From Candidatus Nanoarchaeia archaeon (GTDB lineage Archaea; Nanobdellota; Nanobdellia; Jingweiarchaeales; Jingweiarchaeaceae), in assembly GCA_038874075.1 (NCBI GenBank), contig JAVZDD010000002.1, positions 4,605 to 68,604 on the forward strand: a stretch of DNA of 64,000 bases, in the 5' to 3' direction. Below, piece after piece: positions 1 to 64,000 of this stretch. The notes beneath the pieces were generated by a model. That model was not told the DNA's origin. It was given only the letters and a program-made list of their open reading frames with translations, and did not search any database. Every line of letters begins with the position of its first letter. Within the stretch, counting starts at the first letter, position 1. Both the position numbers and the translations under genes were made by a program.

Positions 1-529
1 GGTTTCCGGTTGGCTCATCCGCCAAAACCAGTGATGGGTTGTTTGCCAGTGCTCTCGCAATTGCGACTCGCTGTCTTTCACCACCCGAAAGCTGCCTTGG
101 GTAACTATTCACCCTCTTCTCAAGACCGACGGTTCTCAACAAATCCAACGCTCTTCTCTTTCTTTCGTTTTCATTTACTCCAGCGAATATCATTGGAAGC
201 TCAACATTTTCAATTGATGTCAGATTCTCCTGCAAATAATAAAATTGAAAGACGAACCCTATCTCTTTGTTTCTTATTTCAGCCAGTTCATCATCACTTA
301 ACTTCGATACGTCTTTACCATTGATCAAGACTTTTCCACTTGTTGGAGTGTCCAAGCAACCAATTATATGAAGCATCGTTGATTTTCCACTACCACTTGG
401 CCCCATGATCGATACGAATTCACCTTTTTTTATTTCTAAATTAATACCATTCAATGCTTTTATTTGTACTTCACCAAGTCTATAGATTTTTGTTACATTT
501 TCAAGCTCCACAATTGTTTTAGCTTTCAC
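1..529 (-). CDS. ABC transporter ATP-binding protein, partial (C-terminus runs off window edge)
   Basis: Reverse-strand translation gives Walker A GPSGSGKST, ABC signature LSGGERQR and Walker B LADEPT; probable GTG start at 527-529 preceded by GGAG. Track ORF 10..324(+) is antisense to it. Confidence 0.8.
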   Translation of the reverse strand, partial: MKAKTIVELENVTKIYRLGEVQIKALNGINLEIKKGEFVSIMGPSGSGKSTMLHIIGCLDTPTSGKVLINGKDVSKLSDDELAEIRNKEIGFVFQFYYLQENLTSIENVELPMIFAGVNENERKRRALDLLRTVGLEKRVNSYPRQLSGGERQRVAIARALANNPSLVLADEPTGN

Positions 530-989
530 TTTCCAGCTCCTCCAATTTTCTCTTTGTTTCTATTAAAATTTTTTCCGCCCTAGTGATCTTTTCTTTATTC
601 ATTGATTTTATTTTATTCCTAATTTCTAAAAGTATCATGTCTATTTCTGCATTTGGTGTTTTGAATACATGTCTAAAAACCTCATTGAATTTGTAAAAAT
701 TTTTCATCCAACTTTCTCTTATCCTATCAATCCTTTTGATCAACATCTTACCCTTTTTAGTGATAGCATAACTTATTTTTCTTTTATCTTTGCCGTACCT
801 CCTTATCAGTTTTTTCTCCTCCATTCTTCTTAGTAATGGATAAATCGTTCCTGCGCTGGGCTTCCAGCAATGATGTGTCTTCTCTTTTATTTCGTTTATT
901 ATTTCGTAACCATGCATCTTTTTTTTGCTTAATAATTTGAGTACAAAAATACATAGCATACCAGGTATCACATCAAATTTCTTCTTCAT
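519..989 (-). CDS. PadR-family transcriptional regulator
   Basis: 156 aa; winged-helix region HGYEIINEIKEKT...GTIYPLLRRMEEKKLI typical of PadR; overlaps start of downstream ABC ATPase gene (operon). Confidence 0.65.
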   Translation of the reverse strand: MKKKFDVIPGMLCIFVLKLLSKKKMHGYEIINEIKEKTHHCWKPSAGTIYPLLRRMEEKKLIRRYGKDKRKISYAITKKGKMLIKRIDRIRESWMKNFYKFNEVFRHVFKTPNAEIDMILLEIRNKIKSMNKEKITRAEKILIETKRKLEELESES

Positions 990-1028
990 GCCTTATATCG
1001 TATACGATATAATTATATAAAACTTTTG

Positions 1029-2030
1029 TTACTGACTGTCGCATTCAATTACTTTTTTAATAAAATTTTCAACTTCACTTTTCAGAATTTTTGCCCCAGC
1101 AGCTTTTTTATGCCCACCACCACTCGAATTCAATTCCTTGCAAACTTCTCGAAAAATTTTACCTAAGTCAAAGTTATCGATCCTAGTTCTTCCTTCTACC
1201 ATTGCATAATCTTTTGTAGGTTCCTCGTTTATCACGATGCAAATTTTATCTTGGTTTAAATTTGCCAATGTTCCAGCCAAATAACTTTGTATCGGTAAAT
1301 TTGATCTAATCCTGACAAAAGTGAATTTATCGTGCTCAATTGCTATTTCTGAGAGCTTGCTTAACCAGTAATTTCTCTCGATTATTGACTTTCTTTTTAA
1401 TTCAACAAGCTTTTCTGAGTTTGGTGTTGATCCAAGAATAGTAGTGGGTAAACCACTTTCAGCTGCTTCAAGTAATGAATTTAATGCGTATCTAACTCCC
1501 TCTTCAGCAAGAATTCTCGCAGAGCTGATGAAATGGACCATCGTGTTCAAAACTTCTTCTGTTAATTCTTTGTTTCTTTGAATCGCGATTTCCTTCAATT
1601 CCTCGAACCCATTTAGGTCCTTATCTGCCAAACAACCAACGCAAGCAATCCAAGCATATTTTGAAAAGTTTAGATATGTGCTGCAAAATTTGAATGTTAA
1701 ATAAGATGAGCAGTGATTCTCATCAAAAATCATCTGTTTATGCTCAGTTTTTGGTGGATGATGATCGATGACCAAATAATCCCTTTCAAATTTATTTAAT
1801 TCACTGTTTGGTAAATCCAAAAAAACAATTAAGTCATAATCTTCATTTTTTAACTGTTGCATCACCTCAGTATCAACTTCAATATATTTTGGCGAAAAGA
1901 TAGATACTGGAAAATTGCCAAATTTTTTTAGTAAGCTAATAAAAAGTGCAGAAGAACATATACCATCCGCGTCATTGTGGTGTATGATAACGATCCGGCT
2001 CTTCTCCAATTTCTCTCTTTTAATCATCAT
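1029..2030 (-). CDS. DHH/DHHA1 family phosphoesterase (NrnA/RecJ-like)
   Basis: 333 aa; DHH motifs (IIHHNDADG, VIDHHP) and C-terminal DHHA1 GGGH motif (SSGGGHKKAAGA). Confidence 0.75.
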   Translation of the reverse strand: MMIKREKLEKSRIVIIHHNDADGICSSALFISLLKKFGNFPVSIFSPKYIEVDTEVMQQLKNEDYDLIVFLDLPNSELNKFERDYLVIDHHPPKTEHKQMIFDENHCSSYLTFKFCSTYLNFSKYAWIACVGCLADKDLNGFEELKEIAIQRNKELTEEVLNTMVHFISSARILAEEGVRYALNSLLEAAESGLPTTILGSTPNSEKLVELKRKSIIERNYWLSKLSEIAIEHDKFTFVRIRSNLPIQSYLAGTLANLNQDKICIVINEEPTKDYAMVEGRTRIDNFDLGKIFREVCKELNSSGGGHKKAAGAKILKSEVENFIKKVIECDSQ

Positions 2031-2075
2031 TCTCTAAACGCAATTGTTATATAAAAAAATTGTTTTAAAAATTGT

Positions 2076-2618
2076 ATGTTTTCAATCTATGAAATTTTTG
2101 AAATATTTATGACTATAATAGCACTAGGTTACATATTTTCAGACTATGTTGTGAGATTACCAATTAGACACCTTCATAAAAATTTGAGAGATGAAATTCT
2201 ACTTGCATCGATCATTGTTTCACCTTCCATTATATTTCATGAATTTGCTCACAAATTCGTTGCAGTTTACTTTGGTGGCGCTGCTAATTTTCACGCAAAC
2301 TTTTATGGATTGCTACTTGGCATAGCAATGAAAGCGCTTGGATTACCAATCATATTTATACCAGCTTATGTTTCGGTTAGGGGCTTATACACCACACCAA
2401 TCGTTTTTGGATTGATTGCCATTTCAGGACCGCTAGTCAACTTTGCGATTTTTTTAATTCTTTCGCTATTGTTAAAATTTAATAAAATAACTGGGGATAT
2501 GTACTTCTATGCGCTTGTGATCAAGGAAATGAATAAACTCCTCTTCCTTTTTAACATGCTTCCAATACCAAGTACTGATGGTTTTAATTTCTATCAAGCG
2601 CTTTTGAATTCCATATAA
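2076..2618 (+). CDS. Site-2 protease-like (M50 family) membrane metalloprotease, paralog 1
   Basis: 180 aa polytopic protein; HExxH (HEFAHKF) and C-terminal NMLPIPSTDG (LDG-type) motif. Confidence 0.55.
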   Translation: MFSIYEIFEIFMTIIALGYIFSDYVVRLPIRHLHKNLRDEILLASIIVSPSIIFHEFAHKFVAVYFGGAANFHANFYGLLLGIAMKALGLPIIFIPAYVSVRGLYTTPIVFGLIAISGPLVNFAIFLILSLLLKFNKITGDMYFYALVIKEMNKLLFLFNMLPIPSTDGFNFYQALLNSI

Positions 2619-2648
2619 TTTATAAATGAAGATTGTTAAATCTTAATT

Positions 2649-3344
2649 ATGCAGTTTGGACTTTCAAAGCAAGAGCTCAGAGACATCATCATTTCCGTTC
2701 TGGTCTTGGGATTTGTTTTTTCTTATAATAGATGGGAGACGATCAGTATAGGAATAAGAAATTTTTTTATTGCTGTTTTTGTGATTGGAATCGCATTCTT
2801 GGCGCATGAGCTAGCGCACAGGTATGTTGCAAGGAAATATGAATGTAAAGCAGAATATGTGATTTGGCCAGCCGGTCTATTGCTAGCGGTTGTATTAACA
2901 ATATTAAGTGGTGGAAATTTTATTTTCGCTGCCCCAGGCTTCGTAATGATTTCAACAGCATATGCAACGAGACTTGGTTTTCGCTATGTGAATCTGAGCA
3001 GAGAGGAAGTGGGAAAAATTGCACTTTCTGGTCCAATAACAGGTATCTTTTTGGCAATGCTATTCAAACTACTTCAACCATTATCAAAAGAGATATTTAC
3101 GTATGCGATATCAATAAACTTGTGGCTTGCAATTTTCAATCTTCTACCAATTCCTCCGCTTGATGGTAGTAAGGTTTTCGCCTGGAGCATAAGCATATGG
3201 GGATTTGCCATTGTAACTGCATCTGTACTTTTCATACTTTACACGATGCTCGAAATCAACTTCATCATTTCATTGATCATTCTCATCGCAGTTGGTCTAA
3301 TTTCATTTTTGTTGATGGAGACAAGAGTACCAACAATATTTTAG
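2649..3344 (+). CDS. Site-2 protease-like (M50 family) membrane metalloprotease, paralog 2
   Basis: 231 aa; HExxH (HELAHRY) and NLLPIPPLDG motif; same architecture as upstream neighbor. Track ORF 2864..3163 is an internal alternative frame. Confidence 0.6.
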   Translation: MQFGLSKQELRDIIISVLVLGFVFSYNRWETISIGIRNFFIAVFVIGIAFLAHELAHRYVARKYECKAEYVIWPAGLLLAVVLTILSGGNFIFAAPGFVMISTAYATRLGFRYVNLSREEVGKIALSGPITGIFLAMLFKLLQPLSKEIFTYAISINLWLAIFNLLPIPPLDGSKVFAWSISIWGFAIVTASVLFILYTMLEINFIISLIILIAVGLISFLLMETRVPTIF

Positions 3345-3394
3345 AAAAAATTTAAAAGTAACAAAATTCAATAATAAAGTGATGGGGTGGTAAA

Positions 3395-3661
3395 ATGGTA
3401 GAAAAAAGCGATAGGGTTTTTTCAAAGAACATACTTGGTAAGACAGTCGTCAGTAAGGCTGGAAAAAAGTTTGGGGAGGTTGGTGACATCATTTTCGAAA
3501 CGAGAACAGGTGAATTGATATATGTTGTACTGAAAAATTCAACGAGCTACGCATCACAATTTGAACTTGAGAAAGATGCAAATGGTAATTTTCAAGTTCC
3601 ATTTAATGCAGTTATAGCAGTTGGTGACTTTGTTGTTGTAGCAGAAGAAGATATCATATAA
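3395..3661 (+). CDS. PRC-barrel domain protein
   Basis: 88 aa; ILGKTVVSKAGKKFGEVGDIIFETRTGELIYVVL pattern typical of archaeal PRC barrel proteins; SD GGGGTGG upstream of ATG. Confidence 0.55.
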   Translation: MVEKSDRVFSKNILGKTVVSKAGKKFGEVGDIIFETRTGELIYVVLKNSTSYASQFELEKDANGNFQVPFNAVIAVGDFVVVAEEDII

Positions 3662-3751
3662 ACCCCAATCACCACGAATTTATCTTTGATTTAAAGAAAT
3701 TCTTGAAGTTTTATTGAATAAAATAATAAGAAATTAAAATAAGAACTAGAT

Positions 3752-3838
3752 TTACTCTTCTTCTTCCCATTCTTCCTCTTCTTCACCCTCGTCCCATTCT
3801 TCCTCTTCTTCACCCTCGTCCCATTCTTCCTCCTGCAT
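3752..3838 (-). CDS. Hyper-acidic 28-aa micro-protein (MQEEEWDEGEEEEEWDEGEEEEEWEEEE)
   Basis: ATG at 3836-3838 (minus) preceded by GGAGGTG 5 nt upstream; lies just downstream of the zinc-ribbon gene stop; built from 27-bp tandem repeats. Below the 60-aa ORF-track threshold as an independent ORF. Confidence 0.4.
   Translation of the reverse strand: MQEEEWDEGEEEEEWDEGEEEEEWEEEE
3766..3819. repeat. Two perfect 27-bp tandem direct repeats (cccattcttcctcttcttcaccctcgt) with partial flanking copies
   Basis: Directly visible in sequence 3752-3838; encodes EEEEEWDEG repeats on minus strand. Confidence 0.85.
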
Positions 3839-3858
3839 TTTGGCACCTCCAAAAAACA

Positions 3859-4068
3859 TTACTCCTCCCAGCCTTCGCTCTCGCCTTCCTCTGGCTCGTA
3901 CTCGTATTCCTCTTCGCCGTATGCTTCTTCTTCGTATGCCAAACAATCTTCGCAGAGACTTCTCTCCGGATCACCACAGTTAGCGCAGAACTTGCTGCCA
4001 CACTCTTTGCACGTGTATACTTCATCAACTTCATTTTCACATATTTCACATGCTGGCATTTTTAACAC
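3859..4068 (-). CDS. Small zinc-ribbon protein with acidic C-terminal tail
   Basis: 69 aa; CxxC...CxxC...CxxC...CxxC (CEICENEV..CKECGSKFCANCG..CEDC) followed by E/Y-rich tail. Confidence 0.6.
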   Translation of the reverse strand: MLKMPACEICENEVDEVYTCKECGSKFCANCGDPERSLCEDCLAYEEEAYGEEEYEYEPEEGESEGWEE

Positions 4069-4192
4069 CCTATTAAATCGATAAATAAAGTTTGTATTTA
4101 GTATTTAAGCTTTTTGGATTCCAAAAATTTGATTTTTCATGGATTTTTTATGTTAAAGTATTTATTTTTTGAAAATTATTAATTTATTTAAC

Positions 4193-4753
4193 ATGGTTTT
4201 CACAAAGACAAAGAAACTCTTGAGGAATTTTGCGAGGGGCATCACAGATGGCATTCTAACTTCTCTAGGTCTCCTCATCGGCACGTATTATAGTGGTAGT
4301 ACAAGAATAATGCTGACCGTTGTACTAGCTGGTGGATTAGCGAACAGCATCTCGAACTTTACAGGTGCATTCATTGGAGAAACAGCAGAACTTTATCGCA
4401 GGATACATCAAATAAAGAGAGACATTGGAAAAAATGATGAAAAAAGTTTGAAGATAATTGATTTTCTCAGAGCAGAGGTACTTGAAGAGGAAAGGGATAT
4501 TCATCATCGTGGAATCGTTGATGGAGTAGGTACATTCATCGGATCACTTTTTGTAATCTCTCCTGTGCTTTTCATTTCGAACATAAACAATTTATTACTT
4601 GCCTCGTTGATGATCTCATTCCTACTCCTTTCAACACTTGGTGGCGTTATTGCTTATCTATCGAAGGAAGATGTTCTGTCACTCAGTGCCAAAATGTGCA
4701 TCATTGGCCTCATCACATTGATACTCTGTTCTCTAATCTCTAAAATTGCTTAG
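4193..4753 (+). CDS. VIT1/CCC1-like membrane protein (putative metal transporter)
   Basis: GITDGILTSLGLLIG motif resembling VIT-family GxxDGLxS motif, central E-rich cytoplasmic helix, multiple TM segments; track start 4169 is TTG, ATG at 4193 preferred. Confidence 0.4.
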   Translation: MVFTKTKKLLRNFARGITDGILTSLGLLIGTYYSGSTRIMLTVVLAGGLANSISNFTGAFIGETAELYRRIHQIKRDIGKNDEKSLKIIDFLRAEVLEEERDIHHRGIVDGVGTFIGSLFVISPVLFISNINNLLLASLMISFLLLSTLGGVIAYLSKEDVLSLSAKMCIIGLITLILCSLISKIA

Positions 4754-4773
4754 ATAAATTTATCAATTTGAAG

Positions 4774-6156
4774 ATGATTATTTTAATTATGCAAGCAAAG
4801 CAGATATTCTCTTTGAGCTCGATTGTAATAGTAATTTTTTTAGTTGGTTGCATTGGTCAAACAACACAGATGTGCACAAATCCAGATATTTGCAGTGATG
4901 ATAATCGCTGCTGTTCTGGTTACATATGTTGTGATGGTGCATGTGTTAGAGCTGAGACCTGCGCTTGCACAGGAAACATTATTTTGAGCGAACAATTTTT
5001 GAAGAATTACACAGGTACAAATATCTCATCAGGTACAAATGTACAATTCACCATATGCGGACTTAATAAATACTGTGAAAATGAGACAGTCTACATTAAA
5101 GAATCAAATTGCGATGCTCCAGATTATTTAACTTCATTTAAACCAGTTTATAAAAGCTCTTGTAATAATTTCGGTGGTTCGCCTTCTTTTTTCCTTACAT
5201 ATGGTTCGCACACGATTTGTGCATGTATTGACATAAACAAAGATAATAAGTTTGATGGCGGGGAGAGGTCATGCAGAAGTTTCTTGATTTGTCATTCAAA
5301 TCTTTCAGAGACATGCTACTCGGATGCAATGTGCTGTGAGGGTAGATGTATGAATGGCAAATGTTGCTTAACAGAAAATCAAGTGTGTAGGAATAACGAA
5401 GAATGTTGTACGAACTTTTGTTCAAATGGCACATGTAAGGAAATACCAGTAACAACATGCGCTGGTCAGACAAAATTAGATTTACCATCCATTGTTTCTC
5501 CCCAAAGCCCGATTTCTGCAAAAATTTATGGTCTAAACTCACTCTGTGCTGGGCATAAAGTGTATCTTAAAAAACAAAATTGTACTGGCGAGATAATCAT
5601 AAGTACTACACTAGATAGCAACGGAAGTCGTTCATTCCAATTTTCCGCGCCTAGCATGCTCGGTACCCACACATATGCTGCTTGTGTTGATATTACAGGG
5701 AATGAAACATTTGATAAGCCAGAAGAGTACACAACGAAACAGGTTAGGGTATGTTATGGACTTGGGCAAAGATGTGAGAATGATAATGAATGTTGCTGTA
5801 ATATATGTGATTATGTTTGCGGGGCATGCGATGGCGATGTTAACCTATCTTTGAGTGCATACAATGTAACACCCAACGCAACGATCCTTGCAACGATTTC
5901 TGGTTTAAGCAACAGATGCTTGAACAGGACAATTGAACTTAGACAATCAAGTTGTGTGGGTGAATTAATAAAATCATGCAATGTTGAAATGTCTTTCTGT
6001 GAGGGTGATAGATGCACTTATGGTTGCCAATTCTCATTTAATGCACCAGCACAAAACGGAACGTATAGATACTTTGCCTTTTTAGATCTCGATCTAGACG
6101 GTTTCATATGCATAAGTGAAAAAGAGTACGGGTATGCGATTGTCAATGTTATCTAG
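4774..6156 (+). CDS. Cysteine-rich modular secreted/surface protein
   Basis: About 460 aa; N-terminal hydrophobic anchor ending LVGC, about 50 Cys, three about 80-aa repeats (x-GLN-x-C...GxHTYAAC-DI), Cys-rich linkers, many N-x-S/T sequons. Track start 4768 is TTG; ATG at 4774. Confidence 0.6.
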   Translation: MIILIMQAKQIFSLSSIVIVIFLVGCIGQTTQMCTNPDICSDDNRCCSGYICCDGACVRAETCACTGNIILSEQFLKNYTGTNISSGTNVQFTICGLNKYCENETVYIKESNCDAPDYLTSFKPVYKSSCNNFGGSPSFFLTYGSHTICACIDINKDNKFDGGERSCRSFLICHSNLSETCYSDAMCCEGRCMNGKCCLTENQVCRNNEECCTNFCSNGTCKEIPVTTCAGQTKLDLPSIVSPQSPISAKIYGLNSLCAGHKVYLKKQNCTGEIIISTTLDSNGSRSFQFSAPSMLGTHTYAACVDITGNETFDKPEEYTTKQVRVCYGLGQRCENDNECCCNICDYVCGACDGDVNLSLSAYNVTPNATILATISGLSNRCLNRTIELRQSSCVGELIKSCNVEMSFCEGDRCTYGCQFSFNAPAQNGTYRYFAFLDLDLDGFICISEKEYGYAIVNVI

Positions 6157-6574
6157 AACTTAATCTTTTTTGCAATGTTTTTATTTCTTCGTAAGCTTTG
6201 CGTGGCGATGAAAAATTTTTGACTAATCTTTCAAATGGACACTCTTGATCGCCACTTAAAATTCTTGGTACAAGATTTTCATATTCAAAATAAATACTCC
6301 TACTACTTAGCCACTTTTTTGCCTCTTTACTCATAATGGTCGCGAATACTGCATCAACTTTTGTATAGCTGCAAAGCATCGCTACCGCCTTTCCGACGAT
6401 TTTATCCGCCACCGAAGCACCATTCATCTTTTCCCCCAGATCGTCAATCGCTACGAGAAAGCCGCGTATTCCACTCAACCTTGATTTAAATATTATTTGA
6501 TGATTTTTTACAATTATTAAATTAAATCCCCTCTTCTTTAGTTCTTCTCTCGCAATTCTAACATCATCCATCAT
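6149..6574 (-). CDS. Conserved hypothetical protein
   Basis: 141 aa ORF, no confidently recognisable motif; overlaps stop of upstream gene (operon with 6571..7482). Confidence 0.4.
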   Translation of the reverse strand: MMDDVRIAREELKKRGFNLIIVKNHQIIFKSRLSGIRGFLVAIDDLGEKMNGASVADKIVGKAVAMLCSYTKVDAVFATIMSKEAKKWLSSRSIYFEYENLVPRILSGDQECPFERLVKNFSSPRKAYEEIKTLQKRLSSR

Positions 6575-7482
6575 TTTTCTTCTCTTAGCGAATTTATTTC
6601 TGCTCTGAGTTCAATGATCTGCTTTTCATAATCTCGCATTATTTCATTGAATGTTTTCTCCTCCATCTTTCCCTTGAAAAATTCTTTTTGTACCTCATCT
6701 TTTTTTCTTTTTATTTGCTCAATTTTTTGCTCCAATTCCCTTATCACTTCTTCTCTATCCGCCTTCGTTTTCTTAATTCTCTGAGTAATTCTTTTTAAAT
6801 CTTCACTGAAACTTTTAATATTGATTTGTTTTATTTTTTCACCTGATTTGTACAGAAATTTATTTAATAGTACAATTAGAAGTATGAAGAAAATCACTTG
6901 TAACATTATCGTAATCACATTCGATTTTCTCTTTAAATCAATCTGTACATGGAAAGGCACATTTTTTTCCAGATTCTTTGCAAAATCGATCACAATTTCA
7001 TTTTCAATCTTTAACCTGTACACAGCTGGATCAATTCGTTCTAATTCATAATCTTTAGGCAGAAAAATCCTGATTGAAAGATTTGAGACGTCTTCAGTAT
7101 TCAAGAAAACAAACTCAATTGAATTTACCCCATCCTTTTGTTTTACTATACCCATAAAATTTGCTTTTATGTTGTAGTTAATCTTTTCGCCTTGTTGTAT
7201 TGGTTTTGGGAAAAACACAATTATTTTTGAATCATCAACTTCATATCTCATCCTTTCGGATATAAATCCAAGCTTGGTTACTTCCACGTTGCTGAATGTT
7301 AAGTTGTAAAATGTGATTTCTTGCCTGTCAACTGTTCTCTGCGCAATGAACTCAACTAACAAATCAGCCTGCATATTACCATCTGATATATGTCGCAGTT
7401 CTAGAGCAATCCTACTGTCAGCATGAGCAAGATTTACCAAAAGTAGTGCAAATGAAATGAGTACATAATACCTAATTTTCAT
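6571..7482 (-). CDS. Signal-peptide membrane-anchored protein with C-terminal coiled coil
   Basis: 303 aa; N-terminal signal-like MKIRYYVLISFALLLVNLAHA, one TM (VITIMLQVIFFILLIVLL), K/E-rich heptad-like C-terminus. Confidence 0.5.
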   Translation of the reverse strand: MKIRYYVLISFALLLVNLAHADSRIALELRHISDGNMQADLLVEFIAQRTVDRQEITFYNLTFSNVEVTKLGFISERMRYEVDDSKIIVFFPKPIQQGEKINYNIKANFMGIVKQKDGVNSIEFVFLNTEDVSNLSIRIFLPKDYELERIDPAVYRLKIENEIVIDFAKNLEKNVPFHVQIDLKRKSNVITIMLQVIFFILLIVLLNKFLYKSGEKIKQINIKSFSEDLKRITQRIKKTKADREEVIRELEQKIEQIKRKKDEVQKEFFKGKMEEKTFNEIMRDYEKQIIELRAEINSLREEK

Positions 7483-7600
7483 AATTATTAGATAATTTTC
7501 TAGAAATAAAAGATTTGTTTTTTGATATTTAAATAAAAAATAAAAATTTCAGATCGCCCGTCATTAATCACAGATCATTGCTCATGAGCTTCATCATCAA

Positions 7601-7610
7601 AATTTTTATA
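7601..7610 (+). promoter_or_regulatory. Candidate TATA box (aatttttata) for a leaderless MBF1-like transcript
   Basis: A/T-rich TATA-like element about 27-30 nt upstream of ATG 7637; inference only. Confidence 0.3.
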
Positions 7611-7636
7611 TGTTTAACATTTATTTAAGTCTTTGT

Positions 7637-8092
7637 ATGGTAATTTGCGAACTTTGCGGTAAAGAAGTGGAAAAGACATTAGATGTCAGCATCGAAGGTT
7701 CTGTACTTAGGCTATGCGAGTCATGCTCGAAGTTTGGTAAGGTCATCAAAGAAAATAAAATTGTACCAAAAAAAGTTGAAAAAGAGGAGGAAGAGAAAGA
7801 AATAACAATTGTTGAAAACTATGCTGAAATTTTCAGAGAACTGAGAGAAAAGCTTGGATTAACGCAAGAAGAATTCGCTCGCAAGCTCAATGTGAAAGAA
7901 AGTGAAATAAAGAAAATTGAAAGTTCAAAGCTCGAACCTGACATCAATCTAGCACTAAAAATTGAAAAAATGTTTGGAGTTAAATTAATCGAGGAAGGAT
8001 TTAATGTTTTATACAATAAAAGAGAGGAGAAGATAGGCAACTTGACAATCGGGGACGTTATTAAACTTAAGAAAAAGAAGAATTTTCGTTAA
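7637..8092 (+). CDS. mbf1: Archaeal multiprotein bridging factor 1-like protein (zinc ribbon + HTH-XRE)
   Basis: N-terminal CELCG...CESC zinc ribbon, C-terminal helix-turn-helix LGLTQEEFARKLNVKESEIKKIE; second in-frame ATG chosen because the first ATG (7610) sits inside the TATA-like element. Confidence 0.65.
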   Translation: MVICELCGKEVEKTLDVSIEGSVLRLCESCSKFGKVIKENKIVPKKVEKEEEEKEITIVENYAEIFRELREKLGLTQEEFARKLNVKESEIKKIESSKLEPDINLALKIEKMFGVKLIEEGFNVLYNKREEKIGNLTIGDVIKLKKKKNFR

Positions 8093-8124
8093 GTTTAAAT
8101 TTAAAGTTATTTTAAATAAATCCA

Positions 8125-8526
8125 ATGAAGTCTCAAGTGGCCATTGAATACATGATATTAATTTCTTTAATTCTACTACTCTTAGTACCTATCTGGATCT
8201 ATCTTATGCTTTCAAGGATACAGCTTCAAGATGATCTTTCAATTTCATACGCCAAAGATGCGGTCAATCGAATAAAAGATGCAGCCGATTTGGTTTACAT
8301 CCAAGGAAGTCCGGCTCGAGTGAAAGTGAATATTTATATTCCAGAAAATGTGCACAGCATAAATTTTACTGATAGGACGATCATCATCAAATTAAGGACA
8401 AGTGCTGGTCTCGTTGACATTCATGCAGAAACATTAGCTAACATTACAGGACAGCTGCCTGTTCAAAGCGGATACTACGAAGTAATTGTTAAATCCGAAG
8501 TGGGTTATGTGAATGTCACGATCTAA
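8125..8526 (+). CDS. Prepilin-like protein (class III signal peptide-like N-terminus)
   Basis: MKS-QVAIEY then about 20 hydrophobic residues; Q at +1 and E at +5 relative to a putative K-S cleavage site; many N-x-S/T sequons. Confidence 0.5.
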   Translation: MKSQVAIEYMILISLILLLLVPIWIYLMLSRIQLQDDLSISYAKDAVNRIKDAADLVYIQGSPARVKVNIYIPENVHSINFTDRTIIIKLRTSAGLVDIHAETLANITGQLPVQSGYYEVIVKSEVGYVNVTI

Positions 8527-8905
8527 GTCTCAAATAATCGCGGAAACGCTTTTTGTATATGCAATCTTATTTGCATTTTCAATGATCATGATAATCTACA
8601 TATTCGATCAAAATACACAAATGTTGGAAGAAAGAAAAAGGGCAGAAGCAAATAGAATTTCTTCAGATATTGTGGATGCAATAAATACAGCTGTGATTGA
8701 GGGTGATGGCTTCTCAATTACCTTCACAACACCACCAGACATATTGGGGACGAACTACACGCTAAACATCGATGATGGGGCATTATTGGTTGAATGGAGC
8801 AATCATACGTTAAGTAAAACAATTCTCACCAAGAATGTGTATGGTACATTAAAAAAAGGCACAAATACTGTGAGAAATGAAAATGGGCAGATTTTTATTG
8901 AATAA
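8513..8905 (+). CDS. Prepilin-like protein (class III signal peptide-like N-terminus)
   Basis: MSRSKS-QIIAETLFVYAILFAF; overlaps upstream gene by 14 nt. Confidence 0.5.
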   Translation: MSRSKSQIIAETLFVYAILFAFSMIMIIYIFDQNTQMLEERKRAEANRISSDIVDAINTAVIEGDGFSITFTTPPDILGTNYTLNIDDGALLVEWSNHTLSKTILTKNVYGTLKKGTNTVRNENGQIFIE

Positions 8906-9410
8906 AAAAGCACAAGTATTATCTGCTGATTTAGTGGTAAGCATTTTCATATTCACAATTATCATCTCTTTGTTTTTTATTTTTTGGAGAAATGTATATA
9001 ACAACCTGACAATGCAGGAAAAGTTTTTAGAATTACAATATTCGGCAATAAGAATCTCAAATATGCTCGTGAAGACAACCGGTTATCCAAGCAATTGGAA
9101 TTCAACCAATGTTGTTCAGATTGGGCTTGCATCAGAGGCAAATGTACTCTCAATTGAAAAGTTAAGAGTTTTCTTGGATATTAATTACGCTGAAATCAAG
9201 AGAATAATGAAAATAAGTGAGGATTTTAGGGTAAGAGTGAAATACAGAAATGGTAGTACGATTTTGGATAATCTTGGCTTGCCATTAGAAAAGGGATTGG
9301 AACCATCTCCAAGCGCCAAGATAATCGTTCCCATAGAAAGACCATGTCTATTAAAATTAGAAAATGTAACTGTAATTTGTATCTTTGAGTTTAAGTTGTG
9401 GTCAACATGA
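8877..9410 (+). CDS. Prepilin-like protein (class III signal peptide-like N-terminus)
   Basis: MKMGRFLLNKKA-QVLSADLVVSIFIFTII; overlaps upstream gene by 29 nt. Confidence 0.45.
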   Translation: MKMGRFLLNKKAQVLSADLVVSIFIFTIIISLFFIFWRNVYNNLTMQEKFLELQYSAIRISNMLVKTTGYPSNWNSTNVVQIGLASEANVLSIEKLRVFLDINYAEIKRIMKISEDFRVRVKYRNGSTILDNLGLPLEKGLEPSPSAKIIVPIERPCLLKLENVTVICIFEFKLWST

Positions 9411-12175
9411 AAAAAGGTTTTGTAATTCCACTTGATATGACAATCGCGATTATCATATTACTATTTACCTCAACCATATTCACATTCTTTCAGTATGGGC
9501 TTGAGACACCGGGAATAATCTATGAGCTTTCATATCAAAGGGCTGAAGATACGCTCACGATCTTGCAAAAAACAAAGATTGCTTATGTAACAGATGATCC
9601 CGTCGTAACACAATACATCAATCAAGGGATGATCACAGAAGAAGACATGAATAAAACGATATTGGACTTGATTGGTACATTTTGGTCCGAGGGAAAGGTT
9701 GATTTGGCCGTCAATTTATCAAAGAGTATTTTTGATTCACTATTACCACCAGAAGTTGGTTACGAAATTGTAATAGGGAACGACACTATTTATAGTCGAC
9801 CAGGTGTATTGGGTAGTATTTTCAGAGTGAGGACAGTTGTCTCTGGTTTCAAAACCGGAGAAGCACCACTAGGTTGCATCGCAAGCGCCTACATAGAAAA
9901 AATTAAAGGAAAACGAACCGCATCTTACTATTACTTTGGTGGTTTTACTGGTCAGGGAAATTTAACCTTTTATATTTATGATATTCCAAGCGATGCAATC
10001 ATAGAAAGCATCTATCTAGAACTCAGCACCGTGGCAAATGCCACTTTATACATAAATGGAAATTTTTGTCAATCATTAAATAAGAAATATCCAAATTACA
10101 CCGTTGAAAATTGGACAATATTTGATCAAAATTGCATCAATAACATCAGCAAGGGAGTGGCAAACCTATTCACCATTAACTTCTCTTCCCCAGTTACGAG
10201 TGCATACATTGGTGGCGGTTACATAAAGATCACGTATGATACTGCACAGATGAATGTTCCTCTGGGCAATGTGATGCAATACAACTTCACAGGAATTTCT
10301 GGTGTTATCAACCTGTATGATTCATTTTATATTCCAGGAAATTTAACATCGATGGAGATGCATTTGGAATTTTTAAGTAACTATTCAACTTTTTTCAATA
10401 TTGGTAACAAAACAATTTTTGAGAATAATGGAAGTAATACTACACAAATCATTGATTTCAATGATTCGTATCTATCACAAATTTTGAATTACAGTGAGAT
10501 AAGCTTGGAAACAATTCCATTGCGCTTCGGTATGAAGGCATTTAACATCACGATTCAACAGAATGCTGATGTCATTTTGATCACAGATTTATCTGGAAGT
10601 ATGGATTGGAGATTAGATAGCGAAAATACAGGAATAGCCAGAAATTGTACTGATCCTTTATTGAATAGTTCAAATACAAAAAGAATAAGCTTAGCAAAAT
10701 GTTTGGACAAGGAATTCGTTGATATCATATTAAATACTTCTGGAAATAGGGTTGGATTGGTTGGATTTTATAGTGACAATTCACCACCATACAAAGGAAG
10801 AACAATCATTCACGATTTATCCGATAATAAGACAAGCTTATACAATGCAATCGACAGCTATTTTATCCAGGGTGGAACATGTATCTGCTGTGGTATAAAC
10901 AGGGCTTATAACATTTTGAGTGCGCAGAGCAATGCATCAAGGAAAAAATTCATCGTTGTAATGTCAGATGGAATACCAACACACCAATGTGGCTCAAGTG
11001 GTACAGATGAGTGTCAAGGGATTAGAGATGGTTCTCCGGCAAATGAGGGTTTGTGGTTAGGTTGGGGGGCCGGATGTTATGGTGGAGGAGACGATTGTAA
11101 TACGACCGATTGCTTGTGTGCGATGCAAAATGCGAATTGGTCTTCATGCAGGTCATACAATAATTTGAATGCGACCGTATATTCAATTGGATTCGGACCT
11201 GTTGCAAGCTGTTGGAGTGCAAATTGGACATTGAGATCAATTGCTGATTGTGGACATGGCAGTTACTATGCAAGCAGCGATGCAGATGAACTCAAACAAA
11301 TTTACAGAAGTATCGCAGAATCGATCTTGAATGCATCTTACACCACACAATTGATAGAGGTAACAAATGTAACAAACACAATATTATATCCATCTTCTTA
11401 CATTAAATTTAATTACACACCCATTGTACCGCAATATGGTTACTCTGAAATATCTATAAAAGGTGATACAAAACCTTTCAGCGGTTGCAATGGAAGTTTT
11501 TTTGTTCCAGGTCAATTACAAATTGATGACGTTCAAGTTACATCTTACTCATTTGATTATTGGACGGATAAAATATTTGTGAATAATAGCATTACAAATG
11601 GTAGTTTGATCAATGTCTTTAATCTTTCAAAGTTTGGTAGTGATTATAAAAAACTTGGTGATCCATATGCGATCAAATTTCCAGCTTACTTCATTGGATC
11701 AAACGAGACTAATTACATTAACATTCTGCTTGCCCTGAGTCCGACAAATCAAAGCACAAATTGTTCAGCTGGTGATAGGGTCATTTACACTGGTAGAATT
11801 AGAACACCAATTATCTACTCAAATGTCCTACCATTTTGCAAAGGAAGCAATGTGAGCGTTTGCTTTGATAAAGATCACGATGGCTATGCAGATGGTTGTT
11901 CATACATTGCAATCGGTAAAAATCTTCCGAATTTCAATGCCACACCAAAAACCGTGGAGGATTTGAATCCAAATGAAAACGCAGTAGATCAAGTTTTCCT
12001 ACAACTTTTAGATGCATTAAACTTTGTTACAATACCAGCGAACACTGGTAGATCAGGAAATTTCACGAATCCGATTGACATAGAACTCGTTTCGGAACTG
12101 AATTTTGATACTGTTGATACAGCAAACGTACCATCTCTTTGGCAACCCGTATCAATTGAGGTGAGAATTTCATGA
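9407..12175 (+). CDS. Large prepilin-like surface protein with von Willebrand factor A domain
   Basis: MKKG-FVIPLD N-terminus plus hydrophobic helix; MIDAS motif DLSGSMD, GGT and VVMSDG motifs (vWA), Cys-rich insert, very high N-x-S/T density. Track start 9398 is GTG; ATG 9407 overlaps upstream stop (ATGA). Confidence 0.65.
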   Translation: MKKGFVIPLDMTIAIIILLFTSTIFTFFQYGLETPGIIYELSYQRAEDTLTILQKTKIAYVTDDPVVTQYINQGMITEEDMNKTILDLIGTFWSEGKVDLAVNLSKSIFDSLLPPEVGYEIVIGNDTIYSRPGVLGSIFRVRTVVSGFKTGEAPLGCIASAYIEKIKGKRTASYYYFGGFTGQGNLTFYIYDIPSDAIIESIYLELSTVANATLYINGNFCQSLNKKYPNYTVENWTIFDQNCINNISKGVANLFTINFSSPVTSAYIGGGYIKITYDTAQMNVPLGNVMQYNFTGISGVINLYDSFYIPGNLTSMEMHLEFLSNYSTFFNIGNKTIFENNGSNTTQIIDFNDSYLSQILNYSEISLETIPLRFGMKAFNITIQQNADVILITDLSGSMDWRLDSENTGIARNCTDPLLNSSNTKRISLAKCLDKEFVDIILNTSGNRVGLVGFYSDNSPPYKGRTIIHDLSDNKTSLYNAIDSYFIQGGTCICCGINRAYNILSAQSNASRKKFIVVMSDGIPTHQCGSSGTDECQGIRDGSPANEGLWLGWGAGCYGGGDDCNTTDCLCAMQNANWSSCRSYNNLNATVYSIGFGPVASCWSANWTLRSIADCGHGSYYASSDADELKQIYRSIAESILNASYTTQLIEVTNVTNTILYPSSYIKFNYTPIVPQYGYSEISIKGDTKPFSGCNGSFFVPGQLQIDDVQVTSYSFDYWTDKIFVNNSITNGSLINVFNLSKFGSDYKKLGDPYAIKFPAYFIGSNETNYINILLALSPTNQSTNCSAGDRVIYTGRIRTPIIYSNVLPFCKGSNVSVCFDKDHDGYADGCSYIAIGKNLPNFNATPKTVEDLNPNENAVDQVFLQLLDALNFVTIPANTGRSGNFTNPIDIELVSELNFDTVDTANVPSLWQPVSIEVRIS

Positions 12176-13407
12176 AAAGAGGCATAAGTTTCAGCATCAT
12201 CACATTCTTGTTTCTGATACCAATACTCACGTTCATAATCACATACTCAGAATCAATGCAATCAATCAGGAGGGAAAGCATAAAAAAGATTCTATCTGAT
12301 CAAAATATCTTCTTTTCTAAAACTTTGCTTAATGACCTAGAGAAAATGATATGGATAACGGGGAAACGAGCGATAATTTCAGCAATACAAAGAGTGATTA
12401 AGTATGGTACACCACTGAACGATTCCATTTCCGTTATAAAAGAGCTGATGCAAAACGGTACGATTTTTGGTGTAAATGAAACCCTAATGCAAAACAACAC
12501 AATCGGTTACTGGATAAACTTAATCCAATTGGAACAAAATGTATCTGCTTTCAATTTTTCAATCGCTTATTCAAATTTAGAGGTTGATTGGGAATCATTT
12601 AATTGCATTTTTAATGTTTCATTCTCAATTAATGTTTCTGACATTTCAAATACAACCAGGTCCACGAGGATTGGAAATATCTCAATTCTTGTTTCAATCG
12701 AAAAGATGGAAGATCCGATTTATCCACTATACACGAATGGATTGTTTAGAAAAAGTATAAAAATTTGTAATTCAACACTTCCCGAGGTTCGTAGTTTGGC
12801 TTTTGGTACAATCGCGAGTAAAAATGTCACAGGTATATCAGTCATTGGCCTCTCATCAAATTTAACTTACATTCAATCAATTCAAAACAAATCAGATAAA
12901 ATACTCGTCACAGATAACCTGACGATCATAGGTTCTGCCTTAATAAATGCATTTAAAGGAGTCGTTGCGGATCATAGCGATTTACCAGCAGGTATTACAG
13001 TACCATATATCATAAACACAACAAATGCAACAACATCCATACCAGACGCACGTTTAATATATTTGGACGAAATCACGAAGAAAGTTTGGGACATTGAAAA
13101 ATTTGAAGATACAATAAATACTGGTTGTTACCATATTTCATTGAATGGTTCAAACATTTTTGGTAGGTTAGAGGGAAAATTGAATTCTACGGGGAATAAA
13201 TCAGGCATTGAAAGTTTCGTTGATGTTAGAAAATTAATTTCAATGGATATACCAGTGAAAGAAAACCAAACACTTATTGATTATCTCTATTTTAGTAACA
13301 ACTCTCATCCAGGATGTAAAGTAAGGGGCATCAATGAAACGTGGTTTAGAATTGATCCCTGGAATGCTGAAAGATACGGAGTAGGAGAGATTTTAGATTG
13401 TAGTTAG
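12172..13407 (+). CDS. Membrane-anchored extracellular protein, last gene of the prepilin-like operon
   Basis: MKRGISFSIITFLFLIPILTFII N-terminus; SD GAGGTGAG upstream; start overlaps upstream stop; many sequons. Confidence 0.5.
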   Translation: MKRGISFSIITFLFLIPILTFIITYSESMQSIRRESIKKILSDQNIFFSKTLLNDLEKMIWITGKRAIISAIQRVIKYGTPLNDSISVIKELMQNGTIFGVNETLMQNNTIGYWINLIQLEQNVSAFNFSIAYSNLEVDWESFNCIFNVSFSINVSDISNTTRSTRIGNISILVSIEKMEDPIYPLYTNGLFRKSIKICNSTLPEVRSLAFGTIASKNVTGISVIGLSSNLTYIQSIQNKSDKILVTDNLTIIGSALINAFKGVVADHSDLPAGITVPYIINTTNATTSIPDARLIYLDEITKKVWDIEKFEDTINTGCYHISLNGSNIFGRLEGKLNSTGNKSGIESFVDVRKLISMDIPVKENQTLIDYLYFSNNSHPGCKVRGINETWFRIDPWNAERYGVGEILDCS

Positions 13408-14462
13408 CTTGGACATCTTGGACATGAGATACAATTGTATGAGTTATTAATAAAAACATTTCCGGTGAGAGATGGATCAGCGTTGATGCAATATACGCCA
13501 ATCACATTTTGTTCAATAATATTATTAGAAATTTGTATATTTGATTCTGTTATGATGCCAATGTGGTTTCTATAAATTCTACTATTACTTATAATTGTGT
13601 TGCTTCTCGGAATAAATAAACCCTGTCCCCACAATTCTGTGGAATTAAAACCACATCCACTCAGTTCTGAGTTATTGATTTGTAATGTTGCACCAGGTCG
13701 AACCTCAAAAAAGAAATTTGCATCTTCAAAATCACCATTTGTAATCTTTGAATTTAAGACATAAAGTGCACCCATATCTCCAACTTGAATGCCGTATTCA
13801 CCATCATAACTCGAATTTATACGCAAGGTCACATTGTGAAGGAATAATGCCGTAGAGAAAGGTAGGAGTGGATAGGTGATTTCACCACCAGTTCGAATCG
13901 TCAAATTTCCATTCAAATTTATAATTGTGTCACCGCAATATGTTGACTTATTAACAATCCATTCGCCAAATGTTGGGAACTCACACGGGGCTAGGTAAAT
14001 GTACCCATCAGATGGTGTGGCTTCTGAAGATGGAACCGTAAATTCAAATACAAATGAACCACCAGAAGGAAGTATAGCAATTAATTTTATCGTGTGGTTT
14101 TTTTCTGCTTCAAGCGGAGGCACAAATGTGATCGTTATTGATTCATTCGGCTTTAAATTGACCTCAATCTCATCTACCAATCTATCATCAACAAAAACCT
14201 TTATTTTTTCTATCTCCTCGGTTCCGGTGTTCTCTATTATCGTTTGATTTCCCTTGACTTCCTTGAAGCTGATTTCTACTTCTTTTTTGGGTTCTTGAGT
14301 ATGAGTAGATCCAGTCTTTGTTATTTGATAGTAAATCATCGCAATTAAAACAATTGCCACCAAGAGAATAGGAATCAATTTTTTTAGGAGATCACTTTTT
14401 TTATGAACCTCTTTTTCCTTCTTCACGACTGTTTGCTTGTCCTTAACTTCTCTCTTTTTCAT
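13404..14462 (-). CDS. Membrane-anchored protein with right-handed parallel beta-helix repeats
   Basis: K-rich N-terminus plus TM (LIPILLVAIVLIAMIYY); C-terminal repeats SNSRIYRNHIGIITESNIQISNNIIEQNVIGVY typical of PbH1 beta-helix repeats; ends CISCPRCPS. Confidence 0.55.
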   Translation of the reverse strand: MKKREVKDKQTVVKKEKEVHKKSDLLKKLIPILLVAIVLIAMIYYQITKTGSTHTQEPKKEVEISFKEVKGNQTIIENTGTEEIEKIKVFVDDRLVDEIEVNLKPNESITITFVPPLEAEKNHTIKLIAILPSGGSFVFEFTVPSSEATPSDGYIYLAPCEFPTFGEWIVNKSTYCGDTIINLNGNLTIRTGGEITYPLLPFSTALFLHNVTLRINSSYDGEYGIQVGDMGALYVLNSKITNGDFEDANFFFEVRPGATLQINNSELSGCGFNSTELWGQGLFIPRSNTIISNSRIYRNHIGIITESNIQISNNIIEQNVIGVYCINADPSLTGNVFINNSYNCISCPRCPS

Positions 14463-14495
14463 TGAATAATTAAAAAAGAATCCAAACTTAAAAAA

Positions 14496-14627
14496 CTATC
14501 GTGTTTTTCGCTCGAGATTGGGATATTCGGCAAATTCTAAAATTTCATTACATTTTTTACAGAGATGCATATCTTCCCTTTCTTCAACGTTGAGCTTGCT
14601 ACCGCACAATTCACATTTCGCTTCCAT
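14496..14627 (-). CDS. Small zinc-ribbon protein (43 aa), not in ORF track
   Basis: MEAKCELCGSKLNVEEREDMHLCKKCNEILEFAEYPNLERKTR with CxxC...CxxC; A/T-rich TATA-like sequence about 25-30 nt upstream suggests leaderless expression. Confidence 0.4.
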   Translation of the reverse strand: MEAKCELCGSKLNVEEREDMHLCKKCNEILEFAEYPNLERKTR

Positions 14628-14726
14628 TATATGATATTGTATTACTAAGTATTATTTAAATTTTATGAATTACCCCACAGTGAAAATACAACAAAAAATA
14701 AAAGATATTATACAATATTTAATTCA

Positions 14727-15845
14727 ATGGAAAAATATTTTGTTGCATTCAAGTATGGATTACCCAATATATTTGCGCATTTATTGGCAATGCAACAAAT
14801 AAAGGAATTCTATTCTCTTTTGCCGAATTATGAAGGTAAAGATATAGAGCTGGACATTATTAAAAGACATGAGACAAGGCCACCAGCTTGGTTGAGGAAC
14901 CAGGCGTTTGTGATATGGAGCGGCAATCAAGGTTATTTCAGTATCTTTAGTAAAAAAGCGATGAAGACAGCCATCGCATACACGATTGCTTTCTATGCTG
15001 CAGATCTAAAGGATGAATTGTGTGATAAGTATTTAATCCCAATACTTTGTTCAAAAAAATTTCAGAGTTACAATGAAAATAAAATTTTGAATTTGATTTT
15101 GAACACGAACATTCAAAAATTGAATAATTCAGTTAAGAAAGAAGCGCTCGTGCTTGAAAATGCGTCTGATAACTTATTACAACTTACTTCTTTAAAATTT
15201 ATTGAGCTTGGGAGGGAAGCGTATTTACTGTATAAAAAAGGGATGATGCGCGCATTTAAAGGACAAGCAATGGATGTTTGGATTTCTACTAAACTAAAAA
15301 CAAATAAGTTAAATGAAATAAAGAGGAAGTTTCATACCAAGGATTATTTAAAAAAAATAGTAAGCGTCGCCGAAGAGAAACTTGGTTGTATTGGGGAATA
15401 CGCAGCCAAAATCACATATCGATTGAGCAACGGTAGTGACAAAAAAATTGAAAATGCACTCTGTACTTGGTACAAGAATGCAACCACTCTTTTACAAATC
15501 ACATATGATGATATGAGGGAGATATTGGATAACTTAAGAGAACGAGAAACGAATCCGTTTATACTTGCGATGATATGTAATGATTACAAGCATCTGAGTA
15601 AGGAGAACTTAAAAATTTTTCTTGAACACAATCCAGAGCTAATTAATAATATGATTTCACCATTAATTGAAGGCATAAAAGAAAGTCTAAAAAAGTTGGA
15701 AGATTTTAATTTCCACGACCACCTCCTAGCCACAAATATGATCATGAAAATTGTAGACAAGGAGATTGATAGTTTCGAGAAGAAAATTGGTGTAAAAGTA
15801 ATAAGACCAAAATTAACCGATGTAAGAAGCAATATCTCGTTCTAA
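14727..15845 (+). CDS. Hypothetical protein
   Basis: 372 aa ORF, predicted helical, no recognisable motif. Confidence 0.45.
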   Translation: MEKYFVAFKYGLPNIFAHLLAMQQIKEFYSLLPNYEGKDIELDIIKRHETRPPAWLRNQAFVIWSGNQGYFSIFSKKAMKTAIAYTIAFYAADLKDELCDKYLIPILCSKKFQSYNENKILNLILNTNIQKLNNSVKKEALVLENASDNLLQLTSLKFIELGREAYLLYKKGMMRAFKGQAMDVWISTKLKTNKLNEIKRKFHTKDYLKKIVSVAEEKLGCIGEYAAKITYRLSNGSDKKIENALCTWYKNATTLLQITYDDMREILDNLRERETNPFILAMICNDYKHLSKENLKIFLEHNPELINNMISPLIEGIKESLKKLEDFNFHDHLLATNMIMKIVDKEIDSFEKKIGVKVIRPKLTDVRSNISF

Positions 15846-15994
15846 TTCTGCTTTCTTTTTCTTGCTTTTTTTATATACAACGGGTGGAATGAAAAATTCG
15901 TCATCTATCTCTGGTTCGATCGTATGTTCGATATCAAATTCTGGTTTCATGAGATAAACTAAAAATTCTTAACTTAAAAATTTTTTGTAAAGAA

Positions 15995-17110
15995 TTAATC
16001 CTTTAATAGAAATTTTTCAACTAAATCTCTTGCCTTTTCCCTCTTTCTTTGATGTTCAGAGATAAATTTTTCAATTTTTTCAGCAAGTATTTTTTTACAC
16101 TCCCCACAGATTATTTCTCCTTTTCTACATTTTTCGTTTAATTCAAATATTTTTTGATCGTCTTCTTCAAATAAGAAGTAGTAATATTGATAAATTGAAC
16201 ATATATCTGGATTTCCACCATATTTCCGTTGCAGCTCTGCCGTTTCTCTCCCACCGGTAAACGCATTCATTACTTTTTTTCTTACAATGTCTGGTGCATC
16301 GGTAGTGAAAATACAGGTTGATGGTTCGCTTGAACTCATCTTACCTTCCTTACCCAAGCCAGGCATTATTTTGCACTGTATGGATGCAGGCTTGTAAAAG
16401 CCCAATTTTGGTAAAATATCTCGTGCAATCCTGAAATGAGGATCTTGATCGATGCCATGAGGAATTAAGCAGGGTATGTTCCTCTTTTCCTTGACTGATT
16501 CTAAAAAAGCCGGAACAGCTTGCATGCTTGTAAAAAATATTGATCCCACATTCGTTTCATTCGTAAATCCAAAGACGGCCTTTACCGTTGAAAAGGTAAG
16601 TTTCTTGGCAACTTTTATTGCTTCCCTATACATTGTTTTTGCATAAGCAAGATCGGAGATTATCCTTGTTTTCCTTGGATCGAATCCAAGTGCAATTATA
16701 TCAAGCATATTCTCGTAAGTAAATTTCTCAACTTCTTCCAATTTGAGATTCTCTTTAAAAAGAAATTTTTCATCATCCGTCAATTGAATTAGATACTTCA
16801 CATCAAATGCATCTTGTAATTGTTTTGCAAAGATAAAGGAAATTAAGTGACCAATGTGTGTATTTCCAGATGGACCTCTACCATTATACAAATAAAATTT
16901 ATTTCCCTTCTCATATTCATCTAGGATAAATCCAAGGTCTCGATGCGCAAAGAATATTTTTCTTGTAATAAACTTGTTCCTACCTAAATACCTTTCAAGT
17001 CTTTTGATGAGTCGATCATCTATCAAATTTAAACCAAATTCCTTTACTAATTTCTCATAATCTATCCTTCCCTTAACTTCCCAAGGCGTCACAACAAATT
17101 CTTTGACCAT
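15995..17110 (-). CDS. trpS: Tryptophan--tRNA ligase (archaeal/eukaryotic type)
   Basis: VTPWEV N-terminal signature, HIGH motif (NTHIGHL), KMSKS-type motif (KMSSS), class I aaRS length. Confidence 0.85.
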   Translation of the reverse strand: MVKEFVVTPWEVKGRIDYEKLVKEFGLNLIDDRLIKRLERYLGRNKFITRKIFFAHRDLGFILDEYEKGNKFYLYNGRGPSGNTHIGHLISFIFAKQLQDAFDVKYLIQLTDDEKFLFKENLKLEEVEKFTYENMLDIIALGFDPRKTRIISDLAYAKTMYREAIKVAKKLTFSTVKAVFGFTNETNVGSIFFTSMQAVPAFLESVKEKRNIPCLIPHGIDQDPHFRIARDILPKLGFYKPASIQCKIMPGLGKEGKMSSSEPSTCIFTTDAPDIVRKKVMNAFTGGRETAELQRKYGGNPDICSIYQYYYFLFEEDDQKIFELNEKCRKGEIICGECKKILAEKIEKFISEHQRKREKARDLVEKFLLKD

Positions 17111-17197
17111 TATTCATCCAAATCAATTTAATTTTATAAGATTATTGGGTAAAATTACGGATTAAACTTTTTATTGAGGGCTTTACTAAAATTATTT

Positions 17198-17560
17198 ATG
17201 AATCCTTTGTATACAAAAATTTTAACGATATTACTAATATTTATGGGAGAATCGATTGCAATTTATTCTGAAATGATCGCGGCAAAAACTAATTTCTCGA
17301 GCCCACAAACTTTTTTACACATTTTTCTTAAGATGTTCGTTATTATTATCATAGCAGGCGGATTCTTGATTGCCGGTTACATGCTTGGTTTTAGTGCTTT
17401 CAATGACATCTGGATTGTCAGTGTCGCATCTATCACTTCAATCCTAATAATGGAACCAATACTTGCTTACACAATTTTTCGACAGATACCAACAAAAGGG
17501 GCAATTATAGGTTTAGTATTTGGTTTTTTAGGTTTCGTTTCTGCATTGTTCCTAAGATAG
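17198..17560 (+). CDS. Small integral membrane protein
   Basis: Four predicted hydrophobic helices; track start 17174 is TTG, ATG at 17198. Confidence 0.4.
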   Translation: MNPLYTKILTILLIFMGESIAIYSEMIAAKTNFSSPQTFLHIFLKMFVIIIIAGGFLIAGYMLGFSAFNDIWIVSVASITSILIMEPILAYTIFRQIPTKGAIIGLVFGFLGFVSALFLR

Positions 17561-17676
17561 AAACAGAGGATGGGGGCATCATCGCCATGCTCAGTATCGT
17601 CCAGATTGCACCTCTGCTTGTATTTAATTATTAAATGATTGCTTATAAACAAGGAGATAAAATTTCCAGTTTTCCA

Positions 17677-18990
17677 CTATTCTTCTTCAGAAATCGCAAT
17701 TGGTTCTTCTCCACCATGCCAACTTGTTCTTGGTCTTACTTGGATTGGATATATCCTTTCTTGAGTGTCATCAAGCGCGATCGCAGCACCCTTCAATCTT
17801 GGTAATTCTGAAATATATCTTTCAAGTGCGTATGGCAAATAACTCTGCATGATGTTGTTTAGTGCATTTATGTCTTCCTTTGATGTTACTCGGTGGGAAA
17901 TTACCAGATCACACTGAGAAATCACATCCCCGCTTAATTTACCTGGCTGTTGCGATGCTAACACAAGTGAAACTCCAGGTTGCCTACCTTCCCTGATCAC
18001 TTGTACGAGTGCATCAGTGGCTAATGTCTTTCCTTTTGCTGGAATAAATTCATGAGCCTCGTCTAGAAAAATCCAAACAAGAGGTACTTCTTTTTTTGCT
18101 TGCTCCTTGTATCTCTTTCCAAAAGCTGTGAATCCACCCTCTATCTCACTCAATTCCTCAATCTTTCTAGCGATTGTTCTGTGTTCTAATATTTTTTTTG
18201 TTATAATTCCTATTACGAGTGCTCTCAGGTTAAATCCACCCATTACCTGAGTATAATAAGAAATATCAAGTACTGTGATCTTACCCCTTTCCAACAAATT
18301 ATCCACTTTCGTCCCTTCCTTTTCAAAGAGACCCCATTCCTTGATCATGTCTAATTTATTTATCAATGCTAGTTTTGTTTGGTTATCAGCCTTTTCATCA
18401 GCTTCGACTGCTTGTATCACTTCATCAATACCAAATGCACCTTGTTTTTTCATCTTAGTTATTACTCGTTCAACCAATATGCCAATTGGGTCCGTTGACT
18501 CAACACCCATCAGAACACACCAATCTGATGGATTGAGCTCTGAAGTAGCAATCGAAAAAGGTCTGTCCACAGGCACATTTTGTGCCCTAAGTTTCTCAAA
18601 GAAACCATATGGTACATACACGATACATCTATCCGAGTAGTCCTTTGCTTCGAGCCCCCATTGCTCAAGTAATTTAAAATCTCTTCTATTTGGAAACTTT
18701 AATGTCCAATATATTCCCATCGTATCAAGAATAAGAGATGCAATGTTCTCTGATACTTCTGGAGGTAGGTTTGTCATTCCCTCTGCAATTACACCCATCG
18801 TGTAGCTCTTACCTTCACCTCTTTTTCCAGCAATTAATATCACATGTGGCCTGGATACATCAAGAAGCACCGGGTTAGCCAAGCTCTTTACCTTTTCCAT
18901 TGTTACATAATGTTTTGCCAAGAAAATAGTGCCTTTCGTGCCGTATTTATCCAAGTCTTTTTGTCTTCTACCCAAGATTATTTCATACAT
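17677..18990 (-). CDS. HerA/FtsK-superfamily P-loop ATPase (DUF87-like)
   Basis: Walker A HVILIAGKRGEGKSYT and Walker B VWIFLDEAHEFIP (hhhhDEAH type). Confidence 0.5.
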   Translation of the reverse strand: MYEIILGRRQKDLDKYGTKGTIFLAKHYVTMEKVKSLANPVLLDVSRPHVILIAGKRGEGKSYTMGVIAEGMTNLPPEVSENIASLILDTMGIYWTLKFPNRRDFKLLEQWGLEAKDYSDRCIVYVPYGFFEKLRAQNVPVDRPFSIATSELNPSDWCVLMGVESTDPIGILVERVITKMKKQGAFGIDEVIQAVEADEKADNQTKLALINKLDMIKEWGLFEKEGTKVDNLLERGKITVLDISYYTQVMGGFNLRALVIGIITKKILEHRTIARKIEELSEIEGGFTAFGKRYKEQAKKEVPLVWIFLDEAHEFIPAKGKTLATDALVQVIREGRQPGVSLVLASQQPGKLSGDVISQCDLVISHRVTSKEDINALNNIMQSYLPYALERYISELPRLKGAAIALDDTQERIYPIQVRPRTSWHGGEEPIAISEEE

Positions 18991-19051
18991 AATTAAATTA
19001 TAGAATTGTACATATTAAAATTTATTTATATAAGATGTATTAATCATTTAT

Positions 19052-19135
19052 GCCAGGTTGGCTGAGCGGTTAAAGCGCTAGCCTCGAAAGCTAGTGGAGC
19101 TTTGCTCCTCGCAGGTTCGAATCCTGCACCTGGCG
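19052..19135 (+). tRNA. tRNA-Ser (anticodon CGA)
   Basis: Acceptor stem GCCAGGT/ACCTGGC, anticodon arm CTAGC-CTCGAAA-GCTAG, long variable arm, T-arm GCAGG-TTCGAAT-CCTGC, discriminator G. Confidence 0.8.
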
Positions 19136-19163
19136 GTACTAAAAATTAAAAGAAATCAGATGA

Positions 19164-19526
19164 CTAATCTAAAACAATTTTTAATAATAGATCTTCTACG
19201 GCTGCTTTGAATTTTTTTAAATCTCCTTCTAAAAATGCTTTATCTATGTTTTCAAAGGTACTTTCGTAGTATCTGCTAAGTATATTATCTGGATTTGTTG
19301 GGTCATAGTAATATTTGTTCCTTTGCATTTTTTTAATAACGAGATATACTTTATCCATGTTTTTCTTTGTGATTTTAACTGGATGTATCTCGCCCAATCC
19401 TAATTTCGAGCCCCACCATTCTTTTCCAGTTATTGCGTGATAAACACTCCATTTCCCGAGCGTATCTTTCTCCAATGCTTCGTCAAGTAGTGTTTCTAAC
19501 TTACTTTTTTTGACCATTATCATCAC
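19164..19526 (-). CDS. Hypothetical protein
   Basis: 120 aa ORF; no recognisable motif. Confidence 0.4.
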   Translation of the reverse strand: MMIMVKKSKLETLLDEALEKDTLGKWSVYHAITGKEWWGSKLGLGEIHPVKITKKNMDKVYLVIKKMQRNKYYYDPTNPDNILSRYYESTFENIDKAFLEGDLKKFKAAVEDLLLKIVLD

Positions 19527-19622
19527 CTTTTATAATGAATGTCCATTTATTTATAAATTTTACTACTTATAAATAACAACTATTTTTATTATAAACCTAT
19601 TGTTCTTAACTAATTAGAGAAA

Positions 19623-20495
19623 ATGGAGAAAAATTCACTAATCACTGTTATTTCTGAAGAATGTTTGAAACATGAGAACCCATACGAACCAAGTAGTCGA
19701 TTAATACCGATTTATGAATCGAGAAATAGATTTGAATACAAAGAAGCAAAAGAATACGAAGAACAAATACTAAACTTAGTACATTCAAAAAAATACATTC
19801 AAGGAATCAAGGACATGAGAATTGATTCGAGTTCTGATACACCCATTAACCTTCACACATATAACAGTGCGTTATGGGCAGCAAGAGGAGCAGTAACAGC
19901 AGCCGAACTCTTGGATGAGTACAAACATTCATTTGCATTGATAAGACCACCCGGACACCATGCCAGCTTTTCTGGTAGCGTCATTTACCAAATCCCATGG
20001 GGATTTTGTTACTTCAATAATATTGCAATTGCAACAAAATATCTAATCAAAAACAAGAAGGCAGATAGAATTGCAATTTTAGACATGGACTTTCATTATG
20101 GTGAAGGAACTCAAAGTATTTTTAAGGATAATGACAACGTAAGATGCTTCTCAATACATGGAAGAACACACTTTCCTCCAGTCAAAGCATTTTCAGCCGG
20201 AAATTTAAAGAGCTTCACCATCCCAATTGAGAGCACAATTTACATAAAAACACTCAAAAAAGTTTTAGAAGAGATTTTAGAATTCAAACCAGACAGGATT
20301 GGAATTTCAATCGGTCTTGATACACATAAGAGAGATATGTTCGCTGGTAGTATTGGCGAAGGTCTAGAAACGAAAGATTATTATAATATTTTTAATCTGA
20401 TTGACAAATTAGACATAGGATGTTACTGGATATTGGAAGGCGGTTACAATGCCCAAGTGATTAAGGAGGTATTCCTTAATATTTTAAGTGAATGA
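19623..20495 (+). CDS. Histone deacetylase-family (HDAC/AcuC/acetylpolyamine amidohydrolase-like) protein
   Basis: RPPGHHA and DMDFHYGEGTQ motifs of the arginase/deacetylase superfamily. Confidence 0.75.
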   Translation: MEKNSLITVISEECLKHENPYEPSSRLIPIYESRNRFEYKEAKEYEEQILNLVHSKKYIQGIKDMRIDSSSDTPINLHTYNSALWAARGAVTAAELLDEYKHSFALIRPPGHHASFSGSVIYQIPWGFCYFNNIAIATKYLIKNKKADRIAILDMDFHYGEGTQSIFKDNDNVRCFSIHGRTHFPPVKAFSAGNLKSFTIPIESTIYIKTLKKVLEEILEFKPDRIGISIGLDTHKRDMFAGSIGEGLETKDYYNIFNLIDKLDIGCYWILEGGYNAQVIKEVFLNILSE

Positions 20496-20899
20496 AAATG
20501 AAAAAAGAAGTACAAACAGTCACATCTCTTTTAAAGTATAAGAATAAAATTTTATTATTAAAAAGATCACAAAGAGTTGGTTTCTATGCAGGTAAGTGGG
20601 CAGGAGTGAGTGGTTTCTTAGAAGAGGGTGAGATTCCTGAGGAAAGAGCTAAGATAGAAATTTTTGAAGAGACTGGATTAAAAGGAAAAATTTTGAAAAA
20701 AGGAAAAGTGATTAAAGTATTTGATAAAGAACTAAATGCTAACGTAGTAATACATCTCTTTTTATTTGAAGTTAAGAAACAAAAAGTAAAGCTAAATTGG
20801 GAGCATGATGATTATGTTTGGATTAAACCAGAAGAGATAAATAAATATGATACAGTTCCAATTTTGAATAGAATATTTAAGATATTATTAAAAAATTAA
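20492..20899 (+). CDS. Nudix hydrolase
   Basis: Nudix-box-like GVSGFLEEGEIPEERAKIEIFEETGL; start overlaps HDAC-like stop (ATGA). Confidence 0.55.
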   Translation: MKMKKEVQTVTSLLKYKNKILLLKRSQRVGFYAGKWAGVSGFLEEGEIPEERAKIEIFEETGLKGKILKKGKVIKVFDKELNANVVIHLFLFEVKKQKVKLNWEHDDYVWIKPEEINKYDTVPILNRIFKILLKN

Positions 20900-22083
20900 T
20901 TTTTGTAATTTTTAAGGAATTCAGCAATTTTCTTAATTCCCTCATTTATCCTTTCTTCATTTTCAGATACGAATGTCAATCTAAAATAACCTTCGTCCTT
21001 TCTCATCCCAAATGCGCTTCCTTGCACAATTGCGACTTTTTTAGTATCCAAAAGCTCACTTACAAATTTAGCATCATCTTTGATTCCTGGGATTCTTACA
21101 AAATAGTAAAATGCTCCATCTGGTTTTACGAAATCAGCTTCCGGTAAATGTTCCTCTAGACTTTTACCCATTGCCTCCATCCTCTTTTTATAAGTTTCAA
21201 CTACGTACTTCGTGTATGCTTCTCTTTTCGCCCTGTTCTCTTCCTTTAAAAATTCTATGATCAATTTTTGTGAAACAACATTTGGACAAATGATATCGTA
21301 TTGATTTGCCTTTATCATTGCATCAATGATATCTTTATTTGCATAGTTATAACCAATCCTCCATTGTGGAGCTGAAGCAGTCTTAGAAAAACTTCTTATA
21401 CCAACCAAATTATCCATGAATTCATTGAATGGTTCAAATTTACCATTGTATGTAATTAAGTAATAAGCTTCATCGCTCAAGATTGCCATCCCATTTTCCT
21501 TTGCAATCTCACCAATTGCACGAACTTCTTTTTTGTTGAGTATTCTTCCTGTTGGATTGTCTGGAGAAATCACGATAATTGCTTTTGTTTTTCCTTTATT
21601 CACTTTTTCATTAAGCTCATCGATGTCAATCCTGAAATTGTTTTCAATACCTGTTCTTATTTCAACCATCTTTGCATTGTTCAATTGAATAAGTCCCGGA
21701 TAGGCAACGTAAGTTGGTAAGATTGTAATTACTTCATCACCTGGATTTATTAATGATTTGAATGCAACACTGATCCCATTGGATGCAGCATTTGTGATTA
21801 ATATGTTTTCCAATGTTAGTTCGAATCCCTCTTCTTTCATACATTCCGCAATTCTTTGTCTGAGTTTTTTAAAACCAGCAGTAGCACAGTAACCCTTGGA
21901 ATTTTTGAGTATCTCACCTGCTTTTTCAAGTAGAAAATCTGGTGGATCTAGACTTGGCTCACCACCACCAAGACCTATGAGCTCTGGATCCTCTTTCAAT
22001 ATCTCAAGTTTTGTAGCGATTTCCCTTATAGGGGAAGCTTTAAGCGAAGAAATAGAGGAAGAAATCGTTGGTTTCATAATCAA
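20896..22083 (-). CDS. PLP-dependent aminotransferase (class I/II, aspartate aminotransferase-like)
   Basis: 395 aa; PLP-lysine region SFSKTASAPQWRIGY, typical fold-type I length. Confidence 0.75.
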   Translation of the reverse strand: MIMKPTISSSISSLKASPIREIATKLEILKEDPELIGLGGGEPSLDPPDFLLEKAGEILKNSKGYCATAGFKKLRQRIAECMKEEGFELTLENILITNAASNGISVAFKSLINPGDEVITILPTYVAYPGLIQLNNAKMVEIRTGIENNFRIDIDELNEKVNKGKTKAIIVISPDNPTGRILNKKEVRAIGEIAKENGMAILSDEAYYLITYNGKFEPFNEFMDNLVGIRSFSKTASAPQWRIGYNYANKDIIDAMIKANQYDIICPNVVSQKLIIEFLKEENRAKREAYTKYVVETYKKRMEAMGKSLEEHLPEADFVKPDGAFYYFVRIPGIKDDAKFVSELLDTKKVAIVQGSAFGMRKDEGYFRLTFVSENEERINEGIKKIAEFLKNYKN

Positions 22084-22129
22084 ACATATTTGAACTCATT
22101 TTATAAATCTTTCTATCACTGTTTAGTAA

Positions 22130-22597
22130 CTATTTTCTTTTAATTTTATTGAGTATCTTTTTAATGAATCTTTTATAGATGACGTCTCTTTCTAATGTTT
22201 CCCAAAAATCAAAAAAGAAGAGATAATTTAGAAAAATTAATACAACATATGTAATCACATCATATGTAATCCTTTCCCAATAATTACCCAATGTGATCAA
22301 TAACCCGATTTCATCAATTATTATACCGAGACCGATGCCATATAGCACTGCGCAAAGTCTTGTGAAGTGTTTTCCGTGATAATGGAGCGTTAAACCACCC
22401 GATAAAATGATTATAAAAATACCAAGGAAAAAGTGATGAATGTGATAACCTCTCCATATTAAGTTAATGTTTGGAAACAACAATACAAATGTTCTTGCAG
22501 CTGCAAAACTTATGAAAAGTGAGACAAAAACGATGAAAGGTATCTCCTTTCTCCTTTTATCCAATTCCTCTTTTATAATTGAGAGTACCCACTGCAT
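22130..22597 (-). CDS. Integral membrane protein
   Basis: 155 aa with about four hydrophobic helices. Confidence 0.4.
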   Translation of the reverse strand: MQWVLSIIKEELDKRRKEIPFIVFVSLFISFAAARTFVLLFPNINLIWRGYHIHHFFLGIFIIILSGGLTLHYHGKHFTRLCAVLYGIGLGIIIDEIGLLITLGNYWERITYDVITYVVLIFLNYLFFFDFWETLERDVIYKRFIKKILNKIKRK

Positions 22598-22720
22598 ATT
22601 AATATTAAGAAATAATCAGTTTAATTATTTTTTTAATTAGAATATATGTGTTTAAACATGAAACGTTATATTTAAAAAGATTTAAATCTTATTAATAGCG
22701 ATATTTTATAGGTAAGCAAA

Positions 22721-23194
22721 ATGCCAGAGGAAAAGAAGATAATCAGAATTGCAGGCACTGACTTAGATGGGAATTTAAAGATAGAGCGAGCGCTTTGGAA
22801 GATTAAGGGCATAGGTAATATGTTCGCGAGAGCAATAAGAACTGCTGGAGGATGGCCTCCAGATAAAAAACTTGGAGAGCTGGATGATAATGAAATAGAG
22901 AAATTAAAAGAGATGATAAGAGATCCGGCTAAATTTGGGATAAAACCATGGCTGCTAAACAGGAGAAGGGACATCGAGACAGGTAAAGACATGCATCTCG
23001 TTTCCTCGGAACTTGAATTTGCCCAAAAAAGTGATATAGAATTCTTAAAGAAAATAAAAGCGAGAAGGGGAATAAGACATATGTTGGGATTGAAGGTTAG
23101 AGGACAGAGAACAAGAAATACAGGGAGAAAAGGTCCTGCTGTTGGTGTTTCAAGAAAAAAGGTACAGCCTGCTAAAGCTTCTAAAAAAGAGTGA
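22721..23194 (+). CDS. rps13: 30S ribosomal protein S13 (uS13)
   Basis: RIAGTDLDGN...KGIGNMFARAI...RGIRHMLGLKVRGQRT signature. Confidence 0.9.
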   Translation: MPEEKKIIRIAGTDLDGNLKIERALWKIKGIGNMFARAIRTAGGWPPDKKLGELDDNEIEKLKEMIRDPAKFGIKPWLLNRRRDIETGKDMHLVSSELEFAQKSDIEFLKKIKARRGIRHMLGLKVRGQRTRNTGRKGPAVGVSRKKVQPAKASKKE

Positions 23195-23199
23195 GTTAA

Positions 23200-23727
23200 A
23201 TGGGTGATCCAAGGACAAGATTAAAAAAGAAGTATGAAAAACCAAAACAAAGATGGCAGAAATTAAGGATTGATAAAGAAGCTGATTTGATTAAAAAGTA
23301 TGGTTTCGTGAATAAGCGAGAAATATGGAAAATGCAGTCTATATTAAGGAAATGGAGACAGCAGGCAAGAAAATTGATTGCCTCAAAAGGTGATCAGGCT
23401 AGAATAGAGAAAGAGCAATTGATATCAAAACTTTCAAAACTAGGTTTGGTAAAAAAGGACGCAAAGCTTGATGATGTACTTGGTTTGGAAATAAATAACT
23501 TATGTGATAGAAGATTGCAAACGATTGTCTTTAATAAAGGACTTGCAAATTCAATAAAACAAGCTAGACAATTCATTGTTCATGGTCACATATCAATCAA
23601 AGATAAAAAAATCAAGTCACCAAATTATCTAGTTCCGATCGATGAGGAAGGATTAGTCATGTTTTCCAAGGGGTCAAAGATAGCCCAAGAACAGCTGAAG
23701 AAAAGTGGTGAAAAAGTTGGAGCCTAA
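23200..23727 (+). CDS. rps4: 30S ribosomal protein S4 (uS4)
   Basis: S4 domain [29 protein letters not shown]; follows rps13. Confidence 0.9.
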
Positions 23728-24244
23728 TAAAGAAGAGGAGAAGAAGACCGATGAGAAAATAATTGAAAGTGAAAATAAATCAAATGAAGAAAAAATAGAG
23801 GTAAAGGAGAAAGAAGAGACTAAAAAAGAAGAGAAAAAAGCTGAGAGAAAAAAAGAAAAAATTAGGTGGGGTGTTGCCCACATATATGCAAGTTACAATA
23901 ATACAATAATTCATATCACCGACATTACTGGTTCTGAAACATTTGCATTTGCAACAGGAGGTCAAATGGTAAAGGCGGATCGGTTAGGTTCATCTCCAGC
24001 TGCGGCAATGATGGCTGCTAAGAAAGCCGCTGAAATCGCAATGGAGAAAGGTATAAATGCAATCCATATAAAAGTTCGAGCACCTGGAGGCCATGAAGGT
24101 CCAAAGAATCCTGGTCCAGGTACACAAGCAGCGATTAGAGCACTCGCAAGATGTGGATTGAAAATAGGATTCATCGAGGATGTTACACCAATTCCACATG
24201 ACGGATGTAGAAAATCTGGAGGTAAAAGGGGAAGAAGAATGTGA
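23705..24244 (+). CDS. rps11: 30S ribosomal protein S11 (uS11) with K/E-rich N-terminal extension
   Basis: Core [20 protein letters not shown]...[15 protein letters not shown]; only in-frame starts are GTG/TTG at 23705-23719, giving about 50-aa KE-rich extension. Confidence 0.8.
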
Positions 24245-24250
24245 TCAAAA

Positions 24251-25048
24251 ATGAAAATAAAAATATTGGAAGAGAATAATGAAAGATTGAAGTTTATTAT
24301 CGATGGACTCAATATCGAGCTTTTAAATTCATTAAGAAGGATATGTATGTCGGAAGTTCCTGTGATGGCAATAAAAGAGGTTGAATTTAGAAAAAATTCG
24401 AGTGCTTTGTATGACGAAATAATTGCACATCGGCTTGGTTTGATTCCATTGAAAACAGATCTAAAAAGTTATAATTTTGTTAGTGAATGTTCGTGTAAAG
24501 GGAAGACATGTGCAAAGTGTTCAGTTAAACTTTCATTAAAAGAGGTTGGTCCAAAAACAGTTTATGCCAGTGATATGAAATCAACTGATCCTGAAATAAA
24601 ACCAGTTTTTCCAAAGATGCCAATTGTTAAACTTTTGGAAGGACAGGAACTTGAATTCACAGCAATCGCAATTCTTGGAAGGGGAATTGAACACGCTAAG
24701 TTTTCACCTTGTCTTGCCACATATCGCTACTATCCTAAAATTGAAATAGATTCGAAGGCTTGCAATCAGTGTAAAAAATGTGTTGATGCTTGTCCCAAGG
24801 GCATTCTAAGCATTTCTGGCAAAGAAATTGTAATAAACGAAAAAACACTATTGGATTGTGACCTTTGTAGAGCTTGTGAAGATGCTTGCAAACCTAAGGC
24901 AATTAAGCTGATAGATAATCCAAACAAAGTAATATTCGAAATTGAAAGCTGGGGTCAATTAAAGCCAAAAGAGATATTTATAAATGCGATAAGGATAATG
25001 GAAGAGAAACTCAAAGAATTTTCAAGCGCTATTAAAGAAAAGGCTTAA
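24251..25048 (+). CDS. rpoD: DNA-directed RNA polymerase subunit D (Rpo3) with 4Fe-4S motifs
   Basis: Conserved RpoD N-terminus (ELLNSLRRICMSEVPVMAI), ferredoxin-like Cys clusters CNQCKKCVDACP and CDLCRACEDAC. Confidence 0.85.
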   Translation: MKIKILEENNERLKFIIDGLNIELLNSLRRICMSEVPVMAIKEVEFRKNSSALYDEIIAHRLGLIPLKTDLKSYNFVSECSCKGKTCAKCSVKLSLKEVGPKTVYASDMKSTDPEIKPVFPKMPIVKLLEGQELEFTAIAILGRGIEHAKFSPCLATYRYYPKIEIDSKACNQCKKCVDACPKGILSISGKEIVINEKTLLDCDLCRACEDACKPKAIKLIDNPNKVIFEIESWGQLKPKEIFINAIRIMEEKLKEFSSAIKEKA

Positions 25049-25050
25049 TT

Positions 25051-25173
25051 GCGGGGGTAGCGAAGCTAGGTCCAACGCGCAGGACTTAAGTTTAATTACT
25101 TAAGTGATGAGGTCACAATGATATGAAATCCTGTGGCTTAGTGCCCGCGTGGGTTCAAATCCCACCCCCCGCA
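25051..25173 (+). tRNA. tRNA-Leu (anticodon TAA) with about 37-nt intron
   Basis: Acceptor GCGGGGG/CCCCCGC, discriminator A, long variable arm, T-arm GTGGG-TTCAAAT-CCCAC; anticodon stem CAGGA...TCCTG interrupted by about 37 nt (25091-25127 if at canonical 37/38 site). Confidence 0.65.
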
Positions 25174-25253
25174 TATGTCATGAATTCTGTTTTTCAAAAT
25201 AATCGAAAATTTATTTAATCTAGATTAGTGAAGTAATAATTCGAGTGAGTGAT

Positions 25254-26165
25254 ATGCCAACTTTTAGAGAAGTAATGAGTGAAATCAAGAAAATTGACAC
25301 GGACGATGATTGGGACGGGATAGGATCAGCAGCGCAGATAGTCCGTCATTTTAATGGAATAGAAGTAAGCATCAACCATGAAAAAGGTGTTCCTTCTGAT
25401 TCTCACACATTGATATTGGACAAGGATACAGTGGGTGATGGTTGGGTGATAGATCACCATCCAACAAACAAGTCAAGGAATATTTTAATCCTTTGTAAAG
25501 AAGGAAATAAACCCACTGCTACGCTCGTTTACGAAGCACTTCCTAAAAAAGATAAAACAGATCTTTTTATTGCTGCTACTGCTGAAATTACAGATAGCTT
25601 ACATAATATATGCTTAGAAAAAATAAAGAAAGAAAATAAAGATTTGTTCAAAGCGTCTAATTATAAGAACCAATATATGAGAGAGGAGGAAATATTTTCC
25701 ATTGCCTCAGTTTTGGCTTTTTTAAGTAAGCGATATCCATATAAAACATTAGAAATTTCAAAAAATCTTAATCCAAATAAAATAGACAGTGTTGATTCGT
25801 TGATTAATTTATTGAATAATCAAGAGAAAAGTGATGTTAAAAGGTTTTTAAGTTACATGGAGAATTTTAATCCAAGATTTGATTTGATAAGCATAGGAAA
25901 TTATGAGGTTAAAGTTGCAGATGAAAAATGGTTTGAATTCCCAATGTCATCGCTTGAGAGGATGTTGACTGAGAACCCCGGTAATTATGTTTTTTTGAAA
26001 GGTGATAGAGTCAGTATAAGATCCAATGATATTAACTTTATTAATGAAGTTCTTCGAAGATTTCAACCAATAACAGAAAGTTATGGCGGTAGGGTAAACC
26101 AGTTTGGAATAAAGTTGAAAAAGACATTAAACTACGACTCATTCTTAAAGATATTGAATAAATAA
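25254..26165 (+). CDS. DHH-superfamily phosphoesterase-like protein (divergent)
   Basis: DTDDDWDG and VIDHHP motifs resemble DHH motifs I and III; track start 25245 is GTG. Confidence 0.4.
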   Translation: MPTFREVMSEIKKIDTDDDWDGIGSAAQIVRHFNGIEVSINHEKGVPSDSHTLILDKDTVGDGWVIDHHPTNKSRNILILCKEGNKPTATLVYEALPKKDKTDLFIAATAEITDSLHNICLEKIKKENKDLFKASNYKNQYMREEEIFSIASVLAFLSKRYPYKTLEISKNLNPNKIDSVDSLINLLNNQEKSDVKRFLSYMENFNPRFDLISIGNYEVKVADEKWFEFPMSSLERMLTENPGNYVFLKGDRVSIRSNDINFINEVLRRFQPITESYGGRVNQFGIKLKKTLNYDSFLKILNK

Positions 26166-26219
26166 AATTATCTGGAAAATTTTAATACTAATATTGCTTA
26201 ATTATTAATTAGAACTCAG

Positions 26220-27887
26220 ATGAATAATGAAGAATTCCAAAAGCAAAAAATCGCTTATTTTTCAATGGAGATAGCACTAAAAAATGATATTTTTACATAC
26301 GCTGGTGGTTTGGGGGTTTTAGCCGGAGATACGATTAGATCAAGCGCTGATTTGAACATACCTCTAGTCGCGGTTTCTTTGATAAGCAAGAAAGGATATT
26401 TCAAGCAAGAAATAACAGAAGACGGTAGACAAATTGAATATCCGCAAGAATGGGATCCATCAAAATATATGAAACTCTTACCTGAAACAATTGAGGTAAA
26501 AATAAAAAATGAAAAAGTTAAGGTTAAAGCTTGGCTTTACGAATGGCGCAGTTTGATTGGTGGTGTTGTTCCAGTACTTTTCCTTGATACGGATGTGGAC
26601 GGAAATTCTGAAGAAAATCGCGCGATAACACATTACCTTTATGGAGGTGATGAGAAGTATAGATTAAAACAAGAAATCGTGCTTGGTATTGGTGGAGTTA
26701 GAATGTTGGAAGCGCTTGGATTTAGGATCAAGAAATACCACATGAACGAGGGTCACTGTGCACTTTTAGCTCTTGAATTGTTATATAAGAATGGAACAGA
26801 TGTGGATAAAGTAAGGGAATCTTGTATTTTTACTACACATACACCTGTGGAAGCTGCACATGATAAATTTTCATACGAACTCATCAGCGAATTGTTAGGG
26901 GAAGCCGATTTAAGTCTATTAAAGAAATATGGAGGACAGGATAAATTCAACATGACGCTTTTTGCTTTAAATATGAGCAATTATGTTAATGGTGTGGCTC
27001 AGAAACATCGAGAAGTGGTTGGTGGAATGTTTCCAGGTTACACTGTACATGCAATTACAAATGGTGTACATTCTTACACATGGACTTGTGATAGTTTCAA
27101 AAGAATATTTAATAAGTATTTACCTGGATGGGCAAATGAACCAGATTTTTTAGTGAGAGTGGATGTGATACCAGAAGAGGAAATCTGGCATGCACATCAA
27201 GAGGCAAAGAAAAATTTGATTGATTATGTGAACAATGTTACTAACATTAATATGGATTACAATACTTTCACAATGGGTTTTGCTAGGAGAGCAACAGGAT
27301 ATAAAAGAGCAACATTTCTTTTTTCAGATCCAGAAAGATTAAAAAAAATAAATCGTAGGTATAAAATGCAATTAATATTTGCTGGAAAAGCACATCCAAA
27401 GGATGATTCAGGTAAGAGAATAATCGCTGAAATATTCGATCATATAAAAAAATTGAAGGATGAAATTAAAATTGTTTATCTACCGAATTATGACCTTGAC
27501 TTGGCACTCAAATTTGTTTCTGGCGTTGATGTTTGGTTGAATACACCATTGAGACCGTTGGAAGCGTCAGGTACTAGCGGGATGAAAGCAGCACACAATG
27601 GTGTAATAAACTTCAGTGTTTTAGATGGTTGGTGGGTAGAAGGCTGCATTGAAAATGTTACTGGTTGGGCTATTGGTCCCCATCCAAATGAAAACCTTTC
27701 TTCTTGGGATACTTACATAAGAGAAAAGGATGATTTGTACAATAAATTGGAGTATGTGATCCTTCCAATGTTTTACAATCAAAGAGATGCATGGATTCAA
27801 ATGATGAAAAATTCGATTGGTAAAATTGCATATTACTTCAACAGTCACCGAATGATGCGTAGATATGTGACAGAAGCGTACCTCTAA
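26220..27887 (+). CDS. glgP: Alpha-glucan (glycogen/maltodextrin) phosphorylase, short GT35 type
   Basis: 555 aa; PLP-site motif EASGTSGMKAAHNG, N-terminal AYFSMEIAL...YAGGLGVLAGD. Confidence 0.8.
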   Translation: MNNEEFQKQKIAYFSMEIALKNDIFTYAGGLGVLAGDTIRSSADLNIPLVAVSLISKKGYFKQEITEDGRQIEYPQEWDPSKYMKLLPETIEVKIKNEKVKVKAWLYEWRSLIGGVVPVLFLDTDVDGNSEENRAITHYLYGGDEKYRLKQEIVLGIGGVRMLEALGFRIKKYHMNEGHCALLALELLYKNGTDVDKVRESCIFTTHTPVEAAHDKFSYELISELLGEADLSLLKKYGGQDKFNMTLFALNMSNYVNGVAQKHREVVGGMFPGYTVHAITNGVHSYTWTCDSFKRIFNKYLPGWANEPDFLVRVDVIPEEEIWHAHQEAKKNLIDYVNNVTNINMDYNTFTMGFARRATGYKRATFLFSDPERLKKINRRYKMQLIFAGKAHPKDDSGKRIIAEIFDHIKKLKDEIKIVYLPNYDLDLALKFVSGVDVWLNTPLRPLEASGTSGMKAAHNGVINFSVLDGWWVEGCIENVTGWAIGPHPNENLSSWDTYIREKDDLYNKLEYVILPMFYNQRDAWIQMMKNSIGKIAYYFNSHRMMRRYVTEAYL

Positions 27888-27889
27888 AT

Positions 27890-28204
27890 TTATTTTCTCT
27901 TCTTAATCTCGATCAGTTGCTTTTCAAATCTCTTCATTATTTCTCTCTTTCTTCTTTCTCTTTCATTTATCACTTCTTTTTTTCCTATCATATAACCAAT
28001 CACTAGTAAGAATATACCAATGAAGATAAAAGGAATAAATGAAATCGCAAAGAAAATAGCTACCTGGAAAGTATTTATCATTGGGTAACGTGTCATAAGA
28101 AACATTATTAAAAATAAGATGATTACTATGGGCATAAATATGATGAAAACTCCTATTCCTTTGAGAATGTCAGAAATTGCCTCAATAGATATCTCATCCA
28201 GCAT
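27890..28204 (-). CDS. Small membrane protein
   Basis: 104 aa, two hydrophobic helices and basic C-terminus. Confidence 0.4.
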   Translation of the reverse strand: MLDEISIEAISDILKGIGVFIIFMPIVIILFLIMFLMTRYPMINTFQVAIFFAISFIPFIFIGIFLLVIGYMIGKKEVINERERRKREIMKRFEKQLIEIKKRK

Positions 28205-28235
28205 AAGTAAATAATAATTTATAAAAATTTAAATC

Positions 28236-28324
28236 TGCCTGGGGTGGGATTTGAACCCACGATTGCAGCGTATCTTAGCAAAGCTCATGAGCGCTGCGTT
28301 CTAGCCAGACTAAACTACCCAGGC
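28236..28324 (-). tRNA. tRNA-Met/Ile2 (anticodon CAT) with about 14-nt intron
   Basis: Reverse complement: acceptor GCCTGGG/CCCAGGC, anticodon stem CAGCG...CGCTG with loop CTCATG + 14-nt insert, T-arm GTGGG-TTCAAAT-CCCAC, discriminator A. Track ORF 28244..28459(+) is spurious. Confidence 0.65.
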
Positions 28325-28325
28325 A

Positions 28326-28808
28326 TTAAAGTTTGTATCCAATCTTTCTTAAAAAAACCTTCCTATCTTTTATCTCTTCCTCTCCTTCAATACCCTTGCT
28401 CTTCATACCATCCACAACACCAAGAATTCCCCTTCCTTGCTCTGTCTCAGCGATTATAATTTGTAATGGGTTCGCAGTTGCAGCAATTATATTACAAACC
28501 TCAGGTACTTCTTTTATTCTATTTAATACGTTTATTGGGTATCCATTTTTTAAGAAAATGATGAAACAATGTCCACATCCGATCTCCAGCGCTTTTTCTG
28601 CAGCTAATTTTCTAAGTTGTTCATCATTGCCACTATGTCTTACAAGGCAAGGACCGCTTGATTCACAGAAACCGATACCAAATTTTATGATGGGAGATGA
28701 ATTCACGATTGCTTCATGTAAATCCTCAACTGTTTTAATAAAATGACTCTGTCCAAGTATCAAATTACATCCTTCAGGTACTTCTATCTTAACAATTTTG
28801 ATTTCCAT
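28326..28808 (-). CDS. Conserved hypothetical protein
   Basis: 160 aa ORF ending 1 nt before the tRNA 5' end on the same strand. Confidence 0.45.
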
Positions 28809-28940
28809 AATCTCACGAGAGGAGAATAGTAATTAATAATTTTAATTTCTTTCTATTCCAATATGCAAATTTTATTATCAAAATTTTTTATCACTATAAA
28901 ATAGTAAAATTTATAAGTAACATCATTCACAATTAACTTT

Positions 28941-29726
28941 ATGAAAATACCAGCTGATATAGAAAGGATACTGGACAAGACAGTTAAGTGTTTACCAAAC
29001 ACATACTATTGTAAGGATATGAAATTTTCAAAGGACGATCTAGCAAGAAGAACATGTAAAGAAGTAAGATGTGATGCTGTGGCTTTAATGCCAACTTACA
29101 ACACATATACGAGAGGTAAACCTGGGTATTGGCATGACAATGTTGGAAATGTCTTAGAAGATCTTCTTAGCATAAAGGAGCACTTCCTAAAAGATTCACT
29201 GAAAAAAATAATCGTCGTAAATGATGGTAGTACTGATAAAACAAATGAAGTTCTGGAAGAATTAGTTAGGAGAGAATCAAAGACAATAGATGTAATAAAC
29301 ATACCTGAGAACCTAGGATTCAATTATGCGGTACTTGCTGGTTATGAGAAAGCGCTTAAAAATAATCCTAAAATTATTGTTAAGATGGATTCTGATGGTG
29401 AAACCCCACCAATTTTCATCACAGAATTGTTAGATAAGATGGTTAAACTTGATGCTGACCACATTCACTACGGTACACCATTTTCTAGTGAGATGTCAAC
29501 TGGGTTTTTTGGTTTTAGAGCAACGAGATCAAACATCATTAAGGATTTACTCCCATTCTTCAAATCGCTCTTTATCTATCCTGGCTCAGAGGTGGCTGGA
29601 AGAAGCATAGATGAAGTGCTGACAAGTGTGTTGACTAATCCATTCTCACCGTATAGGATCGTGAATAAAGAAATAAAAGTGTATAGAATATTTGAAGAAG
29701 ACGGCGAAACAATTCGATTAGCTTGA
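28941..29726 (+). CDS. Glycosyltransferase family 2
   Basis: AVALMPTYN, VVNDGSTDKT and MDSDGE (DxD) motifs. Confidence 0.65.
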   Translation: MKIPADIERILDKTVKCLPNTYYCKDMKFSKDDLARRTCKEVRCDAVALMPTYNTYTRGKPGYWHDNVGNVLEDLLSIKEHFLKDSLKKIIVVNDGSTDKTNEVLEELVRRESKTIDVINIPENLGFNYAVLAGYEKALKNNPKIIVKMDSDGETPPIFITELLDKMVKLDADHIHYGTPFSSEMSTGFFGFRATRSNIIKDLLPFFKSLFIYPGSEVAGRSIDEVLTSVLTNPFSPYRIVNKEIKVYRIFEEDGETIRLA

Positions 29727-29728
29727 AA

Positions 29729-30991
29729 TCATAAATTTCTTAACCAATTTAATTTTGTCAAAACTGCTGGTTTTAGAACTGGGTATTTTTTAATTATTTC
29801 ATTTGTAATGTAGCTGATATCCCAAATCATTTTATTTTCATCGTCTGGCGATGGAAACTGAAGTAATCCTTCAATTTCCATTTGAAATAATTCATTTTGT
29901 TCATGCGTACAGCGATCTATTAGCACACAGTATGAATTTTTAGTAATTTCATTCTCTACCAAAAAATATTTTCTTTTTCTGTAAATTGTTTTTAAGGGTA
30001 ATTGCAATATAGATGCAGTGAAGGAATCCTTTTCTTCACTTCGCTTAACAATGCAATTCAATCCGAAAGGATCATTCAAAATTTCTACATTACTTTTGCG
30101 AGTGATTCTCTTTGATTTACCTTTTGTACTTATCCTTAAAAATTCATTTTGATTTAATAAATAATGATCCAATTCGCCTGTTTCCAAAACATATGGAAAT
30201 TTGTTTAAAACTGAAAAACCATTTATACCCCCGCTTTCAAAATCCTTCTTAATTTGGTGGAAAACAAATTGGTCTGCTCCGTCTAAAATTAATTTTGCTT
30301 CGATCTCAATGTTAGCATTCGGAACATAATATTTATGCTTATCTCGCAAATGTTTACTTAAGAAATTGTAAGCCATATCTTTCTTGGAAATTACTGGTTC
30401 GGCTTCAAAATTGATTAATGTTTCCCGAATTCTCTGAACATTTTTAGAATTGGTTTTATCCGGATGTATTTTAATTTCTACTCGAGCGTAATCTTCGTTC
30501 CCGATCTTAATCCCATTAAATTCTTTGTCAAAAAAGAAATAATCGATCTGATCATCAATCGTGATCCTGAATTCATTTTCTTTAGATACATAATGCGCTC
30601 TTCTATAGCTATCTGCTACGTAGGGCTGAAGTTTAAGTTGGATTGGCATTCCATTTATCCTTAAAACTTCATCTAAAATCTTTTTAAGACTAAGGTTTTT
30701 CCTTTCTTTTTCTTTTAGTCTTAACGCGCTACTCGCCTGGTCTTTTTTGATTTCAAATATCCATTCATCATCTAAATTGAGCTTCCCATCGAATGGAGAG
30801 CTTGAATATCTTCTAGCCTTAACTGAAATTTCGAATGGAACTTCATGTTCGTTATTATTAAAATATAATGTATGATTATAATTTGTTGGAAAAACTTGAG
30901 GGGAAACGATTGACTCAATTTCTTTTAAAAATTTGTTAGAGTTAGATGCTTCAATTAAGTATCTTTCTTCTGTCCTCTTTATTAAATCCAT
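29729..30991 (-). CDS. CYTH-domain (triphosphate tunnel metalloenzyme)-like protein
   Basis: C-terminal half has ExExK-type motif NIEIEAKLILD followed by RISTKGKSKRITRK; N-terminal half of unknown nature. Confidence 0.35.
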   Translation of the reverse strand: MDLIKRTEERYLIEASNSNKFLKEIESIVSPQVFPTNYNHTLYFNNNEHEVPFEISVKARRYSSSPFDGKLNLDDEWIFEIKKDQASSALRLKEKERKNLSLKKILDEVLRINGMPIQLKLQPYVADSYRRAHYVSKENEFRITIDDQIDYFFFDKEFNGIKIGNEDYARVEIKIHPDKTNSKNVQRIRETLINFEAEPVISKKDMAYNFLSKHLRDKHKYYVPNANIEIEAKLILDGADQFVFHQIKKDFESGGINGFSVLNKFPYVLETGELDHYLLNQNEFLRISTKGKSKRITRKSNVEILNDPFGLNCIVKRSEEKDSFTASILQLPLKTIYRKRKYFLVENEITKNSYCVLIDRCTHEQNELFQMEIEGLLQFPSPDDENKMIWDISYITNEIIKKYPVLKPAVLTKLNWLRNL

Positions 30992-31038
30992 AACAAGATT
31001 TAAATATTACTGACTTATATACTATTCAGTGATAAAAA

Positions 31039-31416
31039 ATGTTAGAAAAGGAAACGGAAAAAAGAAAGATATTACAACATTTTATGCCTCACACAAAGAT
31101 TGCTATGGCAATAAGATTATCAGCATACAAAGCAAAAGATGAAGGTAAGCCATACCATGGCACAACAATAGCTGAACTAGAAAACATATTAGAAAAGCTC
31201 AAGGAATCAAATTTCGATTTTGGTATTTCTTCTGATAAACTTCCAGAAATTTTGAAATCTGCAGAGGAAAGTGGACGAATTTTTCCAACACTCAAATTTG
31301 ATGCTGAGAATCGTGCTATTAGAGCCTATGTTGTGGATCCGGTGGTCTCACATCTTTACGATGAAATGTTAGAAGAAGTTGGTTTATTAGAAACAAAAAT
31401 TAAGGTCAAAATTTAA
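31039..31416 (+). CDS. Hypothetical protein
   Basis: 125 aa ORF, no recognisable motif. Confidence 0.4.
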   Translation: MLEKETEKRKILQHFMPHTKIAMAIRLSAYKAKDEGKPYHGTTIAELENILEKLKESNFDFGISSDKLPEILKSAEESGRIFPTLKFDAENRAIRAYVVDPVVSHLYDEMLEEVGLLETKIKVKI

Positions 31417-31460
31417 ATAATTCTTTTTAAGACATATCTCGTTTTTAAAACTTTGTTGAA

Positions 31461-31532
31461 TGGACCGGAGGGGAATTGAACCCCTAGTCTCTCGCACGCC
31501 AAGCGAGCGCTTTACCATTAAGCTACCGGCCC
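31461..31532 (-). tRNA. tRNA-Ala (anticodon GGC)
   Basis: Reverse complement GGGCCGG...: G3:U70 pair in acceptor stem, anticodon arm CTCGC-TTGGCGT-GCGAG, T-arm GGGGTTCAATTCCCC, discriminator A. Confidence 0.8.
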
Positions 31533-31793
31533 ATACCTAAAATTAAACTCCAAATAATTTAAAGATTTTGTTTATAGAAATCTTTTATAGCCTAAACTTT
31601 TGGACTGTAATGTCTTTTGTCCAGTAATAAGTTAGTACAAAGAACCAAATTGAGATGGTAATTATAGCTATGATTTTCTCTTTCAATCTCCTTATTCGAG
31701 ATTTTGCCATCCTACATCACTAAATTTATTTTAATAGTTATGAAGGACAATAATTATTAAGTAATATCTAAATTTAAAGGTTTTGGATTCGTT

Positions 31794-32360
31794 TTATCCT
31801 ACAGTAATACAATTTATATTTTTAAACAAAATTCTATCAAGATTGTCTTCTTTAAGACCAATTTCAAGGTTTAGAACCTCACCGACTTTTTTATACTCTT
31901 CTGGTATTGCCAGCGTAAAGTTTAATTCTACGAGTTGGTTTGTCTTAAGTAAGTTAATTTTTTTCTCACCATGGGCAAGCAATCTATCTTCTTTGTACAC
32001 GTTAATAAAAATAACTGTATCAACGATATCATAAATTCCATCATTCATAATACTAAGTTTAAAATTATCCTCGGTTGAGTTTGAACACATAAAACCAGTA
32101 AGTGCTATTGAATATTTTTCTCTTAAAATTCCTCTCGATGTTGTGTTACTACATTTGTCTTGTAGGCATAGACCCATACAATAGATATCTGTACCATTCT
32201 CTTTGATGTCGGAGTACTGTACACCAATACATTCACAGATGGTGTCTATAGAACCTGCAACTCTACTCAAATTTCCGCATGGCTTTGGAAACAAGAAGAC
32301 AGCTATTCCCCAAACTATTAGAGAAGCAGCTAGCATATGTATTATCAGGTCAAGTTTCAT
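31794..32360 (-). CDS. Secreted/membrane-anchored cysteine-containing protein
   Basis: 188 aa; N-terminal hydrophobic signal-like helix, several Cys and N-x-S/T sequons. Confidence 0.4.
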   Translation of the reverse strand: MKLDLIIHMLAASLIVWGIAVFLFPKPCGNLSRVAGSIDTICECIGVQYSDIKENGTDIYCMGLCLQDKCSNTTSRGILREKYSIALTGFMCSNSTEDNFKLSIMNDGIYDIVDTVIFINVYKEDRLLAHGEKKINLLKTNQLVELNFTLAIPEEYKKVGEVLNLEIGLKEDNLDRILFKNINCITVG

Positions 32361-32455
32361 TCAATAAAAAATAACAGTCATAAGTTAAATTTTTTCTGCA
32401 TATCCAGATTAAAATAAACACTAAATTTTTAAATGTAAAATTTTTTACCAATTAT

Positions 32456-32689
32456 ATGGAAGAAGTTCTTAGGACGGATCAAGGAAAAATAGTAATATTC
32501 CTTCTAATCATAGGTGCTGTATTTTTCATTGCACTTACATTCTCACTACAACAAGGAATCGAAACATGTAACAATTGTTACATCATGGGTTTTGGCAATT
32601 ACTCAGATGTAATACTTATATTGTTGGCGATGGCTTTCCTAATGTTCGTTTTGATCAGGTTCTATACACAGTTTTCTCCATTAAAATAA
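32456..32689 (+). CDS. Small membrane protein
   Basis: 77 aa, two hydrophobic helices. Confidence 0.35.
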   Translation: MEEVLRTDQGKIVIFLLIIGAVFFIALTFSLQQGIETCNNCYIMGFGNYSDVILILLAMAFLMFVLIRFYTQFSPLK

Positions 32690-32729
32690 ATTCAAAATAT
32701 ATTTAAAATCACTATTATATAGTAAATAA

Positions 32730-33467
32730 ATGTTTCCAATAACAATAGAAAATTTAGTGGATAATATAAGAAACAAAGATTGTCCAAATTGGATAAAAAA
32801 AGAGAATGCGCTCTGTCTTTGCCAGGTTGTTTATGATGGAATGCTTGAACAAATGTTAGATCAACCATCTCTGCTTAATAAAACGTTTAAAGTAGCTTCA
32901 GAAGTATGTGCTAAATTTTACATTCCTGGTTACAATGCTAATGTTAATGAAAGAGACCTAGACTACATTAAAAAAACTACTAGGAAATTCAAGATCGACA
33001 TTAAATTTCGACCTCTGAATGGGAGCGAAGATTGTGTCAAGGACTTCATCCGAAGTGTTGTAAAGTATTATAAAGAGCATGAGAGACCAGATGTAATTAT
33101 TTCGATTGCAAGTGGTGGATTTGAACCAGCGTTGGTTCTTTCCAAGGTGTTAAATACACCACATACGACATTAAGGTTCTCACATCACTATAGAAATGAT
33201 GAAAATGTGAAATTGTTACCATTCCAAGAAATGGAACTTAAAGAAAAAATTCCAAATAGTAATGTTTTGTTAATTGATGATTGGATAGAAAGCGGTAGAA
33301 CAATCAATAAAGTAACTGATTTTTTAAATGAAAGTTATGCACCAAGAACGATTACTGTTGGCATTGTACTCAATAGTTACAATACAATATTTAATCCCGT
33401 TATGAAATTCCCTTTTAAAATAGTTAGGTACGAAGCAAATTTTCAAGACAAATTTTGCAGAATCTAA
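32730..33467 (+). CDS. Phosphoribosyltransferase-domain protein
   Basis: PRPP-binding type motif VLLIDDWIESGRTI preceded by IISIASGGFEPA. Confidence 0.45.
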   Translation: MFPITIENLVDNIRNKDCPNWIKKENALCLCQVVYDGMLEQMLDQPSLLNKTFKVASEVCAKFYIPGYNANVNERDLDYIKKTTRKFKIDIKFRPLNGSEDCVKDFIRSVVKYYKEHERPDVIISIASGGFEPALVLSKVLNTPHTTLRFSHHYRNDENVKLLPFQEMELKEKIPNSNVLLIDDWIESGRTINKVTDFLNESYAPRTITVGIVLNSYNTIFNPVMKFPFKIVRYEANFQDKFCRI

Positions 33468-33960
33468 ATTGTTTTTCTGGGCTTGAAGTACTCATGAAAC
33501 ACTCCTCAAATTCTTCTCCTTCATGGTCAAAGAGTCCTATTTGATGACCAAATTCATGAGTCAGTATTTTTACCAAATCATCCGTTGAGAGTGAAAATTC
33601 TGATATCACGCTTCGATTACCAAGCGTATGTCCTGAAAGAAGATCAATTTTACAGATTATTTTTCCATCGTATATCGTAATTTGCTTCCTATATATTGGT
33701 TCATTTAGTGCTAGAATCCATGGTTGGGTGTAATTCCAGCCAAGTCTCAGCACCTTATTCAGAGGAACCGCCAGGATTTCTCTATCCTCATAATTGATAA
33801 CATCTTCCATTCTTTTAATACGCTCCAGTTCACCCCTAACATTCCAATCCATTTTTTGTCTTCTTATTTTTTCAGGAAAAAATAAAAGTGCATTCTTGTA
33901 GATTTCATGAAGAGAAATATCAGGATTTTCTCTAAAGTCGATGAGTGTAACCACACTCAT
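33424..33960 (-). CDS. amzA: Archaemetzincin-like zinc metalloprotease
   Basis: HEFGHQIGLFDHEG followed by Cys-containing C-terminus (C...CKIC), about 180 aa. Confidence 0.65.
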   Translation of the reverse strand: MSVVTLIDFRENPDISLHEIYKNALLFFPEKIRRQKMDWNVRGELERIKRMEDVINYEDREILAVPLNKVLRLGWNYTQPWILALNEPIYRKQITIYDGKIICKIDLLSGHTLGNRSVISEFSLSTDDLVKILTHEFGHQIGLFDHEGEEFEECFMSTSSPEKQFRFCKICLENLLRT

Positions 33961-33999
33961 AAGTAGAAAGGTAACAAATGTTAAATAAATATTTTACTT

Positions 34000-34656
34000 T
34001 TAAGTAGTGTCTAATAAAGAAACCTCGATTCGCTGTTTTCCTTTTCCAGGTTTTTTGCCTTTATCTACCCTGATTTGACCTATCTCACTTGTGTTTTTAA
34101 CATGCGTCCCCAGGCAGTGCATCTTTGGAAATATCTCTATCTTCCAATACCAAATATCAGGATTGTCTGGTTCTCGTGCTCTCTCAATTTCATAATTCTT
34201 TGCGATTATTTGATTCGCCTTTTCTTCGACTGCCTTCAATTTCTCCGTATCGATCTCTTCTATCAAGTAATCATTCCTATCTTTTTTATCATCAACAATT
34301 CCAGGAGATGCAACTTTGCAATCAGGACCAAATATAGCTTGCATTACATAATAAACAATATGTGCTGCTGAATGTAATCGCATTATCTTGTATCTCCTTT
34401 CCCAATCGATTTTTCCATGAACAATGTCACCAACTTTGAAATTGGGCTCCCTTTCAAGTATGTGTATGACTTTGTCACCTTCTTTTATTGTGTTGACTAC
34501 CTTTATCCCATTTATTTCACCAGTATCACCCACTTGACCTCCACCCTGCGGATAAAAACAAGTCTGGTCAAGAACAACTTGGTTTCCATTGATTTCAATT
34601 ACCTTTGCATCAAATTCCTTCATATATACATCTTCGTAAAATAATTTTCTAGTCAT
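34000..34656 (-). CDS. alaX: Alanyl-tRNA editing protein AlaX-like
   Basis: FYPQGGGQVGDTG N-terminal motif, zinc-binding HSAAH and CLGTH motifs. Confidence 0.7.
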   Translation of the reverse strand: MTRKLFYEDVYMKEFDAKVIEINGNQVVLDQTCFYPQGGGQVGDTGEINGIKVVNTIKEGDKVIHILEREPNFKVGDIVHGKIDWERRYKIMRLHSAAHIVYYVMQAIFGPDCKVASPGIVDDKKDRNDYLIEEIDTEKLKAVEEKANQIIAKNYEIERAREPDNPDIWYWKIEIFPKMHCLGTHVKNTSEIGQIRVDKGKKPGKGKQRIEVSLLDTT

Positions 34657-34717
34657 AAGTTCAATTCAAAAATATTTAAGTTTATAAACTTTTTATATAT
34701 AACAGTGAGGTGGTGAA

Positions 34718-34954
34718 ATGCCCCAAGCAAAAAAAGTTTTAAACCAAGCTGCTTCAGCGATGGGTACAATAACCTTGTTAATAGTGACTGCCGTGATCCT
34801 AATCGTTATGGGACTAGTATTCTTTCTAGTAAATTTATGGATCATAAAATTTGCAGCGGTAGACATCCTTAAATTACAAGTTTCTGGCGAATGGATTGTT
34901 TTTTCAGCAGCAGTTCTGAGTGCAGCATCAATGATTGGCTCAAAGAGCAGATAA
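34718..34954 (+). CDS. Small membrane protein
   Basis: 78 aa, two TM helices; strong SD GAGGTGGTGA upstream of ATG; preferred over antisense ORF 34693..34962. Confidence 0.45.
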   Translation: MPQAKKVLNQAASAMGTITLLIVTAVILIVMGLVFFLVNLWIIKFAAVDILKLQVSGEWIVFSAAVLSAASMIGSKSR

Positions 34955-35026
34955 ATAATCATTATTTTTTTGTATTTACTATAAAGTAAAAATATTTAAG
35001 TAAGGGAAGATGTAATATCATTAAAA

Positions 35027-35497
35027 ATGAATAATTATAAAACCATGCCATTAAGAAAATGGTTTGAAGATAGGATTCGTTCTTCAACGAGTGTTGCTCA
35101 AGAATCACTAAAACAACAAATGAAAAAGCTTGAAGAAATTGGTTGGGACCTCGATAAACCTATTTTTGATAACATGCGTGAAACACTCAAAAAATTAGAT
35201 AAAGATCAGAGAGAAGCATACATTGTAAGCATTGCTTACTTGTGGACAAGTCCCGAATTCATTTCCAATAGCTTGTATGAGATTAAATATGAAGAATTAG
35301 AGAAATTTAAAGCAAACATTTTGGATGAAGCTGCTGAAGCAAAACAGTTTTTCAAAGACCTTGCAAGAGAATGCGATGTTGAAATTCCGGAGGATGCACT
35401 TGAGAAGATAGTTGAAATAAATAAACAGAATTCTTTGAGAATTGTGGATGAGCATATAAAAGGAAGAAAACCAGCATCATATGGTTTTATTGTTTAA
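35027..35497 (+). CDS. Hypothetical protein
   Basis: 156 aa soluble helical ORF. Confidence 0.4.
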   Translation: MNNYKTMPLRKWFEDRIRSSTSVAQESLKQQMKKLEEIGWDLDKPIFDNMRETLKKLDKDQREAYIVSIAYLWTSPEFISNSLYEIKYEELEKFKANILDEAAEAKQFFKDLARECDVEIPEDALEKIVEINKQNSLRIVDEHIKGRKPASYGFIV

Positions 35498-36096
35498 TAA
35501 AAATTAACAGTTGTGCCTCTAAGAAATAACTCAATGAAAGTTAGTGTGATCATAGCTGAAACAAGAATAATAGCCTTCCATTCTTTTAGTTTGTACAATA
35601 CGATTGGAGCAATGTACAACTGTATAACGAGAGACCAGAAACCAACGAATAGGGAGAAATAGGGAATAAAACCGCCCAACAAACATGGAGCAACGCCGTA
35701 GCAGACTGATTTCCAAGCATTCAAAAATGAGCCCTGCCCACCGGCAAGCTTGATAATTGCATGTAAAAAGAGAGTAGTACAAATAAGAATTAGAATTGCA
35801 AATATTGTGATCAAAAATGGTTCAATGAAATATGCGATTGGACCATACCTTGGAACAAAATAATTTCTAATCGCTCTATAACCCATTATTTGCGCCTGAT
35901 ATGCAGATGAAAAATCCGTGCTTTCTATTCCAAGATAATTTATGATTGAGGTCAAAATTGCAATCATAATTGTTATTTTTAGAAAGAATATAAATGGCTC
36001 TTTCCAACCTTCTTTCTCTGTCTTTTCAAAAAAAGTTCTTGGTTCTTCAAGTATCTCAAAAAATTTTTTTATCATTAAATCACCAATTACATACAT
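35494..36096 (-). CDS. Polytopic membrane protein (Yip1-like topology)
   Basis: 200 aa with about five hydrophobic helices. Confidence 0.4.
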   Translation of the reverse strand: MYVIGDLMIKKFFEILEEPRTFFEKTEKEGWKEPFIFFLKITIMIAILTSIINYLGIESTDFSSAYQAQIMGYRAIRNYFVPRYGPIAYFIEPFLITIFAILILICTTLFLHAIIKLAGGQGSFLNAWKSVCYGVAPCLLGGFIPYFSLFVGFWSLVIQLYIAPIVLYKLKEWKAIILVSAMITLTFIELFLRGTTVNFY

Positions 36097-36174
36097 TTTA
36101 TATAATATTAAATTAGATATAAAAGGGATTCGTTTGAATAAAAGTTTAAAAATACTTAAATATAGTTTCTATCT

Positions 36175-36762
36175 ATGTCCCTAAAAGATTTTTTTGAAAG
36201 CGAAAGAGTTTTAGGACAAGTAATTAGATTTGGTATCAGAAAAAGATTGAAAGATGAGAATGTTGCCGAGCATAGCTTTCATACCGCGTTATATGCGATG
36301 ATCTTGGCGGATATAGAACAGAAAAAGTTTGGTAATAAGGTAAACATGGAAAAGGTATTTAGGGGTGCACTTTTACATGATTTGGAAGAATGCATGACTG
36401 GTGATATCCTGTTCCATTTCAAACACAGCGATGAAAAATTGACTTCAGAAATAAAAAGAATTGGCACAAAGTTCTATGAAAAATTGATAAAGAATCTTCC
36501 GGCTAGCATGCAAAAAGATTATATGGAAGCGTGGTTGCACTGCAAAGACCCCAATACAATTGAGGGAAGAATTGTCTGGGCAGCTGACCGATTGGAAGCA
36601 CTTTTTTATGCATTGGATGAATTAAGACTTGGTAACAAGTCTTTTAGACTGGTTCTGATTGAAATAATGAATGATATAAAAAAAATAAAATTGAGAAGTT
36701 TAGATTTTGTTCTGAATGAAATAAAAAATGAGCTAAAAACTTGGAAAGTAAAGCCAAAATGA
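36175..36762 (+). CDS. HD-domain hydrolase (YfbR-like 5'-deoxynucleotidase family)
   Basis: HD motifs: AEHSFHTA, LLHDLEE, WAADRLEA. Confidence 0.65.
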   Translation: MSLKDFFESERVLGQVIRFGIRKRLKDENVAEHSFHTALYAMILADIEQKKFGNKVNMEKVFRGALLHDLEECMTGDILFHFKHSDEKLTSEIKRIGTKFYEKLIKNLPASMQKDYMEAWLHCKDPNTIEGRIVWAADRLEALFYALDELRLGNKSFRLVLIEIMNDIKKIKLRSLDFVLNEIKNELKTWKVKPK

Positions 36763-37079
36763 AAATAAGAATGATTGACATAACAAACATCAATCATGGT
36801 TTTAATAAATTTAGAAGGGCAATTAGAATTAGTGAAAATGTTTCAATTGATTACATAACAAAGAGACACGTTGCTTTTACTGTTTTTGATGATATAAAGA
36901 AAACAATTCATAGTGTCTTGTACAAGAGTGAGGAGAAACCACCATATGATTGGAGTTGTGATTGCAAGTGGTTCTCTACGAGAGGAGTAAGTACTGGTGT
37001 ATACTGCGCACATATAATTGCTGTTAACATAAAACTCTCACAAGACAAACAAATGTTACGTTATATAGAGAAAATATAA
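36741..37079 (+). CDS. SWIM zinc-finger protein
   Basis: CxCx(n)CxH pattern: CDCKWFSTRGVSTGVYCAH. Confidence 0.5.
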   Translation: MESKAKMKIRMIDITNINHGFNKFRRAIRISENVSIDYITKRHVAFTVFDDIKKTIHSVLYKSEEKPPYDWSCDCKWFSTRGVSTGVYCAHIIAVNIKLSQDKQMLRYIEKI

Positions 37080-37137
37080 TTTTTCAAAATTTATATTTGC
37101 GAAATGCTTAAAAGTATGGGGAGAGAAAATAATTTGT

Positions 37138-37210
37138 GCCCTGGTAGCTCAGCTGGTAGAGCGACTGCCTTGTAAGCAGTAGGTCGGGGGTTCGAGACCC
37201 TCCCAGGGCT
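37138..37210 (+). tRNA. tRNA-Thr (anticodon TGT)
   Basis: Acceptor GCCCTGG/CCAGGGC, D-arm GCTC-AGCTGGTA-GAGC, anticodon arm ACTGC-CTTGTAA-GCAGT, T-arm GGGGG-TTCGAGA-CCCTC, discriminator T. Confidence 0.8.
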
Positions 37211-37240
37211 TTTTTAAATTTTGATGTCGTAAGTTCTATC

Positions 37241-38167
37241 TTATATCAAGAAATAAGGTTTTCTTCTCAAATTTGCTTCTTTGAATATGTTTGTTAACTC
37301 ATCATCACTTGCGCCGTTTCGTATGGGAGTTAATATATCAACCAAGTTATCATTTTTCATCAAACAAGGTTTTAATTTACCATCGCTTGTTACTCGCAAT
37401 CTTGTACAATATTTGCAGAATTCTGTATTTTCAGTTGGTCCCACGATTTCAATGGTTACATTTGGTAAATGATAAACCGAACGATTTTGCATATATTTTC
37501 TGTTCTCCACTTTTATTGCTTTGTGTTTCAGTTTGTTCTCGTAATCTTCTAGTGACTTATGGTAATTTTCATAATATTTTTTATTTATATTCATTTGTTC
37601 GAGTTCAATTAACTGCAAAAAACCAGTTGTTTTGCTCGCAAAATTGATCATTTCGTCTACTTCCGTATCATTTATCCCTCGAAGTACGAGCATGTTAAGT
37701 TTAACTGGGTGAAGCCCAGCAGAAACAGCACTTTTTATTCCTTCAATTACATCTTCCAATTTACCTCCTGTCAATTTGTTGTAAACACTTTCATCAAGTG
37801 TGGGTAAATTTATGTTAACTCGCCTCAGGCCAGCATTTTTAAGTTCTTCAGCTAAATCAGCAAGCATCACTCCATTCGTTGTTATTGAGATATCTTCCAA
37901 TGTTTCAATCTTGGCGATTTCTCTGACGATCTTTACGATGTCTTTCCTAATCAGAGGCTCCCCACCCGTAAGCTTTATGCCGCGAATACCAAGAGATGAA
38001 CCCACCCTTGCAATACGAACAATCTCGTCAATACTCATTTCGGATAATTTATCTCCAACACTATCTTCACCTTCCCTATGACAATAAGAACACCTTAAGT
38101 TGCAACGCTGTGTGAGTGAAATACGCAGATTTAATAATGGTCTGCCATACAAATCAATCAACATCAT
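37241..38167 (-). CDS. moaA: GTP 3',8-cyclase MoaA (radical SAM)
   Basis: Radical-SAM motif CNLRCSYC, GTP-binding region, C-terminal CxxCx(n)C (CKYCTRLRVTSDGKLKPC). Confidence 0.85.
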   Translation of the reverse strand: MMLIDLYGRPLLNLRISLTQRCNLRCSYCHREGEDSVGDKLSEMSIDEIVRIARVGSSLGIRGIKLTGGEPLIRKDIVKIVREIAKIETLEDISITTNGVMLADLAEELKNAGLRRVNINLPTLDESVYNKLTGGKLEDVIEGIKSAVSAGLHPVKLNMLVLRGINDTEVDEMINFASKTTGFLQLIELEQMNINKKYYENYHKSLEDYENKLKHKAIKVENRKYMQNRSVYHLPNVTIEIVGPTENTEFCKYCTRLRVTSDGKLKPCLMKNDNLVDILTPIRNGASDDELTNIFKEANLRRKPYFLI

Positions 38168-38222
38168 TCTAATTTAAAGTAAGCACAATAATTTTAAATT
38201 CATTGGTTTCATATTGACTACT

Positions 38223-38540
38223 ATGAAAAAGACCCAAGCAGTAAAGAAAATAGATGAAGAGGAGATAAAATCTGGACTTGAGAACTTGGTCACAATTGAA
38301 CCTTTTCCAAAAGATTATTCTGGTGACTGGTCAACTTTATGGGATAATAAATGCCCAAGATGTAATGTTCCGGTTCAAATGAGATATTTGGGTTATGGTG
38401 TATTCGAAGATTCATTGATTGGAAAATGCTCATATTGTGGAAAAGAAATTGTATTCGCACATGATTCACCCAGGAGCGGACAGGAGGAAGAAGTCAGAAT
38501 TTGGTACGATGGAAGGCTGATTAGACGATTCAGAAACTAG
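38223..38540 (+). CDS. Small zinc-ribbon protein, hypothetical
   Basis: CPRC...CSYCG four-Cys pattern; track start 38214 is TTG, ATG at 38223. Confidence 0.4.
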   Translation: MKKTQAVKKIDEEEIKSGLENLVTIEPFPKDYSGDWSTLWDNKCPRCNVPVQMRYLGYGVFEDSLIGKCSYCGKEIVFAHDSPRSGQEEEVRIWYDGRLIRRFRN

Positions 38541-39933
38541 GCTGTTCCCATTCTTCCCACTTTTCGTAACTTTTTCTAAGAATGTGGAAAGATGGCAGTA
38601 AAAGTGTAAGACTGATGAACAATATAGATGGGTCCAGCATTGATAGGAATATCATAACTAACAGAATCGGGGAGATTGAGATCACATAAATCAAAAATAT
38701 TTTTGCATTGTACAAAAGAACATTTGGATAAAGACCTGTAAGATAAATTGTAATTGAAAGTGTATAAAATGAAATGGAAATGAGTGTAAGAAGTGCTGGA
38801 GCAAAGTAATTAAGCTCATTTCTCCAAATTGCTAATAGGAAAAGAATAAAAATAGATACGAGATTGATCATTGCATAGCTGTGAATTTTACTTTTCATCA
38901 CGGTTGAAACCTTAACTGGAAGGAACGAATAAGAGGTAAACAAATCAAATTCTGTAAGCCAGTTGTAAACGGATGAAGAGATCACACCAAGAAGTATAGA
39001 GAAAATAATCAAATAGTTTACCGGAACAAATTTTAGAAAGAAATAAAGCATTACCCAGATGATAGCAATCGGAAAGAGAAATGAGAATATTATCTTGCCC
39101 ACTCCACCTTCACTCCTGTCCAAATCTAAGAAATCCTTTGCGATGAAGACTGAATAGTTGCTAAACTTGAATCTATTCGACAAATCTTCAAGCCTGTCCT
39201 TGAATCTTCTCTTCTTTTCAGTGTATTCAACTTTCATAAACAAAATAGAGAGTCCTGATAGAACAAAAATAATCAGAAGGGAAAGAAAAACTTGGAATAC
39301 GGAGCGATTGTAAAAGAAGACTAAAGGAGGTAACAAAGCAAGTATATCAATTTTTAAGTAAATAGTAAAGAATGTGTTAAGTGTAATTAATGATAGGATA
39401 ATTGCAATGAGCAATTTTAATGAGTGTACATAAACCGTTGAGAGAAAAAAAGAAATTGATAAACCAATTAAAAATGAGAGTGTTAGTGTGATCAGAAATA
39501 ACAGTGCATAACTGATATCTACTGAGATGATTTGTGATGCAATTGCAAAACCAAATACAAATGGTAATATCCAAAGTAAAAAGTAATACACAATATCCTT
39601 TACATAAAAGTTTAGAAGTATTCTTTTATCAGAAATTGGCAGATTTCTAGAAGAATATGCGATCAGACTCGCATGTCCAAATCTCCTGTTCATTGCCTCC
39701 CTACCAAGAAGTCCAAAAGAACCGACACTGAGACCAAGTAAAACGAAGGAATAGTGTGCAATTAAAATGACTTGTTTCAAGGGCAGAATTTCAATAAATA
39801 TTGGTATGACTAGTGATCCTGCAAATGAAAAAAATAACAAAACGATTGGAAAGAGGGCAAACATAAAATTTCCAAAAATACTTGAATGTATCCTCCACTC
39901 TTCTTTCATCATATTCCAAAATATTTCAAACAT
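38530..39933 (-). CDS. ABC-2 type transporter permease (polytopic)
   Basis: 467 aa, more than 10 hydrophobic helices; directly downstream of ABC ATPase gene with 1-nt spacing. Confidence 0.55.
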   Translation of the reverse strand: MFEIFWNMMKEEWRIHSSIFGNFMFALFPIVLLFFSFAGSLVIPIFIEILPLKQVILIAHYSFVLLGLSVGSFGLLGREAMNRRFGHASLIAYSSRNLPISDKRILLNFYVKDIVYYFLLWILPFVFGFAIASQIISVDISYALLFLITLTLSFLIGLSISFFLSTVYVHSLKLLIAIILSLITLNTFFTIYLKIDILALLPPLVFFYNRSVFQVFLSLLIIFVLSGLSILFMKVEYTEKKRRFKDRLEDLSNRFKFSNYSVFIAKDFLDLDRSEGGVGKIIFSFLFPIAIIWVMLYFFLKFVPVNYLIIFSILLGVISSSVYNWLTEFDLFTSYSFLPVKVSTVMKSKIHSYAMINLVSIFILFLLAIWRNELNYFAPALLTLISISFYTLSITIYLTGLYPNVLLYNAKIFLIYVISISPILLVMIFLSMLDPSILFISLTLLLPSFHILRKSYEKWEEWEQPSF

Positions 39934-39934
39934 T

Positions 39935-40651
39935 TTAGCTCTCTTTTACCAATTTTATGAAAAATTGTTCAAGGTGCTGTCTTCTCTTCTTGAGCTCCTT
40001 TATTGGACCTTTGTAAATGATTTTGCCCTTATCTATGATTCCTATCGTCGTGCATATCTCTTCAGCTATCTCAAGTACGTGTGTTGAGAAAAATATTGTT
40101 CCACCCTTCTTTACAAATTCCATCAAGTAATCCTTAACTTTCCTTTGAATTATTGGGTCTAAATTTATCAATGGTTCATCGATGAAAGCAAGTGTAGGTT
40201 CATGAATGAATGCTTGTGCGAACATTAATTTTTGTCTTGTTCCTCTTGACAAATCCTTGCACAAAACATCCCTTTGATCCTCAAATTCCAAGAACTTGAA
40301 CCACTCTTCACACTTTTTCCTTATGTTATCTAATTTTCTTATTTTTGCTACAAAATATAGATACTCTTCTGCTGTGAGAAAGCTTGGTGGATTCTCCTGT
40401 TCGGGTATTATCCCAACAAGCTCCCTTATTTTTATTGGATCCTTAAGTATGCTGATCCCAAGTACCTTGGCGTCTCCTTTTGTTGGTCTAATTTGTCCAG
40501 TTAACAACTTAACAGTTGTCGTTTTACCAGATCCGTTTGGACCAAGGAGTCCGAACAACTCACCTCTCCTTATTTTTAAAGAATCAATGTTGACTGCGGT
40601 TAAATCGCCAAATTTTTTGACAAGATTTCTTACTTCTATGATGTTTTCCAT
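39935..40651 (-). CDS. ABC transporter ATP-binding protein
   Basis: Walker A GPNGSGKTT, signature LSRGTRQK, Walker B LAFIDEP. Confidence 0.85.
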   Translation of the reverse strand: MENIIEVRNLVKKFGDLTAVNIDSLKIRRGELFGLLGPNGSGKTTTVKLLTGQIRPTKGDAKVLGISILKDPIKIRELVGIIPEQENPPSFLTAEEYLYFVAKIRKLDNIRKKCEEWFKFLEFEDQRDVLCKDLSRGTRQKLMFAQAFIHEPTLAFIDEPLINLDPIIQRKVKDYLMEFVKKGGTIFFSTHVLEIAEEICTTIGIIDKGKIIYKGPIKELKKRRQHLEQFFIKLVKES

Positions 40652-40759
40652 ACTATATTATTGGGTTTCTAATCTTAAATAGATAATGACTCCAGATAAA
40701 AAATTTTTGAATTAACAATGAGAAAATTATATAAGTAAATTCAATTTAGTTAGAAATTT

Positions 40760-41293
40760 ATGAGCCTATGGAAGGATATACCAGTAGGAGATAAGCCACC
40801 AAAGATAGTAAATGCAATAATTGAAGTTATAAGTGGTTCAAGGGACAAATACGAGTATAATAGGGAATGGGATGCATTTGTGTTAGATCGAATCTTATTT
40901 TCCTCTGTTGTCTTCCCAATCGAATATGGTTTCATTCCACAAACATGGTATCACGACAATGACACGTTGGACATAATGGTCTTGAGTTACGAACCACTAG
41001 AAGTCGGGTGTGTGATAAAAGTAAGAGTAATTGGTGCATTACTAATGGAAGATGAATCTGGAGAAGATTCAAAAATCCTTGCGGTACCAGTAAATGATCC
41101 AAGATTTGATGGAATTAATGACATTAAAGATGTCCATCCACACAAACTAAAAGAAATACAGGAATTCATTGAAAGTTATAAAAGACTTGAACCAAATAAA
41201 TGGGTGAAGTTTAAGGGATGGGAGAATGCGAAGGAAGCAGAGAGGATCGTCCAAGATGCGATAGATCTCTATAAGAAGAAATTCAAGAAATAG
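40760..41293 (+). CDS. ppa: Inorganic pyrophosphatase (family I)
   Basis: DKYEY...DNDTLDIMVL...PVNDPRFDGINDI motifs, 177 aa. Confidence 0.85.
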   Translation: MSLWKDIPVGDKPPKIVNAIIEVISGSRDKYEYNREWDAFVLDRILFSSVVFPIEYGFIPQTWYHDNDTLDIMVLSYEPLEVGCVIKVRVIGALLMEDESGEDSKILAVPVNDPRFDGINDIKDVHPHKLKEIQEFIESYKRLEPNKWVKFKGWENAKEAERIVQDAIDLYKKKFKK

Positions 41294-41294
41294 T

Positions 41295-41675
41295 TCATCT
41301 CAATTCTTTTTCCAATTTACTTTCACAATCAAAACAATATTCTGTTTCCCTATTTGTTGTGACTTCCTTCTTACAACTTTTACATATAATTTTGTGTAAG
41401 AGCGAATCTTTCTTTTCCGACCTAACATATGATGTTTCTCTAGGTGGGAATATAATCGCATCGTTTGGACATAGATTTTCACAAGAAGAACAACCGTAGA
41501 TACAATTCAATGGATTTGCAACATAAGCTTTATTGTCCCTTATTTCTAGAACATTGTGTGGACAAAAGTTTACACATCTATAAGTACCCCCACAACCATC
41601 ACACTTATCAAGATATATGATTGGAAACCATGCTTGTTTACTCATTTTTTGTGAATTGATTAAAGCATTATTCAT
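41295..41675 (-). CDS. 4Fe-4S ferredoxin-domain protein with C-terminal zinc ribbon
   Basis: CDGCGGTYRCVNFCP and CIYGCSSCENLCP cluster motifs; C-terminal CKSC...CFDC. Confidence 0.65.
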   Translation of the reverse strand: MNNALINSQKMSKQAWFPIIYLDKCDGCGGTYRCVNFCPHNVLEIRDNKAYVANPLNCIYGCSSCENLCPNDAIIFPPRETSYVRSEKKDSLLHKIICKSCKKEVTTNRETEYCFDCESKLEKELR

Positions 41676-41684
41676 TTTAAAATT

Positions 41685-42692
41685 TTAATATCTCCAAGTA
41701 TCAACGTAAATGTAAGGTAAGGATAAAATTTCTTTTGGAACTTTGGCGTAAAAATTCGCTAAAAGCGCATTTTTATAATCCGGTGGTTCAATCTGTAAAA
41801 ATTTCCGACCCTCCTCCCAGAAATAATCATCAAGGTAATAAGGATCGATTCCTGAAACCTTAGAAACAATCTCAAAGCATCTTTTACATCTAAGTCTTAG
41901 TTCCAATTCCTCATCAAGATCTAAGAATTCCCTTCTCCTCACTTTATCAATTAACTCGTCTGACAAGATTGAAATCATTCCTGATTTTATTGCCACATTT
42001 TGCAGATGGTAGTCAATGGGTGGCGTCTTGTTTTCAGGATCTTCAAATTTCCATAAACCTCTCCTCTCCATCACTTTTGCCAAGAGATTTGCTTTTTTGA
42101 ATAGTGGTTTATCAGCATAACCTATGAACACTTCAAACCTTTGTAACAGTCCTCCTTTGTTTAAAGATGGTTCATCTATTTCATTTTCCAGAAGCTTATG
42201 TCCACTTTCTTCATAAATTTCATTTACACTTCTTTTTCTGTTGTTTAAAAGTTGACTTCCAAAAAATCTAGTTAAATATAACCTGTGCTTTCCTTTATCA
42301 TAGATTGGGATTTTTCCTGTATCATCTGCCAACCATTGAATATAATCTTCATCCTTAAGATTCGCGAGGTTATTCGGAGAAAAGAAATCAGGATTTTTAT
42401 TTAACATCTCAATTGATTTTTGCCAGAGATAAGATGCTCCTTTCACCAATTGACCATTTATCAGCCCATAATCCAATGAAATTGAACCGTCCCTATTCTT
42501 CTCCCAAAAATGGTGATCTATGTTTATCACAGCACCATAGAAATTTGAGACTAAATCGATTCCTAAACCAAGGGACGGATTTTCCTTTGGATCATTGAAT
42601 TGGTAGTAGAAATCTCTCTTGACTTGAGTAAGGTACTCACCAATCTGTCTGCAAACTTTTTCATTCACGAAAAACAAATCTGGCATTTTCAT
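41685..42692 (-). CDS. Hypothetical protein
   Basis: 335 aa soluble ORF; tightly spaced within the minus-strand cluster. Confidence 0.45.
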   Translation of the reverse strand: MKMPDLFFVNEKVCRQIGEYLTQVKRDFYYQFNDPKENPSLGLGIDLVSNFYGAVINIDHHFWEKNRDGSISLDYGLINGQLVKGASYLWQKSIEMLNKNPDFFSPNNLANLKDEDYIQWLADDTGKIPIYDKGKHRLYLTRFFGSQLLNNRKRSVNEIYEESGHKLLENEIDEPSLNKGGLLQRFEVFIGYADKPLFKKANLLAKVMERRGLWKFEDPENKTPPIDYHLQNVAIKSGMISILSDELIDKVRRREFLDLDEELELRLRCKRCFEIVSKVSGIDPYYLDDYFWEEGRKFLQIEPPDYKNALLANFYAKVPKEILSLPYIYVDTWRY

Positions 42693-42735
42693 TACTTAAA
42701 AATAGTGATTTATATTCTTTGTGATGAGAAATGTT

Positions 42736-43182
42736 TTATTCAGAATGTATAGTCCTGTGTGTTTCACATTTATTATTTATACATTTGCACTCAGTTGGCA
42801 AGCAATCAACTAACGGAACACAACTTTTTTGAAGCATATCATAATAAATTTTCATATACCTTGTTGCGTTTACGTTAATATTTACACAAATACCACAGCG
42901 CACATCAATAAGTATGCAATCTTCATCCATTTGGCAATTAAAATCCAATTTCTTGAATTCAATCGATTCTTGCTCCATCAACTCATCACATCCTTCTTGA
43001 CCAACCAAAGATAAATTTTGAGTAAATTCTTCTGTTTCGTTTCCTATGTTTTTGGTGGTTGTACCTATAGCCTGGATGTAGTAGGCACTGACTACAACAA
43101 TTAAAAATAATATTCCGATCATCAAATAAATTTTCTCCATAACATTAACTGGGAGTTGTAAAATATAAAATCTTTTCCTCAA
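42736..43182 (-). CDS. Small secreted/anchored cysteine-rich protein
   Basis: N-terminal hydrophobic helix (true start may be internal MEKIYLMIG), 10 Cys in C-terminal 90 aa. Confidence 0.4.
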   Translation of the reverse strand: MRKRFYILQLPVNVMEKIYLMIGILFLIVVVSAYYIQAIGTTTKNIGNETEEFTQNLSLVGQEGCDELMEQESIEFKKLDFNCQMDEDCILIDVRCGICVNINVNATRYMKIYYDMLQKSCVPLVDCLPTECKCINNKCETHRTIHSE

Positions 43183-43192
43183 ATATATCGAA

Positions 43193-43972
43193 TTACCGAT
43201 AAAAATCTTGCAATTTCTTCATTTGACCAAACACAGGTGTTAGTATGTAACCATTTTGCATGTTTCCTAAAACTTCACATTTCTCCGGATAATACCAGAC
43301 ATAATAAGCAATGTAAGCGCAGAATATCGCATCCAGTAAATCTTCGTATTCCTTCAGTGCATTGCCCTTCAATTTCTCGACATTTTTTTCTAGCACCTCA
43401 CTCGGTAAGAACATCCTTGGGTTTGCTTTCTCTAAACTTTTCAAGCAATTCTGGTACTTCCTGAATTCTCTGTATCTGAACTTGTAATCTCTCTTTGGCT
43501 TTGCTTTGTATTGAATGATTTTTTTAAGGTTAAATATAACAACCATCGAAGGATGTGGATAAACCTCAAAAAATTTTCTCGTCCTTTCAAATTTTTTTAT
43601 ACGTGGATCATGTCTGAACCCATATTTTTCCAATAACCTTGAAATTTCCTCCCCTCTAACCTTACCATCCCACTGGCTCAATCTCTTCCTATTTGTAGGA
43701 TGCGCTCCAGCATCGTATTCTCTAAATAATAAACCAACAAGCTTCTCAGCGATTCTTCTACCTTCTTTATTTGGAACGATCAATGGTGCATCAATTGCAA
43801 TCAAAGCATTTTCCTTTCCAACTTTTTCATTGATATAACCAACAATTTCCATATCAGTACTCAAATTTGTCTTAAAATCGATGAGCTCAGCCTTCTCTTC
43901 ATCTCCTTTCGATATTGCAACTGCGGTTCCGTTCTTCGGTGACCACGCTAGATCAACACCGACGAAGAGCAT
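43193..43972 (-). CDS. DUF429-like protein (predicted RNase H-fold nuclease)
   Basis: N-terminal GVDLAWS...AIDAPL pattern characteristic of DUF429. Confidence 0.5.
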   Translation of the reverse strand: MLFVGVDLAWSPKNGTAVAISKGDEEKAELIDFKTNLSTDMEIVGYINEKVGKENALIAIDAPLIVPNKEGRRIAEKLVGLLFREYDAGAHPTNRKRLSQWDGKVRGEEISRLLEKYGFRHDPRIKKFERTRKFFEVYPHPSMVVIFNLKKIIQYKAKPKRDYKFRYREFRKYQNCLKSLEKANPRMFLPSEVLEKNVEKLKGNALKEYEDLLDAIFCAYIAYYVWYYPEKCEVLGNMQNGYILTPVFGQMKKLQDFYR

Positions 43973-44014
43973 AATTAGTTATAGGTTCCATTGCTTAAAT
44001 AAATTTGTAGAACA

Positions 44015-45139
44015 CTATCTCCTTGGAGGTATGCTGATTGGTCTTATATGCTTGATTTCTCTTCTTCTTGCCTCATCGTAAGATTCAATGATTTCCCTCG
44101 TTTCTCTTGGTGATCTATATGTGAATTCGGCATATTCTTCCAAAAAGTTACGAGAGCCACTTCTCAATTCCTGGAGAAAAATTTCTGTAATCCAATTTTC
44201 ACCAATCTTTAAATTTTCACCGTCAGTGAGCAAACCATCCAATGTCCTGTTGTCGACTATTTCACCCAAGAAATCTGCAGTTACATTCACATTTCTGAAA
44301 AATTTTTCATACCTCCCATCAATCCTTCCAATCAATTTAGCAAGATTTTCTGGTTCTGCCCACTTTGGCAAGTCTGATTCACCATTAACAAATTCAATAT
44401 TGTGATATCCATTAAGATTCCAAAAATCTGACATCCTGATGTTCGTTGTAAAAAATCTTTTAACTTGTGCAAGTGCACCATCTACCCACGAATACATTAA
44501 TGGTTCAATTTTATCTATTCTCTTTTGAATTTCCCTTGGTATTTTGAGAACGAGAGCATGTGGTGTGTGTGGTAAACCATTTTCCAACATTAGATTCTCA
44601 TTCACGACTTCCTCGTTTAGTGCGTCATCCAAACTAACTGCACCCAAAGGGGTTCCATTCATGTATTCTATTCTTGTTATGTGCGCATCAGTAATTAAAA
44701 AGCGTCCTTTATTCATAATTCCAATCATTTCTAGATTGCCGGTACCCTTGCAGTTGAGGATATTGAAGTAATATTTAACCCCATGATATTCAGTCTCAAA
44801 AGTTGGTATGATAATATCGGAAGTTCTGCCACCATTGTACATCATTAACAATTCTTCATTTTGTTTAACTGTGTGTGGGTCAAGGTAAATACTCGGTATC
44901 CAAAGGCTGAAAAGGAGTTTTTGTAGTGATTTGTTTGCTTTACTTAAAATCCAATCATTTTTCCAAACGATGTCTTGCTCATCCTCTATTGGCAAAAGCG
45001 TGATCCTAATGAATTCGTTTGGTATGCGAACGATTGTATTGTCAACTATCTTGTAAAGTGGTTTTGATTTGCGATCTTTTGATTTCGAAGGATATCTAGG
45101 TAACATATTACTACTTAATAGTGAATAATTTAAAAACAT
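44015..45139 (-). CDS. Hypothetical protein
   Basis: 374 aa ORF; start overlaps stop of upstream NDT-like gene (translational coupling). Confidence 0.45.
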   Translation of the reverse strand: MFLNYSLLSSNMLPRYPSKSKDRKSKPLYKIVDNTIVRIPNEFIRITLLPIEDEQDIVWKNDWILSKANKSLQKLLFSLWIPSIYLDPHTVKQNEELLMMYNGGRTSDIIIPTFETEYHGVKYYFNILNCKGTGNLEMIGIMNKGRFLITDAHITRIEYMNGTPLGAVSLDDALNEEVVNENLMLENGLPHTPHALVLKIPREIQKRIDKIEPLMYSWVDGALAQVKRFFTTNIRMSDFWNLNGYHNIEFVNGESDLPKWAEPENLAKLIGRIDGRYEKFFRNVNVTADFLGEIVDNRTLDGLLTDGENLKIGENWITEIFLQELRSGSRNFLEEYAEFTYRSPRETREIIESYDEARRREIKHIRPISIPPRR

Positions 45140-45519
45140 TTCTGTTTCTTCTTATGTTTTGAATCAAGCGCGAGAAGCACGTTCTTGAAACTTTTTCTTG
45201 GTGTTGGTTTAATCCTGTCTTTATTTATCAGAATGATTGGTTTGTTTGCCATGAATGCCATACCAAGGTCAAATCTACTACCTTCACTTTCATCATCCCA
45301 ATAAACATGAACCTCATCAGCCTCCATAACCGCTTTTTTATTTGCTGAACAGATCCTTATTCCAATTGGATCGTCCTGCTTTGTATCTCTAGGTGGATAA
45401 TAAACCTTGTGACCATTGGACTCTAGTTTGGAAACATATTCTTCCAGCTCTTTAATCTCACATTCCTTGGCTCCCCTTACTGGACATATAATAAATATTT
45501 TTTTTCTTTTAACTGGCAT
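45130..45519 (-). CDS. Nucleoside 2-deoxyribosyltransferase-like (NDT/DNPH1 superfamily) protein
   Basis: IFIICPVRG N-terminal and HVYWDDESEGSRFDLGMAFMANKPIILI motifs resembling the NDT fold. Confidence 0.45.
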   Translation of the reverse strand: MPVKRKKIFIICPVRGAKECEIKELEEYVSKLESNGHKVYYPPRDTKQDDPIGIRICSANKKAVMEADEVHVYWDDESEGSRFDLGMAFMANKPIILINKDRIKPTPRKSFKNVLLALDSKHKKKQKCF

Positions 45520-45582
45520 ACAATTGATGAAATAAATCTAAAGTTTTATATCTTTTGGATTTTTATAATAAATTGATCAAAA

Positions 45583-45789
45583 TTGAAAATTTCAATTATA
45601 ACAATTTTAACATTGATATTGGAAATTGTGTTTTTGATCCTTTGGGTTGCATTGCTTACTGAAAGCACATTAATATCAATTTCGAAAGAAGACATTTTTT
45701 TCTTCGGAACGATACTATTGGTTCTATTAATTATAATAGACTTTATTGAAGTACTCTTATCTTATTTTGAAATAAAAAGGAAAGTTTAA
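45583..45789 (+). CDS. Small membrane protein
   Basis: 68 aa, two hydrophobic helices. Confidence 0.35.
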   Translation: MKISIITILTLILEIVFLILWVALLTESTLISISKEDIFFFGTILLVLLIIIDFIEVLLSYFEIKRKV

Positions 45790-45791
45790 AG

Positions 45792-46367
45792 ATGAACTAT
45801 AGAAAACACTCAAGCATTGCAGGAAGGAATGAAAGCATCCTTTTGATCATTGATGTTCAAGATAAGCTTTATGATAAGATTGTTGAAAAAGAGAAGCTAC
45901 TTTCAAACATAAAAAAACTTGTTAGTGTTGCAAAAATACTTGGCATCCCAATCATAGTTACTGAGCAAGAAAGGCTTGGGGATACAATTGAACTGTTAAA
46001 GAAAGTTTTAGGAAATGATTATTCTTCGATAAAAAAAATCAGTTTTAGTTGTATGGATAATGAAGAGTTTAGAAAAAAGATTAAGGAGCTTTGTAAGAAA
46101 CGATTTTACAATACATTCATTGTCGTCGGGATAGAAGCACATATATGTGTTGAGCAAACAGCGCTTGATTTATTGGCGAATGATTATAAAGTTCACGTGG
46201 TTAAAGATGCAATCTCCTCAAGAAGGAAAGAAGATGTTGAAACGGCGATAAGTAAGATGGAAAAGAACGGTATTATTGTTACGAGTACTGAGATGGTCAT
46301 ATATGAGCTATTGGGAAGCGCTGGGAACGAAGATTTCAAGAAAGTTTTAAAAATAATCAAATCATGA
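45792..46367 (+). CDS. Isochorismatase-family cysteine hydrolase
   Basis: ILLIIDVQ and VVGIEAHICVEQTALD (catalytic Cys) motifs. Confidence 0.7.
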   Translation: MNYRKHSSIAGRNESILLIIDVQDKLYDKIVEKEKLLSNIKKLVSVAKILGIPIIVTEQERLGDTIELLKKVLGNDYSSIKKISFSCMDNEEFRKKIKELCKKRFYNTFIVVGIEAHICVEQTALDLLANDYKVHVVKDAISSRRKEDVETAISKMEKNGIIVTSTEMVIYELLGSAGNEDFKKVLKIIKS

Positions 46368-46380
46368 AGGTCGAGAGACT

Positions 46381-46986
46381 ATGATAGAGGTCTGGGATAA
46401 AATGATAAAAACAGAGAAAAATTGGAATAGAAGGTATTACAAATGGAATTTTAGATCTTTATTGTTACCGTATATTTCAAGGAGTAAAAGGCACTTAGAT
46501 TTCGGATGTGGATTTGGATTTTTAACTTATATCCTTGCAAAGGAGTATCCAAGGACAATGTTTTATGGGATTGACATAGATAAGGAGCGAATAAAAATTG
46601 GTAGAAAAAGATATTCAAGAGTAAATCTAAAACTTCGATGTTCTAATAAAATAATTGGTAAATTTGATTCTATGTCTATGTGCTTTGTCATCCACCATCT
46701 TGGAAATATGACCAAACAATACTTGAAAGAACTATACAAACACCTAAATCCAAATGGGAAGATCATTGTATTCGATTTCAGAAAAGTCTCAAAATCAAGA
46801 TATAAGAAATGGTATGATAAAAAGGTCAAGGAAGGAGAATACGAGGACAGCTTCGAAAAATCATATCAAACCCACAATAGATGGACGATAAAAGAATTTT
46901 CGTCGTTGATGGAAAAAATAGGCTTCAAGACTATATTAACTAAACCCATCGGGGATTTAAGATTTCTCTATGTTGGAGAAAAGTGA
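46381..46986 (+). CDS. Class I SAM-dependent methyltransferase
   Basis: Motif I HLDFGCGFGFLT and motif post-II GKIIVFDF. Confidence 0.7.
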   Translation: MIEVWDKMIKTEKNWNRRYYKWNFRSLLLPYISRSKRHLDFGCGFGFLTYILAKEYPRTMFYGIDIDKERIKIGRKRYSRVNLKLRCSNKIIGKFDSMSMCFVIHHLGNMTKQYLKELYKHLNPNGKIIVFDFRKVSKSRYKKWYDKKVKEGEYEDSFEKSYQTHNRWTIKEFSSLMEKIGFKTILTKPIGDLRFLYVGEK

Positions 46987-47070
46987 TGTTTATTTTGATT
47001 ATCCAATAGTAAAAAGCAAAAAGTAAATTTATTAAATATGGAAGACATGAGAAATTAACGGTGAAGTTTT

Positions 47071-49017
47071 ATGGTAATAGAGGATGTTGAAGCGCTATTA
47101 AGGGAAAAGCGCGTTTTCGAACCTTCTGTATCATTCAAAGAGCAAGCGAACATAAAGAATGAGGATGTTTATAAGAAAGCAAGCGAAGATCTTGAATCAT
47201 TTTGGGCTGAGAACGCTGAGAAACTTCATTGGTATAAAAAATGGGACAAGGTACTTGAATGGAATCTACCATATGCAAAATGGTTCTTGAATGGTAAAAT
47301 AAATGCCTGTTACAATTGTGTTGATAGGCACATAAAGGAGAAAGGGAACAAGGCAGCAATCATATGGGAAGGTGAGCTCGGTGAGACCAGGGTTCTAACT
47401 TATATTGATCTATATCGAGAAGTGAACAAATTTGCCAATGTTCTAAGATCAATCGGAGTAACAAGAAATGATGTGGTCACTATTTACATGCCAATGATTC
47501 CTGAGCTCGTAATAGCAATGCTTGCTTGCGCAAGAATTGGTGTACCTCATAGTGTTGTTTTCTCAGGTTTTAGTGCCAGCGCATTGCAGGTCAGAATAAA
47601 CGATGCTGGCTCAAAATTTCTCATCACCGTTGATGGCTATTATCGAAGAGGAAATGTTGTAAATGCAAAAGATACAGTTGATGAAGCGTTGAAAAATACA
47701 AATGTAGAGAAAGTAATCGTTTACAAAAGAGTTGGAAACCAAATCAATCTCGTTGAGAACAGGGATTTATGGTGGCATGAACTAATGAAAGATGTTCCAC
47801 TCTACTGTGAGCCTGTACAAGCAGACAGTGAGGATCTTCTTTTTATTATGTATACCAGTGGAACAACTGGAAAGCCAAAAGGTGTAATGCACACAACTGG
47901 TGGGTATATGGTCGGGGTAAATACAACGACAAGATACATATTTGACATAAAAGATAATGATATTTTCTGGTGTACGGCAGATATAGGGTGGATAACAGGA
48001 CATAGTTACATTGTTTACGGCCCTCTTTCTAATTGCGCAACGATACTCATGTACGAGGGAGCCCCTGATTATCCATCATTTGATCGATTTTGGGAAATTA
48101 TAGAAAAATATAAGGTCACCATCTTCTACACAGCCCCAACTGCAATAAGGACATTCATGAAATGGGGTGATGAATGGGTAAAAAAGCATGATTTGAGTAG
48201 TTTGCGTTTATTAGGTACAGTGGGGGAACCAATAAATCCAGATGTTTGGGTGTGGTATTATAACACAATCGGAAATGGAAAGTGTCCGATTGTTGATACT
48301 TGGTGGCAAACAGAAACTGGAATGGTGTTGATCACACCCTTGCCAGGAATAACAAAGTTAAAGCCCGGTTCTGCAACATTTCCATTTCCTGGTATAGTTG
48401 CAGACGTCTATGATGATAATGGAAATCCAATGCCACCAAACGAAAAGGGAAATTTAGTAATAAAAACACCTTGGCCTTCAATGCTGAGAGGATTGTATAA
48501 AGACCCAGAAAGATATGTTGAAACTTATTGGAGTAGATACAAAGATGCTTATTTGACTGGTGATGGTGCTGCAAAAGATGAAGATGGCTACTTCTGGCTC
48601 ATGGGAAGGATGGATGATGTGTTGAAGGTTTCTGGACACAGGATTGGAACAATGGAAGTTGAAAGTGCGATCGTATCACATGAAAAAGTAGCAGAAGCAG
48701 CTGTTGTTGGAATGCCACATGAAATTAAAGGTGAGTCAATATTTGCATATGTGATATTAAAAGAAGGCATACAACCATCAAAAGAACTTGAAGACGATAT
48801 AAAAGAACATGTTAAAAAAACGATGGGACCAATTGCAAGGCCTGATAACATTGTTTTTGTGAGTGACTTACCAAAAACGAGAAGTGGAAAAATAATGAGA
48901 AGAATACTCAGGAGTCTGTTAACTGGTGGTGAATTAGGTGATGTAACGACATTAAGAGATCCAAGTATCGTTGATGAATTGAAAGAAAAAGTTAAAGAAA
49001 AACTTGGAAAAACATAA
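47071..49017 (+). CDS. acs: Acetyl-CoA synthetase (AMP-forming)
   Basis: 648 aa; YTSGTTGKPKGV AMP-binding motif, WWQTETG, C-terminal SGKIMRR. Confidence 0.9.
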   Translation: MVIEDVEALLREKRVFEPSVSFKEQANIKNEDVYKKASEDLESFWAENAEKLHWYKKWDKVLEWNLPYAKWFLNGKINACYNCVDRHIKEKGNKAAIIWEGELGETRVLTYIDLYREVNKFANVLRSIGVTRNDVVTIYMPMIPELVIAMLACARIGVPHSVVFSGFSASALQVRINDAGSKFLITVDGYYRRGNVVNAKDTVDEALKNTNVEKVIVYKRVGNQINLVENRDLWWHELMKDVPLYCEPVQADSEDLLFIMYTSGTTGKPKGVMHTTGGYMVGVNTTTRYIFDIKDNDIFWCTADIGWITGHSYIVYGPLSNCATILMYEGAPDYPSFDRFWEIIEKYKVTIFYTAPTAIRTFMKWGDEWVKKHDLSSLRLLGTVGEPINPDVWVWYYNTIGNGKCPIVDTWWQTETGMVLITPLPGITKLKPGSATFPFPGIVADVYDDNGNPMPPNEKGNLVIKTPWPSMLRGLYKDPERYVETYWSRYKDAYLTGDGAAKDEDGYFWLMGRMDDVLKVSGHRIGTMEVESAIVSHEKVAEAAVVGMPHEIKGESIFAYVILKEGIQPSKELEDDIKEHVKKTMGPIARPDNIVFVSDLPKTRSGKIMRRILRSLLTGGELGDVTTLRDPSIVDELKEKVKEKLGKT

Positions 49018-49064
49018 ATAAATAAAAGAAAAAACGTTTTAATTGCTTCTTTTAGAACTTGTAT

Positions 49065-49199
49065 CTAAAATTTTCTTCTTTTTGCATAACACTCTCTACA
49101 ATATACAGGCCTTCCTTCTTGTGGTTTGAAAGGAACTTCGCATTCCTTACCACAATCAGCACATATGGCCTTGTACATTTTCCTTTCGCCAAAAGCCAT
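49065..49199 (-). CDS. Small zinc-ribbon protein (44 aa), not in ORF track
   Basis: MAFGERKMYKAICADCGKECEVPFKPQEGRPVYCRECYAKRRKF with CxxC...CxxC; strong SD GGAGGA 5 nt upstream of ATG. Confidence 0.5.
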   Translation of the reverse strand: MAFGERKMYKAICADCGKECEVPFKPQEGRPVYCRECYAKRRKF

Positions 49200-49626
49200 T
49201 TTTATCCTCCTACCAAACATACAAAAGAACTAGCTTGACTAGTCTTTTATATGTTCTTTTAATCTTACTGATTGCTCTCTTTATAAACATTTCTAATCGT
49301 GTTCCATCACTTCCACTAATGCTTCACCTAATATTGACACTTTAAAAGCAGTGATTTGGAAGAAACGTAAGGCTGTGAAATACGGTCAAGGATGGCAATT
49401 ATAGGAATAAAAATTAACCCTTTCAAGATCCGAAATAGATTATCTCCTAATTTTTGATAGTTCACTAGCTGCCTTCAATATTAGATATATAATGAGTGCT
49501 GCTGCGATTATGTATTGAATCAACTTTACTATAGAAGTAATCATTGTTGTATACTGTGTTATATCAACGTATTCTGCGCCATTCATTTTTGTGAATTATT
49601 TTTTATTAGAATAAAAAGTTTGTGAA

Positions 49627-50919
49627 TCAGTTTTTAGCTCTTTCAACATCTTCCTTGGATATAAGAACCTTGTTTATGTACGTTGAATTTGGTGGAATGC
49701 ATAAAGATGGATAAATCCTCGTGCTTATTATCCTACAACCTTCACCTATCTTTACATCATTTCCAATCACACTCACTTTATCTATTTCTGTTGGTTTTTT
49801 ATCGCTTGATTCAATTACGACATTTCTACCGATTATACTCTCCTTTATTTTTGAAGAATCTCCAACTGAAGATGAGTCCATAATTGCAGCGTTTTCTACC
49901 TGAACATTCCTACCAATTATACAATAATTGTCTATGTTTGAGTCAGTTATTTTTGTACCATCACCTATCCTACAGTGTCTGCCTATTAGGGCTGATCCAT
50001 TTATTATTAGTCTTCCTTCCTTGCACTCTTTGATGATTTTTTCTCTCAATTTAACTGATTCCCTACTAAAGCCTTGAACCCAAACATTTCTTCCTGGAAA
50101 AATTCTTTCTTCTTTTATTCTCATATCAAGCGCACCATTCAAAATTTCGCGCATTGCTTTAAGATACCCTTCCGGCGTTCCTACATCATACCATCTTTTC
50201 TTCATTTCATATCCATATACTGGAAAATTATGGTCTACGATGTGTGGAATAAAATCTAGGCCAAAGTCCAGTCTATTACGTGCTTTCTTGATTTCTTTAA
50301 CTTCTTTACTTTCTAACACGTCCTTTATGTCTGGGGAAATCAAGTAAATACCTGTATTGGCCCATCTACTTGGCGCTTCTTCTGTCCTTGGTTTCTCAAC
50401 AAATTTTCTAATTCTTCTATTTGAATCCATATCTGCTATTCCATATTCCTCTGTTCTATCCACTTTTGTTAATACTATTGTCATGAATGCATCCTTCTTC
50501 TCATGCTCATTTATTAAATCAACTAAATCAATATCAAAAACATTGTCCCCTTGGACGCAAAGTATTGGTGCATTAATATTATAATAGTTCAAATTTAATC
50601 TTAGGGAATCAGCGCTTCCAACATCATTCAAATTTGGTTGGTATTTTATGTGTATCCTTGGACTAATTTGATATTTTGCTGAGAACCCAACCCCTTCACC
50701 AAATTGATCAAACAAATTCCTGTAATTTGTTCCTCCCTTGACTCCAAAAATGAAATTTTTTATTCCTTGCTCTGCTAATGTAGCTAGTGAAAACTCAATG
50801 ATTGGTCTGTTCAATAGTCTTACGCAGGCCTTTGATACATCTTGTGTTAGCGGTTTTAGTCTCTTCGCTTCTCCGCCGACCGGAAAAAATGCAACAATTT
50901 CTTCTAGATTCATTCTCAT
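49627..50919 (-). CDS. Sugar-phosphate nucleotidyltransferase with C-terminal left-handed beta-helix
   Basis: N-terminal FPVGGEAKRLKPLT NTP-transferase motif; C-terminal hexapeptide repeats. Confidence 0.7.
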   Translation of the reverse strand: MRMNLEEIVAFFPVGGEAKRLKPLTQDVSKACVRLLNRPIIEFSLATLAEQGIKNFIFGVKGGTNYRNLFDQFGEGVGFSAKYQISPRIHIKYQPNLNDVGSADSLRLNLNYYNINAPILCVQGDNVFDIDLVDLINEHEKKDAFMTIVLTKVDRTEEYGIADMDSNRRIRKFVEKPRTEEAPSRWANTGIYLISPDIKDVLESKEVKEIKKARNRLDFGLDFIPHIVDHNFPVYGYEMKKRWYDVGTPEGYLKAMREILNGALDMRIKEERIFPGRNVWVQGFSRESVKLREKIIKECKEGRLIINGSALIGRHCRIGDGTKITDSNIDNYCIIGRNVQVENAAIMDSSSVGDSSKIKESIIGRNVVIESSDKKPTEIDKVSVIGNDVKIGEGCRIISTRIYPSLCIPPNSTYINKVLISKEDVERAKN

Positions 50920-50987
50920 CCCCAGATTAAAAATGAGTTAATTTTGTCACTACTATAAAAATACATCAATTTATTAACTTTTCGAAT

Positions 50988-52142
50988 TTATATCTCTTGT
51001 ATTTCGGCCTTATCAATTGCATCCTTCATTAATTTCTTTATCTTTATTCTCCTCTCAAATTCTTTTACGATTTCAATTCTTGCCTGCGCTGTTGGATGTT
51101 TTGGCGTGAACAACGTACAACAATCTTCCTGCGGTTGTACTGAGATTTCGTATGTTCCAATCTTTTTAGCGATTTTTATTATTTCTAATTTGTCCATACC
51201 AATCAAGGGCCTCAGTATTGGTATTTGCGTCACTTCTTCTATCACAGCGATGTTATCTAGTGTTTGGGATGATACTTGGGCTAGACTTTCCCCAGTGATC
51301 AATGCCTTCGCACCCTCTTTTCTTGCTATTTCTTCGCAAATCCTTAGCATAAACCTACGATAGAAAATTATCCTATATTTCGTGGGTATCATCGCTTTTA
51401 TTGTAAGTTGAATATTGGCAAATGGGATTAAATATAGTTTTATTTTATCTTGATATTCGCGAAGCACTTGGAGCAATTTCTTCGTTTTTTCAATGCTCTT
51501 CTTTGATACTAGTGGAAAACTGTGAAAATGTACAAATATCACATTACACCCTCTTTTCATCGCGAGCAATGAGGCGATGGGTGAATCAATGCCTCCAGAA
51601 ATTAAGGAAATGACTTTTCCAGAAACGCCAACGGGTAAACCACCTAGTCCTTTTATCTTTTTGAAATAAATATAAGTGTCATTTTCTCTCACTTCGACAA
51701 AAATTCTTTTATCTGGATTCGCCAAATCTACTTTTCTTTTTATCACGCTACCAATCTCGCGTGCCAATTCCTGGCTTGAGTAATTGTGTTTACCAACTCT
51801 CTTCACTTCAACTGCAAATTTTTCATCCTTTCCCACTATTTTGTTGTAATTCTGTTTAAAAAATTCAAGTATCTCTCTCTTTTCCGAAGTTTCCAAGTGT
51901 AGGCATGGTGAAAATGAAACGATGCCAAAGACTTTTTTTAAGATTTTGCAAACTTTTGCAATTTTCTTTGTTTTAATAAAAATTCTTCCTCTTTTTTGAT
52001 AGATGCTAAAATCAATCCCTGTCTTGATAATTCTTGATTTTATGTTTTCGATTAATCTTCTTTCAAAAAGTTGCATAACTGGCTCTGATTTGAGAAATAT
52101 TTCCCCGTATCTTACGAGTATCTCATTATATTCCATTTTCAT
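50988..52142 (-). CDS. thiI: tRNA 4-thiouridine synthase / sulfurtransferase ThiI
   Basis: PP-loop SGGIDS within ISLISGGIDSPIAS, N-terminal THUMP-like region, 384 aa. Confidence 0.8.
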   Translation of the reverse strand: MKMEYNEILVRYGEIFLKSEPVMQLFERRLIENIKSRIIKTGIDFSIYQKRGRIFIKTKKIAKVCKILKKVFGIVSFSPCLHLETSEKREILEFFKQNYNKIVGKDEKFAVEVKRVGKHNYSSQELAREIGSVIKRKVDLANPDKRIFVEVRENDTYIYFKKIKGLGGLPVGVSGKVISLISGGIDSPIASLLAMKRGCNVIFVHFHSFPLVSKKSIEKTKKLLQVLREYQDKIKLYLIPFANIQLTIKAMIPTKYRIIFYRRFMLRICEEIARKEGAKALITGESLAQVSSQTLDNIAVIEEVTQIPILRPLIGMDKLEIIKIAKKIGTYEISVQPQEDCCTLFTPKHPTAQARIEIVKEFERRIKIKKLMKDAIDKAEIQEI

Positions 52143-52546
52143 TGAATTAAATACTCATCTAACTTTTTGAATGCTTCTTCTAAATTTTTATATGTTATTA
52201 AAATTATGTTTTTATTTCCTTCAATCATCGCGGATAACTTTTTGCGCTTTCGCGTATTGAACAAACAAATTATTTTCTTCTCCATTTCTTCGGCCTTTGC
52301 AATTTCATAGCCTACACCTAAACTTGGAAAGGTAACTTCTGCGACTACGATATCCGCTTCTCTCAACCACTTTATGTCCCTTTCATAGATTCTTTTACTT
52401 TCCAATTTCTCTCCTTTGCATGAAAGTCTATTACAAATGTGTTCAGTCAAAACTACTCCAAATTTTTTGAGATGTTCAATTATTTTGGCGTATGTCTTTC
52501 TTCCTCTTCTTCCACCCCTAATCGAACCAGCAAAATATATTTTCAT
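52139..52546 (-). CDS. 2'-deoxynucleoside 5'-phosphate N-hydrolase (DNPH1/Rcl)-like protein
   Basis: IYFAGSIRGGR and DIVVAEVTFPSLGVGYEIAKA motifs; true ATG at 52544-52546, since the 27-codon track extension overlaps the tRNA. Confidence 0.6.
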   Translation of the reverse strand: MKIYFAGSIRGGRRGRKTYAKIIEHLKKFGVVLTEHICNRLSCKGEKLESKRIYERDIKWLREADIVVAEVTFPSLGVGYEIAKAEEMEKKIICLFNTRKRKKLSAMIEGNKNIILITYKNLEEAFKKLDEYLIQ

Positions 52547-52549
52547 AAA

Positions 52550-52633
52550 TGCAGGGGCTGGGATTCGAACCCAGGAAGGCACTAAGCCACTAGGTCCTAA
52601 GCCTAGCTCTTTAGACCGCTCAGACACCCCTGC
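52550..52633 (-). tRNA. tRNA-Leu (anticodon TAG)
   Basis: Reverse complement: acceptor GCAGGGG/CCCCTGC, anticodon arm CTAGG-CTTAGGA-CCTAG, long variable arm, T-arm CTGGG-TTCGAAT-CCCAG, discriminator A. Confidence 0.8.
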
Positions 52634-52696
52634 AATTTAACAAATAATTGTTTTGTTTAATAAATTTTCCCCAAATCTGCTGCCTAATATATAAGT

Positions 52697-53539
52697 ATGG
52701 GGTTAAGTGGAAGATGTAAGTGTGGAAGCTCAAACTTTCAATACGACTTAAAAAGAGCAGAAAAATTTTGCACCAATTGTGGTTTAATAATAGAAGATAA
52801 TTTATTTTCAGAATTTGAGATAAAGAATAATGGGAGTATGAAAAGTAGAGAGATCAAGCCAAGATTTCCGAATGTTTTGAGAACACCGAGAGAAAGAGTA
52901 ATGAAAAACGCAAGAGATGAGCTCTGGTATCTTTGTGATGTTCTCCAAATAAAAAGTCAACAAATTAAAAATGAAATTTTGAAGCTTTATATGAAGCTCT
53001 ATGAAATTGATTTTACTGAACGAGTGAGCAGGGAATGTATAATTGGTGCATTGATTTATCTTATTTGTTGCAGGGAGAAGCACAATTATCTCACACTATT
53101 TGACATCAGCAAGTTTACAAATCGCTCGCCAGAAGAAATCTGGGAAATGGTCAATATGATATGTGATGAGCTTGAAATTAAATTTATTCCTCCTGATCCC
53201 GAGAATGGAATAATAAAATTTGGGATAGAACTTTTTATGGAACCGTATGAAATTACATTAGCAATGCAAATTATGGAAGAAGCTAGATTAAATGGAATAA
53301 TAGAAGAGTATGCAGATGTGCTTGATGTGATAACAAGCCTTTATTTATCATCTCTCATATGCGCTAAGATAAAGAATAAGAACGTCATAAAAATTGATGA
53401 CATCCTGAAACAATTCTGTTGGATTGATAAAAATGACCTTATAAAAAATATTACAGTCTGGAAAAGGTATATTAGTCCAGAAAAAATTATGAAGTGGAAA
53501 TTAATCAAAGAAATAAAAAATTATAGATTTAAAAACTGA
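52697..53539 (+). CDS. Transcription initiation factor IIB (TFB)-family protein
   Basis: TFIIB-type zinc ribbon CKCGSSNFQYDLKRAEKFCTNCGLIIEDN followed by about 250 aa consistent in length with two cyclin folds. Confidence 0.55.
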   Translation: MGLSGRCKCGSSNFQYDLKRAEKFCTNCGLIIEDNLFSEFEIKNNGSMKSREIKPRFPNVLRTPRERVMKNARDELWYLCDVLQIKSQQIKNEILKLYMKLYEIDFTERVSRECIIGALIYLICCREKHNYLTLFDISKFTNRSPEEIWEMVNMICDELEIKFIPPDPENGIIKFGIELFMEPYEITLAMQIMEEARLNGIIEEYADVLDVITSLYLSSLICAKIKNKNVIKIDDILKQFCWIDKNDLIKNITVWKRYISPEKIMKWKLIKEIKNYRFKN

Positions 53540-54264
53540 AATTGCTTTGCATTTTTCCACATATAAATATTGTTAAACAAACAATAAACTTCCTTCACAC
53601 TCCTTTTTATTTCATTTATTTTTTTTAATAGGGATTCCAAATCTTTTCTTGTGTACTTGTAGCTGTACATTCGCTTTCCAGGTGGGGAACCATGTAAGCG
53701 AAAGTAAGCGATCTTCTTCTTACTGAAAAAGGTTGGTTGTCTAGCAAAGGGGTCGCATACGTCTATCAAATCAAATACCTTGCATACCTCCTCGATGCCT
53801 TTATCGCTCCAACCTCTCAATTCAATCGCAATTGAGATTTCATCTCTCTTAATTGAAGAGAAAAATTTTTTCATATTTTTTTTATTCTCCTCATTTTCTT
53901 TGAAAGAAGACGGTAATTGTATCAAACAAATTTTCGATTTCAATGTCTTACAAACTTGTAATGTTTCATTCCAGAAACTCAGAACTTCACTTGTTGGCCT
54001 CAAAAATCCAACTTTGTCTGACAATCGTTTTATTTCATTTTCATTAAGACCACTTCTTTTCCAAGTAGGACTATTTGTTGGATGCGAGATTCCTTGAAAG
54101 CATTTAATTGTAAATTCAAAATCAGTCGGAACAATATTTCTCCATTTCTCAACTGTTTTTATCAGTGGTAACTTGTAGAATGTTGATTGTACCTCAACAA
54201 GTTTAAATTGTTTTGCATATTTCTCAATTGCTTTTGGAAATCCACAACAACCAATTTTTATCAT
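53521..54264 (-). CDS. DUF72-family protein
   Basis: N-terminal MIKIGCCGFPK resembling the DUF72 IGTSGWSY start. Confidence 0.5.
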   Translation of the reverse strand: MIKIGCCGFPKAIEKYAKQFKLVEVQSTFYKLPLIKTVEKWRNIVPTDFEFTIKCFQGISHPTNSPTWKRSGLNENEIKRLSDKVGFLRPTSEVLSFWNETLQVCKTLKSKICLIQLPSSFKENEENKKNMKKFFSSIKRDEISIAIELRGWSDKGIEEVCKVFDLIDVCDPFARQPTFFSKKKIAYFRLHGSPPGKRMYSYKYTRKDLESLLKKINEIKRSVKEVYCLFNNIYMWKNAKQFQFLNL

Positions 54265-54310
54265 AAGTTACACACAGAAAATTAAATTTTTATAATTTAT
54301 TATTAAACTT

Positions 54311-55126
54311 TCATTCATCAATATTCCTCTCGATCCAGAGTAACCTAGCAACTGCCATTGTAGCATAGCCAAATATCGCAATTAAGAATGCATCTTCGAA
54401 TCTGCCAATACCATAAAGGAGATACCTGCCGACTAAGAAAAGGTATGAAAGAAAAACTAATGCTGGTAACGGAATTATGTTTATCCGTTTCCAAACACAA
54501 GGTTTTTGTTCATTCATTAGCATATGCAAATCTCTCCTACTCTTCAGTTCTCCAAGTTCACTTGCAATTTTATAATCTTTACAAAGTTGAAATATTACAC
54601 CAGGAATTCCCTCTGATTTCGTTGCAATCAAATTTATTACTTGAGCTCTTGTTTCGTTGCCTAGTAATCGCATCGCCATTTGTTTACTTTCATGCCATTT
54701 CAATGGTACCAATTCTATTTTCTCCCTAAAATTTAATCTCACATCTTTCTCAGAAGTTGCGATGAGAATTACGATTGATAAAATTTTATTTAAGATTTTT
54801 CTTGTTTCAGTTGTAATTTCATCAAAATCATCGATCAGAAAGATTAATTTTTCCCTCCTCTTCCTCAATTCACTTAATATTTTTTCCATTTGCTCTCTCC
54901 TACTTCTCTTGTGCTCAATTCTCAAAAAATTTGAAATGTCACTCAGTAGCTCCCTCGGAGTAATTGGTGTTTGGATAAGTAATGTTCGATGAAAATATTT
55001 TTTTCTTATTTCTTTTAGTAATCTCGTCTTTCCGATACCTTTAATCCCGTAGATTAAGCAATGGTGCTCGTGTCTAATGTATCTCTCAATTTTCTCCATC
55101 TCAAAATTTCTTCCAATCAGTTCCAT
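54311..55126 (-). CDS. P-loop NTPase (AAA-like) with C-terminal transmembrane helices
   Basis: Walker A GIKGIGKT, Walker B LIFLIDDFDE, two C-terminal hydrophobic helices. Confidence 0.5.
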   Translation of the reverse strand: MELIGRNFEMEKIERYIRHEHHCLIYGIKGIGKTRLLKEIRKKYFHRTLLIQTPITPRELLSDISNFLRIEHKRSRREQMEKILSELRKRREKLIFLIDDFDEITTETRKILNKILSIVILIATSEKDVRLNFREKIELVPLKWHESKQMAMRLLGNETRAQVINLIATKSEGIPGVIFQLCKDYKIASELGELKSRRDLHMLMNEQKPCVWKRINIIPLPALVFLSYLFLVGRYLLYGIGRFEDAFLIAIFGYATMAVARLLWIERNIDE

Positions 55127-55132
55127 TTTCCA

Positions 55133-55573
55133 TCAAATCAAAAAATAAATCATCCAAGATGAAATTGCAATCAAATAATCAAGGGAACTCCCAGTTATCA
55201 CAGGACCGTCAAATATCACGAATCTGTAATTTAATGGCCAAAGTAACTTTGTTCCAGTATATGTGAGCATATCCAGGAAGACATGTGAAAACAGCGCTAT
55301 GATAACATAAATCACATAGTCAGGAAAGAGAATGAAGAATAGCAACGAACTTATTCCGAGGAACAGAAAGGAATGGGTAATGCTCCTATGCCCAAAATGT
55401 TCCTCTAACTCGTAACTTATTGGTCTAAAAATGAATCCAATTTCGGAATTATTTATATCGATGTCTGGAAAAATACTAAAGAAAATCAATATAATTGTAC
55501 TCGCCAAAGAAGGACTAAGTTTGAGAAATTTTGTTAAAAGCATTGCGATTCCAATGTGTGTAATGCTTATCAT
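55133..55573 (-). CDS. Membrane-bound metal-dependent hydrolase (YdjM/DUF457-like)
   Basis: 146 aa polytopic; His-rich motifs HIGIAML, GHRSITHS, SHVFLDM. Confidence 0.45.
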   Translation of the reverse strand: MISITHIGIAMLLTKFLKLSPSLASTIILIFFSIFPDIDINNSEIGFIFRPISYELEEHFGHRSITHSFLFLGISSLLFFILFPDYVIYVIIALFSHVFLDMLTYTGTKLLWPLNYRFVIFDGPVITGSSLDYLIAISSWMIYFLI

Positions 55574-55668
55574 ACTATTACTTAGGCCGCAGATTTATGA
55601 GTAAAAATTTTAAAATTTTTGAAATATAGATAATATCAAATCGCGTTAGGATTCAGTGGTGATCTCAA

Positions 55669-56103
55669 ATGTTGTCTCCAAAAAAAACAAAAAAAGATGT
55701 TTACAAGATAGTAATTGAAAGGGAAATGATGTGGGCACCCGGTCATTTTGCACCAATGAAAGTCACACATTTCTACATTCCAAGCGATAAAATCGTGATT
55801 ACAAAGTTGGAAAATTATTTTATTGAAAGAGACAAACAAATATTGGCAGAGTTGGATAGAGAACTTAATAAACCAAGCAATTCAACAAAAATTGAAAAAA
55901 TAGAGATTGAGCAAAGCAGTTTAGAAAATATAATAAATGAGTTTTCTATGTTGCAAGCAGCTGAAAGGGAATTAGAAGAAAAAAGGAAAAGGTTTAACAA
56001 CTTCTGCGGTGTTGTATTCGGCGAATTAGAAACAAAGTACAGATTGACTGAAGAAGGAAAGAATGTATTTACCTGTATCCTTCGCAATGAATCTTTGCCA
56101 TAA
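55669..56103 (+). CDS. Hypothetical protein
   Basis: 144 aa ORF with coiled-coil-like central region. Confidence 0.4.
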   Translation: MLSPKKTKKDVYKIVIEREMMWAPGHFAPMKVTHFYIPSDKIVITKLENYFIERDKQILAELDRELNKPSNSTKIEKIEIEQSSLENIINEFSMLQAAERELEEKRKRFNNFCGVVFGELETKYRLTEEGKNVFTCILRNESLP

Positions 56104-56156
56104 CATCCCTGAAGCACTGGAAAAAATTTAAAGTAAGCCAATAACATAAATTAATT

Positions 56157-56891
56157 ATGCTGAAGAAAAAAATGAAGATTTTGAGAGAGTATTTAAGACC
56201 TGACTCAAAAAAAATAATTTTAGCATCAATTTTGACGGTATTAATACCTTGTTTATATAACTACATAATAAACTTTTCTCAATTGCAAAATTTTCCATAT
56301 TTTCCAATAAGACCAATAAACGCGATCATCATATGGTTGTTTTTTTATTTTATTGCACATAAAGAAAAATTAAGGTGGAGTAAAATAGTGCAGATCTTCA
56401 TTTTTACCATAATCGCTATTTTTTGGATGGCCATCTTCAAAAATGCAAACTCTTTTCATATGGAAAACTTTGTACTGTTTTTCCTACTGGCTGCACCTTT
56501 TGTTTTTTCAACAATTATTACTTACCTCGTTCTAAAGGAGCGTAAAAAGATTGGATTCCAAAGAATTGGTATAGCCGCTGGCGGAGTATTAAGTCTATTC
56601 TTTTCAAGTCTACTTTGGATTGTTAGTATTCTGTTCTATAATTTTTTTATTGACAAAGCATGGCTCATCATTTCATTACCATTGGTGTTCTTCCTAATTG
56701 CATTATTCTTTGGTTCTGTTTATGGTTGGCTTTACAAAAAATATTTATACAAAAGGAGAGAAATAAAGAGTATATCACGCGCCATGCTTAACATCCTTCT
56801 CTGGCTTGTGCTTTTGCTAATTCCTTGGATTTTTGATTACTTAATAAAAGTTTATCATTTAGAAAAGAAATTATCTAGGGAAGTTGGATGA
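56157..56891 (+). CDS. Polytopic membrane protein
   Basis: 244 aa with about six hydrophobic helices; overlaps start of downstream radical SAM gene. Confidence 0.45.
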   Translation: MLKKKMKILREYLRPDSKKIILASILTVLIPCLYNYIINFSQLQNFPYFPIRPINAIIIWLFFYFIAHKEKLRWSKIVQIFIFTIIAIFWMAIFKNANSFHMENFVLFFLLAAPFVFSTIITYLVLKERKKIGFQRIGIAAGGVLSLFFSSLLWIVSILFYNFFIDKAWLIISLPLVFFLIALFFGSVYGWLYKKYLYKRREIKSISRAMLNILLWLVLLLIPWIFDYLIKVYHLEKKLSREVG

Positions 56892-58336
56892 AGGTATTAT
56901 TCCTTGCGAAGAACATTGAATATGAAGGTCCAATCGGGATTATGTATCTGTCAGCAATTTTAAAGCAACATGGACATGAAACAAAATTAATTGAAACAGA
57001 AAGTGGTAATTTGTGTGAGCAAATCGAACACTTTTCCCCTGACCTAATTGCCTATAGCGTAACAACCGGTTTGCATAAGTATTATTTAAAATTGAATAGG
57101 AAGATAAAAAGTAAATTCAAAATCACATCAGTATTTGGTGGTCCTCACCCAACATATTTTCCTGAAATGATAAAGGAGGAAGGGGTCGATGTGATTTGCA
57201 TTGGAGAGGGTGAACTTGCATTCGCAGAACTTGCAGACAAGATGGAAAAAGGCGAAGATATCACAAGAATTAAGAACTTGTGGGTCAAAAAGAACAATAA
57301 AATTTTCAAGAATAGTGTGAGACCCTTAATTGCCGATCTAGATGCGATTCCATTCGCAGATAGAGAACTTTTGTATGAATTCAATCCAAAATTTAAGAGT
57401 TATCCAATCACATTTTTTCTTGCAAGCAGAGGTTGCCCTTATGCTTGTCCTTATTGTTTCAATCCAACACTCGCAAAGCTATACAAAAACAAAGGTTGGA
57501 AGATCAGAAGGAGAAGTGTTGATAATTTAATTGAAGAAATTGAATTAGTTAGAAGGAAGCAGGCACTTCAGTTTATCCAATTTGTGGATAGTATTTTCAT
57601 CACAGATGAAAAATGGCTTGAAGAATTCACTGAAAAATACTCGAAAAAAATTGGAATTCCTTTTTATTGTCATGTAAGAGCAAATTTAGTGAATTGGAAA
57701 GTCGTGAAATTATTAAAAAAAGCCAATTGTGCAAGTGTTGGAATGGGTATTGAGTGCGGAGATGATAAAATCAGGAACAAAGTACTCAGGAGAAATATGA
57801 GTAAGAAACAGATAATAGATGCGTGTAAATTAATTAAAAAAGCTGGAATAAGGATATCATCACAAAACATGTTCGGTCTACCTGGTGGCTCCATCGAATC
57901 TGACATTGAAACAATAAAATTAAACATTCAATGTGGGGTCGACTATCCGGTAATTATGCTTTGGCAACCATATCCAAGAACAGAGCTTGCAGAGTATGCG
58001 ATTCAGAATGGATATTTTGATGGTGATTATGAAAGGATAGATTTCAGCTACTACTCTAATTCTGTAATCAAATTCAAAAAGGGTGAAAAGGAAAAAATTG
58101 AAAATTTACAAAAATTGGGTGCAATTGCAGTTGAGGCACCATTCCTATTACCAGTTATTTTGAAACTAATAAAATTACCAAAAAATACATTTTTTGACTC
58201 TATCTTCAGGGCATGGTACAGTTATTGCTGTGAAACAAGAATTACCCCCCATCAACTTTCATTTGAAGAGATGATACAAAAAATAAGACCATTGTTTGGG
58301 TTGCATCACATAAAAGGAGGTAAATTGGATGTCTAA
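56888..58336 (+). CDS. B12-binding domain radical SAM protein
   Basis: N-terminal B12-binding-like region (IMYLSAILKQHGHE), radical-SAM CxxxCxxC (SRGCPYACPYC). Confidence 0.65.
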   Translation: MKVLFLAKNIEYEGPIGIMYLSAILKQHGHETKLIETESGNLCEQIEHFSPDLIAYSVTTGLHKYYLKLNRKIKSKFKITSVFGGPHPTYFPEMIKEEGVDVICIGEGELAFAELADKMEKGEDITRIKNLWVKKNNKIFKNSVRPLIADLDAIPFADRELLYEFNPKFKSYPITFFLASRGCPYACPYCFNPTLAKLYKNKGWKIRRRSVDNLIEEIELVRRKQALQFIQFVDSIFITDEKWLEEFTEKYSKKIGIPFYCHVRANLVNWKVVKLLKKANCASVGMGIECGDDKIRNKVLRRNMSKKQIIDACKLIKKAGIRISSQNMFGLPGGSIESDIETIKLNIQCGVDYPVIMLWQPYPRTELAEYAIQNGYFDGDYERIDFSYYSNSVIKFKKGEKEKIENLQKLGAIAVEAPFLLPVILKLIKLPKNTFFDSIFRAWYSYCCETRITPHQLSFEEMIQKIRPLFGLHHIKGGKLDV

Positions 58337-58475
58337 GGATGGATTTAAAATTTTGCAAGAGTTAAGGAAGAAAATCGTGCTCGTTCTAGTTATTTTATTC
58401 GCGCTGTTAATCGCACTTTGGCTTTACTTGAGCAGATATGCCAATAAAGCGACGATGCACACACCATACGAGTAG
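58329..58475 (+). CDS. Putative 48-aa single-TM micro-protein
   Basis: ATG overlapping the radical SAM stop; SD AGGAGGT 7 nt upstream; one hydrophobic helix. Not in ORF track. Confidence 0.3.
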   Translation: MSKDGFKILQELRKKIVLVLVILFALLIALWLYLSRYANKATMHTPYE

Positions 58476-58510
58476 TTAAGTATATAAATACTACTTTTTT
58501 GTAGTAGTAG

Positions 58511-58831
58511 ATGAAAATGTCAGAAAATGAGAACCCATACATTGAAACAATAAAAAACATGCTTCCTTATTTAGAAGTACTCAAAATCGAAGAGGATGAA
58601 GACTCAAAGAGGGTAGTGTATAGCGAAAAATTGGAAAATCGTGGTGTCGCATTAGAATTGAAAAAGGAAGATGACACTGTTAATACTGTGTTATTTTACA
58701 TCGCCAGTGTTGACAAAAAAGGAAATTTTTTCTCCATACCAAAACCAGTAATATCAAAAACATTGCCTGGAAAATTGTTAGACATGGATCCAAATTCACT
58801 ACTAAGATTATTATTAGAAGAATGGTTTTAA
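58511..58831 (+). CDS. Hypothetical protein
   Basis: 106 aa ORF, no recognisable motif. Confidence 0.4.
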   Translation: MKMSENENPYIETIKNMLPYLEVLKIEEDEDSKRVVYSEKLENRGVALELKKEDDTVNTVLFYIASVDKKGNFFSIPKPVISKTLPGKLLDMDPNSLLRLLLEEWF

Positions 58832-59023
58832 CTTTTTCTTAAATAAAAAAATGAACCACAAAACAAAAGATTTAAATAAAATAAAAACCGAAAAATATAA
58901 ATATAAGCAAAGCTAAAAGAGGTAGTGATGTTGTGCTTAAAGTTGCTATTTAGAGGTAAGAATGCTCCGATTTCTGATGAGGAATTTAAAATTAAAATTT
59001 TGAAAAACTAGTTGAGAAAATGT

Positions 59024-59233
59024 GGGCCCGTAGCTCAGTCTGGAAGAGCATCTGTTGGAGGCAGAGAAAAATGTTTAATACATGTATTATTCCAATTACA
59101 CTTAAGATAAATTTCTTCTCTTCTCCATTCTTCAATCATTCTCTCATTCCTTCTCCAATTTCATTCTCAATTTCTCTGCCTTCAGATGTTGCTTTTAACC
59201 AGGTGGTCGCGGGTTCAAATCCCGTCGGGCCCA
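59024..59233 (+). tRNA. Intron-containing tRNA gene (about 136-nt intron); preferred reading tRNA-Lys(TTT), alternative tRNA-Ser(GGA)
   Basis: 5' half GGGCCCG-TA-GCTC-AGTCTGGAA-GAGC and 3' half CTTTTAA-CCAGG-TGGTC-GCGGG-TTCAAAT-CCCGT-CGGGCCC-A are separated by a CT-rich insert; 10-bp helix GGAGGCAGAG/CTCTGCCTTC inside insert. Track ORF 59020..59241 is spurious. Confidence 0.6.
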
Positions 59234-59245
59234 CTAGGTGAGAAA

Positions 59246-59491
59246 ATGGAAAAAAAGAAATTAGATTTATTTGCGCACATATGGGTGCCTAAGCACCGGA
59301 TAATGAGTGAAGAAGAAAAAGAAGAATTACTTAAAAAGTACAACATCACATTACAACAGCTCCCAAGAATTCTTGTGAATGATCCGATCTGTAAGGAGTT
59401 AAAGGCAAAGGTTGGAGATGTAATAGAAATCGAAAGAGATTCACCAACTGCTGGAAAAGCAATGTACTATCGTGTTGTTGTGCTTGAATAG
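59246..59491 (+). CDS. rpoH: DNA-directed RNA polymerase subunit H (Rpo5)
   Basis: [22 protein letters not shown]...[14 protein letters not shown]...[22 protein letters not shown]; SD AGGTGAG 4 nt upstream of ATG; track extension upstream is tRNA sequence. Confidence 0.9.
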
Positions 59492-59496
59492 GTGAA

Positions 59497-61002
59497 ATGA
59501 TGGATAAAGAAAAGATAATTTTGGATGCATATTTCAAGGATAGAAGCATTATCATTCACAACATCGAATCATTTAACAAGTTCATTGACAAGGGAATGCA
59601 AAGAGTTGTTGATGAAATTGGTGGGATCTCTTCTGATATTCTTCCAGAAGATATTCAAAGCTTGAAGATAAAGTTTGGTAAAATCACAGTAGAAAAACCA
59701 CACACACAAGAAGCAGAAGGCATCGCTGAAGAAATAACACCGATGCAAGCAAGATTGAGAAACATCACATATGAATCACCAATAATTTTGGAAATGGTGA
59801 TGGAGAAAGATGGTGTAGAGATAGAGAGAAACAACATACGCATTGGTAGTATACCTATTATGTTAAAATCAAAATATTGTGTGTTGAACGGAAAAACGGA
59901 GGAAGAGTTGATTGAATACGGTGAAGATCCAAATGACCCTGGTGGTTACTTTATCATAAATGGTACTGAAAGGATTATTGTCATTATTGAAGACCTAGCA
60001 CCGAATAAAGTCTTTACTGAGACAGATAAGACGGGCCCATTCCCAACAATTGCAAAAATATTCTCAGAAGACACACAATATAGAATTCCTCATGTGCTTG
60101 AGAGATCTAAGGACGGGATTATATACGTAAGTTTTGCAAGAGCAAATAAAGTACCATTTGCGATTTTGATGAAAGCGCTCGGGATCACAAATGAGAAAGC
60201 AATTGTGAGCGCAGTTTCTGATGATGAAAAACTTTTCAGTGACTTGTATATCAATCTTTATGAAACAAGTGAAATAAAGAGTGAGGAAGATGCGCTTGAT
60301 TTCATTGGAAGAAAACTTGGTGTTACATACTCAAAACCAAAAAGAGTTGAAAGAGCATGTGAAGTAATAGATAAATTCCTTTTCCCTCACATAGGTCATT
60401 CAGAATATGATCGACTTCCAAAGGCTTATTTCCTTGCAAAAACAATTAAGAAATTATTGCTTGTCTCCCAGGGAGTATTTCCAGAAGATGACAAGGATCA
60501 TTATTCAAATAAAAGATTAAGGCTCTGTGGAGACATGCTAGAAACATTGTTCAGGTTCTCCTTCAGAATGCTCGTCGGAGACATGAAATATAATTTAGAG
60601 AGATTATTAAAAAGAGGAAGACTTCCAACACTCCAAGCAATAACTAGAGCGCAATTATTAACATCAAGAATAAGAAGTGCATTGGCAACTGGAGAATGGA
60701 TTGGTGAAAGACATGGTATAAGTCAGCACATTGACCGATTGAATCATTTTGCCACGCTTTCACATCTAAGAAGAGTTGTTTCCTTACTCACCGCAAGTAG
60801 AGAAAATTTCGAAGCAAGAGATTTGCACCCAACGCAATGGGGAAGACTTTGTTCTCATGAAAGTCCAGAAGGTCCTGGCATTGGATTAAGAAAAAATCTT
60901 GCAATCACATGTGAGATTTCGACCGAATGTAGCATAAGCGATGAAGAATTGATTCAGCAGTTAAAAAATTTTGGTTTGAATGAGATTGGTGGGAAAAAAT
61001 GA
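59497..61002 (+). CDS. rpoB2: DNA-directed RNA polymerase subunit B'' (N-terminal half of split Rpo2)
   Basis: 501 aa with conserved RpoB N-terminal blocks (GGYFIINGTERIIV, HLRRV); start overlaps following gene. Confidence 0.9.
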   Translation: MMDKEKIILDAYFKDRSIIIHNIESFNKFIDKGMQRVVDEIGGISSDILPEDIQSLKIKFGKITVEKPHTQEAEGIAEEITPMQARLRNITYESPIILEMVMEKDGVEIERNNIRIGSIPIMLKSKYCVLNGKTEEELIEYGEDPNDPGGYFIINGTERIIVIIEDLAPNKVFTETDKTGPFPTIAKIFSEDTQYRIPHVLERSKDGIIYVSFARANKVPFAILMKALGITNEKAIVSAVSDDEKLFSDLYINLYETSEIKSEEDALDFIGRKLGVTYSKPKRVERACEVIDKFLFPHIGHSEYDRLPKAYFLAKTIKKLLLVSQGVFPEDDKDHYSNKRLRLCGDMLETLFRFSFRMLVGDMKYNLERLLKRGRLPTLQAITRAQLLTSRIRSALATGEWIGERHGISQHIDRLNHFATLSHLRRVVSLLTASRENFEARDLHPTQWGRLCSHESPEGPGIGLRKNLAITCEISTECSISDEELIQQLKNFGLNEIGGKK

Positions 61003-62798
61003 GTGATGTTTTTTTAAATGGTAAGTTTGTTGGAGAAGTAAAAGAACCAGAAAAGTTTGTTCAGAAAATAAGAGAAAACAGGAGAAACGGTGTCTTACCA
61101 AATGAAATAAATGTTTCTTACCATGAAGAGCGAGATGAAGTTTACATAAGCACCGAAAAGGGGAGAGCAAGGAGACCGCTTATTGTTGTTGAAAATGGAA
61201 AGCCAAAATTAACAAAGGAGCACCTTGAAAAATTACAAAAAGGAGAGATCAGATGGTCTGACTTGGTTAAGGAAGGCGTGATTGAATATTTGGATGCAGA
61301 TGAGGAGGAAAATTGTTATATTGCAATTAACGAAAATGAATTGACAAAGGAACATACTCATCTTGAAATTTCACCGCTTGTAATCCTTGGTTCTCAAGCA
61401 GCGATGATACCCTACGCTGAGCACAATCTAAGTGTAAGGATCCTCATTGGTGCTAAAGTAATAAAGCAAAGTTTGGGTATATATGCTGCAAATTTCTTAC
61501 TTAGAATGGATACTGATTCCTCAATTTTACACTACCCGCAACGTCCGATTGTTAAGACAAAAATCTATGACACAATAAATTATGATTCGCATCCAGCAGC
61601 TCAGAATATTGTTGTAGCAATCATGTCTTTTGAAGGATATAACATGGAAGATGCGATTATTATGAATAAAGCAAGTATAGAAAGGGGTCTTTACAGATCG
61701 ACATACTATAGACCATACAAAACAGAAGAACTAAGATACTCTGGTGGTCAAGTAGACAAGATAAAAATCCCTGAAAAGGATATCAAAGGCTATAGAACAG
61801 AAGAGGCATATCGTTATTTGGAAGAAGATGGTATTATATATCCCGAGGCAGAAGTGAAGGCTGGGGATGTATTGATTGGAAAAACATCACCACCAAGATT
61901 TTTAACCAGTTTAGAGGAATTCAAAGTAGGTCTGGAATCAAGAAGAGAGACATCCGTGCCTGTGAGACACGGTGAAAAAGGCATCGTTGAAAGTGTTATA
62001 TTGACGGAAAGCGAAGAAGGAAATAGATTTGTAAAGGTAAAAGTGAGAGATTTAAGAGTACCTGAACTTGGTGATAAGTTTGCAAATAGACACGGACAAA
62101 AAGGGGTTGTTGGCTTGATCGTACCTCAGGAGGACATGCCTTTTTCTGCTTCTGGTGTGATTCCCGATATCATTTTCTCACCACATTCAATTCCATCAAG
62201 GATGACTGTGGGACACTTGATTGAATTAATTGGTGGAAAAGTTGGAGCACTGGGTGGAAAGTACATTGATGGTACTGCGTGGAGTGGGCAAGATGAATTC
62301 GAATTGAGAAAGCAGCTCAAGCAACTTGGATTTAGGGAAGATGGAAGTGAAACACTTTATGACGGTGCAACTGGCAAGAAATACAAAGCGAGGATATTCA
62401 TTGGAGAAATGTATTATTCCAAACTTAGACACATGGTTGCAAATAAGATACATGCAAGATCAAGAGGTCCTGTCCAACTTTTAACGAGACAGCCAACTGA
62501 AGGCAGAAGTAAGGAGGGAGGTCTCAGGTTAGGAGAAATGGAAAAAGATTGTTTTGTTGCGCATGGTGCAAGTTTACTCCTAAAAGAAAGATTTGATTCT
62601 GATAAGACGGTTGTACCAATCTGTAAGAAATGTGGCTTAGTCGCAATCTACAATAAGTACCGAGACAAAGGAAGATGTCCTGTTTGTGGTGAAGATGCTC
62701 CAATTGTTTTCATCGAAATGAGTTATGCATTCAAATTGCTGTTAGATGAACTGAAAAGCTTGTGTATTTATCCAAAATTGATTGTGAGGTTTAAATAG
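60999..62798 (+). CDS. rpoB1: DNA-directed RNA polymerase subunit B' (C-terminal half of split Rpo2)
   Basis: 599 aa with RpoB C-terminal blocks (NRHGQKGV, GEMEKDCFVAHGA) and C-terminal zinc ribbon CKKCG...CPVCG. Confidence 0.9.
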   Translation: MSDVFLNGKFVGEVKEPEKFVQKIRENRRNGVLPNEINVSYHEERDEVYISTEKGRARRPLIVVENGKPKLTKEHLEKLQKGEIRWSDLVKEGVIEYLDADEEENCYIAINENELTKEHTHLEISPLVILGSQAAMIPYAEHNLSVRILIGAKVIKQSLGIYAANFLLRMDTDSSILHYPQRPIVKTKIYDTINYDSHPAAQNIVVAIMSFEGYNMEDAIIMNKASIERGLYRSTYYRPYKTEELRYSGGQVDKIKIPEKDIKGYRTEEAYRYLEEDGIIYPEAEVKAGDVLIGKTSPPRFLTSLEEFKVGLESRRETSVPVRHGEKGIVESVILTESEEGNRFVKVKVRDLRVPELGDKFANRHGQKGVVGLIVPQEDMPFSASGVIPDIIFSPHSIPSRMTVGHLIELIGGKVGALGGKYIDGTAWSGQDEFELRKQLKQLGFREDGSETLYDGATGKKYKARIFIGEMYYSKLRHMVANKIHARSRGPVQLLTRQPTEGRSKEGGLRLGEMEKDCFVAHGASLLLKERFDSDKTVVPICKKCGLVAIYNKYRDKGRCPVCGEDAPIVFIEMSYAFKLLLDELKSLCIYPKLIVRFK

Positions 62799-62807
62799 GT
62801 GTGTCAA

Positions 62808-64000
62808 ATGGCACAAGTAATAAAGGAAAAGATTGATGCGATTGAATTTAGGATTCTTTCACCAGCAATAATTAGAAAGATGGGTGTTGTGAAGATAATT
62901 ACTCCAGATCTTTACGATGCGGATGGTTACCCAATTGAAGGAGGTTTGATGGATTTAAGAATGGGTGTTGTTGATCCTGGTTTGAGGTGTAGGACCTGTG
63001 GTGGGAGGGTAAAGGAATGTCCAGGGCATTTTGGTTACATTGAATTGGCAAGACCAGTTATACACATTAAATATATTCCATGGATTTATGATTTCTTGAG
63101 GTGCACTTGTAGTGATTGTGGTAAAATTTTGCTCGAAGAGAAAGAAATTGAGAAATGGAAAAAGAGACTCGATAAAATAAAGAAAACAAAAGGAGAACTT
63201 GCAAAGTGGAATGTAATTAAACTAATTTCTCAGAAAGCAAAAAATGCAAAGGTTTGCCCGCACTGTGATGCTAAGAAAAAGAAGATAAGATATGAAAAAC
63301 CGCTAACTTTCATCGAAGGTGAAACTAAACTTACACCAATTGATATAAGGGAAAGACTTGAAAAAATTCCAGATGAGCATTCTGAGCTGCTTGGTTTGGA
63401 TCCACAAGCAGGAAGACCTGAATGGATGGTCCTAACATTGCTTCCTGTTCCACCTGTAACTGTTAGACCAAGCATTACATTGGAAAGCGGACAAAGAAGT
63501 GAAGATGACTTGACACACAAACTTGGTGACATTATAAGAACAAATCAAAGGTTGTTCGAGAATTTAAATGCTGGGGCACCAGAGATAATCATTGAGGACC
63601 TTTGGGATTTGTTGCAGTATCACATCACAACATTTTTTACAAACAATGTTTCACAGATACCTCCAGCAAGGCATAGATCAGGTAGACCATTAAAAACGCT
63701 AGCTCAAAGAATAAGGAGTAAGGAAGGTAGATTCAGGAGGAATTTGGCAGGTAAAAGGGTGAATTTCTCTGCAAGAACTGTAATATCCCCCGACGCAAGG
63801 ATAAAAATAGATGAAGTTGGCATTCCAATTGATATTGCAAAGGAACTTACAATACCAGAGAGAGTAAATGAATGGAACATAGACTGGTTAAAAGAATTCA
63901 TAAAGAGAGGACCAAATGAGCATCCGGGTGCGAATTATGTAATTACGCCTGAAGGGAAAAGAAAAAGGATTACAGACGAAACAAAAAAACAAATAATAGA
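62808..64000 (+). CDS. rpoA1: DNA-directed RNA polymerase subunit A' (Rpo1 N-terminal part), partial at window end
   Basis: ATG 62808; translation MAQVIKEKIDAIEFRILSPAIIRKMGVV...RCRTCGGRVKECPGHFGYIELARPV (zinc-binding clamp N-terminus); no stop before window end. Confidence 0.9.
   Translation, partial: MAQVIKEKIDAIEFRILSPAIIRKMGVVKIITPDLYDADGYPIEGGLMDLRMGVVDPGLRCRTCGGRVKECPGHFGYIELARPVIHIKYIPWIYDFLRCTCSDCGKILLEEKEIEKWKKRLDKIKKTKGELAKWNVIKLISQKAKNAKVCPHCDAKKKKIRYEKPLTFIEGETKLTPIDIRERLEKIPDEHSELLGLDPQAGRPEWMVLTLLPVPPVTVRPSITLESGQRSEDDLTHKLGDIIRTNQRLFENLNAGAPEIIIEDLWDLLQYHITTFFTNNVSQIPPARHRSGRPLKTLAQRIRSKEGRFRRNLAGKRVNFSARTVISPDARIKIDEVGIPIDIAKELTIPERVNEWNIDWLKEFIKRGPNEHPGANYVITPEGKRKRITDETKKQII

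What the first reader, a model, noticed from the sequence alone, without database searches (positions are those of the whole stretch)
3752..4068. Zinc-ribbon gene followed by a hyper-acidic repeat micro-ORF with its own Shine-Dalgarno
A 69-aa four-CxxC zinc-ribbon protein with an E/Y-rich tail is followed 20 nt later by GGAGGTG-N5-ATG opening a 28-codon ORF (MQEEEWDEGEEEEEWDEGEEEEEWEEEE). The micro-ORF is built from two perfect 27-bp tandem repeats plus partial copies. It could be a separately translated poly-acidic peptide (DNA or histone mimic, metal chelator), or a programmed frameshift or recoding extension of the zinc-ribbon protein.
Basis: seen in the sequence. Interest (0 to 1): 0.55.

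Follow-up and report, generated by a model that had tools for sequence, protein, structure and literature searches.

The report
Split-off acidic tail encoded as microprotein
In a small clade of DPANN (Nanoarchaeia) archaea, the glutamate- and tryptophan-rich tail that relatives carry on a tiny zinc-finger protein is instead encoded as a separate, conserved 28-40-residue gene right behind the zinc-finger gene; this gene is missing from the gene table I retrieved for this genome.

Summary
On the minus strand, a 66-aa eight-cysteine zinc-finger gene (4059-3859) is followed by a 20-nt spacer containing GGAGGTG-N5-ATG. A 28-codon ORF follows (3838-3752, MQEEEWDEGEEEEEWDEGEEEEEWEEEE), containing a perfect 27-bp x2.5 tandem repeat.

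The same two-ORF layout occurs at the syntenic locus in five lineages from at least 15 assemblies. Each has its own GGTG-type Shine-Dalgarno and ATG, a 10-25-nt spacer and a 28-40-aa hyper-acidic Trp/Phe-punctuated product.

Between the window and its nearest relative, zinc-finger codons differ 24 synonymous to 1 non-synonymous. Micro-ORF codons 1-11 differ 6 to 0, all at third positions. The ribosome-binding region is 16/17 identical.

Many of the 104 more distant homologues carry the EEEW-type tail fused in frame. The micro-ORF is therefore most likely that tail, translated separately from a bicistronic mRNA.

A programmed frameshift is unlikely: no slippery site exists and the frame offset is not conserved (+2 in four lineages, +1 in one).

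Function is inferred only: a polyanionic, Trp-anchored interaction peptide acting in trans. Moderately interesting; a new variant of a known kind.

The parts
3859..4059 (-). Zinc-finger micro-protein gene: 66 aa from ATG 4059, stop TAA 3861-3859. It has an eight-Cys two-zinc finger (residues 1-42) and an acidic E/Y tail ending ..SEGWEE.
   Evidence: ORF listing and sequence. The exact protein is found on 7 contigs. 104 homologues at E<1e-3. Window vs L016: 24 synonymous and 1 non-synonymous codon differences. AF2 pLDDT is 95+ for residues 1-40.
4066..4070 (-). GGGTG Shine-Dalgarno of the zinc-finger gene, 6 nt before ATG 4059. The GTG at 4068 that gives the '69-aa' reading lies inside it.
   Evidence: Sequence. 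GGTG N5-8 ATG is the SD pattern of other genes in the window. Homologues start MPxCE.
4102..4108 (-). Putative archaeal TATA box (TTAAATA), about 45 nt upstream of the ATG. Inferred only.
   Evidence: Sequence. A similar TTTAAATA lies at about the same distance in L008 and is conserved in L016/L004. No transcript data.
3839..3858 (-). 20-nt intercistronic spacer, TGTTTTTTGGAGGTGCCAAA: T6 run at 3856-3851, SD GGAGGTG at 3850-3844, 5-nt gap to the ATG.
   Evidence: The last 17 nt are 16/17 identical to L016/L017/L004, while about 42% of the zinc-finger gene's first 57 codons carry a synonymous change.
3752..3838 (-). Micro-ORF: 28 codons plus TAA, MQEEEWDEGEEEEEWDEGEEEEEWEEEE. No gene was listed here in the retrieved gene table for this genome.
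   Evidence: No gene is called between the zinc-finger and PRC genes in L001/L002. Orthologous ORFs occur in L004, L016, L017, L008, L028, L029 and L030-L035. Codons 1-11: 6 synonymous, 0 non-synonymous differences.
3765..3832 (-). Perfect 27-bp (9-codon, in-frame) tandem repeat, 2.5 copies, inside the micro-ORF. A recent duplication specific to this lineage.
   Evidence: TRF. Relatives have imperfect or no DNA repeats here. A Logan contig breaks inside it.
3857..3859 (-). Alternative upstream ATG overlapping the zinc-finger stop (TAATG). It would give MFFGGAKMQEEE.. (35 aa). Probably not the main start.
   Evidence: It is absent in L004/L016/L017 (TAATTTTT), where only the SD-led ATG remains.
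3706..3751 (-). AT-rich region with oligo-T tracts after the micro-ORF stop: a putative archaeal terminator for the two-gene transcript. Inferred.
   Evidence: Sequence. Comparable T-rich tracts follow the micro-ORF in L016, L017 and L008.
3395..3661 (+). Convergent 88-aa PRC-barrel gene. Used as a synteny anchor. No functional link is shown.
   Evidence: Pfam PRC 1.5e-10. 1936 homologues. Adjacent to the zinc-finger gene in every split lineage whose contig reaches that far (not seen in short L004, L034, L035), and in L019.

Best explanation
The locus is a two-gene operon. One transcript carries the zinc-finger gene and, 20 nt after its stop, a second cistron. That cistron is translated from its own strong Shine-Dalgarno (GGAGGTG-N5-ATG), either by independent initiation or by coupled re-initiation of terminating ribosomes.

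The second product is a 28-residue, essentially polyanionic peptide (net charge about -21) punctuated by tryptophans. It corresponds to the acidic, Trp/Phe-punctuated C-terminal tail that many members of this DPANN zinc-finger family carry fused to the finger. In this clade of Nanoarchaeia the tail is a separate gene, by fission or possibly by expansion of the 3' region. The perfect 27-bp repeat in the window is a recent in-frame duplication inside that gene.

Shown:
- The ORF, its start signals and its reading frame are conserved and under purifying selection.
- Homologues have fused tails.

Inferred:
- Co-transcription.
- Actual translation.
- The function. My best guess is a disordered, nucleic-acid-like polyanion with aromatic anchor residues. 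It would bind a basic surface on a partner protein together with, or in place of, the tail of the finger protein. That protein is itself very acidic (24 D/E against 3 K/R).
For: 1. The layout recurs at the orthologous locus (zinc finger, micro-ORF, convergent PRC-barrel, peptidase M50) in five lineages:
- window/L001-L003
- L004/L016/L017
- L028/L029
- L030-L035, from six independent samples
- L008

2. Every lineage has an SD plus ATG in a 10-25-nt spacer: GGAGGTG-N5, GGAGGTG-N5, GGGTG-N6, GAGGTG-N7, and GGGTG-N6 or GAGGT-N8.

3. Selection:
- Window vs L016, zinc-finger codons 1-57: 24 synonymous, 1 non-synonymous.
- Micro-ORF codons 1-11: 6 synonymous, 0 non-synonymous. All six changes are at third positions and would be non-synonymous in both other frames.
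- The last 17 nt of the spacer are 16/17 identical.
- Within the L030 lineage: 3 synonymous changes plus one K-to-E.
- All length differences are whole codons: 28, 32, 33, 38 and 40 aa.

4. In L030-L035 the ORF is not a DNA repeat (MEEEWKEEPEEWEEEEFEEEVEEEESGEESPEEEMSEE). One of the two other forward frames there contains 4-5 stops.

5. Family context: 104 representatives, nearly all 41-107 aa, with the finger plus an acidic tail. Of 93 tails, 27 contain W, 23 have acidic-W motifs and 8 end in W. Examples are P0011 ..EEEEWPEEEEEEWEEEEWEEEEW and P0025.

6. GGAGGTG-N5-ATG is expected 0.04 times in the window. GGTG-type SDs are used by other genes here.

7. Metagenome pipelines call the ORF as a gene in L016, L017 and L028-L035.
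Against: - There is no expression evidence of any kind: no transcript, ribosome-profiling or peptide data.
- The sequence is GAR-rich. In the more repetitive lineages the ORF is open in most frames on both strands, so openness alone proves nothing.
- The alignable stretch used for the synonymous/non-synonymous count is short (11 codons), and the lineages are related.
- Runs of D/E within the first 30-40 residues of a nascent chain abort translation in bacteria and eukaryotes, and proteomes avoid them (PMC9718836). A stand-alone ORF of this composition should therefore be hard to translate. Archaea have not been tested.
- Spacer lengths of 11, 14, 17 and 20 nt (all 2 mod 3) in four lineages are an unexplained regularity for an independent cistron.
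- Outgroups with the zinc-finger gene next to PRC (L019, L025) have no micro-ORF, so it is not essential to the family.
- The direction of evolution (fission, or expansion of the 3' region) is not resolved.
- The molecular function is entirely inferred.
Confidence: 0.7

Rival explanations
1. Recoding. A programmed -1 ribosomal frameshift (or a hop) just before the TAA joins the two ORFs. The cell then makes a single zinc-finger protein with a long EEEW tail, like the fused homologues. The SD-like GGGAGGAG/GGAGGTG elements would act as stimulators.
For: - Homologues have fused tails.
- The micro-ORF frame is open across the zinc-finger stop in all lineages.
- The frame offset is +2/-1 in four of five lineages, with spacers of 11, 14, 17 and 20 nt.
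- SD-like purine runs flank the stop.
Against: - By eye I saw no X XXY YYZ slippery heptamer in the last codons before the stop in any lineage; no pattern scan was run.
- The sequence before the stop is not conserved: GGCTGGGAGGAGTAA, GGATGGGAAGAGTAA and GAAGGAGGTTAG (GAAGAGGAAGAGTAG in L028).
- L008 needs a +1 shift rather than a -1 shift.
- There is no stimulatory RNA structure (z = -0.74).
- The ATG and a correctly spaced SD are conserved in every lineage. A frameshift model does not require that.
- In L016 and L028 the overlap window available for a shift is only 3-5 codons.
Confidence: 0.07
2. Relic or non-coding repeat. The acidic region is a decaying remnant of a formerly fused tail, cut off by a stop or frameshift mutation, or a slippage-prone purine-rich 3' UTR. 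It would have no protein product.
For: - Perfect 27-bp tandem repeat.
- The trinucleotide-periodic GAR sequence expands and contracts between strains.
- Some family representatives look frameshifted in poly-E tracts (P0040, P0044).
- No gene was called there in the retrieved table for this NCBI assembly.
- An assembly breaks in the repeat.
Against: - The region persists in five lineages whose zinc fingers are only 60-70% identical.
- The SD and ATG are maintained in all of them.
- Substitutions fall only at third positions and are synonymous, and the ribosome-binding site is more conserved than synonymous sites.
- In the E frame the stop always sits exactly at the end of the acidic run.
- The L030 lineage has a non-repetitive version of the same length.
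Confidence: 0.1
3. Cis-acting translation element. The ORF is translated, but what matters is the act of translating an N-terminal D/E run, as in intrinsic ribosome destabilisation in the mgtL manner. That would tune mRNA fate or sense Mg2+ or another cellular state. The released peptide would not matter.
For: - D/E runs in the first 30-40 residues abort elongation in bacteria and eukaryotes in a Mg2+-sensitive way (PMC9718836; bioRxiv 10.1101/2021.02.02.429294).
- The whole peptide would still lie inside the exit tunnel at termination.
- 7 of residues 2-11 are D/E.
Against: - The ORF is the last cistron. A terminator-like T-rich region and a convergent gene follow it, so there is nothing downstream to regulate.
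- Homologues use the same kind of sequence as a normal C-terminal tail.
- Trp/Phe punctuation is conserved. Destabilisation as described in PMC9718836 is attributed to D/E (and proline) runs, so the conserved Trp/Phe have no obvious role in it (my reading).
- The phenomenon has not been shown in archaea.
Confidence: 0.08

Closest known systems
Single-chain members of the same uncharacterised DPANN/archaeal zinc-finger family (e.g. P0011, P0025, P0021, P0058)
   Same: The same N-terminal finger (CxxC-x11-CxxC-x4-CxxC-x7-CxxC, with a 'FCxxCGD' core), 50-60% identical. The same kind of tail: E/D runs punctuated by W, F or P, often ending in an aromatic residue.
   Different: There the tail is fused in frame. 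Here, and in four related lineages, a stop codon, a 10-25-nt spacer and an SD plus ATG separate it into its own cistron. The finger protein keeps a shorter acidic tail of its own.
Cross-brace two-zinc fingers: AN1 (PF01428), HIT, B-box, FYVE, PHD
   Different: No Pfam or NCBIfam model reaches its threshold. All ligands are Cys, whereas the AN1 consensus as I recall it has two His. The FYVE basic PI3P-binding motifs (recalled consensus) are not visible in the sequence. The domain itself is strongly acidic.
Haloarchaeal zinc-finger micro-proteins (C(P)XCG proteins such as HVO_2753, HVO_0758; PMC11241148, PMC10716476, PMC6562870)
   Same: Archaeal proteins of 70 aa or fewer, consisting of little more than a zinc finger. 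Two of the four Cys pairs here are CxxCG.
   Different: Homology was not tested. Those proteins are not described with a hyper-acidic Trp-punctuated tail or a downstream tail cistron.
DSS1/Sem1 and other acidic, aromatic-anchored disordered peptides (histone-chaperone 'cap-anchor' tails, SSB acidic tips, W-acidic motifs). Named from my own knowledge, not tested.
   Same: Small or terminal polyanionic segments in which a few W/F/Y residues provide specific anchoring on basic or hydrophobic partner surfaces. This is the functional analogy I favour.
   Different: No sequence relationship can be shown: 0 Pfam families at E up to 10, and low complexity prevents a homology test. Those proteins are eukaryotic or bacterial, and none is known as a split-off cistron.
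Intrinsic-ribosome-destabilisation sequences / mgtL-type acidic leader peptides (PMC9718836)
   Same: A very short ORF made mostly of D/E from its second codon.
   Different: Those are 5' leaders or N-termini of longer proteins. This is a 3'-terminal cistron with conserved aromatic residues.

Membership tests
AN1-type zinc finger (Pfam PF01428) | Score at or above the Pfam gathering threshold (27.9 bits) | tested here: not met
   15.1 bits, E 0.026 for the window protein. 32 of 76 family members give hits at E<=0.1, best 2.3e-4, in the tool's summary, which lists no member scores against the cut-off.
AN1-type zinc finger (Pfam PF01428) | C6H2 ligand set (C-x2-C-x9-12-C-x1-2-C-x4-C-x2-H-x5-H-x-C) | tested here: not met
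   The sequence is all-Cys: C-x2-C-x11-C-x2-C-x4-C-x2-C-x7-C-x2-C. The first five ligand spacings fit; the two His positions are Cys with different spacing. The AN1 consensus is from my own knowledge.
FYVE domain (Pfam PF01363) | Pfam threshold, and the basic PI3P-binding motifs (WxxD, R(R/K)HHCR, RVC) | tested here: not met
   12.5 bits against a cut-off of 27.8. No such basic motifs are in the sequence, and the domain has 10 D/E against 3 K/R. The motif definitions are from my own knowledge.
FYVE/PHD/RING-like cross-brace fold | Two interleaved zinc sites, two small beta-hairpins and a C-terminal helix | tested here: inconclusive
Independent (SD-led) cistron in a bicistronic operon | Start codon preceded at 5-8 nt by a motif complementary to the 16S 3' end, conserved in orthologues | tested here: met
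   GGAGGTG-N5-ATG in the window, against 0.04 expected. An SD plus ATG is present in all five lineages. Other genes in the window use GGTG N5-8.
Independent (SD-led) cistron in a bicistronic operon | Purifying selection in the proposed reading frame | tested here: met
   6 synonymous and 0 non-synonymous changes in codons 1-11 between window and L016, all non-synonymous in the other frames. Within L030-L035: 3 synonymous, 1 non-synonymous. The sample is small.
Independent (SD-led) cistron in a bicistronic operon | Co-transcription and actual translation | not testable with these tools
   No transcriptome, ribosome-profiling or proteome data are available. The spacer is too short (10-25 nt) to hold a separate promoter, which is an inference.
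Programmed -1 ribosomal frameshift genes (e.g. dnaX, Saccharolobus fucA1; named from my own knowledge) | Slippery heptamer X XXY YYZ at the shift site | tested here: not met
   By eye, no heptamer is present in the last codons before the stop in any of the five lineages. No pattern scan was run.
Programmed -1 ribosomal frameshift genes | Conserved frame relation and a downstream stimulatory structure | tested here: not met
   The offset is +2 in four lineages but +1 in L008. The RNA fold z-score is -0.74.
DSS1/Sem1 family (Pfam PF05160, accession recalled) | A match to any Pfam-A profile, which would include DSS1/Sem1 | tested here: not met
   No Pfam family at E up to 10 for six micro-proteins. 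The resemblance is compositional only.

The most novel reading that the evidence does not exclude
A disordered protein tail has become a free-standing gene. This clade of Nanoarchaeia would make a 28-40-residue polyglutamate/tryptophan micro-protein (net charge -21 to -28) that acts in trans, where relatives use a covalently attached tail. Its translation would also mean that archaeal ribosomes can complete an ORF consisting almost entirely of an N-terminal D/E run. Bacterial and eukaryotic ribosomes abort on such sequences. The peptide would therefore be both a 'tail-in-trans' interaction module and a natural test case for ribosome destabilisation in archaea.
Probability: 0.3. Interest if true: 0.7.

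Novelty: new variant of a known kind. Interest (0 to 1): 0.5.

Why it matters
- It adds a gene that is absent from the gene table I retrieved for this assembly, and defines a conserved hyper-acidic micro-protein family in DPANN archaea. These organisms have very small genomes, in which retained genes are usually needed.
- It gives a clean natural example of a disordered tail encoded separately from its folded domain. One can therefore ask whether such tails need covalent attachment.
- The zinc-finger family itself (104 cluster representatives at E<1e-3; no Pfam or NCBIfam model matched the members I scanned) is uncharacterised and widespread in DPANN.
- If the peptide is really made, it challenges, or extends to archaea, the rule that N-terminal D/E runs are avoided because they abort translation.
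- Practically, it shows that low-complexity purine-rich 'repeats' after small genes should not be dismissed as non-coding without comparative checks.

Tried and rejected
- **Word-indexed protein search** with the zinc-finger protein found only one near-identical hit. The exhaustive representative search was needed.
- **The genome-contig scan** gave three distant, non-syntenic members without a micro-ORF.
- **The viral-contig scan** gave nothing, so this is not a viral or anti-defence DNA mimic.
- **Pfam and NCBIfam** gave no family for the finger or for the micro-proteins.
- **The profile search of PDB sequences** mostly returned spurious C2H2 'YKCKECGKAF' repeats.
- **Foldseek against PDB** gave nothing significant. 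AFDB was not available.
- **Exact look-up** of the micro-protein sequences in the 15-billion-protein collection found none except the L021 ORF.
- **Gene neighbourhoods** of distant family members (RNase P subunits, HerA-like ATPase, transporters) showed no recurrent partner, so context gives no functional clue beyond the PRC-barrel synteny.
- **RNA structure** of the junction is not significant.
- **Translational bypass** (a T4 gene 60-like hop from GAG 3864 to a downstream GAG) was considered. The matching take-off and landing codons are not conserved in L008, so I rejected it.
- **A link to the upstream VIT1 iron-transporter gene** (metal chelation) was considered. In L008 and L030 the upstream gene is a tRNA synthetase instead, so I rejected it.
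- **The haloarchaeal divisome zinc-finger protein CdpC** (bioRxiv 10.64898/2026.07.16.738847) was read as a lead because of the PRC-barrel neighbour. Its architecture is unrelated.
Full report
**1. The observation**

The feature lies on the minus strand.

- A small ORF with four CxxC pairs starts at ATG 4059 and ends at TAA 3861-3859, giving 66 aa.
That GTG sits inside the GGGTG ribosome-binding motif (4070-4066), and homologues all begin MPxCE.
- After the stop come 20 nt, TGTTTTTTGGAGGTGCCAAA.
- Then ATG 3838 opens 28 codons, MQEEEWDEGEEEEEWDEGEEEEEWEEEE, ending at TAA 3754-3752.
- Tandem Repeats Finder reports a 27-bp unit, 2.5 copies, 100% identical, at 3765-3832.
- GGAGGTG-N5-ATG occurs once in the window, against 0.04 expected from shuffles. 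GGAGGTG occurs only three times on both strands.
- Other SD-led genes in the window use GGTG 5-8 nt before the start. Many first genes look leaderless, which is typical of archaea.
- The zinc-finger tail and the micro-ORF are the only stretches in any of the six frames of the 64 kb with at least 12 D/E in 20 residues.

**2. Where the window comes from**

- The exact zinc-finger protein is encoded on contigs of NCBI assemblies GCA_025920685.1 and GCA_025920765.1 and on a Logan assembly.
- The neighbouring PRC-barrel protein is labelled 'Candidatus Nanoarchaeia archaeon' by NCBI.
- Distant relatives of the finger come from Parvarchaeota, Woesearchaeota and Nanoarchaeota MAGs.
- This is therefore a DPANN archaeon.
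- In the gene table retrieved for the NCBI assemblies, no gene is called between the zinc-finger gene and the PRC-barrel gene. The locus is identical in the three near-identical assemblies, and one contig breaks inside the repeat.

**3. The zinc-finger family**

- The word-indexed search found only one close relative.
- An exhaustive phmmer search of 1.84 billion representatives with the 45-residue finger found 104 proteins at E<1e-3. Nearly all are 41-107 aa, with the finger at the N-terminus.
- Their sequences show a constant finger followed by an acidic tail.
- Of the 93 representatives that passed my one-finger, 120-aa-or-less filter, the median tail length is 19 aa and the median D/E fraction 0.44.
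- 27 tails contain Trp, 23 have acidic-Trp motifs, 11 have two or more, and 8 end in Trp.
- Examples:
  - P0011: ..SYEAEEEEWPEEEEEEWEEEEWEEEEW
  - P0025: ..GWEEGEEEEWEEEEVEWEEEEEEWEDEDWGDEDWEEEEPN
  - P0021: ..EEPDEDWEDDDWEELGEEPDEDWEESDLAE
- The kind of sequence that forms the window's micro-ORF is therefore a normal, in-frame tail in other members.
- No Pfam or NCBIfam model reaches threshold. Weak hits are spread over B-box, HIT, AN1, MYND, C1, RING and FYVE models.
- An AlphaFold2 model built on the family alignment is confident for residues 1-40 (pLDDT 95+). It has a helix at 37-47 and a low-confidence tail.
- I read it as an unclassified two-zinc finger of the cross-brace kind (an arrangement inferred from the fold class), not a simple zinc ribbon.

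**4. Orthologous loci**

I used the conserved PRC-barrel neighbour (1936 homologues) and the finger itself as anchors. The same split arrangement turned up in five lineages.

| Lineage | Spacer | Start signal | Product |
|---|---|---|---|
| Window | 20 nt | GGAGGTG-N5-ATG | 28 aa |
| L004/L016/L017 (three samples; PRC 90-92% identical) | 17 nt (tttttggaggtgctaaa) | GGAGGTG-N5-ATG | MQEEEWDEGEEDTGEEEEDWGEEEEEEYTEEEE (33 aa), or ..EEEEEDTGEEE (32 aa) |
| L028/L029 | 11 nt | GGGTG-N6-ATG | MKKFEEEEEEPEEEEEEWEEEPEEEWEEEEPEEEEWEE (38 aa), or 40 aa with an in-frame EE insertion |
| L030-L035 (six independent samples) | 14 nt | GAGGTG-N7-ATG | MEEEWKEEPEEWEEEEFEEEVEEEESGEESPEEEMSEE (38 aa) |
| L008 (375-kb contig; finger found on 11 contigs) | 10 or 25 nt | GGGTG-N6-ATG or GAGGT-N8-ATG | (MRFVK)MEEWEEEPPEEEEDWEEEEWEEEEWEEEE |

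- All loci whose contigs extend far enough have the PRC-barrel gene convergent downstream (L004, L034 and L035 are too short to show it), and those that extend further show peptidase M50 genes beyond it.
- Metagenome gene callers call the micro-ORF in L016, L017 and L028-L035.
- More distant syntenic loci have the finger gene with a short fused tail and no micro-ORF (L019/L020, L025/L026).
- Others have lost the synteny (L022, L024, L027).
- L021 has no finger gene there, but does have a stand-alone acidic ORF (MAFAEDDEDTETGDEEDYEEESDEED) behind GGGGAGGT.

**5. Is it coding?**

Openness alone means little. GAR-rich DNA is open in most frames on both strands. The substitution pattern is more informative.

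- Between the window and L016, zinc-finger codons 1-57 differ at 24 synonymous and 1 non-synonymous codon. Synonymous sites are therefore far from identical.
- Over the unambiguously alignable first 11 codons of the micro-ORF there are 6 differences. All are at third positions and all synonymous in the E/W frame. All would be non-synonymous in both other frames.
- If differences fell at random over codon positions, six out of six at position 3 would have probability about 0.0014 (my arithmetic).
- The 17 nt before the ATG, which hold the SD, are 16/17 identical. That is more conserved than synonymous sites.
- Within the L030 lineage I count three synonymous changes and one K-to-E.
- All length differences are whole codons. 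That is weaker evidence, because the repeat unit is itself trinucleotide-periodic.
- In L030-L035 the sequence is not a DNA repeat, and one of the other two forward frames has 4-5 stops.
- In every lineage the E-frame stop sits exactly at the end of the acidic run and is followed by AT-rich, T-tract DNA.

I conclude that the ORF is under purifying selection as a protein-coding sequence with its own start signals.

**6. Frameshift or separate cistron?**

A -1 shift before the TAA would fuse the ORFs in the window, and the -1 frame is open across the junction. Several things argue against recoding:

- By eye, no lineage has an X XXY YYZ heptamer before the stop.
- The sequences before the stop differ between lineages.
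- The junction has no significant RNA structure (z = -0.74).
- L008 has the ORF in the +1 frame.
- Every lineage keeps an ATG with a correctly spaced SD, which recoding does not need.

One regularity remains unexplained. The spacers of the other four lineages are 11, 14, 17 and 20 nt, all 2 mod 3. This may be chance, at roughly (1/3)^3 for three indel events. I keep recoding as a low-probability rival.

The window's alternative ATG overlapping the stop (TAATG) is absent in the sister lineage, so the SD-led ATG 3838 is the likely start.

The T6 run in the spacer could cause some termination by archaeal RNA polymerase. It is not conserved outside the two closest lineages. This point is inference.

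**7. Mechanism and function**

Best-supported picture:

- One transcript and two cistrons.
- The finger protein has 66 aa, with 24 D/E against 3 K/R.
- The second product is a 28-aa polyanion with three Trp residues.
- That product corresponds to the family's tail, either split off or newly expanded from the 3' region.
- The perfect 27-bp repeat is a recent nine-codon duplication private to this lineage.

What the peptide does is inferred only:

- By analogy (my own knowledge) with DSS1/Sem1, histone-chaperone acidic 'cap-anchor' tails, SSB acidic tips and W-acidic motifs, I expect a disordered, nucleic-acid-like polyanion.
- Its Trp/Phe residues would anchor it on a basic partner surface.
- The finger domain is itself acidic, so the peptide is unlikely to bind it electrostatically. 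Both more probably address a common basic partner.
- Gene neighbourhoods give no recurrent partner.
- The conserved PRC-barrel neighbour belongs to a family involved in archaeal cell division (bioRxiv 10.1101/2023.03.28.534520). It is convergently transcribed, and no link is shown.

**8. A caveat that is also the interesting part**

- In bacteria and eukaryotes, D/E runs within the first 30-40 residues of a nascent chain destabilise the ribosome and abort translation. Proteomes avoid them (PMC9718836; bioRxiv 10.1101/2021.02.02.429294).
- A stand-alone ORF that is almost nothing but such a run is the worst case.
- Three readings follow: archaeal ribosomes cope, the yield is low, or the act of translation is itself the function.
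- I rank the last reading low. The ORF is the last cistron and has nothing downstream to control, and its aromatic residues are conserved.

**9. Verdict**

- The 'separately translated acidic peptide' reading is supported by comparative genomics. The frameshift reading is not.
- The finding is a missed, conserved micro-protein gene and a split-gene variant of an uncharacterised DPANN zinc-finger family.
- It is moderately interesting (0.5). It would be more so if the peptide is shown to be made and to act in trans.

Noticed in passing
window 3395-3661 (+): An 88-aa PRC-barrel protein with 1936 close homologues in Nanoarchaeia/Woesearchaeota. It is convergent to the zinc-finger gene in six lineages. 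PRC-barrel proteins are archaeal cell-division factors (CdpB1-3) in Haloferax. No link to the zinc-finger pair is shown.
   Followed up: partly
window 25051-25173 (+) and 28235-28325 (-): Rfam finds a 123-nt tRNA that ARAGORN misses. ARAGORN reports a 91-nt 'tRNA-???' with a four-base anticodon (catg). Both are probably intron-containing archaeal tRNAs.
   Followed up: no
window 4768-6156 (+): A 462-aa cysteine-rich protein with repeated C-rich modules and a hydrophobic N-terminus. It has no Pfam family.
   Followed up: no
L021 1881-1991 (-): A stand-alone acidic ORF (MAFAEDDEDTETGDEEDYEEESDEED) behind GGGGAGGT, next to the PRC-barrel gene, in a lineage with no zinc-finger gene at that locus. 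It could be an orphaned tail cistron.
   Followed up: partly
family representatives P0040, P0044: Their tails switch abruptly from ..EEEW to K/R-rich sequence. That is what a frameshift inside a GAR tract produces, so poly-E tails are frameshift-prone, either in nature or in assemblies.
   Followed up: no
P0002, P0229, P0230; L012 612-749 and about 890 onward: Some members have two copies of the finger in one chain joined by an acidic linker. L012 has two finger genes in tandem.
   Followed up: no
spacers in window, L016, L028, L030 versus L008: The spacers between the finger stop and the micro-ORF ATG are 20, 17, 11 and 14 nt (all 2 mod 3), but 25 or 10 nt in L008. This regularity is unexplained.
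   Followed up: partly
window 3836-3858 (-): A small hairpin, UUUUGG-AGGUG-CCAAAA, would place the SD core in its loop. L016 has a C-to-U change that keeps a G.U pair. It is absent in L008, L028 and L030, and the overall fold is not significant.
   Followed up: partly
L003 (Logan SRR27170999 contig end, 5257): The contig ends inside the 27-bp repeat, so the repeat breaks short-read assemblies. Copy number in populations may therefore be under-sampled.
   Followed up: no

Follow-up and report, generated by a model that had tools for sequence, protein, structure and literature searches.

The gene analyzed here encodes an unusually cysteine-rich archaeal protein in which three copies of a CARDB-like domain alternate with short knot-like modules, and which is rather likely to be an exported, membrane-tethered, N-glycosylated and disulfide-rigidified (possibly also Ca2+-rigidified) surface stalk or adhesin of a DPANN archaeon. 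It lies within a stretch of 64,000 nucleotides (the window) as a complete open reading frame of 460 codons followed by TAG (4774..6156, + strand), supported by an identical NCBI protein and by a conserved orthologue. Three start candidates on the + strand (TTG 4768, ATG 4774 and ATG 4789) share the stop that ends at 6156; ATG 4789 is the start chosen by NCBI for the identical protein, a hypothetical protein (OH354_05120) labelled 'Candidatus Parvarchaeota archaeon' that is present on three contigs. Read from 4774, the product has 48 Cys in 460 residues (10.4%), close to the roughly 50 in 460 counted in an earlier note on this DNA; this is the highest Cys content of any open reading frame in the window, where the mean for all those of at least 150 residues is 1.75%. 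In the single orthologue (66% identical by BLASTP, 64% by global alignment) 47 of the 48 Cys are kept, versus 60% identity at all other residues, and every Cys spacing is retained. Along the chain the modules K1, D1, K2a, K2b, D2, K3 and D3 hold 8, 8, 6, 6, 4, 6 and 8 conserved Cys, respectively, numbers that would leave only Cys26 unpaired.

The repeats and their domain family

The three internal repeats described in the earlier note are borne out by self-alignment: local alignments of R1 with R2, R1 with R3 and R2 with R3 score 12.9, 6.7 and 15.7 standard deviations above shuffled sequences, and none of 300 shuffles reached the observed score. The repeat unit is longer than the 80 residues first supposed, measuring ~100–110 residues, and the shared motifs are present as described: GL(N/S)xxC, xV(Y/E)(I/L)(K/R)xxxC and G(T/S)(H/Y)xYxA(C/F)xD(I/L). 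Repeat alignment and profile matches delimit D1, the first CARDB-like Ig-fold copy (aa 64-172, 8 Cys; 4963..5289, + strand), and D3, the third (aa 351-460, 8 Cys; 5824..6153, + strand); between them lies D2 (aa 228-326, 4 Cys; 5455..5751, + strand). Neither the window nor the locus of the orthologue contains further paralogues of the repeat.

Searches of Pfam, NCBIfam and PDB sequences, whether made with the entire protein, with the repeats or with repeat profiles, gave no significant match; the weak, sub-significant ones were to Big_13 (E 0.09), to EF-hand_5 (E 0.41) and to mitochondrial Hsp70 (E 0.023). A profile built from six repeat copies, on the other hand, has 483 protein matches at E ≤ 0.001, of which 116 reach E ≤ 1e-10. 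Among 151 proteins (the matches listed plus the window protein), 86 contain full-length copies; these copies, likewise 116 in number, have a strong common consensus, CxG..L.L.P...SGLS.C.GKTVY.K..SC.G...F.AP..GTYTYYAC.DKNGDGDF.D.GE, and all three repeats fit the family profile end to end. Family members, often very large multi-domain envelope proteins, include named representatives from Aenigmarchaeota, Micrarchaeota, 'Thaumarchaeota' and Parcubacteria, the named carriers being almost all DPANN archaea with a few CPR/Patescibacteria. A scan of GTDB genomes returned 24 loci (18 labelled as DPANN lineages, 5 as 'uncultured archaeon' and 1 as Patescibacteria), a taxonomic picture biased toward typical family members because only the motif Y[YF]AC[IV]DKN was used. 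Judged by its profile, then, each repeat is a copy of a domain that is widespread in DPANN archaea and unannotated in Pfam and NCBIfam. The description of the architecture as unusual for archaea must therefore be confined to the spacers and the overall arrangement, where it holds.

Conserved positions of the family are C2, G4, C32, C44, C83, D85 and the E of the acidic loop; D3 keeps all of these except C83, which is replaced by Phe. Co-occurrence of Cys across the family supports the pairs C2–C32 and C44–C83, and disulfides at these positions would be expected in most family members, including D1 and D2 (in D2 as C229–C258 and C270–C304). Since D3 has Phe at position 83, its C44 must pair differently.

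Relationship to CARDB and the acidic F–G loop

A whole-protein AlphaFold2 prediction from the single sequence was useless (pLDDT 35). Because MAFFT aligned every single-domain homologue fragment with repeat 2, residues 173-352 were modelled rather than the full length; the resulting model has a mean pLDDT of 88 and predicts an Ig-like beta-sandwich for D2. The best compact structural match to this sandwich is 3idu, the CARDB domain of Pyrococcus furiosus PF1109, whose crystals contained di-metal ions. The predicted D2 fold is thus a seven-stranded sandwich of ~100 residues superimposable on a solved CARDB domain, and the two have in common an E–F strand motif (F/L.AP..GtYyY.AC.D), an acidic segment behind strand F and a tandem arrangement in archaeal and bacterial surface proteins. 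At the sequence level, alignment of the family with CARDB copies by hhalign gives 94% probability (E 8e-8) over only 21 columns, corresponding to strands E–F, and where the family profile matches only in part, at profile positions 62-95, the proteins found are tandem-CARDB proteins. With a limit as loose as E ≤ 10, by contrast, Pfam CARDB (PF07705) still matches neither the whole protein nor a single one of the six repeat copies. The D family also differs from CARDB by its conserved C2, C32, C44 and C83, by an N-terminal CxG..L.L.P motif, and by a DKNGDGDF.D.GE loop that replaces the CARDB tail ..E.nE.NN. The best reading is that D1–D3 are divergent, cysteine-stapled relatives of the CARDB domain.

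The F–G loops of the three copies, DINKDNKFDGGE in D1 (5230..5265, + strand), DITGNETFDKPEE in D2 (5689..5727, + strand) and DLDLDGFICISE in D3 (6085..6120, + strand), resemble DxDxDG or EF-hand calcium-binding loops. Read directly from the sequence, the D3 loop fits the EF-hand loop pattern DxDxDGxIxxxE exactly, and those of D1 and D2 fit it in part. The D/E positions of the D1 loop are nearly invariant in the family, and no column of the family alignment is invariant except the second E of the D2 loop (aa 318). Pfam EF-hand_5 scores only 10.7 bits on the D3 loop (aa 433-449; E 0.41), well below its cut-off of 25.9, and in the AlphaFold2 model the loop is situated between beta-strands F and G, unlike an EF-hand, which is helix-loop-helix. 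The element is thus a DxDxDG-type loop and not an EF-hand. Homologues also give sub-threshold or borderline matches to the GEVED domain (PF20009 N-terminal motif) exactly at this loop. Other DxDxDG or EF-hand-like calcium loops of beta-sandwich or repeat proteins are those of dockerin and FG-GAP. In each D copy, the acidic DxNxDG...E loop that separates the final two strands probably binds Ca2+.

Knot-like modules, probable spacers

The K modules are 23–30 residues long, and both linker strings quoted in the earlier note are present, CCEGRCMNGKCC at aa 187-198 and CRNNEECCTNFCSNGTC at aa 205-221. K1, CTNPDICSDDNRCCSGYICCDGACVRAETC (4873..4962, + strand), has 8 Cys and was recognized by its C-C-CC-C-C framework and its alignment with the other K modules; K2a, CHSNLSETCYSDAMCCEGRCMNGKC (5290..5364, + strand), and K2b, CLTENQVCRNNEECCTNFCSNGTC (5365..5436, + strand), have 6 each, with the spacings C-x7-C-x5-CC-x3-C-x4-C and C-x6-C-x5-CC-x3-C-x4-C; and K3, CYGLGQRCENDNECCCNICDYVC (5752..5820, + strand), has 6 conserved Cys and the non-conserved C342. 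The framework is matched four times (aa 34-57, 173-197, 198-221 and 327-345/349), compared with a maximum of two in 20,000 composition-preserving shuffles, and its spacing is kept in the orthologue. K2a and K2b are fused through a Cys-Cys junction (C197/C198), and K modules are also directly fused to Ig-like domains.

The comparison that suggests itself is with inhibitor cystine knot (ICK) peptides such as omega-conotoxins and spider theraphotoxins, which have the same six-Cys framework, and with the N-terminal Cys-rich domain of Dickkopf. Loop lengths of the K modules lie within the ICK range, with the final, 3-residue loop of K3 at its edge; the Cys spacing of K2b is similar to that of omega-conotoxins; and a Gly is conserved ahead of the last Cys. 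In the AlphaFold2 model K2a, K2b and K3 are predicted to form a single-residue bridge or short strand, a 3-10 turn and a hairpin, which in K2a is a terminal beta-hairpin; pLDDT is ~76–82 for K2a and ~82–84 for K2b, and drops from 80 to 59 through K3 toward the end of the construct. When the PDB is searched with the module profile, the top 20 matches consist almost entirely of ICK toxins and further disulfide-rich toxins, plus Dickkopf; E-values range from 0.013 to 3, so that the similarity is marginal and resides mostly in Cys positions. Matches to curated families stay below threshold (Dickkopf_N 21.2 bits with a cut-off of 25; Conotoxin_I2 17.3 bits with a cut-off of 27). Furthermore, ICK peptides are free and secreted, whereas K modules are internal spacers of a 460-residue archaeal surface protein, and K1 has 8 Cys. 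To call the linkers Cys-knot-like is therefore supported by their Cys framework, by a weak resemblance of their profile to ICK toxins and by the secondary structure predicted for them, and does not imply a significant match with any curated knottin family.

The paper describing the KNOTTIN database states that no knottins had so far been found in archaea (PMC5753296), and literature searches for archaeal knottins and for Cys-rich DPANN surface proteins gave no prior description; the K modules are thus candidates for the first knottin-like modules in archaea. A bolder proposal is that they are genuine ICK folds, the first knottins reported from Archaea, serving as rigid spacers between Ig-like domains rather than as free toxins in a surface protein of a host-dependent DPANN archaeon, and that the D domains are a new Cys-stapled, Ca2+-binding branch of CARDB that is shared by DPANN archaea and CPR bacteria, probably by horizontal transfer, and used for cell contact. 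Taken as a whole, we regard this proposal as tentative and on balance doubtful.

The N-terminus and the proposed surface role

The signal-peptide-like N-terminus, MIILIMQAKQIFSLSSIVIVIFLVGC (4774..4851, + strand), ends in a lipobox-like L-V-G-C (aa 23-26) after a 14-residue hydrophobic stretch. It fits the lipobox pattern [LVI][ASTVI][GAS]C, no other open reading frame of the window has this motif behind a hydrophobic stretch, and Cys26, the sole conserved Cys left over by the even module counts, is an indirect hint of possible lipidation. The N-terminus of the orthologue, however, reads ...LLILIFCLGC, so that its C-L-G-C departs from the canonical motif at position -3, and a lipobox-like motif is present in only 1 of 84 family members; lipidation of Cys26 is accordingly unproven. 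An N-terminal hydrophobic segment as such is found in 61 of 84 carriers of a full copy (window protein and orthologue excluded). The anchor ending in LVGC that the earlier note described is present as a signal-like N-terminal helix with a canonical motif; the motif itself is altered in the orthologue and rare in the family.

The characterization as a disulfide-stabilised extracellular protein agrees with this N-terminus, with 13 N-x-S/T sequons where 5.9 are expected, with the even Cys counts and near-complete Cys conservation, and with the Ig-like model. We propose that the protein would be exported to the surface of the DPANN (Parvarchaeota-labelled) archaeon and held in the membrane through its N-terminus, either by a lipid-modified Cys26 or by an uncleaved signal anchor. 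The mature chain would form a beads-on-a-string stalk, K1–D1–K2a–K2b–D2–K3–D3, with K1–K3 probably acting as rigid, protease-resistant spacers, and ~23 disulfides together with glycosylation at the 13 sequons would give a very stable projection from the cell. Its most likely role would be adhesion to, or contact with, a host cell or surface, or that of an envelope scaffold. This role, like the binding function named in the earlier note, is suggested by fold and family context, and domains of the Ig-like and CARDB-like kinds are known from functionally diverse proteins.

The nearest precedent is provided by surface proteins of DPANN archaea with PKD/CARDB-like adhesion modules, for example those of 'ARMAN' Mia14, which likewise carry Ig-like or CARDB-like modules in a host-dependent archaeal lineage, and which are secreted, strain-specific and proposed to mediate cell-cell contact (PMC5498576). 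Those proteins differ in their large size, in their fusion to beta-propeller or PKD domains and in having no knot-like spacers, and no Cys richness is described for them. Attachment to other cells is the way of life of DPANN archaea and CPR bacteria, and no part of it is less understood than their surface proteins; with its 460 residues the protein encoded here is a compact, tractable carrier of a domain found in abundance in these lineages. Were an adhesive role to be confirmed, the domain profile could mark host-contact proteins in metagenomes. The locus also indicates that such organisms invest in extracellular proteins with many predicted disulfides, which raises the question of how archaea with tiny genomes catalyse oxidative folding.

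A credible though unlikely alternative is that the protein is purely structural, an S-layer-associated stalk or spacer without a specific ligand whose Ig-like domains and knots would serve only to make a projection rigid and resistant to proteases and heat. In its favour, small stable modules are strung together rigidly, no recognisable ligand-binding or enzymatic domain is present, and members of the family are frequently very large multi-domain envelope proteins; against it, 460 residues with one N-terminal anchor is small for a lattice-forming S-layer protein, and an adhesive function has been proposed for the CARDB-like and Ig-like domains of surface proteins in DPANN archaea (PMC5498576). 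None of the evidence assembled here discriminates between adhesion and a purely structural role. It is improbable that the protein is instead a secreted precursor or carrier of knottin-like peptides (protease inhibitors, channel blockers or antimicrobials) directed against a host or competitor, with the Ig-like domains as scaffold: the Cys framework is indeed that of ICK toxins and inhibitors, and PDB matches to the module profile are for the most part peptides of this kind, but these matches have marginal E-values, the chain shows no evident processing sites, and the modules are fused directly to each other (at C197/C198) and to the Ig-like domains. Moreover, the framework pattern occurs in only 13 of the 151 proteins examined (window protein and orthologue included), and this rarity suggests an accessory spacer role for the K modules.

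Genomic neighborhood and conservation of the gene

Neighbouring genes encode a PRC barrel protein, a Zn ribbon protein, a VIT1-family protein, a DUF1893 protein and an HTH regulator, and a scan of the adjacent genes revealed no functional link to the Cys-rich protein. The gene starts 15–35 nt downstream of the co-directional VIT1-family gene, an order repeated at the orthologous locus. This proximity, together with the very high Cys content, would fit a metallothionein-like or iron-handling protein that is paired with the adjacent transporter and coordinates metal through its Cys. The synteny carries little weight because it is seen between two close relatives only, and an extracytoplasmic location is indicated by the signal peptide and the sequon enrichment; in addition, no module has an odd count of conserved Cys, Cys positions fit intradomain pairs in a confident beta-sandwich model and co-occur pairwise across the family, and His/Cys metal-cluster motifs such as CxxC arrays are absent. 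We therefore hold a metal-binding function to be very improbable, and prefer the surface stalk or adhesin.

A word-seeded homologue search retrieved only the protein itself and its orthologue, and the same search with a 65-row family alignment added one protein only. Comparison of the window gene with its orthologue gives pN 0.23, far below pS 0.82, with synonymous sites saturated; the gene is genuine, and purifying selection acts on it. A spurious open reading frame or assembly artefact, for which nothing speaks except the odd composition, is refuted by this conservation, by the retention of every Cys spacing in the orthologue, by the identical protein on three contigs and by domain homologues numbering in the hundreds, and has virtually no probability.

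The cysteine-rich gene and its orthologue

The open reading frame on the + strand that ends at window position 6156 has three start candidates (4768, 4774 and 4789). Read from the ATG at 4774 (4774-6156), it encodes 48 Cys in 460 aa (10.4%), against a mean of 1.75% across window ORFs of ≥150 aa and more than in any other window ORF; this confirms the cysteine richness described in the earlier note, and every sequence string cited there is found in the protein. The identical NCBI entry is hypothetical protein OH354_05120, assigned to 'Candidatus Parvarchaeota archaeon', and an archaeal origin fits the intron-containing tRNAs, the pilin-like genes whose products have N-termini resembling class-III signals, and the PRC and HVO_2718-like genes of the window. 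A single orthologue was found, in a JGI metagenome locus (L001), with 66% BLASTP identity. The JGI gene call (P0002, 421 aa) begins at an internal Met and so loses the signal peptide; an in-frame upstream ATG at L001:9869 gives a 465-aa orthologue (L001 9869-11266) with N-terminus MYNSLMLNKKFAFIALSLSTMLLILIFCLGC... and a signal peptide ending ...IFCLGC. The orthologue keeps 47 of the 48 Cys, with non-Cys residues 60% identical, and all Cys-Cys spacings are retained save for one additional Cys (C342) in the window protein; pN is 0.23 versus a pS of 0.82 (saturated). The gene is real and constrained.

Export signals and module architecture

Residues 1-26 are signal-like (MIILIMQAKQ, a 14-residue hydrophobic stretch, then G-C), with the terminal motif L-V-G-C. 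The lipobox proposed earlier is canonical in the window protein, non-canonical in the orthologue and not a trait of the wider family; no C-terminal anchor was found in the protein, and a lipid or an uncleaved signal anchor are both candidate modes of attachment. The remainder alternates between knot-like linkers (K) and repeats (D): K1 (residues 34-63, 8 conserved Cys), D1 (64-172, 8), K2a (173-197, 6), K2b (198-221, 6), D2 (228-326, 4), K3 (327-349, 6 plus the non-conserved C342) and D3 (351-460, 8). The conserved Cys count is thus even in every module, and the sole conserved Cys remaining is Cys26 of the lipobox-like motif, a tally that would be expected if each module formed its own disulfides and a single N-terminal Cys were lipid-modified or free. 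N-x-S/T sequons number 13, compared with 5.9 ± 2.1 in shuffled sequences (13 or more in just 2 of 2,000 shuffles), a count that would fit an N-glycosylated archaeal surface protein.

The repeats define an unannotated domain family

Local self-alignment supports the three internal repeats at z = 12.9, 6.7 and 15.7 SD over 300 shuffles, none of which reached the observed score; the repeat unit spans about 100-110 aa instead of the ~80 aa first estimated. Aligned in six rows, the repeats of the window protein and its orthologue share the pattern CxG...L, GL(N/S)xxC, xVxLKxxxC, F.F.AP, GT(H/Y)xYxAxxD and an invariant E, and the repeats have no sequence match in Pfam, NCBIfam or PDB. When a profile of these six copies was searched against 1.84 billion representative proteins, 483 matches were obtained at E ≤ 1e-3 and 116 at E ≤ 1e-10, falling into two classes: carriers of full-length copies, and large Cys-poor proteins matched at positions 62-95 only. 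Full-length copies occur in 86 of the 151 proteins examined (both numbers take in the window protein and its orthologue), one to several each and 116 in total, with the consensus.CsG.i.L.L.P..v.ps..Vta.aSGLs..C.Gktvyfk..SC.Gt...sC.....g.C...F.APs..G.YtYyACiDKNgDgdf.d.GE..s..L.V. Pfam leaves the domain region of the carriers uncovered, apart from sub-threshold or borderline GEVED matches at the DxNxDG..GE loop, and finds PEGA, MG2, Big_1 or GH18 domains elsewhere in these proteins. Many carriers are rich in Cys (6-12%); leaving out the window protein and its orthologue, 61 of 84 have an N-terminal and 24 of 84 a C-terminal hydrophobic segment.

Named members come from Aenigmarchaeota, Micrarchaeota, 'Thaumarchaeota' and Parcubacteria, together with a JGI 'PGF-pre-PGF domain' protein. 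A GTDB scan (one genome per species, biased by its reliance on the single motif Y[YF]AC[IV]DKN) confirmed 24 loci: 10 in Aenigmatarchaeota, five each in Woesearchaeota and 'uncultured archaeon', and one each in Micrarchaeota, Nanoarchaeia, Pacearchaeota and Patescibacteria. Even with that bias, the family clearly has its centre in the DPANN archaea, and some members are from CPR. This unannotated DPANN/CPR domain family is one of two features of moderate interest here. The occurrence of the Cys-stapled Ig-like domain in Parcubacteria/Patescibacteria (CPR bacteria) besides many DPANN archaea (loci L002-L025; proteins P0010/P0152 and L005) hints that surface-protein modules may have been transferred between these two episymbiotic radiations.

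Fold, probable disulfides and the acidic loop

The Cys-poor class consists of very large tandem-CARDB proteins, one of them so named, each carrying 12-24 copies of Pfam CARDB; the matched segment invariably falls on strands E-F of such a copy (...APSTPGTYYYGACVD...). When the family was compared with those copies profile to profile, the result was 94% probability and E 8e-8 over just 21 columns. An AlphaFold2 model of aa 173-352 (K2a-K2b-D2-K3), built on a 55-row alignment, has a mean pLDDT of 88. Because the model folds D2 with seven strands at pLDDT 96-98, the repeat is best described as a predicted Ig-like beta-sandwich, a divergent, cysteine-stapled CARDB relative missed by the CARDB model. 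Among the 116 family copies, Cys presence is correlated at positions 2/32 (phi 0.70) and 44/83 (phi 0.40), which suggests two conserved disulfides per domain, in D2 C229-C258 and C270-C304.

Every copy has an acidic loop between its F and G strands, of pattern D-x-(D/N)-x-(D/N)-(G)-x-F/I-...-E (DINKDNKFDGGE in D1, DITGNETFDKPEE in D2, and in D3 DLDLDGFICISE, an exact DxDxDGxIxxxE). The family consensus is DKNGDGDF.D.GE, with D near-invariant and E invariant, and the loop's location matches the part of CARDB that comes after strand F. It resembles Ca2+ loops of the DxDxDG class, and Ca2+ sites are probable here. EF-hand identity was rejected, as the loop sits between beta-strands and the EF-hand_5 match has E 0.41.

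Knot-like spacers

The four linkers all fit C-x(3-8)-C-x(3-8)-CC-x(0-5)-C-x(1-6)-C, with spacings C-x5-C-x5-CC-x4-CC-x3-C in K1, C-x7-C-x5-CC-x3-C-x4-C in K2a, C-x6-C-x5-CC-x3-C-x4-C in K2b and C-x6-C-x5-CC(C)-x2-C-x3-C in K3, identical in the orthologue; 20,000 shuffles of the Cys-rich sequence yielded at most two such matches, versus the four observed. Aligning eight K modules leaves seven invariant columns, namely six Cys and the Gly before the last Cys. Each of the three modelled K modules (pLDDT 76-84, dropping to 59 at the construct end) runs from a short bridge through a 3-10 turn to a terminal hairpin. The K modules are described as knottin-like on the basis of this Cys framework and the predicted secondary structure, and to that extent the earlier idea of Cys-knot-like linkers holds; matches of their profile in PDB are weak (E 0.013-3), mostly to inhibitor cystine knot (knottin) peptides (theraphotoxins, atracotoxins, omega-conotoxins) and Dickkopf, and the Pfam matches (Dickkopf_N and Conotoxin_I2) are sub-threshold. 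Since just 13 of the 151 family-search proteins have at least one K-type match, the spacers appear to be a lineage-specific addition. An older predictor found no knottins among archaeal PDB chains (PMC4491269). No later report of archaeal knottins was found in the literature, and the spacers, the other feature of moderate interest, could be the first.

Possible function

The interpretation offered in the earlier note, a disulfide-stabilised extracellular binding protein, was largely right and incomplete: the gene most likely encodes a multi-Ig-like archaeal surface protein, and the most economical reading is a putative membrane-tethered one. It would form a stalk that owes its great stability to about 23 disulfides together with N-glycans and probable Ca2+ sites. 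In surface proteins of DPANN archaea, a role in adhesion has been proposed for CARDB-like modules (PMC5498576). Given that proposal and the dependence of these organisms on host contact, the leading functional guess is adhesion or contact with a host; its main rival is a purely structural envelope role. A toxin or inhibitor precursor is conceivable, with no specific support. The export signals, along with Cys counts that are even and paired, make a metal-handling role with the adjoining VIT1-family gene unlikely.

Neighbouring genes and other observations

A DUF1893/TM1506-family gene (6149-6574, - strand; Pfam E 3.5e-28) is convergent with the Cys-rich gene, with an 8-nt overlap across the last codons and stop of that gene; the DUF1893/TM1506 gene is missing from the otherwise syntenic L001, where a 303-aa gene comes directly next. 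The latter (6571-7482, - strand; L001 11268-12179), adjoining the Cys-rich gene in both loci, encodes a protein of no Pfam family. Its signal peptide (…LLVNLAHA/DSR) looks cleavable, and it has a transmembrane helix late in the chain and a K/E-rich C-terminal coiled-coil tail. A conserved cluster (8125-13407, + strand; L001 12813-18101) comprises genes for a 925-aa VWA-domain protein, a 411-aa protein and three small ones of 133, 130 and 177 aa. In the small proteins a short charged N-terminus leads into a hydrophobic helix (e.g. MKSQVAIEYMILISLILLLLV), like archaeal class-III (pilin-like) signal peptides. The cluster has the look of a type-IV-pilus-like or adhesion-filament operon and is separated from the Cys-rich gene by a few kb.

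Two small ORFs of 148 and 188 aa (42736-43182 and 31794-32360, both - strand) each combine a hydrophobic N-terminal helix with a predicted external part containing 8-10 Cys. Neither showed homology to the repeat family, and they suggest that the organism may commonly make extracellular Cys-rich proteins. Two tRNA genes are apparently intron-bearing, one of 123 nt found by Rfam and missed by ARAGORN (25051-25173, + strand), the other a 91-nt ARAGORN 'tRNA-???' with a 4-base anticodon 'catg' (28235-28325, - strand). A small zinc-ribbon protein (3859-4068, - strand) has two CxxC pairs, further Cys and a strongly acidic tail EEEAYGEEEYEYEPEEGESEGWEE, and a counterpart of similar size lies at the same place in L001.

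What the first reader, a model, noticed from the sequence alone, without database searches (positions are those of the whole stretch)
8125..13407. Five-gene translationally coupled operon of prepilin-like proteins with no pilus assembly machinery
Five consecutive plus-strand genes begin with a short basic N-terminus followed by about 20 hydrophobic residues. Three carry K-[S/A]-Q with an acidic residue at +5/+6 (MKS-QVAIEY, MSRSKS-QIIAE, KKA-QVLSAD) and two carry K/R-G followed by hydrophobics (MKKG-FVIPLD, MKRG-ISF), resembling class III (type IV prepilin-like) signal peptides. Every junction has overlapping stop/start codons. No assembly ATPase, platform protein or prepilin peptidase lies in the window, so this may be a self-contained accessory adhesion or filament-tip module. 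This is my best candidate for an undescribed system.
Basis: partly seen in the sequence, partly recalled or inferred. Interest (0 to 1): 0.8.

Follow-up and report, generated by a model that had tools for sequence, protein, structure and literature searches.

The report
DPANN pilus minor-pilin and adhesin cassette
These five genes are a widely conserved set of pilus-subunit-like proteins of tiny symbiotic (DPANN) archaea, including one large adhesin, and they probably form the sticky tip or primer of a type IV pilus whose motor genes lie elsewhere in this genome; this is an uncharacterised member of a known kind of system, not a new one.

Summary
Five overlapping plus-strand genes (8125-13407) all start with a short basic leader, [KR][GAS], and about 20 hydrophobic residues. 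They are the only such proteins in the window.

The genes are type IV pilin-like, but they are not a self-contained system.

- **Distribution:** relatives of the 922-aa vWA protein (g4) occur in at least 474 species-level genomes of DPANN and Altiarchaeota.
- **Cassette:** 41 of 57 loci with enough flanking DNA keep the same five genes in the same order.
- **Motor linkage:** 25 of 29 loci with at least 8 kb on both sides carry a T2SSE ATPase and T2SSF platform genes (usually two) 1-4 kb from g4. This lineage is a minority in which the cassette is detached, though still under purifying selection (dN/dS 0.06-0.17).
- **Signal motifs:** g1-g3 have Q at +1, g1/g2 have E at +5, g3/g4 have D at +6, and g5 never has an acidic residue.
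- **Structure:** the g4 model best matches pilus tip adhesins, including the vWA-bearing type IV pilin PilB of Streptococcus sanguinis. Its MIDAS residues are invariant.

Best reading: a minor-pilin and adhesin priming/tip complex. DPANN pilin islands were already predicted in outline (Makarova et al. 2019), so I rate this a new member of a known kind, of moderate interest. I did not find the motor genes of this genome.

The parts
8093..8124 (+). Intergenic region upstream of g1 with TATA-like TTTAAA at 8100-8105 (about 20-25 nt before the ATG). Possible archaeal promoter of a leaderless or short-leader operon transcript.
   Evidence: Read directly from the sequence. This is inference only: the genome is 34% G+C, so such hexamers are common, and no archaeal promoter tool was available.
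8125..8526 (+). g1: small pilin-like protein (133 aa). Leader MKS, then QVAIEY with E at +5. Paralogue of g2.
   Evidence: Pfam Class_IIIsignal E=0.013 for this protein (below cutoff), but 22 of 42 family members hit it. Q4 and E8 are invariant in alignment A2. hhalign g1 vs g2: 98.7% probability, E=2e-16 over 124 columns.
8513..8905 (+). g2: small pilin-like protein (130 aa). Leader MSRSKS, then QIIAE with E at +5. Distant member of, or relative of, Pfam DUF7266.
   Evidence: In the family, 19 of 45 members hit Class_IIIsignal and 16 of 45 hit DUF7266 (best 8.7e-7). Weak NCBIfam ComGD minor-pilin hit, 9e-4.
8877..9410 (+). g3: pilin-like protein (177 aa; start 8877 ATG or 8898 TTG). ..KKA|QVLSAD with Q at +1 and D at +6.
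   Evidence: The family occurs in 70 loci. 58 of 63 members have Q+1 and an acid at +6. 12 of 49 members weakly hit DUF7287. Similarity to g2 is limited to the N-terminal 62 columns.
9407..12175 (+). g4: large modular pilin-like adhesin (922 aa). Leader MKKG, then FVIPLD with D at +6. N-terminal hydrophobic helix, beta-sandwich region, vWA domain (aa 387-645, about nt 10565-11341) with MIDAS D394-x-S396-x-S398 / T491 / D521, then C-terminal beta domains. 22 Cys and 40 N-glycosylation sequons.
12172..13407 (+). g5: pilin-like protein (411 aa). Leader MKRG, then ISFSII with no acidic residue. 77-residue N-terminal helix plus a globular domain containing a swivelling beta/beta/alpha (PA-like) module. 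Candidate capping subunit.

Best explanation
The five genes form one operon encoding the accessory ('minor') pilin set and adhesin of an archaeal type IV pilus, conserved across DPANN and Altiarchaeota.

Inferred mechanism:
1. Each protein inserts into the membrane through its N-terminal hydrophobic helix.
2. A class III signal peptidase (PibD/EppA type, encoded elsewhere) removes the short basic leader after [KR][GAS].
3. The five processed subunits assemble on the platform (T2SSF pair) and ATPase (T2SSE), also encoded elsewhere in this genome, into a priming complex that ends up at the filament tip.
4. g5 lacks the acidic residue and would cap the complex, as GspK does in type II secretion systems. 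Below it would come the vWA/MIDAS adhesin g4, then g3 (both with D at +6), then the paralogues g1 and g2 (E at +5, like the major pilin).
5. A PilA-like major pilin (K[GA]|QAAMEFLMTYGWAI in relatives) is then polymerised underneath.
6. The heavily N-glycosylated, disulfide-rich g4 presents a metal-ion-dependent adhesion site for attachment to a surface, most plausibly a host cell, since cultivated DPANN are episymbionts.

Shown here: the pilin-like N-termini and their family-wide conservation, the conserved gene order, the linkage to T2SSE/T2SSF in relatives, the vWA/MIDAS domain, the structural similarity to pilus tip adhesins, and purifying selection.

Inferred only: cleavage, the order of subunits, tip location, and the ligand.
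For: - **Distribution and order:** cassette order g1-g2-g3-g4-g5 is kept in 41 of 57 loci with enough flank, and g5 follows g4 in 55 of 57. g4 relatives occur in at least 474 species genomes.
- **Motor linkage:** T2SSE plus T2SSF genes (usually two) lie 1-4 kb from g4 in 25 of 29 loci with at least 8 kb on both sides. KaiC-like ATPase genes, CBS-domain genes and a PilA-like pilin gene often lie beside them.
- **Signal motifs:** conserved class III motifs and Pfam Class_IIIsignal hits in about half of g1/g2 family members.
- **g4:** invariant MIDAS residues. Its best structural matches are pilus tip adhesins, including a type IV pilin with a grafted vWA module.
- **g5:** very long N-terminal helix, no acidic residue, and a weak GspK match.
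- **Extracellular location:** sequon density is 4.05 per 100 aa against 0.44 in cytoplasmic proteins of the same window.
- **Still functional when detached:** dN/dS is 0.06-0.17 against the 76%-identical relative L090, which keeps the same detached synteny.
Against: - No ATPase, platform protein or A24 peptidase was found in the 64-kb window or in a further 9.5 kb upstream. I could not show that this genome has them at all.
- The window's own g1 scores below the Pfam gathering threshold for PF04021 (15.9 against 23.7 bits).
- g3, g4 and g5 match no pilin family by sequence.
- No solved structure is related by sequence to g1 or g5.
- The strongest fold matches of g5 are to a swivelling enzyme domain. 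The GspK match is only rank 37.
- Tip versus base location is argued by analogy with bacteria. Makarova et al. 2016 placed archaeal minor pilins at the base in their model.
Confidence: 0.7

Rival explanations
1. The five proteins form a short, non-extended pseudopilus or membrane-anchored stub, like the type II secretion pseudopilus or the Sulfolobus bindosome. It would use the same motor to display the vWA protein at the cell surface without a long filament. The detached arrangement here would reflect use of a generic motor.
For: The window has no major-pilin candidate. The cassette is separable from the motor in this lineage and in 4 of 29 fully flanked relatives. Archaeal class III proteins that functionalise a type IV machinery rather than build a pilus are discussed in bioRxiv 10.64898/2026.04.22.720090.
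Against: In many relatives a canonical PilA-like pilin gene lies within about 200 nt of the T2SSF genes in the same locus. That fits a real filament better. Major pilins are often stand-alone genes elsewhere (PMC4858521), so their absence from the window says little.
Confidence: 0.15
2. The proteins sit at the base of the pilus or in the envelope as anchor or gating components. This would resemble TadG, proposed to anchor the bacterial Tad pilus, or the base placement of minor pilins in the Makarova 2016 model.
For: [quoted passage not shown] That paper places archaeal minor pilins near the base by analogy with minor archaellins.
Against: The g4 vWA module most resembles tip adhesins. It is heavily sequon-rich and Cys-rich, as expected for an exposed extracellular protein. 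g5 lacks the acidic residue, which in bacterial systems marks the first, distal subunit. No TadG/TadE Pfam hit reached significance.
Confidence: 0.1
3. One reading: a self-contained adhesion module that works without any type IV filament machinery, the N-termini being ordinary Sec signal anchors.
For: No machinery genes were found in 73.5 kb of this contig.
Against: The [KR][GAS]|Q...E motif is conserved and half of the g1/g2 family members hit Class_IIIsignal. The cassette is linked to T2SSE/T2SSF in 25 of 29 relatives. Sec anchors have no reason to conserve Q+1 and E+5/D+6.
Confidence: 0.05

Closest known systems
Bacterial minor-pilin tip/priming complexes: P. aeruginosa FimU-PilVWX with the PilY1 adhesin, and type II secretion GspH-I-J-K
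   Different: No sequence homology beyond the N-terminus. The acid sits at +6 in g3 and g4. g4 is itself a pilin-like protein with a class III leader, whereas PilY1 is a non-pilin. The setting is archaeal, with no secretin or outer membrane.
Streptococcus sanguinis PilB, a modular type IV minor pilin with a grafted vWA module (PDB 7b7p)
   Different: g4 is more than twice as long, with extra beta-sandwich domains before and after the vWA domain and a Cys-rich insert. Sequence identity is 14-18%. The origin is probably independent.
Archaeal type IV pilus loci with several minor pilins and a large adhesin-like protein: M. maripaludis Epd pilus/'System 1', euryarchaeal 'System 2', and DPANN variants of subsystem 4A (Makarova 2016, PMC4858521; Sivabalasarma and Albers 2026, bioRxiv 10.64898/2026.04.22.720090)
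   Same: An ATPase with two platform genes in relatives. At least five class III proteins per locus. Q at +1 as in EppA substrates (my own knowledge of Szabo et al. 2007, not tested here). Pilin sets that can be encoded apart from the motor. 'PilY-like' adhesins are reported in these loci.
   Different: The adhesins named in those papers are DUF2341 or Ig-fold proteins. Neither text mentions a vWA pilin. Makarova 2016 states that cognate pilins of nanoarchaeal ATPases could not be identified. I could not assign the DPANN loci to System 1, 2 or 4A.
Pfam DUF7266 / DUF7287 / DUF7289 (archaeal families of unknown function)
   Same: 16 of 45 g2-family members hit DUF7266 (best 8.7e-7). 12 of 49 g3-family members weakly hit DUF7287. 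One g1-family member hits DUF7289.
   Different: The window proteins themselves score below threshold (g2: 14.9 against 27.6 bits). No paper in the searchable library mentions these families.
Tip adhesins of sortase and type V pili: SpaC, RrgA, PitA, GBS104, Mfa5
   Same: The vWA/MIDAS adhesin module flanked by beta-sandwich domains. These are the top structural matches.
   Different: Their assembly chemistry is entirely different (sortase or protease-mediated strand exchange). The resemblance concerns the adhesive module only.

Membership tests
Archaeal class III signal peptide / type IV pilin-like proteins (Pfam PF04021 Class_IIIsignal; FlaFind-type criteria) | Short, positively charged leader ending in [KR][GAS], directly followed by about 20 hydrophobic residues | tested here: met
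   Met by all five window proteins. Conserved in 45-72 homologues per gene.
Archaeal class III signal peptide / type IV pilin-like proteins (Pfam PF04021 Class_IIIsignal; FlaFind-type criteria) | Profile match to PF04021 at or above the curated cutoff | tested here: inconclusive
   Window g1 scores 15.9 bits against a cutoff of 23.7. 22 of 42 g1-family and 19 of 45 g2-family members match at E≤0.1, best about 1e-5. g3, g4 and g5 do not match.
Archaeal class III signal peptide / type IV pilin-like proteins (Pfam PF04021 Class_IIIsignal; FlaFind-type criteria) | Leader removed by a PibD/FlaK/EppA-type prepilin peptidase | not testable with these tools
   Needs N-terminal proteomics or an in vitro cleavage assay. 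No A24 peptidase gene was found among the window ORFs scanned.
Type IV filament system (ATPase + platform + pilins) | Pilin genes linked to T2SSE ATPase and T2SSF platform genes | tested here: not met
   Not met in this window or in 9.5 kb further upstream. Met in relatives: 25 of 29 fully flanked loci (gene tables). Whether the motor exists elsewhere in this genome was not established.
Epd-type / 'System 1' archaeal pilus | Two platform-protein genes beside the ATPase | tested here: met
   Met in relatives only: L003, L004, L005, L006 and L088 each have two PF00482 genes. Clade 2 and 4A loci can also have two (PMC4858521), so this feature does not discriminate.
Epd-type / 'System 1' archaeal pilus | Homology of the pilins to EpdA-E, and a dedicated 9-TM EppA peptidase in the locus | not tested
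No Peptidase_A24 hit appears in any locus gene table examined.
vWA (von Willebrand factor A) MIDAS adhesins | vWA fold with the MIDAS motif DxSxS...T...D | tested here: met
Bacterial minor pilin / pseudopilin families (GspH-K, FimU/PilVWX, ComGD-G, TadE/F/G) | Significant sequence match to the family profiles | tested here: not met
   Only sub-threshold hits: ComGD 19.7 bits against a cutoff of 70, and single members to TadE, TadF and ComGE at E 0.03-0.04. The resemblance is functional and architectural, not family membership.

The most novel reading that the evidence does not exclude
The cassette would be the DPANN-wide host-attachment device. It would be an independently evolved archaeal counterpart of the bacterial minor-pilin/PilY1 tip complex. 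Its vWA/MIDAS pilin (g4) would bind a host surface component and help determine which host an episymbiont can attach to. The acid-less g5 would cap and prime the filament. In this lineage the tip module would have been uncoupled from the motor locus, which would allow tip sets to be exchanged independently of the motor.
Probability: 0.3. Interest if true: 0.65.

Novelty: new member of a known kind. Interest (0 to 1): 0.4.

Why it matters
How DPANN archaea recognise and attach to their hosts is largely unknown. In the analogous ultrasmall bacteria (Saccharibacteria), type IV pili drive episymbiosis (PMC9894109, PMC11623550). A five-gene pilin and vWA-adhesin cassette found in hundreds of DPANN species gives a concrete candidate for the attachment organelle's tip. 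It also defines families for genes now annotated as 'hypothetical' or merely 'VWA domain-containing'. Some are misannotated in source databases: a g4 homologue as 'ribosomal protein S19' and a g5 homologue as 'phosphohistidine swiveling domain-containing protein'. The kind of system is familiar, however. Nothing was tested experimentally, and the link to host attachment is inference.

Tried and rejected
1. **Finding this genome's ATPase.** The third homologue search, using the ATPase of the closest motor-linked relative (L007), returned thousands of proteins about 61% identical. The two closest hits (72-73%) belong to other assemblies. Walking 9.5 kb upstream of the window in JAPDLL010000002.1 found only ABC transporter, radical SAM, CBS and Na/H exchanger genes. 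About 117 kb downstream and 19 kb upstream of that contig remain unread.
2. **Sequence-profile searches of the g1 and g5 families against PDB** found nothing meaningful.
3. **Pfam on the g5 family** gave no consistent family.
I could not see whether cultivated archaea have structural homologues.
5. **Literature.** Searches for DUF7266/7287/7288/7289 returned no papers. Searches combining DPANN, pili and vWA found no description of this cassette.
6. **Large window ORFs at 59497-62798**, considered as a possible ATPase/platform pair, are split RpoB.
7. **The sigma-70 promoter and terminator scanner** was not used because the organism is an archaeon.

Full report
**What is there.** The window comes from a low-G+C (about 34%) DPANN archaeon. 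It carries archaeal RNA polymerase genes, including a split rpoB at 59497-62798. The g4 protein is identical to a protein of a 'Candidatus Parvarchaeota archaeon' MAG, assembly GCA_025920685.1. On the plus strand, 8125-13407 holds five ORFs:

| Gene | Coordinates | Length | N-terminus |
|---|---|---|---|
| g1 | 8125-8526 | 133 aa | MKS\|QVAIEY |
| g2 | 8513-8905 | 130 aa | MSRSKS\|QIIAE |
| g3 | 8877-9410 (or from TTG 8898) | 177 aa | NKKA\|QVLSAD |
| g4 | 9407-12175 | 922 aa | MKKG\|FVIPLD |
| g5 | 12172-13407 | 411 aa | MKRG\|ISFSII |

Neighbouring genes overlap by 14, 29 (8 with the TTG start), 4 and 4 nt. No other ORF in the 64 kb combines a genuine N-terminal [KR][GAS] site with a following hydrophobic stretch and a single TM segment.

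**The cassette is conserved and is normally part of a pilus locus.** g4 has hundreds of full-length homologues (870-1350 aa) in Aenigm-, Micr-, Woese-, Pace-, Nano- and Parvarchaeota.
- A scan of one genome per species found at least 474 genomes encoding a relative, including Altiarchaeota. I kept 80 loci.
- Iterated HMM searches over those loci found the g3 family in 70 loci and the g5 family in 76. g1 and g2 merged into a single superfamily.
- Of 57 loci with enough flank, 41 carry the complete cassette in the same order. g5 directly follows g4 in 55.
- Gene tables for four distant relatives each show a T2SSE ATPase and two T2SSF platform genes next to the cassette. These are Aenigmarchaeota L003, L004, Micrarchaeota L005 and Woesearchaeota L006. 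KaiC-like ATPase genes accompany the motor genes in L005 and L006, and CBS-domain and KaiC-like genes in L007 and L088.
- Across the set, 25 of 29 loci with at least 8 kb on both sides have the ATPase 1-4 kb from g4.
- In many relatives a PilA-like gene lies within about 200 nt of the T2SSF genes. Its product is 125-180 aa and begins K[GA]|Q[AT]A[ML]E[FY]LMTYGWAI. It is the obvious major-pilin candidate.

**This lineage is the exception.**
- HMMs for T2SSE and T2SSF find nothing in the window.
- Pfam scans of the large, multi-TM and Walker-A ORFs find no T2SSE, T2SSF or A24 peptidase.
- A further 9.5 kb upstream in the NCBI contig is also empty of such genes.
- The closest relative (L090, g4 76% identical) has the same detached synteny.
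- Between the two genomes the five genes show dN/dS of 0.06-0.17, similar to neighbouring housekeeping genes. dS is near saturation, so these values are approximate. The cassette is maintained by selection although it is separated from the motor.
- I could not locate the motor genes of this genome. That remains the main gap.

**The signal peptides.** Family-wide logos and counts give:

| Gene | Cleavage-site pattern | Count |
|---|---|---|
| g1 | [KR][AGS]\|Q-x-[SA]-x-E(+5)-[YF] | Q and E invariant in the 42-sequence alignment |
| g2 | same pattern as g1 | Q and E present in at least 90% |
| g3 | K[AGS]\|Q-x-x-x-x-D(+6) | 58 of 63 |
| g4 | K[GA]\|[FIVY]-x-x-x-x-D(+6) | 69 of 72 |
| g5 | [KR][GA]\|[IVQM] | acidic residue in first ten positions in only 1 of 69 |

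About half of the g1 and g2 family members hit Pfam Class_IIIsignal (best about 1e-5). The window's own g1 is below the cutoff. g1 and g2 are full-length paralogues (hhalign 98.7%, E=2e-16). g2 and g3 share only the N-terminal segment. Weak but recurrent hits tie g2 to DUF7266 (16 of 45 members, best 8.7e-7) and g3 to DUF7287 (12 of 49). This hints at a distant relation to pilin-set proteins of other archaea.

**The two large proteins.**
- **g4 domains.** It has a vWA domain (Pfam) with the MIDAS residues D394, S396, S398, T491 and D521 invariant among 27 homologues. The AlphaFold2 model (pLDDT 84.8) shows an N-terminal hydrophobic helix, a helical region, a beta-sandwich region, the vWA domain with a Cys-rich insert, and C-terminal beta domains.
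- **Glycosylation signal.** Both proteins are strongly enriched in N-glycosylation sequons. g4 has 40 against 13.3±3.1 expected and g5 has 23 against 6.2±2.0. The cassette averages 4.05 per 100 aa against 0.44 in cytoplasmic proteins of the window. This is what one expects of exposed archaeal surface glycoproteins.

**Most likely mechanism.** By analogy with bacterial type IVa pili and type II secretion systems (established knowledge), the low-abundance pilins form a complex that primes assembly and stays at the filament tip. The subunit without the acidic residue occupies the apex because it has no preceding N-terminus to neutralise. Applied here, g5 would cap, g4 would present the MIDAS adhesin, g3 and then g2/g1 would bridge to the major pilin, and the motor and peptidase would act in trans. 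The anatomy, conservation and linkage are shown. Processing, subunit order, tip location and ligand are inferred. I give the overall reading 0.7. That the proteins are type IV pilin-like components needing a T4P motor is about 0.85. The tip-complex details are about 0.5. The rivals are a short display pseudopilus (0.15), a basal anchor (0.10) and a machinery-independent module (0.05).

**Comparison with what is known.**
- Makarova et al. 2016 (PMC4858521) catalogued archaeal T4P loci with five or more minor pilins and large 'PilY-like' (DUF2341) adhesins. They showed that pilin sets and ATPase/TadC modules evolve and are located independently. They also stated that cognate pilins for nanoarchaeal ATPases could not be identified, and they discussed vWA only for cytoplasmic ArnB-type regulators and bacterial TadG.
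- Makarova, Wolf and Koonin 2019 (PMC6393860) predicted that DPANN 'dark matter' genes beside FlaI/TadC are diverse pilins.
- A 2026 preprint (10.64898/2026.04.22.720090) places DPANN loci with two platform genes in 'System 1' or subsystem 4A, with a 'PilY-like' adhesin. It does not mention vWA.

The kind of system is therefore known and the DPANN locus has been noticed in outline. What this analysis adds is the definition of a five-family cassette, its breadth, the graded acid motif, and the vWA pilin with tip-adhesin structure.

**Verdict.** I file this as a new member of a known kind, with moderate interest (0.4).

Noticed in passing
window 4768-6156 (+): A 455-462 aa protein with a lipobox-like N-terminus (..IFLVGC) and three repeats of a Cys-rich module followed by an Ig-like segment. 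It has no Pfam or NCBIfam hit. It lies 2 kb upstream of the cassette and is syntenic in the close relative L090 (421 aa). It may be another surface protein.
   Followed up: partly
window 13404-14462 (-): A convergent gene whose stop overlaps the stop of g5 by 4 nt. The 352-aa protein has an N-terminal TM anchor, weak CARDB/DUF2808 matches and beta-helix repeats (weak NosD hit in L090). It is conserved next to the cassette in L090 but evolves fast (54% identity, dN/dS 0.22).
   Followed up: partly
window 6571-7482 (-): A 303-aa protein with a signal peptide, a late TM segment and a C-terminal coiled coil. It has no family assignment and is syntenic in L090.
   Followed up: no
window 7610-8092 (+): A zinc-ribbon plus HTH_3 protein (weak HVO_2718-like match) sits 33 nt upstream of g1 on the same strand. 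It is syntenic in L001, L002 and L090. Whether it regulates the cassette or is merely a neighbour was not examined.
   Followed up: no
P0011, P0014, P0015, P0019-P0023 and similar; L005 10001-13564: Micrarchaeota-type g4 homologues are about 1180-1350 aa. Several add a PF14870 (BNR/beta-propeller-like) match to the vWA domain, an architecture that recalls bacterial PilY1.
   Followed up: no
L003, L005, L040, L050, L058, L079 (g3 position); L029, L032, L039, L060, L068 (g5 position): The cassette is modular. g3 comes in a 170-aa and a 365-380-aa form. g5 ranges from about 275 to 700 aa, with the long forms mostly in Altiarchaeota-like loci.
   Followed up: no
L007 17919-18392, L024 19016-19471, L061 19556-20044, L077 18011-18502 and many others: A highly conserved PilA-like candidate major pilin (K[GA]|Q[AT]A[ML]E[FY]LMTYGWAI..) lies just after the T2SSF genes in relatives, sometimes in two to four tandem copies (L053, L006). 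None is present in the window.
   Followed up: partly
P0006 and P0122: Source annotations are misleading. A g4 homologue is labelled 'ribosomal protein S19' by JGI. A g5 homologue is labelled 'phosphohistidine swiveling domain-containing protein'; the swivelling-domain fold inside g5 explains that label.
   Followed up: yes
window 59497-61002 and 60999-62798 (+): rpoB is split into two overlapping genes (Rpb2 domains 1-3 and domains 4-7).
   Followed up: no
L014 (Coatesbacteria MAG), L018/L037/L040/L043/L051/L078/L081 ('Methanosarcinales' MAGs), L019 ('Methanobacteriota'), L063 ('Euryarchaeota'): Several g4-bearing contigs sit in bins labelled as non-DPANN taxa. The contigs are short or the labels automatic. 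This may be mis-binning of DPANN contigs with their hosts or neighbours rather than true occurrence.
   Followed up: no
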